A stretch of DNA of 64,000 nt from the human T2T-CHM13v2.0 reference genome, Homo sapiens: NCBI RefSeq assembly GCF_009914755.1, contig NC_060930.1; one strand, written 5' to 3'. This document shows, piece after piece, positions 1 through 64,000 of the stretch. Position numbers and translations under genes: made by a program. Every line of letters starts with the position of its first letter. Position 1 is the stretch's first letter. The notes below the pieces were generated by a model that was not told where the DNA came from, searched no databases, and saw only the letters and a program-made list of their open reading frames with translations.

Positions 1-279
1 TGGATGAATGCAGAATTTAAATCTAGTGTCTGAAGAGCCTTTATTAACCATCATGTGAGCGTGTCCCTGGTTGCCCACTATCAAAGAAGTGACACTACTG
101 AACTATAAACATCAATTTTACATCCAACAGAAGATATACCACGTTCTTGACCTCCTTATAATCCCATAAAGCCCAGTTTCCTTGAAAGCCAGATTAAAAC
201 AGTTCACTGAGCATGTGCCACCATATCTCGCAATTACTATTTCTTTTAAAGCCAGGCATGATCCCATATCTTTAAGAAA

Positions 280-892
280 TTTATTTGATAGCAGTCTTAT
301 GCTTATTTATTTGATAGCAGTCTTATGCTTATTTGATAGCAGTCAGTTCTAATTTATTTGATAGCAGTCTTATGCATATTTGATATTTATTTGGCTTATT
401 TATTTATGCTTATTTGATATTTATTTGATAGCAGTCTTATGCTTATTTGATATTTACTTATTTATGCTTATTTGATATTTATTTTATTTGATAGCAGTCT
501 TATGCTTATTCGATATTTATTTATTTTGCTTATGTATTTGCTTATTTATTTGTGCTTGTTTGATATTTATCTATTTTATTTATAGCAGTCTTATGCTTAT
601 TTGATAGCAGTCAGTTCTAATTTATTTGATAGCAGTCTTACGCATATTTGATATTTATTTGGCTTATTTATTTATGCTTATTTGATATTTATTTGATAGC
701 AGTCTTATGCTTATTTGATATTTATTTACTTATTTATGCTTATTTGATATTTATTTTATTTGATAGCAGTCTTATGCTTATTTGATATTTATTTATTTTG
801 CTTATGTATTTGCTTATTTATTTGTGCTTGTTTGATATTTATCTATTTTATTTATAGCAGTCTTATGCTTATTTGATAGCAGTCAGCTCTAA
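280..892. repeat. AT-rich tandem repeat built on TTATTTGATAGCAGTCTTATGC with a ~270-bp higher-order period
   Basis: AGTCAG(T/C)TCTAA recurs at 341, 609 and 881, and the intervening blocks are near identical. Confidence 0.9.
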
Positions 893-3847
893 CACAGTTT
901 CTAAGTCACTGAGCATGAAAGTCCATCTCTCCTCGAGAAGTTCCCTCTTTTAGGTAGCAACTGGCAGTGTGAAATAGAAGAGACCTGATGCCTTCAAGAG
1001 TAGATGAGGAACACAGGCACATGCTGCCCTGTCTCCCTGAGAATGACATCATCCTTTTATGCTGTATGATTTTATGCATGTCTGTGTTTTGTTCTTTTTA
1101 AAGGAGACCTGATGACCAGGTTCTGGTCATCTTCAGAGCACTGAAAAAAATGAGTGACAGCAGGTGGCTGTCACATTATCAGGCCAAGAAGGCATCTTCC
1201 TCTTTTTCTAAATAACGTGAGCCAAGGTAATAATGACAGCATTCCAAGAACATCTTCTACTCCCGGGACAACTGCCACTGTACTTCAGGGAGTAACCAAA
1301 ACACCAAGTCCCATCAGTGGGTTTGCTGGGGTGGCAAGCTCTAATGCACAGTACAGTTCTACCAATCTGTCATCAAGTGCCTTCCAATGACATCATCAGC
1401 CCATGAATGTAACAGAACAATTATCTGCCCCGTGACCCCTTCCAAAGAGTTCCCCCTTATTAATTCTGTGTCCTACTTCTCGGCACTAAAATTCAAAGAA
1501 GTTACCTTGCCCTTTGGGTCAACCTTACCAACTTCTCTCAAATAGGCTTTGTAAAATTATGAAACAAACTTCGGAGAAAGATACAAGTCCCACATTCTCC
1601 CTATGCCTAAGGGATCTCAGAGATTGTTTATCAGGCCACCTCGCACTTTAATATAAGCCTGGCCTTAAAAGAAGACTAAATGTTTGTTTTAAGCAGAACT
1701 GGTGCCACAGTAATAAACTTTCAGGGCAGGAGATCAGTTCTCCCTTGTTAGACTGACCCAAGATATTTTGCCAGGTGCAAGCCAGCCTGCCACAAAACAT
1801 CCTAAATCCACCATCCAGTCCCAAAGTGGGTGGGCCATGACACCTTTCTGTTCCTAAGAGGCACTTAGATTTTTAGATTATTTTTTAGATTAATAAAGTT
1901 AATTAAGTTTGATTGCATAAGCCCTACTTCTAAAAATTTGAGGTTTATCTAAATATAGTGATGCAGAGAAATCGTTAAGACAGTATTCAATGTAAAAAGG
2001 AACAGATTCAAACTGTGCAGAAATCCATTTACAAAAAGACAATGATTATGTGCAAATAAGAATAAACATGTATGCAAATGTCTAGGAAGGGTTCCAGAAG
2101 GTGCTGACCCCCAACTCTGGGAAAGGAGAAGGGTATAGCATAAAGGGGACTATCTTTTCCAACCTATCTAGAGTTCTGTTGTTTAAATATTCTTTTACAA
2201 GAAAGTATTTCTGTATTATTTGACAAATAAAAATGAAATCTACAGGCAACGGAAAGATAATGGGGGGAAGGGTGAATATATGAAAGTAAATCACATTCCA
2301 TAGCTCTTGAATGTTTAATCAGAGATGATTTTCCACTAATATTCCTGTGATGACCGATTTGCTCCATGAGGATGCATTTCTGCCTGCCACGTTAGAAGCA
2401 GCTGTTTCCTAGCATTCATTATCTGTTTCCTCCAAGGCCAGGAAAACTGAAAGGCAGTTCTGTCTGGTTCCAGAAGCTAAACATGCAAAGCTGCATCCAC
2501 ACCTTTACCCCAGTGGCATCTTGGACGAAGGACAGGAAGTCTCAAACAGAGCCTGCTGTCTTTCTATTTGAGTCTAACCAAAGCATTCTCCCTAACCCTT
2601 CCTCCTGATCACACCTAGGCCACTGAGCCTCTAGGTATCCAATAATCCACACTAGTCACAGCCTGTTCATCATCACGCCAGCCATCATATGCAGACATTT
2701 AACGTTCTTTAACCTGTAAGAAAACAGAAGATCACTGATGCACTCTCGGCAGCCTCTTTCCATTCTGAATCAGGCTGGAGAAGAGGAACAGTGCGAGTAC
2801 ACCTAGTGATTGCTACAACTTGACAGTATGCCACGCACAACCAACTTCACTGCCCAGCACTACCAATGGGCAGAATCCTCTTAGTTTTCTAAATCACTTC
2901 ACCTAGAAGTCCCCTACCCTCACCCCTCATCTGGCTGGCACTTATCCTCGAAAACCATCCTCAAGCAACTGTCTTTAAAAAAAAAACGAAACAAAACAAA
3001 AAACACTTTACTGCTTTTTGTGGAGCATGGCCAACCCCTAGGCAGGACACAGAGTCAGCCTTATTATTTTTTATTTTTAAAATACTTTACTGCTCCTTGT
3101 GGAGCACCAACAACTCTCTAACTCACTCAATCTCCCTCTCTCCCTCTCTCTCTCATTCATTTGTGCTCCTCTGAACAGTTCCTAGACCTGTAAGTACATC
3201 TGAATGCATCAGATCTTGTTGTGTAATAAATAATGCTGACATTTCTCCTGCTAGACTGAATGCTCCTCACCAGTGGATCCTCCAAACCCAACACTGAGTC
3301 TAGTCCCTCACACAGAAGGTTAATAAGGCTTCTTGATTGGGACTGTACTACAGAACAGGAAAAATGCTAGGATGTGCCACATTATTGCTGGTGGATGGGA
3401 CCTACAAAGCCATAGGTTTTATGGGATCTGGGGAAAGGGGGCCAATCAGAGCAAGATGGAAAAATAGTATAATCACAAACCTTCTGAACTGGGAGTCTAG
3501 AGAATTTGGTTCTAGTCTAGGTCCTGCCACTTAAATCTCTGGGCCACAATGTCATTAACGACAAAATAACTTATTCACACAAAAGAATAAAATATTTGGA
3601 CTGAATGATCGAAGGTCATTATCAACCCTCAAAATTAGACTTAACGATGGAAGAAAAAACATGGAATCCATAGTGCTGAAACCACAGTCCTAGGAAAAAT
3701 GCCTGCTCTTGTTATATAACCAACAGAAGTCAAGAAACATCTTAATATACCTAATACGCAGGCTGTCATCCAGTTCACCAACGTGAACAGGATTTGCATC
3801 TGAGCACTGCCTCATACCCAGTATTTGTTCACTATAAGGATACTCCT

Positions 3848-4394
<547 letters not shown>

Positions 4395-5715
4395 TTAGCT
4401 TCATTCATCATCACTGCTTTCTCAGACACCAAGACTGCCAATTCCACTGAAGGCAGAGCTGCCAATTAGCTTGGATTTTAACTTCTCTTTATGGGAATTT
4501 TTGGTGGATTTTTTCAACTTTTAAGTTCAAAGTACAAGTTTGAAAACTGACAGCATCTAAAATATGATGTACATGAATCATTAATTATGAATCACATCTC
4601 CCTACACAGAGTTCCAAACCTATAATGTTTGGGAGGAGAGGATTGGTCTAGGTATCTTACAAATATCTTTTGAAAAGTACTACTCAACACACAAAAATTA
4701 GACAAATATTAACTTGGAAACTGATCTAGAAGAAATTATATGTGTTTCTAAAGGGTTGGAAAGGGGCTTCTTTGGCGCATACAGAATTTTCCAGTTTTAA
4801 AAGAACTTTTCTACATTAATCACTTACTAAAGCTCTGTTCCAGAAACAGGCACACACTGAATAAAATATAGAAACAGTTTTTTCCCCTGGCTCAAAGATG
4901 CCTTACAAAAAGTCTCCTTCATCTATAAAAGGCAAATCAGGTCAACTTTTAAGTTTTTTATTTAACACCTGCATTTCCCAAAACGCATCAGGTATGAGTC
5001 CTGCTCACCATAAGACCAAATCTGTTCTTAATACGAACAGCGTGATTCACGTCACTCCAGGTTACTCCCTGCAAGGCGCCTCTTTGACACGGTGGGCATC
5101 ATTCTTTCTCCTCGCTGCACAGGCAATCTAAAAGTCCCTTGAGAAGTTTGAGACTTTCTGTGATTTGGAAACTGAAGAAGCAACTCTGGTGACTAAGGAA
5201 CAGGGGTAATCACCGTTCTGGTGGTTGCTTCTGTAAGATCTGCTTCTATAAGTTACTCCCAACAGTGCTTATAGGAGCAGATCTTTCCAAATAACTTCTT
5301 GGCTCCCAAGAAGAACCGGGCTGGTTTCCTTAATTGGGCTTGGCGCGACGGGACACCTTCCATCTGGGGCTGTTCTGCCAGGACAATAACTCACTGGCAT
5401 ACCCACTACATCGTGGACACACCCATGTATTACTGCCACACCCACCAGTTATCAAAAGCAGCAGTAAAGCAGGAAATGTAGTAAGTGTTGGGTATTAACT
5501 ATGGTAAAACAAGAGATATGGCCTTCAAGGGTGTGCCTTTGTGGATGCTTCCCCTCGGCTGTGTAATGCCTACTCTACACGTCAATATCGCCAGCCCTCA
5601 GGTCTCTTTATGCTAGTGGAAGAACTGAGGAAAGACATTTAAGAACTCACTTACCATCACCCCTCGACAGCATGACATTTAAAAAGGTACAACTGTCTTC
5701 TCTTTTCTCTCTCTC

Positions 5716-6518
<803 letters not shown>

Positions 6519-8668
6519 TTCAACACCATTTCATATTAACACACTGCATAAAGGATGTGGGATCCAGTTTTCTCTTTACCATTCCTCTCACCAATGGGCA
6601 GTTTACTATTTATAAAAGGCAGAGTATCCTTGTTTGATTTGAGATTGAAACTACCCCGTTGGAAGATGTGAATTTTTTTTCCAGGATATGCCTGAGTTCT
6701 ATGCAACAAAAGTAGCACCTAGGCTTTATTAAGCACTTAAAATATGGCTGATATTATGATAAATGCTTCACTCACATTATCTCATTTAGCCCTGAAAACA
6801 AATCCTGAAAGTTTAGTAACAGCATGATTCCAAGTTTAAAGATGAGCTAGTTGACTAAACAATGTACATAAATTGGCCAACGTCAGGCAACCATGAGAGG
6901 AGTAAAGGATCCAAACTTGGGCAGCTCCTGAACAGCCCTGGTTCTCCAGTACTGTGTCACCCTGCAGCAGCCACAATGTTTCAGAATGAGGAACGGCCCA
7001 CCCACAAACACACTGATTTATCCAGCCCCAACAGAGACAGGAAGAGACTGTGAATGAATGGACACATGAATACATTTTCTCTCCAGGCAAAATCCCTAAA
7101 AGTAAAACAATTATTCTCTATTGCAGGCAATTAACTACAGGCATGTGCTCCCACCTTTACCCAAAACAGACGCGCTGAAGCCAGAGCCATGGTTTTTATA
7201 GGCTGATTCCAACTTTGTTGGACAAAGAGACTTTAGGGTTTTACCTTCTTCCCTGTCAAATATTTACCAAAGACCTTTATTGCCAGGGCCCTAATTTGAA
7301 CAAACAGATGCCATCCTTGACCATCTCAAGGACAAATGTTAACACTACTATCACTTGACTTTGAGATGAAAATAATTATTTTTAAAAGAGAAAAAAGAAT
7401 GTTAACTACATGAAACAAAAAACAAACCAAACAACTCTAATCTTTACATCTTATCAACAGTATGTCACTCTCACTATAACTTTAGATCTGTAAAGCGCAA
7501 ACAAAACTAGCAATAACAACGATAAGATCTAAACTATGCAATCTGCTTTTATAAGAAAAGTAAGGTAGTCTTATAATGTTTTTATAATGTTATAGTTACA
7601 TAATTACCACCAAAGATGATAATTACCAACCTTAACCCACAAAATTGGTGTGAGATCTTTTGATGACAATTAAGTCATTATAACAGATTGATTTCACATC
7701 ATTTACCACTCCCAGGAAGTCTACCACAGTTTCATTTAACAAGGCAGATTCTTCTTAGATTTCTTCCTGAATTCCTAAGGTTGCTTATGGACATTTGTAC
7801 TTTTTTATTTCTTTGTTATTAGTTACTACTCTTAGGAAATGTTCCTTTTCTCCTTAATTCATGAGAGCATGACTTTAGGAGATGGAATTTCTACAGCATG
7901 ACTGGAACATTACATATCAAGTTAAAGTTCATCTTAAAATCTGAAAATACGAAAAAGATACTAATCCACATGCTATCTTAAGGAAATATTTTTTCAATAT
8001 TCATTCTAGGGATGGATCTTTTTAAAAGATAAAAGAAAAGAAATAAGAACACCCTCAGGATGTGAAAACAATTGATACCAAAAAAAGTTACAAAACACAA
8101 TTTCAAATTGCTAAAATATACAGATGAGGATGCTAAATTCAAAGTTAAAATAACAGCTATCCATGTCCTCCAAGAGATCATATACTCAGAAATCATGACT
8201 GGGGTCAGGGGTGACAGGAGCAGAAAAATTGGGACTTTTTTAAAAAGGTAACTATTAAAAACTTAAAATGTACCTTGTTAAATTACTTTCAAATCACATT
8301 CCACTGAATTCTAACTTTGGACTGTTGAAAATGGAAGCTTTCCCAGAACTGAGTGTACGTTTAACCCCAGGAATGATGCGACAACCTCAACCACATGAAC
8401 AATCTGGAAAATGACACAAAGGGGAGGGCGAGCGGCCACACCCTTCAGAGGTGGGGTTTTGTGGGTTTTGAGTTTTTTTTCATTCTGCCTAATCAATTCC
8501 CATTCATTTCAAGTATAACCTGTGTGTTCTTACAGGGTTCAGGAACTCAGAAATAAATACCCACATGGCTGCTTCTGGATCTGGTACAACAAATATATGA
8601 TTCCCCTGGGCCTGTGTCTGAGATGCTCACTGTATGTATTTTCAAGATTTCGGTGTAAAGTCACCCTA

Positions 8669-8992
<324 letters not shown>

Positions 8993-9789
8993 CTATTGTA
9001 TATTAGCGTATGGGTATAAATACTAATAAATACTAGGTACACTGAAATCGGGGGATGAGGAGTGTTCTGTTGGAAATACTGGATTATATTGTTTATCTTA
9101 CATGTACCCTTCTTTGGGGGCGTGGGGTTAGGGAATCCTAACCCTCAGATGATTGATATTTCTAACCACTTCCAGAGAAAAAATTCCAACCAATGCTATG
9201 CTTTGGCTTATCCCACCAGAGTGAAGTCTCTGAACATATAAAGACTAAATTACATACTAAGCTAGAAACAATTCCTAATCGTTCATCAGCAAGGGGCAGC
9301 AGATCACAGGTGATAACACAGAAAACACCCACACCTCAAGGTGTGACCTCCGGGGAACACTCCCCTCCAAACTTCCGCCGTCTGGGCTCCTCCGCCTTCC
9401 CCCACCCCAGTCTCCCTCCTCTCCATTCATCATGGCTCCCCTTTCCTCTCCCACTCCCTGTCAGCCCAAACTCCCATCTCTTTTTTTTAGCTCAGGTCAA
9501 TGTGTTAGTAGTTTCTTCTTTCTTTAATGAAGAGTTTTTAATGTTTTCTTATGCTTAAAGTCAGCTCAGTTTTACATTTCACAGATCAAAGGAAATAAAT
9601 ACCCAGTAAGTCAAGTTCCTTTTTGCACAGAGCCTTTCAGTGACATTTCCCCTGGAGATCCAGGAGCTTCCCCTACAGTAGGGTGACTGGGCCACTGCAG
9701 GTCTAAAACCCAGTTAGTGCTACATCCCATTAAAGAGAGGACAGTGCCTGCCTGATAGAATTCTGAATCAAATAATGAGCCCTAAAAAA

Positions 9790-9985
9790 TAAATACACAT
9801 GTATGCATATTTATATGTATGTATCTAAGTATATATATCATATGTATTATGCATGTATATATGATATATAATATGCATATGTATCCATGTATTGTGTGTG
9901 TATATACGTATACAATATATCTAATATGTATAATGTATCTATTATATGTGTGCACACACAATACATAGATACAAATACACACACA
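9790..9985. repeat. Degenerate (TA/TG/CA)n low-complexity tract
   Basis: Alternating TATATG/CACA runs. Confidence 0.85.
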
Positions 9986-10260
9986 GTTCCTCCACAAAGG
10001 AAGGCCACGAAAAGATCTTCATTCTTTCCTTGGATCCCACCTGCTTGGAGACTTACAGAGGGGCTTGGTGATCTAACATCCCACTCCCGACTCTCCAGCC
10101 TCATCTATTTCCATTCACCTCACAACAGAGCCACCACATCGGCTTCTTTCAGTGGCTGACAATGTCAAAATGCCATGCTGTCTCTTGCCTCCCAGTTTTC
10201 TGCCAAGAACATTCTCCTGCCCTAGACAGAGCTACCTCCTGCTCATCCTACAAGTCTCTA

Positions 10261-10570
10261 TTTATTTTATTTAAATTTTTTTTTTTTGAGATGGAGTTTT
10301 GCTCTTGTTGCCCAGGCTGGAGTGCAATGGCATGATCTTGGCTCACTGCAACCCTCTGCCTCCCGGGTTCAAGTGATTCTCCTGACTCAGCCTCCTGAGT
10401 AGCTGGGATTACAAGCGCCCGCCACCATGCCCGGCTAATTTTGTATTTTTAGTAGAGATGAGGTTTCTCCATGTTGGTCAGGCTGGTCTTGAACTCCCGA
10501 CATCAGGTGATCCGCCCACCTCGGCCTCCCAAAGTGCTGGGATTACAGGCGTGAGCCACCGCGCCCGGCC
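10261..10570 (-). mobile_element. Alu (AluS-type)
   Basis: Reverse-complement Alu consensus; TSD-like GTCTC(T/A)ATTTA. Confidence 0.95.
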
Positions 10571-11499
10571 CAGGTCTCAATTTAAATGTCTCTTCCTCCA
10601 GGAAGCCTTCTCTTGTGGCGCCCATTCATAACTGCATGAGATACTCCTCCCTCTGCACTTCTATGATGCCCTGTAGTCTAAATGCCTGTTGATTTGTCTG
10701 TATTCCACTTAACTGAAGTCACCAAACAAAGACAGCCCCTGTCTTATTCACTGCACCTAGAAAAGAACTTGACAAACGGTAGGTACTCAATAAACAGCTG
10801 GTGAATTCTATTTCAAGTTGATTGGTTTCTCTCCAGTTGCACCAGTTTTCCTGCTAACAAATGCCTTCCACCTAGGGTCTGTACCAGACATGACATACAT
10901 ATGATTTCATGGCATTCTGAATGTTTCAGATAAATCTTAAAAGATATAAAGGTAAATACTTAATAACAAGGAATTCTTCCAAGGTTTTGGATCTGTCCAT
11001 TACAAATCTTTTCTACTTACATGGGTAATTATAGAATAACACCAAACTCAGAGAGAGAGCTATTTACTCATTTCCTGATCTTCATTTCCAAAACAATGTG
11101 AAAAAAAAAAATGAAGAGATAATTTCTGCTGAATAACTCTTCTCTGTAGAAGCCACCAGTACATAGTCATTCACTAAATGAATGGCATTGTTAGTATTAA
11201 AATAAGGGATTGCATAATCTACAGTGTCCTGTTACCCAGTTCAGGGAGGGCATAACATGTCCCCATTTATCAGATATCTAGTTACCAAACAGCTGATTAC
11301 AGATTTTAAAGGAATTAAAATAAAACGCATTCAGCATCCTGAGAATACAAAGAGCTGTGTGCATTGAGGGAGGTGCTTCACGAGCAGGTGGTTTCTTAGG
11401 ACATCGATTCCTCTCCTCCTGTTTGTTCTTGAATTTACTCATCAGCTGTGTGTCCCACCAACCCACCAAAACCACCCTGTCAAGTTCACCAACCTGCAC

Positions 11500-12912
<1,413 letters not shown>

Positions 12913-13005
12913 AGTGAATAGCAACCTTCTCCAGCCTTAGTGGAAGTGCCAATTAACTGGGCACTTTAGTTAACAGGCAATGGGTGAGGGGAGTTGGAGT
13001 TAGCC

Positions 13006-13378
13006 TGTATTTATCCATTCTCATATTGTTATAAAAAACTACCTGAGACTGGGTAATTTACAGAGAAAAGTTTAGTTGACTCATAGTTCTGCAGGCTTTA
13101 CAGGAGGCATGGCTGGGAGGCCTCAGGAAACTGACAATCATGTCAGAAGGCGAAGGGGAGGCAGGCACACATGGCAGCAGCGGGGAGAGAGCACCAAGAG
13201 GAAAGTGATACACTGTCAAATCAATCAGATCTTGTGAGAACTCACTCACTATCACGAGAACACCTGGGGGACATCTGCCCCCATGATCCAGTCACCTCCC
13301 ACCAGGTCCCTCCTCCAACATTAAGGATCACAGCTCGAGATGAGATTTGAGTGGGGACACAGAGCCAAACCACATCAC
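13006..13378 (-). mobile_element. MaLR solo LTR (MSTA/THE1-like)
   Basis: CCTGAGACTGGGTAATTTA ... GGGGACACAGAGCCAAACCACATCA, reverse of the MaLR LTR consensus. Confidence 0.88.
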
Positions 13379-13493
13379 ACCCCCTAATGTGTTCCAGTGA
13401 CACTGAACTCCACTGAAAGCTTCACTTCCAGAGCTAGCTAGGATTAATAAGAAAGATAAGTGGCATCATTTCAGAATACCAGGTAAATTAATA

Positions 13494-13866
13494 TATCAGT
13501 CTGTTCTCACACTGCTATGACAACATACCTGAGACTGGGCAATTTATAAAGGAAAGAGGTTTAATTGATTCGCAGTTCCACATGGCTGGGGAGGCCTCAG
13601 GAAACTTACAATCGTGGTGGAAGAGGAAGCAAACACATCCTTCTTCATATTAGGTCAAGAAGAAGAATAAGAGGCAAGTGAAGGGGGACGCCCCTTATAA
13701 AACCATCAGATCTTATGAGAACTCACTCACTATCATGAGAATAGCATAGGGGAAACTGTCCCCATGATTCAATAACCTCTCACCAGGGCCCTCCCATGAC
13801 ACGTGGGGATTATGGGAACTACAACTCAAGATGAGATTTGGTTGGGGACACAGCCAAACTGTATCA
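13494..13866 (-). mobile_element. MaLR solo LTR (THE1-like)
   Basis: CCTGAGACTGGGCAATTTATAAAGGAAAGAGG ... GGGGACACAGCCAAACTGTATCA. Confidence 0.88.
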
Positions 13867-14781
13867 ATGGGGTTTGTTTTAATTTTAAAATCAGACATGA
13901 GAAATTAGCAAGTTTTAATAGAACTGTCAAGGAAACAGAACACGGAGAAAGGTAAGTATAAGAAAAATAATTTATAAGAAAAACAATCTACCATTTTATA
14001 GCTAATCCTATTAAGTAAAGGATTTATTAACCTAACCTGAGAGAAGGCATAGAAGAAATCACCTCTACTTCTAAGGGCTTATTGGGCCAATGATGAATAA
14101 GAAAACAGGCCACCCTTCCACCCTCTGCCACCCTCTTCCTTCAGCACCAAACCTTGAAGAGCCCTACACACCCCCGTTCCTTCCCTGTCAGTATTCTATT
14201 CACCCTCTTGCCTTGGCAACCCTAAGGAGGCACAAGTCCCAGGGAAGTGGCTCACCCACCCAAACACCAACTGCAGCCAGTTATGTTAGCCAGAACTGCT
14301 TATCTCTCCAAGCACTGGCCAAGACTTCAGGGATTATGCCAAGATGCATTTTGCATTGATCAGCACTGATTTTAGATCTCCATTGACATGCTGTCCTGTA
14401 GGTCTCTAATCCTCTGATTTTATTTTGTAGTCGATGACTTAGGCTGCATTGTACAGAAATAATTCCGGGTGTCATATTCATGTACATTGCATCATTTCAC
14501 ACTCAAGCTTGAGGACCTGAATTTTAACTAACACTGCCCTATTCTAACACATTTCGCGTGCCAGGCTGCATGATATTTGCACCTCATTACAACATGACAC
14601 AATTAGAATGCTGTAATAAGAGAGGGCACTGCATTTTCTTAAATGTTTGAATCATGGAAGTATCTTTGTTGGTATCAAGGAAGATGTATCATCTACAAAC
14701 TAGAACAGCTTTTGAGATTGGTATCTGTAAATTGTGCTCACTCTTAAACCCACATAGCAGCTCCTTCCCAGAATTCAACAC

Positions 14782-15136
<355 letters not shown>

Positions 15137-16520
15137 TGAGGCACAAAACCTGGACTTAAAGTTCTCCCTCTCACCACTCCCACGTGTATTCAGACCCTGC
15201 CAGGGCGCAGAGTACTCCTGTGTGGCGCCTCTTGCTGCATCCTTCCACCACCTTTCGGTTCTGAGGCCTCTGCTTGAGTTCAGGCCCTTTCAACTCTCAC
15301 CAGGAGACAGGCCCAACAGCCACCTCCTCAACCCTCCCCATTGCCACGGCTCTGTCATCAAGACACCAGCTTTCAAAGCTCTGTATTATATCTCTATTAT
15401 CTAGTGAATTCAGAACAAACTCCCTAAAAGTCAATGTCTCCCAAACTGTGATTCACAGACCACCCCAAAAGACTTACCTGGCCACCTGTTAGACATGCGG
15501 CCGTCACTATACATGACGTTACCAGAATTTCTGGGAGTTAAAGCCAAGAACTCTTTCATCCTGACTAGTGACTCTGATGTCCACTAACAGCTAAGTACCC
15601 ACATCCTAAATCTTGCATTCAAAAGACAAGGCTAGACACATCTGGCTATGATGGACTAACATCTATCAAGCCAACCCCGACAAAACTAAAAAAGAAATAA
15701 AGACGAGCTGGCTGTTTGAAGGTAATAGAGAACAGCAAAGGCAACCAGGACTTGAGGGGTCACAACCCTGGAAAGACATGAAAGTGAATCCAACCTTCTC
15801 TCCCACATTTCCGTTTAAGGCTTTTCTGGTTCCACAGCAGCCCGCAGGAGAGGCCAGGCAGGAAGCAGCCAGGGCTCTGAGTACAGGAGAAGCACCATCT
15901 GATTGCTTTAATAAGAGCAAACAAGAGAATAAAGCCATCTTTCATTCTATCCTCTACAGATAACCAATGTGGGCATTTTGATGTATTTCCTTCTTGTCTT
16001 TTTTAAATATACAGTCATATCATCTCAGAATTTTAATGTATGAGAGCATTAGAACCTAAAAACATGAAGGGACTACCCAAAGGTCAAATAGTCCCCATTA
16101 AATATATTTTAAAATCCACCTTGTCCCATTTACAAGAGCCCAATCATATATTAAAAAGAGAAAAGAAGTAGATACACTATTCTCTAGAATTTTGAGTGGT
16201 AAGATTACAGGTTAAAATTAAGTAGATCAATGCGATTCATAATGCTAATGATGTAAATGTTTTTCCCTCATCCTCAAAACCTTTTATCAGGCCAAACTTA
16301 CCCACCTAAGTGCCTCTAGGGGAGACGTCAGGCTCTAATGCCTCTTGATTCAAACCCTATTTGCTATCTACGCAAGCTCAGACACATCAGGGTTTGGTTT
16401 CCTTAACTCTAAGATGAAGATGATAAAAGCACCCGATATCAAATAAGCATTGTGAAGGCGAAATGAGATAATGCATGGGAAGCCTTAGCAAGAGCCTGGC
16501 CCTTAAAGAATCGTGATAAA

Positions 16521-16846
16521 GGCCAGGCGCGGTGGCTCACTCCTGCAATCCCGGCACTTTGGGAGGCTGAGGCAGGAGGATCGTTTTGAGCTCAGGAATT
16601 TGAAACCAGCCTGGGAAACGGAAACATAATGAGACCTCGTTTCTACTAAAGTTCAAAAAAAAAAAATTAGCCGGGTGTGGTGATGCATGCCTGTGGTTCC
16701 TGCTACTTAGGAGGCTGAGGCAGGAGGATCTCTTGAGCCCCGGAGGTCAAAGCTGCAGTGAGCCCTGAATATGCCACTGCACTCCAGCCTGGGTGACAGA
16801 GGAAGACCCTGTCTCAAAAACGAGAGAAAGAGAGAGAGAGAGAGAA
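16521..16846 (+). mobile_element. Alu (AluJ-type) with GA tail, inserted in a MIR (~16330-16520)
   Basis: Alu consensus; MIR core-like TTGTGAAGGCGAAATGAGATAATGCATG upstream. Confidence 0.88.
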
Positions 16847-18769
16847 ATGCTATACATGTCAGCTGCTCACTGCTGCCTCCCTACTAAATTGCCAGCTTCC
16901 GGACACGGATTTCATTTACACCTAACTCACCTGGCTGTCCCTAGCATAAAGCAGAGTAATTGGTACAAAAAAGGAAATTTGTACTTTTTTGGTTTTAGCT
17001 TTTAGAAAGGGAGCTAATGGTTGAAATAAAAATCTAATGAAGGTTTATCAAAATGTCATTCACAATAAATATGTATGGTATGTTTATCTGTATATGTGTG
17101 TATATACACTTATGTATCTCTATAGCCTGTATACTTACAACGCAAACTGAAAGACTACAATATTCTCCTGTGTTTAAGAAGTTTTGTGAATTGTGTTTTG
17201 GGGTGAGTGCCATTCTGGATTAAGAACTGAAGCTGGTGTGTTTCTTGTTTGCTTCATTTCCCGATGCAGAGCACCTTGAAGATGGAAAGAACCTTGAGTC
17301 AACAGATAACTTACTAATTTACGTAGGACCCCACTAACCAGCACAGAGATGGGGGCACACTCCCTATTTTAGGTGATATGTGAAAACTTTCTGTGCAAAC
17401 ACAAACAGCTCCCATCAGAGGCCAATATTATATAGCCACTATGGGGAGGTAAACTCAACCAAGAGAAGCCGAATTCCTGTTTTTACCCTGAAGAGTAACT
17501 ATTCAGTGGTTTGCTGAATACATCAGGGCATGAGTGTTTCTGGCTAAATAATACCTGCATGGAATTACATGTTGCAATTTTAGGAATAACGGAATTAGGT
17601 AAATAGGAAAAACAAATTATACATTAAAAAAGTTTACTGAATAGCTGATTAATTACTATGCAGCCAATTTTATTCACATCTTACAGGTGCGCTTCTCACT
17701 GGACAATTAACACCTGACCATGGCTGTCCACAGAGGAAATTGCAAACTGGTCCATAGATATGTTTTGTTTGGTCTACGTCAAAAAAAAAAAAGCTATAGA
17801 CAATTTTGTGAACACTGGGAAATGTCACATAGAAACCCAGATTTACAGCTTCATTTGACAAGAACAAAAAAATGACAAAAATCAGAAGCTCTGGAAACTT
17901 CACATCCACAATCAGCAGAAACCAGACAACACATGGCTTTGGGTTTGCCACAGTCTCCACCACTCCCTACTGTCACGCCCCCACACTGCAACTTCTGACA
18001 TTGCCTCCTGGCCCCTATAGGCAACCGTGTTTGCAATTCCTGTTACAAGTCTCAGTGTGATTCCTGTTACAAGTCTCAGGGCCATTCCTGGTCTTTGGTG
18101 TTCACTTCTGCAGTGTCTTTTTTATTCTGGACTCTCATGGGTTTTGCCAAAAGTACAGGTTCAAATTCCATCTACACTGATTCAACGTTCACAACGCCCA
18201 CCTACTAAGACAAAAGAGCTTTTTGCTTTGAAATGCAACATGTTTGTGACTCAGTATTGCTCTTTTCTGATTTTTCTTTCCCTCACTTCTCATCTCCATG
18301 CTTTGTTCAAAGCCAAAACCTGAGTGCTAAGTGAGGAAGCTCAACTATTTTCTCGCAATGGAGGGGAGGGGGTTACATTCTGCTCCCCTATTCGAGTCAG
18401 GTCTGGAAATTCCACATGAAAGCTAAACAGGTCCTTTCGGACCCATGAAACATGCCCCTTCTGTGTGTTCCTGGGCTGAGCACTCACAGGGACAGAACGG
18501 AAGGATGCCCTGGGCCTGGGGTTTAACAGGTGGCTAAGAGCCCGAGGGGATACCAGCTTTAACTCTTCCCTGCCTATTCTGCAGAAAGGACACTTACAAG
18601 CCAAGGTTCATTACTCATCTACTTAAATATGTCACCACTGTCCTTACTGGAAACATTGTCTTTCTTAATCAGTTATTATGTATTAGCAAAAAACTGTGGA
18701 CAGGCATTATGAGGAAGAGTCTGGCTTATGTCACCTATTTCCATAGAGTCCACATGAGTGGTGTAGACC

Positions 18770-18920
18770 CCTGATTCTCCCATTTTATCCTGTACCAGAA
18801 TTCCCTGAGGAGTCTGTTAGCTTCCTGGATCCCACCCCCAGAGTTTCTGATTCTGCAGGTCTGGGGTGAGGCCCAGGAATTTACATGTCTATGTTCCCAG
18901 GTGAGGCTGGTGTTGAAGAA
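18770..18920. mobile_element. MER5-like hAT DNA transposon remnant
   Basis: CCCACCCCCAGAGTTTCTGATTCTGCAGGTCTGGGGTGAGGCCCAGGAATTT motif. Confidence 0.7.
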
Positions 18921-19074
18921 GTGAGTTCAAGAACAATGGTGACAGGATGTTGAGACGCCCCGCATGTATGTGCCTGGGAAACGGTCTCTTGAAAAGCTTG
19001 GTTTAAACACTCATTAAGTTTCTCTATTCCACGGTGCCAATCTCTACCGGGTTTTTTTTATGTGGGGGGTTCTT

Positions 19075-19196
19075 TTGGTAGACACAGGGTCTCACTATGT
19101 TGCCCAAGTTGATCTCGAACTCCTGGGCTCAAGCCATCCTCCTGTCTCAGCCTCCCGAAGTGCTGGGATCATAGGCGTGAGCCACTATGCCCGGCC
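19075..19196 (-). mobile_element. Alu monomer (FLAM-like)
   Basis: Single left-arm Alu consensus. Confidence 0.85.
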
Positions 19197-19681
19197 TGTC
19201 CATCTCTGATTTGATCCAAGTAAGAATGAAGAATTTCTCCAGCTCCAGGAAGGGTTTTTCTTTAATCAGCTTTATGTAAAATTCTTCAAATTGGCCTGGG
19301 GTGCTTAGAATCAAACCACTTCAAACCATGTGTCTCCAGGCATCTTAATAGCAAAGAGTATTTATGTTTTTTTAAATACTTATTAGTAACAATTTAAGGC
19401 TTTAGTGTACAGAGTCGTTTCCTAAATGCCACCCACAGTTGTGTCATCTGCTCATGGTTAGTTTAAGACTCCAGTTGGAATCTCTGTTAAGATGGTGCTG
19501 ACAACTTTAACAGGTGTTACATGAAGTCTGATCCACCCTACATATTAAGCTAGTTTTCCTCTATTTCAAAGATCATATTCCAACTAGTATTTTGACTTGA
19601 TTCTCCTGAAGACAATGTAATATAAAATTACTGTGAGAACATGCAAAATTGTTCAATTAATGCATATGTAAGTAAAATTAG

Positions 19682-19683
<2 letters not shown>

Positions 19684-19714
<31 letters not shown>
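19684..19714. repeat. (CA)n microsatellite
   Basis: About 15 perfect CA units. Confidence 0.95.
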
Positions 19715-19715
<1 letters not shown>

Positions 19716-20649
19716 CCACTCCCAATCCCAAAGCACTGAATTTCCCCTTTCCACAAATCTCTGAAAATAGGAAATAGAATGCTTCCTTTCACTAAAAGGT
19801 TATCCTCAGGAAAGCATGATTCAGATTATCATAATCGCCGCCTTTTCTGATAGAAAGCACGTAGGGGTTTTCCTCTGATGGAGCTGACAGACTGTCTCCT
19901 TTTGGGGGACTCACAGCTGGGTGTGAGCAAGGGGTTAAGGCTTCCAGGTTATTTTATTATCAGCCTCCCTCCTTAAGTTCCCTCTCCCACTCCCTCCCCT
20001 CTATGGAGAAGTGATATATTATGTGTTTAAAACTGCCCAGCTCTTGTTGAAAATTTCTCAAAATGCCATCTATTCCACCAAAAGTATGGGAGCTATAGTT
20101 TCTAAAGCAAACATTAGGATAGTCTTTCAGTAGGGCAAAATATTTTAAGTCAGATACACCAGTTTCTTTACTCAAATACTTTAAAAGTTTTCACATAGAA
20201 AGCTTTCTAATTTCTACATCTTATTGATTCGCATTCTAAGGAACTGCTTTGCTTTAATAAACAACCATATTTGCCCTTCTGATCCCAGGTTTAAAAATGT
20301 TCAATCAGCCATTTGATGTCAAAGAAAACAAAGTAGGCTAAGTCCAATTTCACAAAAACTCTATTCATAGATGAATAAACAGCTTCAGAAACTAGCCGCA
20401 GCAAAAAGTGCCAGAAAATAACAATGATGTGAACAAGGCAGAAAGACAGAGGGCGCTCTCTATTCTAAATGACCATCATACTTGGCCAGAGAGGAGCCAG
20501 GGGCAGAGGAGAGCATCTACCTTAGCCCTGGCAGGAGGGGAAAGAATGAGCAGACATCCCAACTTCAAATATAATGTTTACATTACTGAGATTGGAAGCT
20601 GTCAATGACCCAACTGTAACTAGAACTTGGCTTCACAAAGGCTGAAACT

Positions 20650-21270
20650 GCCAACACCTGAATCCAAGACACCATCGCCTCCAGAATACTGCAATGCCTT
20701 CCAGCTGGATTTCCTGAATTCATTTCTGCTCAAAAACCCTGACTGATCTTTCAACACACAGATCAAATACTGTCACTCTCTGCTTTCCACCGTAACTATT
20801 AAAAAATAAAAATAAAAAATTGCACCTCCCTGACCACGACTTGTAAGAACCTACATGATCTGGCCTCTGTGTGTCTCTCTCACCTGCTCTTCACCCATCA
20901 CCCCCACCCTCGCTCTCATGACCCCACCACAACTTCCTTTTCTCAAACTCTCCAAGCCGGTTCGCACCTCAGGGCCTTTGCATGAGTTATTCCCTCTCCT
21001 ACAATGCCCTTCTCCCTAATTTTCTGATGGCTGGTTCCTTCCTACCATTCATGCCTAAATGTCACCTCTGAAAGGCTTCTCTGATGACGTCATCCAAAGG
21101 AGTCCCCCACCCAGTCCCTCTCCTTCACCTCTCTGCTTTATTTTCTGATTTATGCTTATCAGTAGAAATTTTCTTATCATCTGTTTTGTGGTTGGTGGTG
21201 GCGTTTGTCACCCACACATCTACCACACTAAAGCCGGGACTATGGATTCCCAGCACTTAGAACAATACCT
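20650..21270 (+). mobile_element. L2 LINE remnant
   Basis: L2-like motifs CACCTCAGGGCCTTTGCA and CCCAGCACTTAGAACAATACCT. Confidence 0.65.
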
Positions 21271-21482
21271 AAAACCGAGAAGATTCCCCTAAGAACAGGG
21301 GGAAAGCATCCAAGGAAACAATGAGAAGACCGAAGACGGACTTGATTTAACTTACCTCCTGTATAACAACAAAAGGGTGAATGGAATTGTCATAAATTAT
21401 TAATAAGCACATGAAGGGTGACAATCAGCCACAACAATATTAAACATTTAAATAAAAATATCCCAATTACACCACCAGTTAA

Positions 21483-21940
<458 letters not shown>

Positions 21941-22656
21941 TAGGAAGGAACTAGAAGGCACCACCTGGATAGAGCAGAAACCAGGGACGGGACAGGACCA
22001 CAGAACAGAAGCCTGTGAGGCCTGGTCCCAGCTCCTCACCTCTGGACCTTGGACAATTCATTTCACTTCCAAAAGCCTCCTCCATGCTGCTCATCTGCAG
22101 TGGAAACTGCCTTCCTGTGCATCTCCAGGCTTCAGAAGAGTCAAATGAGAACAAATGCAGAAGTGCCCTCAGAGCTCATGAAAATAACATCTGATTTTTT
22201 CACTTAAAGCTTACATAATGGGTAAGCCAGTGATGACACGCCAGAAATAGCATAAATGAGAGGAAAGAGAGAAAGCAAGGCAAGAACGCTCAGGTCCGGG
22301 AGCTAGAAGACAACACGCTGGGTGAAAAGAGAGGCAGTGACACAGGCATGGGGACACAGACAGGAGGGCCCCTCTCGCTTCCTCACAATAAGGGGAATGC
22401 ACGAAGGAGCCGGAGCAGGAGTTGTCACTTGCCAATCTCCATGGATAAAGGATGGAGCTACCCCAGTCTCAGCGCAACTCATATATTTGTGCCAAGTTTT
22501 TAGAACTGCCATGGTTATTTATTCCTGAAATGACATTTGGTGTCATTTCCCATCAACAATAAAATCTCCACCAAAAGTCAGTTAAGTGTGGTAAACCCCG
22601 TGTGGTCACCAACTATAGGATAGTGTGACTAGCCAAAAGCCCATCTCATCCTCCTA

Positions 22657-23082
<426 letters not shown>

Positions 23083-23374
23083 GGCTGTTATAAGAACTCT
23101 TCAAGGAATAAGGAAGAAATCTCAAGGGAAATGTCTCACTTATTTTGCTAAGAATTGCCTGATGCTGTTGCTAGGTGGTGCTTATAAATATAAGCACACA
23201 CCGTAAGACTGGTTTTTTACTTTAATTAGTGGCAAAGACAAGCCTTCTCAAATTAAGTGTCATCATTCCAGAATGTAAATAAAACAGCTGGAGTACATAC
23301 CAGACCAGATAGCCCAATACTACAATAGCAGGACTCTAGCAAAGTTTGAAAACACATTTGCAGCTACGTGCTAG

Positions 23375-23515
23375 AACAGTGCTTCTCTAATTGTGATGGG
23401 TGCACGAATCGCCAGGGGATCTTATTAAAATGCAGATTCTGATTCGGCAGGCCCAAGCTTCTGCATCTCTAACAAGCTCCCAGGTGATGCTGAAGTTGCT
23501 GGTCACAGACCAGGT
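23375..23515. mobile_element. MER5-like DNA transposon remnant
   Basis: CAGTGCTTCTC ... AAAATGCAGATTCTGATTC ... TCTAACAAGCTCCCAGGTGATGCTGA. Confidence 0.75.
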
Positions 23516-24151
23516 ACCAGACAGGGGCCAACAGTTGACAGCAAAAACCATCCTATGCCATGCTCACTGCAAGCCCAGGTACTATTTTTTAAAAGTGAGG
23601 AAATATGGCTCAAACTAATTTACCCAAGGAAAGCTCACGAAATTTGCAAGAGGCATTTATCACTCCGCTAATCAAGAACCTTCCTGATCAGCTGCAAGTT
23701 CTGCCCCGGATCCTCTGACCAGCTGGTAAACGGCAGAGAAATCTCTTTGACACTGACAGGTGCCCCTGGATGATAAGAATACACCTTATGAAAGACTTCA
23801 CTGCTCAGAGAAAACAGTTTGTGTCCTGGAGCTATAGGAAAAAGGAAGAGAGAAAGCAATAAAAACAAGGAGTAGAAATGTATGGAGAGCTTACATAAGA
23901 TCACACAGTCAAAAGCAGAACTGGGATACAAACTGAGTCCGGCTCCAGAGCCCATGCTCTGAACCATTCAGCTCCACCCCCTGGTACAAGTAATCAAAGT
24001 GACAAAGTGATGGAGTACAGGAGAGCCCCAAGGAGACCACAACTACTAATTAGGGGACCCTGAGCAAATTCTCTCTCTGCTTCAGTTTCTTTAATATGGG
24101 CTGGAAATTATTCAAACACCTCACTGGGTTTTCTAAGGATGAAATCAAAGA

Positions 24152-24285
24152 GGCTGGACAGGTGCAATGTCTCACATTTGTAATCCCAGCACTCTGGGAG
24201 GCCGAGGTGGGAGGATCACTTGAGCTCAGGACAAGATCAGCCTGGGCAACAGAGTGAGACCCCATCTCTGTATTAAAAAATAATA
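24152..24285 (+). mobile_element. Alu monomer (FLAM-like) within a MIR
   Basis: Single Alu arm with A tail; MIR-like flanks at about 24055-24150 and 24300-24370. Confidence 0.8.
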
Positions 24286-24883
24286 AGTAAAGAAGTTTTA
24301 TAATGAGAGAGCCTAAATAAACACTTAGAACAGCGTCTGCCAAGATAATAAGTGCATCAATCAATGTTTTTCTGTTATTAAGAGAATTTTATCACTGGAG
24401 TGCAGGAGAGTGAATGGAACCAAGGAGAGGGTGGAATGAAGAGCTTTTCTGAACTATGGCCAAATGGTAGACCTACGGCTGCTAAAACAAAAAGGCCTCC
24501 CTTTCCCAGGGACCACAGAGACTAAAAGAGAAGGTATAACCTAAACTGGAATCAAGGTAACAGAAAGAACTGCCTCTGTCTGGACGGTGGCAGGAAGGGC
24601 CTAACAGTGCAAGGTAGTACATTGCAGTTGACCTGTGATGTATCAGATCTCTATAGTTAACTTGGAAATTCCAGACTTTCCATGGCCAAATAGTCAAGCA
24701 CCTTAAGACTGCTATGTGTCATAAACAAATAGACACGACAGGGAAAGAGCAAGTCCCGTGGCTTAGACCTTGAGCAAGAAAGCCCCCTTTTCTCTTGGTT
24801 GGTGATGGGGACTGCTACCAACACTAGCAGCACCAGAAGCTGGCCAGAGAGACTTCTGTCCTGGGACCAAAGGTGGGTTTTAG

Positions 24884-25226
<343 letters not shown>

Positions 25227-25574
25227 AACTACACAATTGTTGAGAGCCTACCCACTCGAGGCTGATCAACAGCCAAGGCTAGGACAGTTCTGCTGGGACA
25301 ACCAGTCCCACGTCTTCCTCGTCGAAGGCACTCCCCAGTGGCCTTTTTAAAGCAGAAAAACGACTTGTGGTAGCTGCATTTGACAATGAAATTTCTCATA
25401 TTTAAATCAAGCTTAGAGAAAAGGACCTCATATAAGTTCAGATTTTGACCTAAGAAGGTTGGACAGGAATGAAGATATAATGCTTTTTCTAAAACAGGGC
25501 TGGATATAAGTAGGGAATGTGGCACATGTGTACTCTGAGAACTGAGCTATGAAAATCAGTGCATGTAAATCCCT

Positions 25575-26200
25575 GTTGCCTGCCTACCAATATCTATTCT
25601 CCCCTTTTTCCTTTCTGACCAAACTCCAAGTTTTTTTCAGGGCCACAATGTACCAAACTTAAAAAAAAAGAAAGGAAGGGAAAAAGCAAAAAAGGAAGAA
25701 GAAATGAAAAGGAAAAGAAAGGAAAAGAGAGGAAAGGGGAGGAAGGAGGTAGTGAGGGAGGGAGGAAAGAGAAAGAAGAAAAGAAACAAAAGAAGGAAAA
25801 AGAAAGAAATTACAGCAACCAGCCTTCCCTGCTGCATGAGGTGGCCATGTGACATTTCTGGCACCTGAGATGTAAACCAGGTCACTTGACAGTTTTTCAA
25901 AGAACTCTTTAAAGGGGAAGACTTGGCTGCTACCTGTCTTCTGTCTTCCATGAGACTCCCTTCTGCCTGGAATAGGAAGACAATCATGCAGGAGCCGCCA
26001 CCTTGCACTGAAGCATTAAGTATGAAAATGAACACCATGTGCCAGGCCATACCCTACGCCATGTGCTACGAATGGCTGAACAAGATGGCAGCGCCATGGA
26101 ACCCCAATTTGGTTAACCCACTGGGTTTTCTGTTATGTGCGGCTAACCCTACACGTTGTAAAAGATCATTTGCTTTGCAAAGGCCTTTACTGAACTGACT
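25575..26200. mobile_element. Old MLT1-type MaLR LTR with an internal GA-rich low-complexity tract (25660-25810)
   Basis: GAGGTGGCCATGTGACATTTCTGGC and CCCTTCTGCCTGGAA motifs. Confidence 0.55.
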
Positions 26201-26449
26201 GGCAAGGCACCATGAACTAGGAATTAATTTGACTTACAAATAACTTTCTGACATGAACTAAAGATAGAGAATAACACAGACATATACTGGATGAGACTCC
26301 TCCGCTACCATATGCTATTCAGACCGAATCCTGAAGTTCTATTCATAAATGTAAAGATTGTCGGTGTGGTCTAGATGTGGCCTTGGGAAGAAACTCCTGA
26401 GAAAATGGAGTGGAGTGAAGCCAAACCACCTGCTCTGCTGGGTGACATC

Positions 26450-26590
26450 GGTCAATCTGTGTGTGACTCGGTTTCCTCAACTGCAAAATGGAAATAACTG
26501 TTCCTACCTCAAAGGTGGTGGTGCCTATTAAATGAGCTGATATTTGTACAATGCTTAGACATGTGCCTGACACACTGCTTAATAATTACT
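26450..26590 (+). mobile_element. MIR SINE
   Basis: CTCGGTTTCCTCAACTGCAAAATGGAAATAA ... ATTAAATGAG core. Confidence 0.8.
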
Positions 26591-27550
26591 GAGGATCCAC
26601 TAACATTACGGTAAAATTGGTGACAGTGTAGCTAAACATTAATAATAAAAGCCAGACAGGTTAATTCATTCTGTAGACAAGAACTTCTTTCCTAAGGCAC
26701 ACATCTGTCAAATAACAAGGAGGTGAGATCCAGCTGTCGACTGTGGCCAGGTTTAGACAGTTTTAAATCTAAGGCCTTCTATGGTTCTCATAATCGCCCT
26801 ACCCAGATTCATGCAATACCAAGAGTAGCAAAGTCTACATGAAGAGCTGCTTATCAGTAGCATGTATTTATAAAATAAAGGTTGGGTAAAGAGATTAGCA
26901 AAGAGCACTAAAAATAGTCCTATAAGCAGACGAGCTTTTGTAAGTCGATAGTTCATTAAAAAGTCAATACTTGAGCATCATTATTATGAGAAATATTCAA
27001 GTAATGGGTCACGCAACTTGGAAGATTGCAGCCTCTTATCATCTTAGCCATCTTTTTTAGATTCGAACACAGAACGTATCCAGGTCTTTCTACTAAGCTG
27101 TATTTCAGGGTCCAAAAGGGCACAGGCATTTTGTATAACGTAGTCAAGTGCCAACCACAGGTATGTAACCTAGTAAGTATCGTAGGTATTGAGCCAGCCA
27201 TAGATGTTCTTTCAGGTCAGGAGAAAACTTTTCCTAGATGAAAGTAACTCAACTAACTGATAACGTCAAGGCAACTGGCTAACAAAAACGTTTTAATCTA
27301 CTTTCCCTTTTAAATACTCAACAAACATAACAGGATGTGATTTTACGCTTCTCCTTTTCCAATCCCAAGAGGGACAAAAACAACAACAACAACAACAACA
27401 AAACCAGACACAAATCTTGAGGGTGTGAAGATCTCACTCCATAATCTTCCTGTGCGCCTGTTACCATTTTTCTGATTGTACATTATCAACTAAGCTGGCA
27501 GAGGCTCAGAAAAGCCAGGGTGATAAGATGTAACCCTTTCTTTCTGCTAC

Positions 27551-27880
27551 AGCAGAACTGTCCAATAGAAATATAATGGAAGCCACAAATGTGAGCCCTG
27601 TGTTATTTTAGATTTTCTAGGAGACATATGTAAGAAGGTAAAAATAAACAGGTGAAGCTTATTTTAGTAATATATTTTATTTAACCTAACGTATCAAAAT
27701 ACTATCATTTCCACATGTAATAAAAAGTATTAAGATATTTCATGTTCTTTTTTTTCATACCAAGTCTTCAAATGCCATGTGTATTTTAGACTTACAGCAC
27801 ATTGCAATTCTAACCAGCCACATTTCAAGGGCTGCAGAGCCACAAGTGGTACTGGTTACTAAGTTGGACAGAGCGGCTCT
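27551..27880 (+). mobile_element. MER33-like hAT-Charlie element
   Basis: Terminal inverted repeats CTGTCCAA ... TTGGACAG; internal TAGAAATATAATG and GCCACATTTCAAG. Confidence 0.8.
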
Positions 27881-29489
27881 AGAAGTCAACAGTAGCTGAA
27901 ATTTGCAGTGTCTCAAGTTGGCTCTATGAGGGACATACAGATAAAATACATATCAACTCAGTTTCAGGAAGCTGCCAGCCTAGGGAATTTGGCAGCATCT
28001 TGAATGGAGGAACACACCTCATTTCAAGCTAGCGTGGGCATGGATGGCTTTTAAGCTCATGCTTCCTACCAAGTACTGGCAATGCCACTTACTCTTTACC
28101 AAGGGAAACCTAGTCACCAAGGCAGAAGCATGTGTTGTTTTTAGCTTCATTTTATATAGGAGTCCAGGAAATTCTGCTCACTTGACAAACCCGTTCTCAA
28201 GGAGTTCTCCCAGAGGAGCAGGAAATGGTCAGACATACCCACTGACACACCCCACACACCTCGGACATCCTATTCCACGTGGTCTATGTGTAAGTCACAG
28301 GCGTGAGAAATGAGATGTAGCGGTGATCAGTTTTCATTATGCTGCAGCCATGGGTGGGACGGTTTGAAAGACGACCTGGTCTTACCAGTATTACCTACCT
28401 CACAGGCTTACTGTGATGACCAAGGACAATAACAGAGAGAGCTCTTAGCAAACTGTAAAGCGCTACACAATTCTAGTTATTACTGAGAAAGAACACCATT
28501 CCTCACCTGGAAGAGCAGATAGAAAAACAAATAGTAACTTGAAACAGAGATGTCGTTGGGGGTGGGGGGAAACCATGAAAATACAGATTGTTCTTGGTGG
28601 ACTTTGTTCTCTTGAAAGTACAGAAAAGGGTTGAGTAAACTCTAGTACCTTTCCCTCGAAATCGTAGGAGACATTGAAAAGTAAGCGAGCCAGCTAGGAG
28701 GACAAGCTTCTACCTCTGCTCATTCCCCCCACCACCCCCCCACCGCCCCAGCCCCACTGCCTTCCTCATCCCAAATATTGTATGAATCAAGACAGTGGTT
28801 CCAAACAATTATATTTCTCCTTCCCAGTGCTTACATGTGGCCTGAAAATGCAGCGCCACCGGGGATACTGGCGCCTCCCGGAGCAAAAGTCACTGCCTCC
28901 CGGGGAGTCCTGGCTCGAGGTTTCTCCCTGGCGCAAATGCTATGGTGTTGGCTTTTGCGCGGCCCTCTCGCCTTCTCCAACAAAAACAGACAGGCTCGGC
29001 GGACCCGCCGGAGTCTCCCTCTACCTGTCCGACAGCCCTGTCACGCCTGCGGACGGCTCTGGGCAGGCGGCATGGACGAGGTCCCGCGGGAGTCACCCAC
29101 ACAAAGGCGCCTTGTGCCTCTGCACTCGGGCCCCCGGGTCGCCGGGCACCGCACCGGGGCCAGGCAGGGAGAGCGCCCCCCGGCCCGAGTGCCGAGTCCC
29201 GAGATCGGCATCCCCAGCCCTCAACCGCCACAGAAAGGCCACCCCTACTCCCTGGTTTAAAGATAGGGCTCCCCTCGGCTTGCCACAATCCGCACCCTGG
29301 AAAGGAAGAGCTCGGAGCAGGTACGAGAGATAGGAGCGCACAGGCCACTCGGCAGAAGTTTGCATTGTCACCGGGCTGTGCCCTCACCGCTTCTCGCCGG
29401 GAGGAAGGGCCAAGTACCCTCTTCCCCAGCTCCTCGTCCGCCCCATCCCCGAGGCTGGAGGACTCCGGACCCCCCCAAGGCCCGCGCAC

Positions 29490-29541
29490 CTCTAGTCCAG
29501 TCCACCACTTGTTTGGGGCTCCACTTGGTCACGGGTTCCAT
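29490..29541 (-). CDS. CNKSR3: CNKSR3 first coding exon (start of SAM domain), 52 coding nt, phase-1 donor
   Basis: Minus strand ACC-ATG-G (strong Kozak) encodes MEPVTKWSPKQVVDWTR plus one G, matching the CNKSR3 N-terminus as I recall it (continuing GLDDCLQQY in exon 2). Donor AG|GTGCGC starts at 29489. It lies in a CpG island. Confidence 0.95.
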
Positions 29542-30115
29542 GGTAAACCGCTTCGCCTCTCGCTGGGCTGGAGAGTCGCAGATAAAGTGCTGCTGCCTGC
29601 GCTCCGGTGCCCCTTCCCGGGAGGGCGCGCCCGCGGCTGCTCCCCTGCGCCCGAGCGACTCCGTCAAGACTGCATGGCCGCGGTCAGCCAGTCGTCCCAG
29701 CGCGGCTCCGCCAGGGGAGCCCGGCCCTCTCCCTCCAGCTGCCACAGTCCAGCTGCAGCTCCTCCTTCCCCCGCCGCCGCCGGGATCCCGGGCACAGCTG
29801 CTGCTCCCGAGCGACGGCAGCTGCAGGCACGCCGGGCTGCGACCCCAGACCCCTGGCCTCGGCTCGGCACGGGAGCCTCCCGGCCCGCGACCACTTCCTC
29901 GGATCTCTCGAGGCGCGATCGGCTCTCCCTCGGCCGGTCTTCTCGCCTGCTGGCTCTCCGGGGTCCCCGCTCCGCGTGCGCTGGCGTCCCGGAGCCTTCC
30001 CGGCGCAGGTCCCACCTCCTGCGCCGCCCTCCCGTGCCGCCCTGGCAGGGCCGAGCGCAGAGCGTGCGCGCTCGGGTTGCAAAGTTTCAGCTCCGGTTGC
30101 TGCAAACCGAATAAA
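29542..30115 (-). other. CNKSR3: CNKSR3 GC-rich 5' UTR (exon 1); upstream boundary approximate
   Basis: Continuous CpG-rich sequence upstream of the ATG, with a pyrimidine-rich initiator-like CTCTTTTATTCG on the minus strand near 30110-30120 directly downstream of GC boxes. Confidence 0.6.
29664..29675 (-). promoter_or_regulatory. Minimal uORF ATG CAG TCT TGA (MQS*) in the CNKSR3 leader
   Basis: The only minus-strand ATG I found between about 30120 and the main ATG; context GCC-ATG-C. Confidence 0.6.
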
Positions 30116-30393
30116 AGAGAGGGCGGGGCCGAGGGTCTAGGGAAACTCGTGGGAGGGGGCGGGTCCGCCCGAAGCGGCGGACTCGGGTTACTTTCCCTCT
30201 CTAAGCCGGTCCGGCTCACACCCGCAGCGTCCCGGGCCCCGCTTTCCTTTTCAAGGGGCGGGTTGTAGATCGCGCGCGCACCCTGGAGAGCCCGCTGGTT
30301 TGTGTGAGGCCCTGGCCCTGTGGGTAGCAGAACACTCTGTCTCGCTGTGAGCAACAATACACTAAAAAAAAAAGAAAAGAAAAAAAAAAGTAA

Positions 30394-30822
<429 letters not shown>

Positions 30823-31137
30823 TAACTCTTTTAATGCTATTGCTATGAAATTTCAACTTTGCGACTAAAATTAGATTGATGGCTTTTAGCGTTATATTTT
30901 GCTATATTATAATTTCATATTTACAGAGTGAGCTAATGCTCCTTGGGATTAGTCATTAACCGTGAGAGGAAAGCTGTTAGCCAAGAAAAAAAAAATAGCT
31001 CGTGCACAATTTCAGCGCCTGGCAGGGGAGGGCCCTTCCACATTCATGGACTGCAACTGGGGCCAGAGTTAATGCTAAACTGGGGGAAAATCTAATTTGA
31101 ATGCCTGCCTCTCCTTCAAGTTCTCCCTGCATCCTAA

Positions 31138-31230
31138 CCGCCCCCCCAACCCCTGCCACCCTCGCCACCACCCCTCCCCTCACCCCCCAACACCCCCCCC
31201 AACCCCCCACCCCCGCCCCGCCCCGCCCAG
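31138..31230. repeat. C-rich tract (G-quadruplex-capable on the minus strand)
   Basis: More than 10 runs of 3 or more C with short spacers. Confidence 0.8.
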
Positions 31231-34200
31231 CAACCTCTTCCTCCCACTCTTTTTGGCACTGAATGATTCTTACTTTCAATTACGGTTATTTATTTACATC
31301 TTCCTCTTGGAGACTATTAACCCCTTGAGGGCAGAACCTACTTGATCTCATATAGAGTTTTCTCTCCTCCCTTTCTTCCTACCACCTAACTTGTAGCACC
31401 CAGCACGGGACCAAAGGCAAGGTTGGTATTTATTCATTCAGTAAATATCCGGGAATGCTTCCTATGTGCCAGCCACTGTATTCATTCAGTATTTGTTGAA
31501 TTCGTGTGATATGTGCTACTTACACAGGTCTGTTTGGACGCACATGTGGAAAAATAGCTAGCAGCCAGCCTAGCATCTGATGAGCTGGAGCATCCAAGCA
31601 AAAGAAACATTTTTAAAAAGCAAAACATCAGACCCACCTCCCATTCAACTCCCCTAGAGGACTGGGCAACACAGAGACACACAACTATCAAATATAGTGA
31701 TTCTTTTTCTTCATCTAGCGAAAGTGACTGGCAGACCACACAAGTTGGCAAAGGCAATGACAAAATTCCTGATATAGTAGTTGTCCTTAAAAAAAAAAAA
31801 AGACCTTTAAACTTAATGACATCCAGCATTAACCATCTTTACAGCAGTCAGCAGAGAGAAGGACCTTGACACTGGTTCACTGGAAAGGGTAACCAACCTG
31901 ATGCACACCTTTTGTTTCAGCAATCACTGCCTGTTGTGTGATTTCTGATTATGATTAGGGTGACCACATAACTTACCTCCAAATCAAAATATTCTTGAGC
32001 ATGAAAGAAGCAACTATCAAGAATTACATTGGAATAACATGAATAAACTGGGCCATACGGTCCCCACAATTATAAAAGAAAGGTCAAATATTAATGATTT
32101 TGCCGTGGAATTTTACTTGATGTTTTCACGTCTTCAGATTCATTGGCAGTAGTCTTTACCAGAAGAGCTAAAACACTAAAATTCTGCGAGTCAAGCAAGA
32201 GTTTGCAAAACATCCCACGGAGCCAACACACTATCTATACTTGGTACATAAATACAGCATAGCTAAAGAGGAAGGCCACGCTAAGATCTCTAACCCGGAA
32301 GACCAATTAACTATCTAAATGAATTAGCATTCTGTTTACACTTCAACTTCTGGAAGCTAATTACTATTTAAATAAAGCCTTCTACCTTAATTACAGCTGT
32401 TAGCACGTGAAAGTTTTAGGGAGGCCTGCCTTCCTAGCTGAAATGCAAACTTGAGGACATACAAAGCTATTAATGGCATACAAAGCTAATAAAGGCAGAA
32501 TCTTAAGTAAATGGCTTTAAAAATTAAGTATATATAAAAGGATAATTTGTAAATTTGCTAACTTTTCTTCTCTGCTAGCTAAAATCTGTAGCTATTACAC
32601 CATATGTTCACGCACATTACCAAACTGCAGCTATGCCATCTTCCAGATCAGAACTCTTCATTTGTGTCTTAATGTTTACTACAATTCCTCGCACATACAA
32701 GGAGTTCAATAAGCCTTTTTAAAATTGAATTAATATGTAGAACAGATACTAGAACCCAGATCTTCTAGATTTCTTTCCAGCTCTTCCGTTTTTCTGACTT
32801 TGACCCTTCTTGCATGTTTAAGTCATTTATTCAGTTGATGAAATACGTATTAGGTACTCACTAAACTAAGCACTAGGAGGATTCAGAAATGATGAGTAGC
32901 CTTTTAGATCAAAAACACCATGTGACTTTCTAAAGGTGGATTTCTTCTGTAGTCTTTCATCCAAGGAAAGTGACCTGGTAAATAAACACAAACAAGGGAG
33001 TTCGAGGACCAATGTGATATTAACGTTTTAAGCTTGTTCAAAATTTATTACTTCTTTATGTGAGAGCAAGGGATGGAGTATTTTGGATTGGTGGTTATAC
33101 CTATAATTTGATAAACACAGAGGAGCAAATTAAGCAAACTTTTAAGCAAATTATTAATCTGCAAAAAGCCAGTCTCCTTCCCCAGTTAAAAACAATGTAA
33201 TGTTTTCCAGAATAAAAGAAAGAAAGAAAGCAAGTTGCTCTAAATATTCAACTTTATTTCGCAATCTGAGGTTCTTCTCTTATTTTCTTTCCCTCACATT
33301 TCTTTTTAACTATTTTCAGAAAATTCAAAATTATTTAATTTTTTCACATATAATTGTCTCGTGTATGTTCTTAAGTTATCTTTTATCTTGAGAGATACCA
33401 AAAACGTCTGCAGTTTTCTGCCTGGAAAATATCCTACAGTTAGAGCTAAGCATTCTTATCTATGACATTACATCAGTGCAAAGTCATCACTGGTTAACTA
33501 AATTATCCAGACTGCTCATGTTCTTGTCTTTCATTTAATTCCATTTGGTCTGAATTCTTCACACCACGGTAATGTAGTTATCTCCCTGAACATGCCAGGT
33601 TCCCTATCAGATAATTCAGGTAGTAAAGACTTCAAACTTTATTATATTTTATTTTTCAAGTGCTGCCTCACTTATTCAAATTCTTCTGATCATTCAGGAA
33701 CGTTAAGTCATTCTACAGTTGGAAAGCTGGTATTTGGCTTTCTTTTACTGAGCCCTATCTCTAACTCAAAGATCAATGTCAATTAGATAAATATTCAAAA
33801 ACCTCACCTACTTTAAATCATACTTGGAAAAGTTGATTAATCTTTTCTAATAAAAAGAGAAACATTGATGTTGCTAAATTCTATTTTCAAGGCCTTATCG
33901 TTGTACCTTGGAAGAGTTGATAGATGAGGCAGTACCCACAAAAGAACTGGATGTCCTTGCCCTGAAGTGCAGAAGCTACTAACGAAGGAGGGTGCCACAG
34001 ACAAAGAGGGAACAATCAAGCCTGCATTTTTTCCTGTGGATTTTTATTACTTTTTGTACCCCCTATCGAGTTGCAGATTATCCAAAAAGAACAGAATGCC
34101 ATTTACACCAGCTGTTCTTACAGTTCCAATTTAACTTTATGGGACTCATAATCTCAGAACAAGTCAATATAATACCAAGAGTTTCAGACTCGGTGATTTT

Positions 34201-34268
34201 TGCTTCAATCATAAATTCTATGCTGATAAGGACAAAGTCTCAGGGTGAAAAAAGATTAATGAACATCA

Positions 34269-34740
<472 letters not shown>

Positions 34741-36417
34741 GCAGGTTTGAGTATCCTAAACGCACTAAGCTAAAATTTTTTAAAATCTCTACAATGTTAA
34801 CAAGAACATAAAAATAGTTTATATATTGTTTTATGTATTCAAGACACTTCTAGTAAAAATAAATAATAACAATTTAAAAATATGTATTGTTTTATATTTT
34901 TCTAACTTCAGTTTGGCATAACAAATATTTAATAATCCTGTTTCAAATAAAATAGAAATATATACCCAAATGCCCCAGACTATAACTAAGGAGCTTTAAT
35001 TAACTTTGAGCTCAGTCTAAAAGTTGTCTGCTCTTCCATTACTTAGCTACCATTCCATACAGAGGAGGAGACTTTCTTCTAGTTTCAACCTACCAAAGGT
35101 ATTTAAATTCTGCAGCCATTGCTAATCAACACATCCAGATTTTTACTAAAGGCACATATATGTTTCCCCTTTGGGATCCTTAGACATTTGAGCCTGTAAC
35201 AGGAGACTATTCCTTAATTTTCCACAACTAGCTCCTTGCATTTGGAAATACTATAACCATTTGGGATGGGAGAGCGGTGGAAAGAAAAAGAACGTAGAAA
35301 AGCAGGAAGTGTTTCAGTCTACTTCAACATCAAAAGGGAAAGGATGAAAATTAATACCAATCAGGGTTTCCTGTAGGCAGTCAGATGATTTCATAGGATT
35401 TTGAGAACACTCCCAAAGGTCTCATAGAACAGGAAAACTCACACTTACTGCCAAAAAGTCAGCAAAGTGATTGTTGAAATCCACAACCAGCTCACAAATG
35501 ATAGCGACAGTCATTGTTTTACAGTAATTGTTTTAATACATGCGCATTCCATTCTGGGAAAACTCCCAGATCAAATCTCTTTTTCCGTTCGAGTTCTGTA
35601 TAACTTTTGCTTTTGGTTACAAAGGAATGGGCTTCTATCCGTTTCTTTTCCACTTTTTTTCCCATTCTCCTGGGCCTAGTCCCAGAGAAACAGCTGGAGT
35701 AACGGGCAGGTGGCAAGAGGGATTTCAGAAGCTGGAGGAGCCTCAGTTTAGGGAGCCACAGAAAGCCCTTGGGTGGTTAAACCAGTGTTACCTGAGTCCA
35801 AGGAAATCTCTGCTGCTAGTGGAGAGAACCCAAGGGAGAACCTGAATAACACTGGGAAATTAAGGCCACAGACTTCACTTCTGTCCTGCTCCAAGTTACA
35901 TCCCCTGGGTGTACCGCTCAGTGGCCAGCCAGATGGAGTATGGGGTTTCTATCTATTTAATATTTCTCCTAGCACGAAAGGACAAGAGACATAGGGCCCA
36001 CTTCATAAAGCACCTTCTTAAGGTTTAAGAAGGACAGGAATACAAATGCAATGCTGGTCTCACCTGGGAGGACCACGCAGTGCCATCGAAGGGGCCAAGT
36101 GTGCCAACTGTGTCACTCCTTTTCCAGAGTCACCTCCTCTGCCTTTGCGTCCATGTCTTCTTGTGAGATAACTTCATTTCCACTAAAGTGCTGGCCTAAG
36201 ATTTCCCTTTTCTTGGAAAATTCATGTTTCCAAGAGGAACACTTCGCGATCCCAACTAACTTTATTATCCCAATCTCTTACCCAGTTTATAACTGGCCCT
36301 GTAACCTTGAGCAAGTCAGCTTCTTTGGGTGGAAAGGAACATTAAGGATCCTTCTAGCTGTAACATTCTCTTTTCTAATATTGAGATATCAGTTGTTGAG
36401 GGCAGCTAAGGAAGGGG

Positions 36418-36735
<318 letters not shown>

Positions 36736-36802
36736 AAGAAGCCATTTTTGAATGAGAGAACAAATGAATTCCTTCCTGTCTGCCGTGAGTTCACATGGCT
36801 TA

Positions 36803-37679
<877 letters not shown>

Positions 37680-37867
37680 TTATCAGAAGCTATCAATAAT
37701 GCAATGATAGCAAATCATACTTTGCATGTCAAACTGAGGCATTTCTGTCAGTATTAAAATAAAGATATTACATCCACAGAGAAATACTTGTTGCCATTAT
37801 TGGTCATCAGATGCCAACTCAGGCTCCCCTTGAGGGTCTGACTCCCCAAGAAAGAGACACCATCTGG

Positions 37868-38770
37868 TGTGATGGTTAATTTTAGGTACCAGTTTGACTG
37901 GGCTAAGGGATGCCCAGAGAGCTGGTAACACGTTATTGTTATTTCTGGGTGTGTCTGTGAGAGTGTTTCTGGATGAAATTAGCATTTGAATCAGTAGGCT
38001 GAGTAAAGATCACCCGTACTACTGTGGGCGACCATCATCCAACCACTGAGGGCCCAAATAAAACCAAAGGCGGAGAAAGTGTGGATTTTGTCTCTGTCTC
38101 CTTGAGCCAGAGCACCTGTCATCTCTTGTCCTCAGACATCAGCGTTCCTGGTTCTCTGGCATTCAGACTCCAGTACTTATACTAGTAGCCCATACCCCCA
38201 TCCCCCACCACCCCCGCCCCCCACCCCACCCCCCCACAGGTTCTCAGGCCTTCGGACTGAATTACACCATTGGTCTTCCTGCTTTTCCAACTTGCAGAGA
38301 ACAGATGGTGGGACTTCTCACCCTTCATAATCGCGTGAGCCAATTCCCATAACAAATTAAAAAATGAAGTATATTGATATATACTTATATATGTCTGTGT
38401 GTGTACGTGTATGTATATGTGTGTATATGTATGTATATGTGTGTATATATATGTATGTATATGTAGGTATATGTGTGTATATATATGGGGGAGTTAGCAT
38501 CTTGCATATTTGAGACATCTCTAGTTTTACAGTGACACACACTGAAGATGTTGGAAGCTCTTTGTCTCAGAAACACCTAATATTTTACAAAGTGTTCATA
38601 TATATATATATATATACACACACATATATATACACACACATACATATACACACACACATATATACACACATACATATATACACATGCCTGCGCACGCGCG
38701 CACACACATACATACATACATATATATATATATATATGTTGGGTTTTTTTCTCTGAAGAACCCTGATACA
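37868..38770 (+). mobile_element. MLT2 (ERVL) LTR with internal TA/TG/CA microsatellites
   Basis: Starts TGTGATGGTTAATTTTAGG and ends CTCTGAAGAACCCTGATACA. Confidence 0.85.
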
Positions 38771-40694
38771 CCTGGTGTAAACAAAGGGGCTCCAATTTCA
38801 CTTAGGACCAAAACATTATCTGCCTTCCAGCCCCCTTTGCTCTGTCTTCCCCACAAACCTTACAGGCAAATATTGTTTGAGCTTTCATTTCTCTGGATTT
38901 TTACAGTTTGTATTCTGTTTAGTTCTGTGGTTCTCATTTCTTTTTTCCTCATATGAAAACACAACTATAAAATGACCTCTAATTAAGTTGTTATTTTACA
39001 AAGACTGAAAATCCAAAACCAGTGGAGTTTTTTTTGTTTTTGTTTTTTGTTTTTTTCCAGAATAGTGTACTGGAAGGTTCTAGTAGCCCTCCCACATCTC
39101 TTCATCAAGTAATGATCCACCAAATCATTTCATCTGTGATTAAATCATCTACAATGTCTTCCTCAGCCCTGTCATCATAAATTTAACCATTGCAATGCTG
39201 CTTAACATCAACATAAATACATCTTAGGTATGCATCCTCTCACTCAAAAGAATTCTCAAATGTAAGTATTGCTTTAATCAGCACTTGGCTTTTGTTTATT
39301 TAGGGCTCTTTGTGTAAAATATTAGATGTTTCTAAGACAAAGAGCTTCCATCCTCTTCAATCTATATCACTATAAAACTAGGGTGCTAACTCGCTCACCA
39401 ATGCTTTCCCTACTCCTCCTTCTCTCTTTAACATCTGGCTCCATCAGCAGCTTCTTCTATTGAATGTGGGATCTAGTACGAATTAAACCTCTACATAACT
39501 GACAAGGTCTGAAATTTGACTGATTATCTTTTATATGGTTTTAAAAATTTCTTCTGATAGCATTTTTTTCTGCTGTTTTATTTGTTGGAAAAGTGGCAAC
39601 AATTCAAGGAATGGTGTTTTCTTCAGTTACTAATTAATCCACTAAGAAACTTAAAAGCATTCCCTTCTGGGAAAAGGGAGCCTTATGTAGTTCACAAAAG
39701 TCCTTTATCCTAAAAGGTCCAAAGGCTAAATCATTGTCAATCTCCAGTAGAGCTGCCATACTTTTAAAGACTCCCTGAAGGCGTCTCATGGAAGACTGCT
39801 CAAAGAAGAAGTCCAGTCATGGAGAAAAGTCGAGCTTGATGAATTCCACATTCAGCATTTCAGTCACTTAGAGATAAGCCTTGTAACTGTCATCACATAT
39901 GGGCCACAAAAGGAGAACCTCTTATCTGTTCCGGTTAAGTATGTAAATATTATAGCCAAGTAGCCAAAAAATTACTCCTTGACTCACATTTCTTTAGATG
40001 TTATTGATATCCTCGGAACAACCATGCACAATCCCCCACCAGGTTTTTGGGCTAAAATGTAACTGACCAAAAATGGAAAGTTTCATTTTATCTTACAGTA
40101 TTTATGTACCAACAATCCTGAGTAGTCTCCACATAGGAGCTGGACTTCTGTAGACAATATATGCACCACAAAATTAACTTATTTGAGAACTGGAGGGGAT
40201 TTTTTTCAAATTGACAAATGAAAGTTGTAAATATTTATGGTGTACAAGATGATATTTTGATATACACACACAGTGTGGAATGGCTAAATCAAACTAAGAG
40301 GGGATTTTATTTTACCCTGGAGCATGTAATTCCAGTATAGCTGTCATTTAGGCAAATAATCTTTGATACAAATGTAAAGTAATAACAAGTGATCTTAAAT
40401 TCATCCACAATTTCAGAAATGAAAAAGAAAAATCTCAAATATTTTTATTAAGGAAAATTTAAATGATGGTGGCAGCTTAGAAGTGACTAAAGTAGTTAGA
40501 AGAATGAAGCTCAAGAAATCAAAATTGTCAATAATTCTTTGTCCAACAATAATATTAATCGATAATAAGCAACAGATGTAAAACAAGGCATAACAAGGTA
40601 TTATATGCTAACAAACAATATGAATAAAACAAGTCATGGCTAATTTAAAGGTCTCTGAAGCACACCATTTGTTTTTTAATGCATCAGGGTAATT

Positions 40695-41550
<856 letters not shown>

Positions 41551-43305
41551 CTACATGATGATTTCTATCACATAAATATACAATACTATATTTATCAAGC
41601 ACTATATGTTAATAGATTCATTATCAATCCTATCCCGTTAGAATGTAAGCTGCATGAAAGAAGAAAGTTTGTTTTGTTCATTGCCATAGACTTACAGTGT
41701 TGATAAATAAATAAATATTTCTTGAATGTGTGAATCACTTGATGAGTTTACCATAATTTGTATCAGATTAAAAAATGGAGAATAAAAAACTTTTTAGACT
41801 AGTGTTTCATCAGTGGTAAGCTAAATAAACTTCAGCAAAGGGGTTAAAAGGTCATCATATTTATAGTTGAAAGCTGGAATAACCTTTCTACTGTTAATTT
41901 TGTTGTTTAGATACAGTACCTGTGAAATCTATTTGTTGACAAAAGGAAAAGATTCAACTGTAGATAAAATTCTATAATTTCTACACATAGTGTTTAACAA
42001 GTATGAGAAGAGAAAGTATTATAGAAAAACAATTACCAAACACACACATATAACACACACACACACGAACACCCCAGAGTCTGGTGTGGAAGTGTACTAA
42101 AAGGTCTCTACATGATGAACTCTATCAACAACTTCAAAATATTAAGGGACTGTAACATGAGTACAATGTGGTAAGTCTTCTACGAGCCAAAATAAATAGC
42201 GCAGTGTTCATTTTCAACACTCACAAAGCTGTTGCTTTCCTATGTGTGCCACAGAGCAGACAGGTCAGTACGTTTTCTTTCTTTCAGCAGCATTCCTATT
42301 TGCATCTAAAGACCCATCTAATCAATCTAATTATTTTCCACCATGTCCAATTGAATCCTTCTCTACTAAATTGCTTCTCTATTCAAGCTGTACAATTTCC
42401 TCTGTGTTCTTCCATGGTCATCATTGTATCTTTTACTTTCTTTGCCTTCACTGGACGTTAAAGAAGTGCCTAGTAAATGGCTATTCTGTATTTTACCATT
42501 CAGGTCTAAAACAGCCTTAAAAAGCCTGTAGTTATCTCCTGATCAATCCAACAAGGAGTTGAGTGTCTACCACCAGCTCCTACTGTTCTAGGTGATGTAA
42601 ATGAAATAACATTTTTGAAAATTAGATCATCTTTTCCAAAAGAAAATACAATTCACCACAAAAAGATGGCACCGTAGTGAACAAGATTATCACACTAGTC
42701 TTATATTAGGCAATTGGTAAAAGTATGTATGAGTTCAGCTTCCTGGCTGAATTGTGTCCCAGAGATGGAAACTACGGAAGTTCAGTGAAATCAGAAATAG
42801 GTAAACATTTCAGAAGCAAAGTTAGTACCAGGTCTGTATGGGTGGCTTGAGCTAAAAGCAGATTGGTTTCCATGTCCTAAAGAAAGCAATCCCAGAAATT
42901 AAAAAGAGAAAAAGAGAATGAACAGAGAAAATAATAGCGCATGAATAAATCAGGGACATAAAAACTGACTTAATAATGGGATTCCACCTTTAATAGAAAA
43001 AATGACGATTGAATGTTTTATGAATTACTGATACCTGGGACAATGAAAATAAGAATTGTCTGACACTCTTCTGTTTAAGAGGCAACAGCAGGCAGGAGCT
43101 TGTGAGATGTGTCGTCACTGGCCTGGGTCTGGTCAGGTGACATCCACTTTTCTCCCTTGTCCAGTGGTTTTAAAAAATAAATGCAGAGAAACATGGCGTG
43201 CCAGGTATAGACAGCTTACAAAGAATATTGGGAGAAAGGAAAATCATGGTAAGAACAAAATAAGATGATGAAGTGGAGCATCATAAGTAATCTCGACCCT
43301 TCCAC

Positions 43306-43732
43306 CTGTGTTAGTTCATTTTGCATTGCTATAAAGGAATAGTCAAGACTGGGTAATTTATAAAGGATAACAGGTTTATTTGTCTCACAGATCTGCAGGT
43401 TGTACAAGCATTTCACCAGCATCGGCTCAGCTTCTGGTGAAGCCTCAGGAAGCTTTTAGTCATGGCAGGATGGCCAGGAAGCCAGCGTGTGACATGGGGA
43501 GAGAGGAAGCAAGAGGAGAGAGAGGAGGAGGAGGTGCCAGGCTTTTTTAAACAACCAGCACTCAGTTGAACTAACCGAGTGAGAATTCACTCGTGACCAT
43601 GGGGAAGGCACCAAGCCATTCATGAGGGACCTGTCCCCATGACCAAAACACCTCCCACCAAGTTCCACCTCCAACATTGGGGATCACATTTCAACATGAG
43701 ATTTGGAGGGGAGAAATAGCCAAACCATAGCA
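43306..43732 (-). mobile_element. MST-type MaLR solo LTR
   Basis: TGTGTTAGTTCATTTTGCATTGCTATAAAGGAATA ... CATGAGATTTGGAGGGG ... CAAACCATAGCA. Confidence 0.88.
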
Positions 43733-43964
43733 CCACCTCATCCCCCTTCCCACCCCATGGGTGCTGCAGTTCCCTGCTCTGTTACTGTTAACCTCTTCAA
43801 TAGGCATCACTCATGCACACATGCGCCAGGCCCCGTGTTGTCTGGGGGACACAGTGGTGCGCCAAACAGGCAAGAATTGCTGTCCTCATGGATATCCCCC
43901 CTCTTCATGTACTGCATTTATTGTCTGCCTCTACCACCTTAAAAAGCAAGGTCCAGGAGTTGTT

Positions 43965-45730
43965 TTATATATATACATATGTGTCTGTGTATATAAGTAT
44001 ATATACATATATGTGTATATGTGTGTATATGTGTATATACATATATGTGTATATGTGTACATACATATATGTATGTATATGCATATATGTATATACACAC
44101 GTGTATATATACATACATGTGTATATACACGTGTGTATATACATGTGCGTATATACATATGTGTGTATGTGTGTATCTACATATGTGTGTATGCATATAT
44201 ACACATATGTGTGTTTATACACATACATATAGATATATGTGTGTATATACACATATACATATAGATATATGTGTGTATATACACATATACATATAGATAT
44301 ATGTGTGTATATACACATATACACATACAGATATATGTGTATATACACATATACACATACAGATATATGTGTGCATATACACATATACACATACAGATAT
44401 ATGTGTGTATATACACATACAGATATATGTGTGTATATACACATACAGATATATGTGTGTATATACACATACAGATATATGTGTGTATATACACAGATAT
44501 ATGTGTGTATATACACATACAGATATATGTGTGTATATACACATACAGATATATGTGTGTATATACACATACAGATATATGTGTGTATATACACATACAG
44601 ATATATGTGTGTATATACACATACAGATATATGTGTGTATATACACATACATATAGATATATGTGTGTATATACACATACATATAGATATATGTGTATAT
44701 ATACACATACATATAGATATATGTGTATACACATACATATAGATATATGTGTATATACACACATACATAGATATATGTGTATATGTGTATATATACATAT
44801 AGATATATGTATGTGTATATATACATATAGATATATGTATGTGTATATATACATATAGATATATGTATGTGTATATATACATATATATACATATAGATAT
44901 ATGTGTATATATACACATGTGTATATATACACATACATATAGATATATGTGTATATATACACATACATATAGATATATGTGTATATATACACATATGTGT
45001 ATATGTGTATATATACACATATGTGTATATGTGTATATATACACATATGTGTATATGTGTATATATACACATATGTGTATATGTGTATATATACACATAT
45101 GTGTATATGTGTATATATACACATATGTGTATATGTGTATATATACATATAGATATATATATCTATATACATATATACACATACATATATCTATATACAT
45201 ATATATACACATATAGATATATGTATCTATATACATATACACACATATAGATATATGTGTATATATACACACATATAGATATATGTGTATATATACACAC
45301 ATATAGATATATGTGTATATACACATATATCTATATGTGTGTATATATACACACATATAGATATATGTGTATATATACACACACATATAGATATATGTGT
45401 ATATATACACACACATATAGATATATGTGTATATATACACACATATAGATATATGTGTATATATACACACATATAGATATATGTGTATATATACACATAT
45501 ATCGATATATGTGTATATATACACATGTGTATATATACATATGTGTGTATACACATGTGTATATATACATATATGTGTGTATATATATGTGTATATATAC
45601 ATGTGTGTATGTGTATATATACGTGTGTATGTGTATGTATACATGTGTGTGTATATATACACATACATATGGATATATGTGTATATATACACATACATTG
45701 GATATATGTGTATATATACACACACATAAA
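43965..45730. repeat. ~1.8-kb TA/CA/TG compound microsatellite/VNTR with 24-32-bp higher-order units
   Basis: For example ACACATACAGATATATGTGTGTATAT (26 bp) and ACACACATATAGATATATGTGTATATAT arrays. Confidence 0.97.
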
Positions 45731-46269
45731 ATTAATATTGAGTTTATACATATAACAACTCATTAATTTTTCTCACATTAAACAAATATCTTCTAATGAA
45801 ATTTTAAAATGACAGGGGAAAGCCTTTGATACTGGTCCACGTGTTTGCCTTTCCTCAGAATAATCCTTCTCAAGGAGTGAGGAAGCTGGGGTATTTATAC
45901 ATCAATTCCCTGCAGTCTTTGATTGAGAGTTGCTTCCAAGGAATTGTTAATTTCCTGAATTAGAGCAACTGTTTTGGCCAGAGAAAGCCCTCAGGCAAAG
46001 AGTTGTAGCCGTTAGCAGTAGGTCATAGAGCCAGCTTGCTCTGAGATGGTGAGGGCTGAGAGGAAAGGATGGGGCAGAGTTTGCTACAGTTTATAATTAT
46101 AGATGCTACATTACAGAATGCCTTATTCAGAGGCACACTAGTTGAAGGTGCCCATGGCCTTCCTCTGCCATGGCCCTCCCTACAGGGGAGCTAAGAGGAC
46201 GTGACCACCTGGATCCCATGTAACCCCTTCTAGGCCATGCTTCAAGGAGCTGGAATCCCAAAATTCCTT

Positions 46270-47290
<1,021 letters not shown>

Positions 47291-48027
47291 GGTAAGAGAA
47301 GAGCTCTTTGGAAATCTGTAAGTGTGTATTGGTTTCCTATCAGCAGCAATATCTGGTTTTCACTTTTTTTTTTTTTTATGGTAGCAGCTACTGGTGCTCA
47401 ATGCCTAGATTTATCCATTAATTAGGCTTGCATACTAGTAATGTTCTAATTCTACTACTTTGCTTTTATTTATGCAATGGAATAATTTTATAAGATGATT
47501 CTTCCTCTCGTCTATTTGGTTACCAGTGCTGTGGTTCACACGGGAAAAGCAGGACAAGTGCTTGATGTTCCCCCTTATAAAGTTTTCATGATAATAAGTT
47601 GGGTCTTTAAGGTTTCTTACTTTTTATTTTTATTGTATCCATTTTCAAAGTCATGGTTTTAAACATATTTGATAGGTTTCAATCCATTGAAATTCTTATT
47701 CTTATAGAAGTTCAAATGTTCCCATCTTTGGCCAGTGAGAGCTTCAGACTGGCTTGCCAAGTCCTTTTGACATTGTGTCTATGCCATTTAGTCCTCAAAG
47801 CAATTATTTGATGTAGGTATTTTTATCTCTATTTTACAGGTGGGTTTACTGCAGTTAAGTGCTTTGCCCACAGCTACACAGTAAATGATGGAAATGGAAT
47901 TAAAGTCTAGGCAATCTTTTTACAAAGCTTGACCTCTTCAACACTACGATAACTCACTATTGACAAGAATATGTCCAACTTTAGCTTTACAAGTCTTAAC
48001 TGGGTCAGATAATATTACATATGTACT

Positions 48028-48952
48028 TGTATTGGTCTGGGTTCTGCAGAGAAACAGAATGAATAGGAGATAATATTTTTACATCTGTATATAATTTGTA
48101 TGTGTGTGTGTGTCTGTGTGTATATATGTGTAGAGAGAGAGAGAGAAATTTACTATAAGGATTAACTTGTGTGATGAAGGCTTGTATTAGTCCATTCTCA
48201 CTCTGCTAATAAAGACATACTCGAGACTGAGTAATTTATAAAGGAGAGAGGTTTAATTGACTCACAGTTCATCATGGCTGGGGAGGCCTCAGGAAACTTA
48301 CAATCATGGCAGAAGGGAAAGCAAACAGGTCCTTCTTCACATGGTGGCAGCAAGGAGAAGTACCAACCAAAAGGGAGAAGCCCCTTAAAAAACCGTCAGA
48401 TCTCATGAGAACTCATGCACTATCAGAAGAACAGCAATGAGGTAATTCCCCCATGATGCAACTGCCTTCCGCCAGGGCCCTCCTATGACACATGGGGATT
48501 ATGGCAACCACAATTCAAGATATTTGGGTGGGGACACATCCAAACCGTATCAAAGCTGAATAGTCTAATCTCTGCAGCTGGCAAGCTGGACACCCAAGAA
48601 AGCCAGTGGTATAGTTCCAGTCTGAGTCCAAAGGCCTGACAACCAGGAACACTGATGGTGTAAGTTCCAATCTGAGAGGGGGAAAAGACCAATGTTCTAA
48701 CCCAGGCAGTCAGGCAGTGAGAGCACATTCTTCCTTACCCTGCCTTTTATACTATTCAGGCCTTCAACCAATTGGATGAGGCCCATCCACACTGCAGGGT
48801 GGGGGTTGGAGGGCAATCTGCTTTACTCAGTCTGCAGATTCAAACACCAATTTCATCCAGAAATACTCTCACAGACACACCCAGAAATAATGTTTAACCA
48901 ATATCTAGGACCTTGTTACTCAGTCAAATTGACACATAAAATTAACCATTGC
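48028..48952 (-). mobile_element. MLT2 LTR interrupted by a THE1/MST LTR (~48183-48552)
   Basis: TGTATTGGTCTGGGTTCTGCAGAGAAACAGAA start; TTGACACATAAAATTAACCAT end; nested MaLR consensus. Confidence 0.85.
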
Positions 48953-49335
48953 AATATTCTTTTGTAATTAATGTTTAAGTGAACGTATTGCAGACTGTAG
49001 TACAGTCAGGCAACAAACATAGATTTTGCCACTGGCCAGAATCACTGTCAGAAGAAGTTTTATGGATGGTCATGGTTTGGTGTTGGCCATATACAGAGGC
49101 AAAGCAATGTGGCCTACGCAGTGTTGAAGTGTAGGTGACAGTTCAACAAAGTCAGTCTCCAGACATTCCCCCAGCACCATTAGATTTGAGCTGTTCATTT
49201 CACAGGAACCTAAATACTAAACTAGATTTAAACTATCATTCTGTTCTCCACATTGAAGATGGTCTATAACATAAGAACAATGAGCAAAGACAGAAAATCA
49301 TAATAGCAATATTCAAACAGTCAAAGGCTGAATGA

Positions 49336-50360
<1,025 letters not shown>

Positions 50361-50414
50361 GGTACCTTTCATGGGTCATCATTTTTCCTATGAGAGGATC
50401 AAGAGCCAGTGAAG

Positions 50415-50714
50415 CTGGCCAGTGGCTCACACCTGTAATCCCAGCACTTTAGGAGGCCAAAGCAGGAGGACAGCTTGAGCCTAGTAGTTTGAGACCAATC
50501 TGGGCAATATAGTGAGACCCCACCTTTATAAAAATTTCTGAAAAATTAGCTGGGCGTGGTGATGCAGGCCTGTAGTCCCAGCTACTCAGGAGGCTGAGGT
50601 GGGAGGATCACTTGAGCCCAGGAGATCAAGGCTGCAATGAGCCATGACTGCACCACTGCACTCCAGCCTGGGTGACAGAGCAAGACCCTGTCTCAAACAC
50701 AAAAACAAACAAAA
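50415..50714 (+). mobile_element. Alu (AluJ-type)
   Basis: Alu consensus; TSD AAGAGCCAGTGAAG. Confidence 0.92.
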
Positions 50715-50959
50715 AGAGCCAGTGAAGTAAAAAGATTTGCCAAAGTCCTCACAGTACAGCCAACACTTGAATCCAGACCTGACTCTTATTCCAGTTTTCC
50801 GTAAACAATAACATATTGATTGCCTCTTGATCCAAGCATAAAAATTAATTCTTTTACTCTCTTTACAAATATCCATTAAACACCCACCAGTTGGCAGCCA
50901 CTAATATAGACAAAGAGATACACTGGTCTGGAAAAAGTTTTTTTCCTTCATGGGACTTA

Positions 50960-51283
<324 letters not shown>

Positions 51284-51537
51284 CTACTGGGAACAATGGA
51301 TAATGATTAACATTAACAACTAATAGCAATAAAACAACTACACAAGAATATATAGCAAATATGACAAGTTCATATTCTGGTAAAGGTGAAAAAATGAAAG
51401 AATGAAAACAAGTTACAGTAATAAAGTATTTTCATAAAAATGAAAAAATTAAATAAAATTAAGTGCAATGTCCTTATAGCCATTTCACAAATAAATCAAA
51501 AGTTAGGCTACACTGTAATAAATGTGTAAAGATTAGA

Positions 51538-51745
51538 CCAGTAGTTCTTACTAGGGGGGATTTACCCCCAAGAAAACATCTGGCAAAGTCTGGAGACATT
51601 TGTGATTGTCAAAGCTAAGGGAGCGCTATTGGTATCTAGCAGATAGAGGCCAGAGACGCTGCTAACTATCCTACAATAAACAAGACAAACTCTCAGCAAC
51701 GTAGAATTAGCCATTGAAAACGTCAATAGTGCCCAGGTTAAACTG
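51538..51745. mobile_element. MER20 DNA transposon
   Basis: TGGCAAAGTCTGGAGACATTTGTGATTGTCA ... GAGGCCAGAGACGCTGCTAA ... GTCAATAGTGCC. Confidence 0.8.
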
Positions 51746-52066
51746 AACTAGACTAAAATAGAGGCTATTTTTTAAACTGTACTCGTTAGTTTTATCATCA
51801 GTGCCTTATTGAAAAGGACTTGAAGGTTGATATCTGAACCACTGTAAACCCACTAGAATGTGTTTACTGCAGGTCTATAGAAAAGTACACTTATTTCTCA
51901 TTCCATACTCAACAAATCCTTTCTTCTTCTGAATAATGTCATAGCCATTATTTTACACTGATATCTGTACTAGGAGAACTCATGACAATTGCTATCAAGA
52001 TCCTGGAAAAATCTAATTAACAGCACCTTTATATAACACTGCCTTAACCAGACCCATTTTTGCTAG

Positions 52067-52438
<372 letters not shown>

Positions 52439-52517
52439 ATCAGTGGCTTCTTATATAAACCTATACATTATTGACATAAGAGTTTTTAGATTTGTTAGGC
52501 ACCAAGAATAAACAGTG

Positions 52518-53731
52518 GAAGCTGAGACGAATGCCTCTGAGATGACCACAAGGATCAAACCTGAACAATGGGACGGAAAGCAGGGAGCAAATAATCATAT
52601 GGATATTAGGTTAAAGAGGAAGTGAGTGATGCATTCAGTACAAGAATACATACAAAATCAAAACCAGGGGGATCGGAACTTACACCATTATCCCAGCTGA
52701 GCAGAAGAATCAAGAGATAAGAAGTTTCATAAAAACAGATGATTCCGAATCCAGTATAGGAATGACAGGGCAGATGGATCAAGCACAAAAAGATAGGGCA
52801 CATGGCCAATTCAAACTGGCTGACCTTGAGCTAGGGATCCTGTCTCAATGGCAAAGGAACCACAGATTTAGGAGCCGTAGCCGATGTTAAGGTTCACCGT
52901 GGACAGGTGCAAGGTGGAGAAGTGTGATTATGGAAGTCTAGCACAAACAACATTAGGCAGAAAAATAAGAAGACATAGTCAGACACATAGACCAATGGAA
53001 CAGAATAGAGATCTCAGAAATAAGACCACATGTCTACAACCATCTGATCTTCGACAAACCTGACAAAAACAAGCAATGGGGAAAGGATCCCTTATTTAAT
53101 AAATGGTACTGGGAAACTGACTAGCCATATGCAGAAAATTGAAACTGGACCCTTTCCTTACACCTTATACAAAAATTAACTCAAGATGGATTAAAGACTT
53201 AAATGTAAAACCCAAAACTGTAAAAACCCTAGAAGAAAATCTAGTCAATACCATTCAGGACATAGGCACAGGCAAAGATTTCATGACAAAAACATCAAAA
53301 GCAATTGCAAAAACTATCATCAGAGTGAACAGAAAATGCAGTCAAAAACTGGTAGAGTAGTCTAGACTTTTTGAATGACCTTCAACAAGCAGATCATGAC
53401 TTTAATTGAATATTCTAATGAACATTCATAATCACCTACTAAAAGGAAAATTTAAAAATTATTATTGACTTTCAAAATAAGCCTTTGATTTATAAAGTAA
53501 TGATAATTATAATTAGCAATAACAATAAGTAAAACATATGCTTCTGTGGGCCAGGAACAATATATTATTCTATTTTCTCAGTTGAAGCTGAGACAAATAC
53601 CTCTGAGATGACCACAAGGATCAAACCTGAACAATGGGACGGAAAGCAGGCAGCAAATAATCATATGGATATTAGGTTAAGGAGGAAGTGAATGATGCAT
53701 TCACTATAAGAATACACACAAAATCAAAACC
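52518..53731. repeat. 148-bp direct repeat pair (52518-52665 and 53584-53731)
   Basis: GAAGCTGAGAC ... CTCTGAGATGACCACAAGGATCAAACCTGAACAATGGGACGGAAAGCAGG ... AAAATCAAAACC twice, with about 8 mismatches. Confidence 0.93.
52980..53332 (+). mobile_element. L1PA/L1P ORF2 internal fragment
   Basis: Peptide [48 protein letters not shown] matches the L1 ORF2 C-terminal region. Confidence 0.93.
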
Positions 53732-54040
53732 TGATTTAATACTGACACTATTTAATACTGATACTAATCTTGTGAGGTAGGTACTATCAATAATTTCATC
53801 TTATAGGTGAAAAACCCAGGGATGAAAGAGGTCAAGTAATTAGACAAAGATTGTGTAGCTAGTAAGTGGCAGGCTAAGGTTCTCACCTAAATCTTTCTGA
53901 TTCTTATGGCTTTATTCTTTTTTCTTGTTATTAATTTACTATGTATTTTAATTGAGAAACAAAATACATGCGCCTCATTAAAAAATAATGAACTATAAAT
54001 GAATGATAACCATTCTTTCCCACCCCACCCCCACCCCAGA

Positions 54041-54726
54041 TTTTTTTTTTTTTTTTTTGACACAGGGTCTTACTTTGTCACCCAGGCTGGAGTGTAGTGG
54101 CACAATCTTGACTTCCTGGGCCCAACCGATCCTCCCGCCTCAGCCTCCTGAGTAGCTGGGACTACAGGCATGTGCGACCATGCCTGGCTAATTTTTGTAT
54201 TTTTAGTAGAGACGGGGTTTCACCATGTTGCCCAGGCTGGTCTCGAACACCTGGATTCAAGTGATCTGCCCACCTCGGCCTCCCAAAGTGCTGGAATTAC
54301 ACATGTGGGCCACCACACCTGGCAAACCACTCCAGATTTTCTGTTCCTCAGTCTTTACTCCAAAAGGAATCACTATTATCAGTTTTTTATACATTCTTCT
54401 AAAAAGTCTATAAATCATCTCTTGCTTATTTTATTTTTTAAGAGACAAGATCTCACTCTGTTAGCCTAGGCTGGAGTGCAGTGATGCGACCATGGTTCAC
54501 TGCAGCCTTAACCTCCTGAGCTCAAATGATCCTCCCACCTCAGTCTCCCAAGTAGATAGGACTACAGGCGTGCACCACCACACCCAGCTAATTTTTTCTA
54601 TTTTTTGTAGAGATAGGGTCTCACTATGTTGCCCAGGCTTGTCTCAAACTCCTAGTCTCAAGTCACCCTCCTGCCTCAGCCTCCCAAAGCACTGAGGTTA
54701 CAGGCCAGAGCCATTGTGCCCAGCCA
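54041..54726 (-). mobile_element. Two Alus (~54041-54323 and ~54428-54726)
   Basis: Reverse Alu consensus twice. Confidence 0.9.
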
Positions 54727-54877
54727 ATCTTTCTATTTTTAATCCAGATGATAGCATAGAGCAGACCATATTCTGCACCTTGTAAATTCGTTCTTCTTAA
54801 TCACTGCACTATAGTTCTTCCTTCCAAATGTTAAGCTCTTCTGATAATATATTATCATTGAACTTATAAAGGCCAGA

Positions 54878-54985
54878 CCAGTGCTTTTCAATAGGGGATG
54901 ATTTTGCCTCCTAGAATACATTTGGCAAGGTCTGAAGACATTTGTGATTGTCACAACTAAGGAAGTTCTACTGGCACTCTCTGGG
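54878..54985. mobile_element. MER20 fragment
   Basis: GATTTTGCCTCC ... CATTTGGCAAGGTCTGAAGACATTTGTGATTGTCACAACT. Confidence 0.75.
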
Positions 54986-55239
54986 GGAAAAAAAATCACA
55001 GAAAAAAACTCAGTGGCACAGTCACAAAAAGACTATATATTGTACAAAAAGTACAAGACAATCTACCACAGATAACCAACATTTTGCAGTGGGTTAAGTG
55101 TGATCCTGCCTGTTAGAGTGTTCTCTTCAGTAACCTGTTAAGGGAACCTGGAGAGTTCCTTTGAGCTCCAGGTTCCTTTGAGCCTTATCATGATTTAATG
55201 TAGCAATTATCAAAGGGTATATAGTTTTGAGGCTCATCA

Positions 55240-55702
55240 TGGTCCCTAAGACCTTCTCAGGAGCTTTACAAGGTCAAAATTTATTTTCATAATAATACTA
55301 AGACGGTATTTGTCTTTTTTGCAGTGGAGTTTTCCAGACGCTTTATGACGTGTGATATTGCAACAGACTGAATGCAAAACAGATATGAGAATTCAGCTGT
55401 TTCCATTAAGCCAGACAGAAGACATTTGCAAATGTGCAAAACAATGCCATTCTTCTCATGCATTTTTTTTGTTTGGTATAGTAACTTTTATTTTTAAAAA
55501 TATGTTATTTCAGTTGACATTATTACTGCTATTGGAAATGAATTATAAATAAATATTTCACAACTCTCTCAGTTTTAATTTCTATTATGGGTAAATATTG
55601 GTAGATATAACCCACATAAACCCACATAAGGGCTCTTTGGAGTTCTTGATAATTTTCAAGAGTGTAATGAGATTCTAAGACTAAGAAGTTTGAGGACCAC
55701 TG
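55240..55702. mobile_element. Charlie1-like hAT DNA transposon deletion derivative
   Basis: GGTCAAAATTTATTTTCATAATAATACTAAGAC ... GATATGAGAATTCAGCTGT ... AAGTTTGAGGACCACTG end. Confidence 0.7.
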
Positions 55703-56499
55703 ATGTAGTGACTTAGAGGCCTAGTTAATGCATTATAAATAGCATAATCTTGGCCCTACTTATAGAAGAATGATCTGAACATGGCAGCCACAAGGCAAAA
55801 GCAAGAAGCAAGAAAAGAGTCCCAAAGAAGAACAACTGTTCTGTAACTGCTAAGAGTAGGGCAAGAATCTTTTATTAGCTGAAAACAATAGATTTTTTAT
55901 CCTATTTTAAAATGAACTTTTTTATTTTAAAATTTAAAAAGCAAGATTAGCAGAAAAGCAGTCCAATATTTAATCATTTATGGCAGAATATTTTATAGAT
56001 GATGTTAATATAAAAACAACAGAACTCAGCTATTCCAAGAGAGAGTCTTCCAAGATTTCCCAGAAAAGCAACATTGGATGCCAGATGTTCGTGCAGTTGA
56101 AGGATTTGCATGGTCCCTTCAAATTCATTTATAAACAGAAATTGATGATCATATCATCAAATTTCTAGAATGAAAACCAAAGGAAAGGATTTCCAAAAAT
56201 AGGATACATTTTTTTTTCAGGTTTTAAAATTCGCAGCTAGTAATTCTTGCTAAGATGAAAAAGTAGTCACTCAAAGAGCCCACATTACCTTGGTGCATAG
56301 CTTTTCACCGACTGCACAGAGACGGTTAGATAAACCGTCTAACACAACAAAATGAAGAAGGATGCAAGTTTGTCTTGGGGGTTTCCTGTCTTCCCTTTCC
56401 CTTTTCCTCACCTTCAGCAGCTCCTCCTTCCCCCACCCACCCTGTTTCTATCTCTGAGTTCACCGCCTTCCCAACCCCCGGCAGTCTCTGCTTTCTTGA

Positions 56500-56690
56500 C
56501 CTGAGTCGGGTTCTGACTTAACCACTGGCTGTCGGCAGGACCTAAGCCATGGCACATCTCCTCTGAGCCTCAATTTACTCATTTATAAGATGGGAATGAT
56601 AATCTGCCTGCCACCCCAGGTTATTAGGATTAAATGAAAACACTTTTTGTAAATTATATAGCTCCAGACAAAACTGTCAAATTATTAACC
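56500..56690 (+). mobile_element. MIR SINE
   Basis: CTCTGAGCCTCAATTTACTCATTTATAAGATGGGAATGATAAT ... AGGATTAAATGA. Confidence 0.8.
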
Positions 56691-58214
56691 CCCTAACATT
56701 TATATCCATGTAGAGTATTTATGTGAGGCAGACCCCGCACCAGGAGAGGGTGTCAGAAATGCCCCTGGCATCCTGGATGTCCTGAAAGGGAACCAGTTCA
56801 GAAGCCCAGTGGCATTGTGTGGGTGGATGGAAAAGCTGGGCCAGAGGGTTATTCTGGGCTTTGTCAGGCTCTCTCCTTTCTTCCTCACTCGTTTCCTTCA
56901 ACATACCTGATCACCACTCAAGGATTCGGGGATCCAGCCCTTTATCTCCATAGATCCTCTTATTCCTGTAGGACCGTCCCTGAACTTTGACTTCCCTTCC
57001 CTTTTTCACCATTGAATTGTTATCCTCTTACCTACACAGTATTGAGCTCCACAGCCCAACACTTCGAATGTCTGCAACCAGCAGCCTTCCATTCTGTAGT
57101 TCTGGGGACCAGAGCACAGTGTAAGGGCTCCGGTGGCCAGGGCAGTGCAGGAGGATGGGGGAGGCAGACTGTGGGAGGAGTTCATGGGCAGAACTTAAGC
57201 TTGGGTATGCTGCAGAAGGCAAGGGGATCCCAAATCCTCTGTGAATAAATGCAGTTAGATCATGTGATGTGGGGGAGATGGTACTGGTGGTGATGATAAT
57301 GACAGAAAGGAATGGTAGGTTTCACAGGGAACATTCCGGATTGGTAACAAATACACCAAAGCAAGAACCTGTGTGTATGTGTGTGTGTGTGTTCTTTTTT
57401 TACAGTGATATTAATTACAGCAATTTACATGAAATGTTAAACATAGATGCTTAATGACCGTGTGTCCCTGTGATGATTATGCTGCTCACTAGAGATGCGT
57501 GAGCTCAACTGTATTGTTTTCTTTGACAACAACAGCAAAGAGCTGCATCTGCGTGCTCCTCTTACCCCGCGCTCATCAGTTCCCTGTCCCCAGCAAGACC
57601 AGCAAAGGCCATAAAACCCCAGCTGAGCCTGCAAGGCTGTCGCAGAGGCCCCACAGCCCGTGTTAATGCGTTTGGGAGGTGTGTGAGTGAGTATGTGTTT
57701 TTCTCCTCTGTGTCTTCTATCTCCCCCTTTTATTGAGCTGCTGCAGTTAAAAGAAGACCAAAGGTTGGCGGGTGTTGAATACTTGCCCACAATAGCTGCA
57801 TCTCACGTAGTGATTTAAGAGTTCTTTTAACATCAGCAGCAAACTAAAACACTTAAACAAAAGGGCCTTTGTGTGATTTTTAGTAACAAAGGGATCTAGA
57901 ACGACCGTCTTGATACTACATTTCTTATTTTTCCCAATCTTACATGTTATTGAAATAACTAATTGGCACAAATTAAATTTTCTTTCTTTTTGGAGTATAT
58001 GCAGACAATGACCTTACTACTTGTTATAAATCATCTTCCAGCAGGGGAAAACTAAAGCAATAAGAAAGGTTTTTTGTCTCCTAATAAATTCTATGACAAG
58101 TTAAAAGCCAGGGGGAAATACAAAAATAAATAAAATCCAGCCCAGATTTCAAAGGCATTACAACATAGTCCAAGGGTCAGGCAGCCCAAGCACTGTAGCT
58201 GTGATATAAGGAGA

Positions 58215-58394
58215 TGTTAGGGCCTTTGCCCATTTAACAACGCACTGCGAAATTGCAGAACAAAAAGTTTTGTATTTTCATTCAAATTTTAGGTTAAAAA
58301 AAGGTGTTAGGGCCTTTGCCCATTTAACAACGCACTGTGAAATTGCAGAACAAAAAGTTTTCTATTTTCATTAAAATTTTAGGTTAAAAAAAGG
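58215..58394. repeat. 90-bp tandem duplication
   Basis: TGTTAGGGCCTTTGCCCATTTAACAACGCACTG ... GGTTAAAAAAAGG at 58215 and 58305, with 3 mismatches. Confidence 0.95.
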
Positions 58395-59767
58395 AAAGGA
58401 GGACTGAGAATGCTTATATCATATGTTATTAAACTCTGCCAAACAGATTTAGCTATAATCACTAAGAATTTTAAAATAGCAAATCCTATATTTAAGAAGC
58501 TCATCAGTGAAATAAGAGTTCCTTGTTTTGTTTTGTATGTTTTCAGCTTTTAAATACTAAATTCTTTCCCCAACCACAGCTTTCCTTATGCTAGATTCTG
58601 GTACAGTGGATTTACTTTTATACGGTGGCAAAAAACGTGGGTGCACTGCACAAGAATTATAAAACATCTTTTGGGGAATAATTAGAAAAATAGATACTGT
58701 GAGTTAGGAAGAGAAAACATAGATAAAGCAGAAGCTGAGGGTTTTGTAATAAAGCCTTGTATAGATCATGGACATAATGTTAGAGAACATGGGAAAGCAA
58801 ACCTGATACTCAAAGCTGTCTTTCTGCATGTTAGGAGGGCAGGAGCTGAGATGGATTACAAAGATTTGTTCATGCTGGCATGAAGCTATTGTGGGCAGAG
58901 CCAAGGCTACACAACCTTGTGTCCTGGGAGCAGCTAAACATAAGGATCGGGAAACTGAGCAATGCCTAACTGTATGGAATAGCTGAAGTAAATATTTCTC
59001 TGAACTTTTTCCATCTCAGGCATTCAGGTCTGCCTCTCCGGGGACCATGCTGGAAAGCTAAGAGACTGTAACAGCTGTGGGTCGTGAAGCCAGAGAGGCA
59101 CTGAACAAATGCATGGAGGACCAGAAAGGGGAAAAAAATACTATAGGATCTATTTTTTTTAATTAAGTAAAACTAATTTATTTGAGATCTTAGGAAAGGA
59201 GGAGAGAAAGAGCATCTGATGACAAGAAATGGTTCGTTACTCATTATTAGTTGAACATGGATAAGATGTTAACAAAAACATTTTTATTTGGTGTACTCTT
59301 ATTTTATTAAATGTAAAAATATGTAAAGAGATGTTTTTATATAAATGCTAAGTAAATTTTTATCACACAAAAGTTTTCATTTAACTGAATCTCTCTTGGG
59401 TTTGCACATAATTAGGCTTGTTTTATACAGAAAAGCCTCTTATGGGCCTCTTTTATAGAGAAGGAAAGCATTGAAATTCCAGTCTTAACAGAAGAGTGGT
59501 GAAAATACCTCCACTATTTAAGTTGAGAGCAGAATATTGATACTTGGCTCCTTTGCCCAATATTAGGACTATAGAAAGATATGCACACACACACACACAT
59601 ACACCATATATATTTATATATATATGTATATATATCTATATATATATATTTGATCATGACAATAGTAAACCCTTATTTACACAGCCTATGGTTATAGTGA
59701 CTTTCTTAACAACAGTCAACTTTTGCTTTAGCTATTTCCTTCAATGGATCTTTTAAAAATTGTTGGT

Positions 59768-60099
<332 letters not shown>

Positions 60100-60562
60100 C
60101 TATTTGTAAAGATACACCCATGATTTCCTTACAAAAGTTCCTATATTAATCTTCTGAGAGTTAGAATACGCTATCTCCCACGCCTCCACCCCTTCCTCTC
60201 ATGGAAATCTCCTCTCCTTTAAGGATGTTGGCGATACACTTCTCAGTGGTTAGACAGCCACATCAGGAGCACCCTAACTAGCAAACCTTGCAATGATTCC
60301 ATTTTCCACACATTCAAAAACATCTGTAGATTTTCAGAATTTTCTGAGAAACTTTGCAATTCTCAAACTATAACTGATCTTTCAACTCCTGCAGAAGCTT
60401 GTGAAGTTTTCGTACCAACTACTCTCCCTAATTTGGTTGTCATTAGCTACAGTTAGTAAATCTAAGGATACAATATATTAAGTCATAGCCCCAGTCTCCC
60501 ATCTGTATTTTGTTTTCCCATACGGTGTTAAGTTTCTTAACTGTGAATTCTTTACTGTAGTG

Positions 60563-60876
60563 TTTTCTTTTCTTTTCTTTTCTTTTTTTGTGAGCCAGAG
60601 TCTCATTCTGTTGCCTGGGCTGGAGTGCGTGGTGTGGTCTTGGCTCACTGCAACCTCTGCCTCCCGAGTTCAAGTGATTCTCCTGCCTCAGCCTCCCAAA
60701 TAGCTGGGATTACAGGCACCCTCCATGACACCCAGCTAATTTTTTTGTATTTTTTTCAGTAGAGATGGGGTTTCACCATGTTGGCCAGGCTGGTCTCGAA
60801 CTCCTGACCTTGTGATCCGCCCGCCTCAACCTCCCAAAGTGCTGGGATTACAGGTGTGAGCCACTCTTGCCCGGCC
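60563..60876 (-). mobile_element. Alu (AluS-type)
   Basis: Reverse Alu consensus; TSD TACT(G/A)TAGTGTTTTCT. Confidence 0.95.
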
Positions 60877-61707
60877 TACTATAGTGTTTTCTATAGCCTA
60901 AGTCTAGGAGGAAGAAGACAACCTAGTAGAGATACTGGGGTTGCAATCTACTAGGACTGCAATTATCTAACAGTGAGCCCCATAATCACAGGACCGGCCT
61001 AAGTTACGATCCAGGGATGGGAGGGAAAATAATCCCTCTGAATACATTGTAAAGGAAGAGTGGAAGACAAAAATGCAGTGTATTTTTGAATTCATTCTGA
61101 CATATTTAGTTCAATGTACTAATTTTTATTGTTTTCCAATGAGATACATTAGGCAGGCATGAAATAAAATTTTCATGATGACCAAAACCTATCCACTTGA
61201 AACATACAGAAATCACCATTTTCACCGGTGACACAATATTTTTGAGAGAGAAATTTATTTCAAAATTACTATGTCTCCCTTTGTGTTCATTTTTGGGAAC
61301 ATTGTAAGTTTTGCTAATGTGTGATTTCTAATGTGGTACATTTGCCTTGGTGTACTCTTCATAAACCTAGGCCGTTTTCTTGGCTTTTATAGATTTCTTT
61401 CCTACTAGGGTGAAAGTTTATTATAATCTTGTAGCCAGGGACCACATCTTACTCATCTATAGAAATGATGCCCCATATTACATGATACAAAGGGTTATGC
61501 AGTCAATTCTTATTAACCCTTTGTGAAATGAATTTTCTTTACTTTTAATAAGCTTTTGCTGAGCGCTTGTCACTCAAAAATCCAAGTGTTATTTCCATTC
61601 CATTTCACAGATGAACAAACTGAGGCTCAAAGAGGCCTAGTAAACTAATGCAAGGTCCTCCAGTTAAAAGTTGAGCCAGAATTCATACCGAGGCAGGGTA
61701 ACTCTAG

Positions 61708-62015
<308 letters not shown>

Positions 62016-62249
62016 TGAGCCCATTCTCTTAATGACCTCACTGTATGTATGCCTCTTCCTTATTGATTTATTCGATTAAAAATATGTTGAGTCACTGCTG
62101 TGTGCTGAACTCGTTCCAGATGTTGGAGAGAGACAGTGACGCAAAGGACCAGACCTGGTTCTCACAGAGTCTACACTCCGGTGTGAAGGGTCTGAAAGTA
62201 TGTGGGAAGCGGGAGAGAGGAAGAAAGAGGAGCGGAACTGCCGACCCAC

Positions 62250-62405
62250 TCTATGGGAACTCTGTATTGAACCATTTGAGGAAGGGCCAGGCTGTTTCCC
62301 AAAAGCAGCTGCACCATTTTGTATTTCACCAACCAAGCGTGTGGGGTGCAATTTCTCTACATCCTCGCCAACACTTCTCTAACATTTTGATTGTAGCTGT
62401 GATGA
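62250..62405 (-). mobile_element. Old L1 (L1M) fragment
   Basis: CCAGGCTGTTTCCCAAAAGCAGCTGCACCATTTTGTATT ... CTACATCCTCGCCAACACTT, typical antisense L1 3' ORF2 sequence. Confidence 0.75.
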
Positions 62406-62490
62406 GATGCATTCTAAATTTCTGATATAATTACTTCTCAAACAAAACCATCGAATCATGTCAAATCAATCTGACTTAAAAGAGAAAGTC

Positions 62491-62815
62491 TTTTTTTAAT
62501 TAAGTTAAAAATTTATTGACATTCTGATTGTGAAAAACTCTAACATTGCTTTTAATTTATCATAGGAGTTACTTCCCAAAAATGTTAATCACAGCTGGAT
62601 TGAAAGAGTCTTTGGGAAATGGGGCAATGTTGTTTATGTAGGTATACCACATTATAAGTCTACTGGAGATCCAAAGGGATTTGCGTTTGTGAAATTTGAA
62701 ACAAAAGAACAAGCAGCAAAAGCAATTGAGGTAGGACCAGATCCTTTTGAAGAAAACAATTTCTTTACCTTCCTGAATTAGTTCCCAAAGATTCCTGTTC
62801 TCCTCCAGAAGGAGC
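62491..62815 (-). pseudogene. Probable retrocopy of a spliced transcript antisense to LARP7 (MIR302CHG-like)
   Basis: Contains a LARP7 exon in antisense with intron flanks. On the minus strand, AATAAA (62517-62512) lies 14 nt before an A7 run (62497-62491). The segment 62744-62815 resembles what I recall of the miR-302 host first exon. Confidence 0.7.
62566..62730 (+). pseudogene. LARP7-derived RRM1 exon copy (165 nt, 55 codons, no stop)
   Basis: Translates to [55 protein letters not shown] with the RNP1 motif KGFAFV(K)F. Four differences from recalled human LARP7 (C>W, I>V, S>G, E>K). Flanked by catAG and GTagga. Confidence 0.92.
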
Positions 62816-64000
62816 TCTGATGAACCTCGACACAGGCTGCAGAGCTCCTCTTTGTGTTCCTGTGAGGACAATGGTTGTGCCCTACCAGGCACTTAGTGTC
62901 CAGGGCACCCACCAGCTCTTTGCAGACAAGTTTCCCAGATGGTCTTTAAATGATCAACCAGGCTCGCTTTCATGGCAAGACCCTTCCTCCCACGGCTTCC
63001 CCCCGGCTGTGTCAGTGAAAACAAGGTAAAACATTAGCTTTGTTATTCAGCCAACAGAAAGCCTCTGGGAGGTGTATGCTGATTTTCTTTCTTTTCTATA
63101 CATTTACATTTTACAAGGGTCATAGCTCATTAAGACAAAAGTAGATCACCAGCGCATTTAACTTTGACCAGAAAAAAGGCACGCCTTTTTAAGTGGCCTA
63201 CATAAGATCTGTGGTCATTTTTAGATTAAACAAATGCAAAATACATTATTTTATATCGGGGCATATTTTTCTATCTTAAATACAATTTTTACTTTTTACA
63301 AGATGCGTTCCAACTCTTGGGAATATTTATTATTAAAAACGGGGCCTAAAACAAATAAGCAGTGTGTAATAAGCAAGTGGTATGTCCACTCAGCAACTGA
63401 GTTACCATATAGTACATAAAGTAACTGTAATCCCTGAAACTCCCAGTATACACAGCTAACCTCAGCCAATACATATTCCTGAAGAGAGATTGCTACAAGC
63501 CAAACTGTGATATCTAACAGGAACAAAGAACTGACTGTATACATTTGGACTCCCCATTTTACTTTGTTATGATTAAAGTATTGCCTTTAATGCAATAAAA
63601 AAAAAAAACCAAGCATATTTGCATTCAAGCTCAAAAAAGGAGTAAGGCGGGATTAAAACCATGGCTTCACGCTATTTTAACTATGAAAGAACATCAATCA
63701 ATAAAACGTAACTGAAAAATTCTTACTTGAAGAATTCTTTAGATAGCAGTAACATCAAATTCTTGTTTTATGTTTTTTCACTTAGTGTTCTGATTCACAA
63801 CTATTTTTTTCTTGTTGGCAACTCCCACTGACTCCAACTTAAATAAATAAAGTTTGTTTTGAGATGAGTTTCCATGGTAAGACACTACTTTAAAGCCGAT
63901 AATGCACTCAGTATGATACAGTTCCTCCACATTTTCTTTTCGCCAGATAGGTAGAATATCTCACATTCCCCTTACAACAACTTTGTAGCTTTCTACATAA

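What the first reader, a model, noticed from the sequence alone, without database searches (positions are those of the whole stretch)
62491..62815. Apparent LARP7 pseudo-exon is probably a retrocopy of the antisense miR-302/367 host lncRNA (MIR302CHG)
Seen in sequence: one 165-nt LARP7 RRM1 exon (62566-62730, plus strand) keeps its intronic acceptor (catAG) and donor (GTagga), with no neighbouring LARP7 exons, so it is not a processed LARP7 mRNA. On the minus strand the element ends in AATAAA (62517-62512), 14 nt, then an A7 run (62497-62491), which looks like the 3' end of an antisense polyadenylated RNA. Thirteen nt beyond the LARP7 donor there is a plausible exon-exon junction on the minus strand (TTCTTCAAAAG|GATCTGG, 62744/62743), preceded by CTTCTGGAGGAGAACAGGAATCTTTGGGAACTAATTCAGGAAGG. 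Established: the miR-302/367 cluster lies in a LARP7 intron on the opposite strand, in a spliced, polyadenylated, pluripotency-specific host transcript that overlaps LARP7 exons. Inference: L1 machinery copied the spliced host RNA (hairpin-bearing intron removed, and no miR-302 hairpins are visible here), probably in a pluripotent or germline cell. It would record an ancestral host-gene isoform and poly(A) site. The first-exon match rests on my recollection, and I could not identify a clean TSD.
Basis: partly seen in the sequence, partly recalled or inferred. Interest (0 to 1): 0.85.

Follow-up and report, generated by a model that had tools for sequence, protein, structure and literature searches.

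The report
Known retrocopy of miR-302 host RNA

Summary

- **Match to the parent.** Window 62497-62745 matches chr4 (the LARP7 RRM1 exon plus its intron flanks) at 240/249. Window 62744-62812 matches a second chr4 segment 1,658 bp away at 64/69.
- **What is missing.** The chr4 DNA absent from the window holds mir-367 and four mir-302 hairpins on the minus strand.
- **Ends of the copy.** The T7 run is absent from chr4, so it is a poly(A) remnant 14 nt after AATAAA. The other end lies 35 nt below a TATAAATA box in the parent.
- **Conclusion.** This is a near full-length processed retrocopy (exon E1 joined to E3) of MIR302CHG on the minus strand.
- **Prior publication.** Pan and Lin 2020 (PMC7692494) list it as T2S5-Human: chr6, minus strand, 319 bp, between CNKSR3 and SCAF8. 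They describe a donor site now mutated in humans and a possible L1-mediated target deletion. Both points fit my one-base junction discrepancy and the missing target-site duplication (TSD).
- **Age.** Divergence is 14/316, roughly 20-45 My.
- **Aside.** Three further human copies (chr7, chr8, chr3) are not in that paper's table. The chr7 copy starts at the expected Drosha cut after mir-367.

The parts
62491..62497 (-). Poly(A) remnant of A7 on the minus strand. The innermost A (62497) could be templated, because the parent has a matching base there.
   Evidence: Sequence. The parent chr4 has no such run at the homology edge (L002 1490-1501).
62512..62517 (-). AATAAA polyadenylation signal, 14 nt upstream of the A-run. 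A second ATTAAA signal lies at 62551-62556.
   Evidence: PMC8159989 states that the human host gene has two p(A) signals (passage seen).
62497..62743 (-). Copy of MIR302CHG last exon (E3), equal to chr4 115955062-115955308.
   Evidence: 240/249 identical to chr4 over window 62497-62745. A search with the parent exon returns this place at 96% over 1-247 of 247.
62566..62730 (+). Antisense passenger: a copy of the 165-nt LARP7 RRM1 coding exon. It keeps its intronic acceptor (AG at 62564-62565) and donor (GT at 62731-62732). It is carried because E3 of the host gene overlaps this LARP7 exon on the opposite strand.
   Evidence: 4wkr_A; E 2.9e-31 for the 71-aa query over residues 130-192. One search shows the flanks align to chr4 intron on both sides.
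62743..62745 (-). E1/E3 exon-exon junction. The two bases 62744-62745 match both chr4 pieces. 1,658 bp of chr4 carrying mir-367 and four mir-302 hairpins is absent here.
62744..62812 (-). Copy of MIR302CHG first exon in its long form (donor SS2), equal to chr4 115956969-115957037. It still contains the shorter annotated donor (GGAAG|GTAAAG) internally.
   Evidence: 64/69 identical. A search with the parent exon finds only chr4 and this place (2 matches). TATAAATA lies 35 nt upstream in the parent. SS1 and SS2 are described in PMC7692494 section 5.

Best explanation
Window 62491-62812, read on the minus strand, is a processed pseudogene of the lncRNA MIR302CHG, the chr4 host gene of the miR-302/367 cluster. 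MIR302CHG is transcribed antisense to LARP7.

**Inferred sequence of events**
- The host RNA was transcribed from its TATA promoter.
- It was spliced from the long form of exon 1 (donor SS2) directly to the last exon. This removed the intron that carries the five microRNA hairpins.
- It was cleaved and polyadenylated about 14-15 nt after AATAAA.
- It was reverse-transcribed and inserted on chr6, between CNKSR3 and SCAF8. The L1 machinery most likely did this, in a germline or early embryonic cell where both L1 and this RNA are expressed.

**Consequences**
- The LARP7 RRM1 'exon' with intact splice signals is only the antisense image of the host gene's last exon.
- The copy has no promoter of its own and no hairpins.
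- It has drifted 4.4% from the parent, so I take it to be inert.

**Shown versus inferred**
- Shown: the two-piece homology, the missing hairpin-bearing intron, the non-templated A-run, and the end next to the parental TATA box.
- Inferred: the L1 machinery, the cell type and the date.

It is the element published as T2S5-Human.
For: **Homology and the missing intron**
- Two-piece match to chr4 with 1,658 bp missing between the pieces (E 1.1e-111 and 1.4e-19; 240/249 and 64/69 identical).
- The missing chr4 DNA holds mir-367 (100 bits) and four mir-302 hairpins (78-82 bits), all on the minus strand. The window locus L001 has none at gathering score.

**Ends of the copy**
- On the chr4 minus strand a pyrimidine tract followed by AG directly precedes E3.
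- The A-run is absent from the parent and lies 14 nt after AATAAA.
- The 5' end lies 35 nt below TATAAATA in the parent.
- The homologous chr4 span is 1,976 bp. The human host gene is given as 1,984 bp, hg38 chr4:112,646,720-112,648,703, in the Fig. 1 legend of PMC8159989.

**Publication**
- Pan and Lin 2020 Table S2 lists T2S5-Human: NC_000006.12 154542798-154542479, minus strand, 319 bp, intergenic between CNKSR3 and SCAF8.
- Their text says T2S5 lacks E302, used SS2, and is specific to the human lineage among their species.
- This is the only chr6 match in three whole-genome searches.

**Independent copies of the same antisense RNA**
- Copies elsewhere in the genome (chr16, chr7, chr8) also carry LARP7 intron flanks. 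The chr7 copy has a clean 17-nt TSD.
Against: - **No TSD.** The best direct repeat between the two flanks is 5 nt, and 31% of 2,000 shuffles do as well. One of the three classical L1 hallmarks is therefore missing.
- **Short A-run.** It is only 6-7 nt long.
- **Junction off by one base.** In today's human chr4 sequence the junction cannot be made by GT-AG splicing. Taking the GT at the donor and the AG at the acceptor gives one G fewer than the window has. Keeping that G makes the intron start TT. The paper says SS2 is mutated in humans, but I could not see its Fig. S4.
- **Coordinate offset.** The published hg38 position of T2S5 relative to the CNKSR3 end differs by 585 bp from the T2T spacing in this window. 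I attribute this to assembly or annotation differences, but I could not check it.
Confidence: 0.96

Rival explanations
1. A DNA-level duplication of the chr4 LARP7/MIR302CHG region moved to chr6, followed by an internal 1.66-kb deletion.
For: There is no TSD. The junction is not an exact GT-AG product of the present human parent.
Against: - Both outer ends coincide with transcript ends: a TATA box 35 nt upstream at one end and AATAAA 14 nt before the other.
- A non-templated A-run sits exactly at the 3' end.
- The deletion would have to run from a donor-like site to the pyrimidine-tract AG acceptor and remove exactly the hairpin intron.
- The same junction type is reported for independent retrocopies in other mammals (PMC7692494 sections 5 and 8).
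Confidence: 0.02
2. A processed or partly processed LARP7 pseudogene, that is, a plus-strand mRNA copy.
For: The plus strand carries an open 71-codon frame that matches the LARP7 RRM1 domain (E 2.9e-31).
Against: - LARP7 intron sequence is kept on both sides of the exon, and no neighbouring LARP7 exon follows.
- The next piece is antisense-gene exon 1, not a LARP7 exon.
- The A-run and AATAAA are on the minus strand.
- Within the exon, 4 of the 5 base differences change the amino acid.
Confidence: 0.01
3. The retrocopy is not inert and has been co-opted as part of the RefSeq-annotated enhancer at 62423-63333.
For: Only the annotation line supplied with the finding: the enhancer interval covers the whole retrocopy. 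No call tested this.
Against: - The copy drifts at about the neutral rate (14/316).
- Pan and Lin found no small-RNA reads on any MIR302CHG retrocopy (Table S3).
- The enhancer interval is three times longer than the copy.
Confidence: 0.05

Closest known systems
T2S5-Human, MIR302CHG retrocopy (Pan and Lin, Sci Rep 2020;10:20612, PMC7692494)
   Same: Same chromosome, strand, flanking genes (CNKSR3 and SCAF8), length (319 vs 322 nt), exon content (E1-E3 without E302), donor (SS2) and lack of a clean TSD. I take it to be the same element.
   Different: Nothing of substance. The paper uses GRCh38 coordinates, and I could not lift them over. Spacing to the CNKSR3 end differs by 585 bp between the two descriptions.
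T1S1-Human, MIR302CHG retrocopy in an IQCK intron on chr16 (same paper)
   Same: Same parental RNA. It also carries LARP7 intron flanks around the RRM1 exon image (L004 1148-1204 and 1501-1663).
   Different: It is much older: 81-86% identity here, dated 105-96 Mya in the paper's Table S4. It is the isoform with the mir-302a exon and is interrupted by an Alu. No mir-302 relic is detectable in the human copy at E up to 1.
Ordinary L1-mediated processed pseudogenes of protein-coding genes
   Same: Intron loss, a 3' A-run after a polyadenylation signal, a 5' end near the TSS, and insertion on another chromosome.
   Different: The parent is a lncRNA and microRNA host gene. Because that gene overlaps LARP7 antisense, the copy looks like an isolated unspliced LARP7 exon. 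It also lacks a TSD.

Membership tests
L1-mediated processed retrocopy | Parental intron precisely absent at an exon-exon junction | tested here: met
   1,658 bp of chr4 is missing between the two matches. The acceptor is a pyrimidine tract plus AG. Caveat: the donor in today's human parent is off by one base, and the paper reports SS2 as mutated in humans.
L1-mediated processed retrocopy | Non-templated 3' poly(A) downstream of a polyadenylation signal | tested here: met
   An A6-7 run lies 14 nt after AATAAA and is absent from chr4. It is short.
L1-mediated processed retrocopy | Target-site duplication flanking the insert | tested here: not met
   The best flank repeat is 5 nt, reached by 31% of 2,000 shuffles. 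The paper calls this a possible L1-mediated deletion.
L1-mediated processed retrocopy | Empty orthologous site in outgroup species | not testable with these tools
   No primate genomes are held here. The paper lists the element only for human among 45 mammals that include marmoset (Tables S1 and S2). I did not see its Fig. 2 or its alignment files.
MIR302CHG-derived sequence | Homology to both the first and last exon of the chr4 host gene, in host-gene orientation | tested here: met
   E1 64/69 and E3 240/249 identical. Reciprocal searches with the parent exons return this place.
LARP7 processed pseudogene | Adjacent LARP7 exons joined without introns, with poly(A) on the LARP7 strand | tested here: not met
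   There is a single exon with intron flanks on both sides. The A-run is on the opposite strand.

The most novel reading that the evidence does not exclude
The window element itself is published. The newest reading the evidence leaves open concerns its family. The human genome holds at least three more MIR302CHG-derived copies (chr7, chr8, chr3) that are absent from the published table.

The chr7 copy looks like a retrocopy of the Microprocessor 3' cleavage product of pri-miR-302/367, not of the spliced host RNA:
- It has a 17-nt TSD and an A-run.
- It is unspliced downstream of mir-367.
- Its first base is chr4 115956216, inside the lower stem of the mir-367 hairpin, at the position where I expect the Drosha cut on the 3' strand.

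The old chr3 copy begins within 11 nt of the same point. If this reading is true, these copies are fossil evidence that Drosha-cut, uncapped, polyadenylated downstream fragments of a pri-miRNA survive long enough to be L1 templates.
Probability: 0.45. Interest if true: 0.45.

Novelty: already known. Interest (0 to 1): 0.15.

Why it matters
For this window it matters little. The element is an inert processed pseudogene and is already described in print. It explains away an apparent orphan LARP7 exon with intact splice sites.

Its modest value, also already published, is as a molecular fossil. [quoted passage not shown] It also confirms use of the distal AATAAA site.

The unlisted chr7 copy could be of somewhat wider interest for microRNA biogenesis, if its 5' end really marks a Drosha cut.

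Tried and rejected
- **TSD search.** Local alignment of 30-67 nt flanks with a shuffle control found nothing above chance.
- **Rest of the chr3 copy.** I looked for the remainder of E3 and an A-run downstream of the broken chr3 copy, in 11.5 kb of extra sequence. The best hit was 50 nt at 70%, E 0.006, on the wrong strand for a continuation. I do not accept it.
- **mir-302a relic in the chr16 copy.** An Rfam search at E up to 1 found only an Alu-like SRP match.
- **Hairpins in the chr7, chr8 and chr3 loci.** Rfam at gathering score gave 0 matches in 9,392 bases.
- **Printed mature miR-367 sequence.** I searched the review PMC4703056 for one, to fix the Drosha site, and got 0 occurrences. The mature ends are therefore recalled, not checked.
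- **The chr7 internal 791-nt gap as an intron.** Rejected: the parental boundaries read CA...TT, not GT-AG.
- **Exact hg38-to-T2T liftover of the T2S5 coordinates.** Not possible with these tools.
- **Unreadable supplements.** The paper's supplementary PDF (Figs S1-S6) and its three alignment files could not be read here. They may show the T2S5 flanks, the SS2 mutation and the empty site.

Full report
**Observation.**
- The T7 run is at 62491-62497.
- AATAAA on the minus strand is at 62517-62512, with 14 nt between it and the run.
- A 165-nt open segment at 62566-62730 is preceded by AG and followed by GT.
- The string TTCTTCAAAAG|GATCTGG lies on the minus strand at 62744/62743.

The translated segment is LARP7 RRM1. 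For the 71-aa query, PDB 4wkr_A gives E 2.9e-31 over residues 130-192. There are 4 amino-acid differences within the 55 exon-encoded residues.

**Where it came from.** The window's own assembly could be searched. With window 62440-62900 as query there were 7 matches: the window itself, two on chr4, one on chr7, two on chr16 and one on chr8.
- Window 62497-62745 equals chr4 115955062-115955310, 240/249 identical.
- Window 62744-62812 equals chr4 115956969-115957037, 64/69 identical.
- The 1,658 bp of chr4 between these pieces is absent from the window. Rfam finds mir-367 and four mir-302 hairpins there, all on the minus strand, and none in the window locus.

**Ends.**
- Left of the homology, chr4 reads ...cagaaacaata|taattaag with no T-run. 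The window's run is therefore non-templated: it is a poly(A) remnant of a minus-strand RNA, 14 nt after AATAAA.
- At the other end homology stops at 62812, not 62815. On the chr4 minus strand a TATAAATA box begins 35 nt upstream of that point. This places the copy's 5' end within a few bases of a TATA-directed start.
- The homologous chr4 span is 1,976 bp. The human miR-302 host gene is given as hg38 chr4:112,646,720-112,648,703, which is 1,984 bp on the minus strand, in the Fig. 1 legend of PMC8159989 (passage seen).

**Junction.** On the chr4 minus strand the last exon is preceded by a long pyrimidine tract and AG. The donor side reads ...CTTCTAAAGTTATGCC.
- Using the GT there gives a product one G shorter than the window.
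- Keeping the G makes the intron begin TT.
- So today's human gene cannot make this junction by GT-AG splicing.

The literature resolves this, as described next.

**It is published.** A full-text search for MIR302CHG found 21 papers, of which 20 were listed. I saw only titles and abstract starts for most of them. One is Pan and Lin, Sci Rep 2020 (PMC7692494). I read its sections 6 and 7, passages of sections 3, 5, 8, 12, 13 and 14, and parts 1 and 2 of its spreadsheet supplement.
- The paper describes MIR302CHG retrocopies with the mir-302a exon (T1S1-T1S4) and without it (T2S1-T2S8).
- Table S2 lists T2S5-Human: NC_000006.12 154542798-154542479, minus strand, 319 bp, intergenic between CNKSR3 and SCAF8.
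- The text says T2S5 is specific to the human lineage among their species, derives from donor SS2, and shows 'a possible L1-mediated deletion'.

This accounts both for my one-base discrepancy and for the long exon 1 in the window. That exon still contains the SS1 site GGAAG|GTAAAG internally.

The window element is the only chr6 match in three genome-wide searches. It has the same strand, neighbours and length as T2S5. One loose end remains: its distance from the CNKSR3 end is 585 bp larger in this T2T window than in the paper's GRCh38 figures, and I could not lift the coordinates over.

**TSD and age.**
- The best direct repeat between the flanks is 5 nt, and 31% of 2,000 shuffles do as well.
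- Divergence from the parent is 14/316, or 4.4% (5 differences in E1, 9 in E3).
- With rates of 1.0-1.2e-9 per site per year this gives about 19-23 My if both copies drift, and about 38-46 My if the parent were frozen.
- Part of the parent is a coding exon, so the truth lies in between. This fits presence in human and absence from the paper's marmoset row.
- Within the LARP7 exon image, 4 of 5 differences change the amino acid, as expected without selection.

**Mechanism.**
- Shown: the two-piece homology, loss of exactly the hairpin-bearing intron, the non-templated A-run after AATAAA, and the 5' end by the parental TATA box.
- Inferred: L1 reverse transcription of the spliced, polyadenylated host RNA in a germline or early embryonic cell, with loss of target DNA instead of a TSD.
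- The copy has no promoter or hairpin of its own. Pan and Lin found no small-RNA reads on any MIR302CHG retrocopy (Table S3).
- A RefSeq enhancer interval (62423-63333, from the supplied annotation) covers the copy. I have no evidence that the copy contributes to it.

**Other copies, outside the window.** A search with the parental last exon gave 7 matches: chr4 itself, chr6, chr7, chr16 twice, chr8 and chr3. The chr16 copy is the paper's T1S1-Human (IQCK intron, Alu-interrupted). Table S2 has no row on human chr7, chr8 or chr3 (0 occurrences each).

- **chr7 (L003 1258-1628).**
  - It is flanked by AAATGTTTCCATTGAGG on both sides and ends in an A-run just after the same AATAAA.
  - Its first base equals chr4 115956216. 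That is 3 nt before the end of the Rfam mir-367 hairpin and inside the lower stem, with about 11 paired bases below it.
  - By my recollection of the mature miR-367-3p and -5p ends, which no call checked, this is the Drosha cut on the 3' strand, and the fold gives the expected 2-nt offset to the 5p start.
  - It then runs unspliced for 243 nt (97% identical over BLAST's 250-nt alignment). It skips 791 nt without GT-AG and ends with the last 121 nt of E3.
  - Chance 5' truncation exactly at one of five such sites in about 1,976 nt is roughly 0.25%. That is my arithmetic, not a test. A reverse-transcriptase stall at the hairpin is a rival explanation.
- **chr8 (L006 about 1412-1740).** It holds all of E3 at about 69% identity, directly preceded by an exon-1 remnant (score 17 against a shuffle mean of 8.9; 3 of 2,000 shuffles reach it). 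It is an old E1-E3 copy.
- **chr3 (L012 1501-2415).** It is colinear and unspliced with chr4 115955200-115956205 at 72% over 1,018 columns. It begins 11 nt after the same mir-367 point. Its 3' end is broken, and I found no convincing continuation within 11.5 kb. Whether it arose through RNA or DNA stays open.

**Verdict.** Interest is low for the window itself. The unlisted chr7 copy is the one item worth a follow-up.

Noticed in passing
L003 1241-1645 (own genome C7, about 101628980-101629384): A MIR302CHG-derived retrocopy not in Pan and Lin's Table S2. It has a 17-nt TSD (AAATGTTTCCATTGAGG) and an A-run after the same AATAAA, and is 94-97% identical to chr4. Its first base is chr4 115956216, at the expected Drosha 3'-strand cut of mir-367 (mature ends recalled, not checked). 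It is unspliced for 243 nt, then has a 791-nt internal gap without splice signals.
   Followed up: partly
L006 about 1412-1740 (own genome C8, about 130324970-130325300): An old (about 69-72% identical) E1-E3 type MIR302CHG retrocopy: the full last exon preceded by an exon-1 remnant (3 of 2,000 shuffles reach its score). It is not in the published table of human copies.
   Followed up: partly
L012 1501-2415 (own genome C3:148278484-148279398): A 72%-identical copy, colinear and unspliced, of chr4 115955200-115956205. It contains the antisense images of further LARP7 exons. It begins 11 nt downstream of the mir-367 hairpin cut site and is broken at its 3' end by unrelated GC-rich sequence. Whether it arose through RNA or DNA is unresolved.
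   Followed up: partly
L004 1148-1663 (own genome C16:19749950-19750465): The published T1S1-Human copy in the IQCK intron, split by an Alu (SRP-like Rfam match at L004 1209-1300). No mir-302 relic is detectable at E up to 1 in L004 900-1300.
   Followed up: yes
window 62610: The chr6 and chr7 copies share a base at this position that differs from today's chr4 parent. The parent (a synonymous site of the LARP7 codon for V in ERVFGK) therefore changed after both insertions.
   Followed up: partly
window 62423-63333: The supplied RefSeq annotation places an enhancer interval over the whole retrocopy and 520 bp to its right. Nothing in my calls bears on whether the retrocopy contributes to it.
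   Followed up: no
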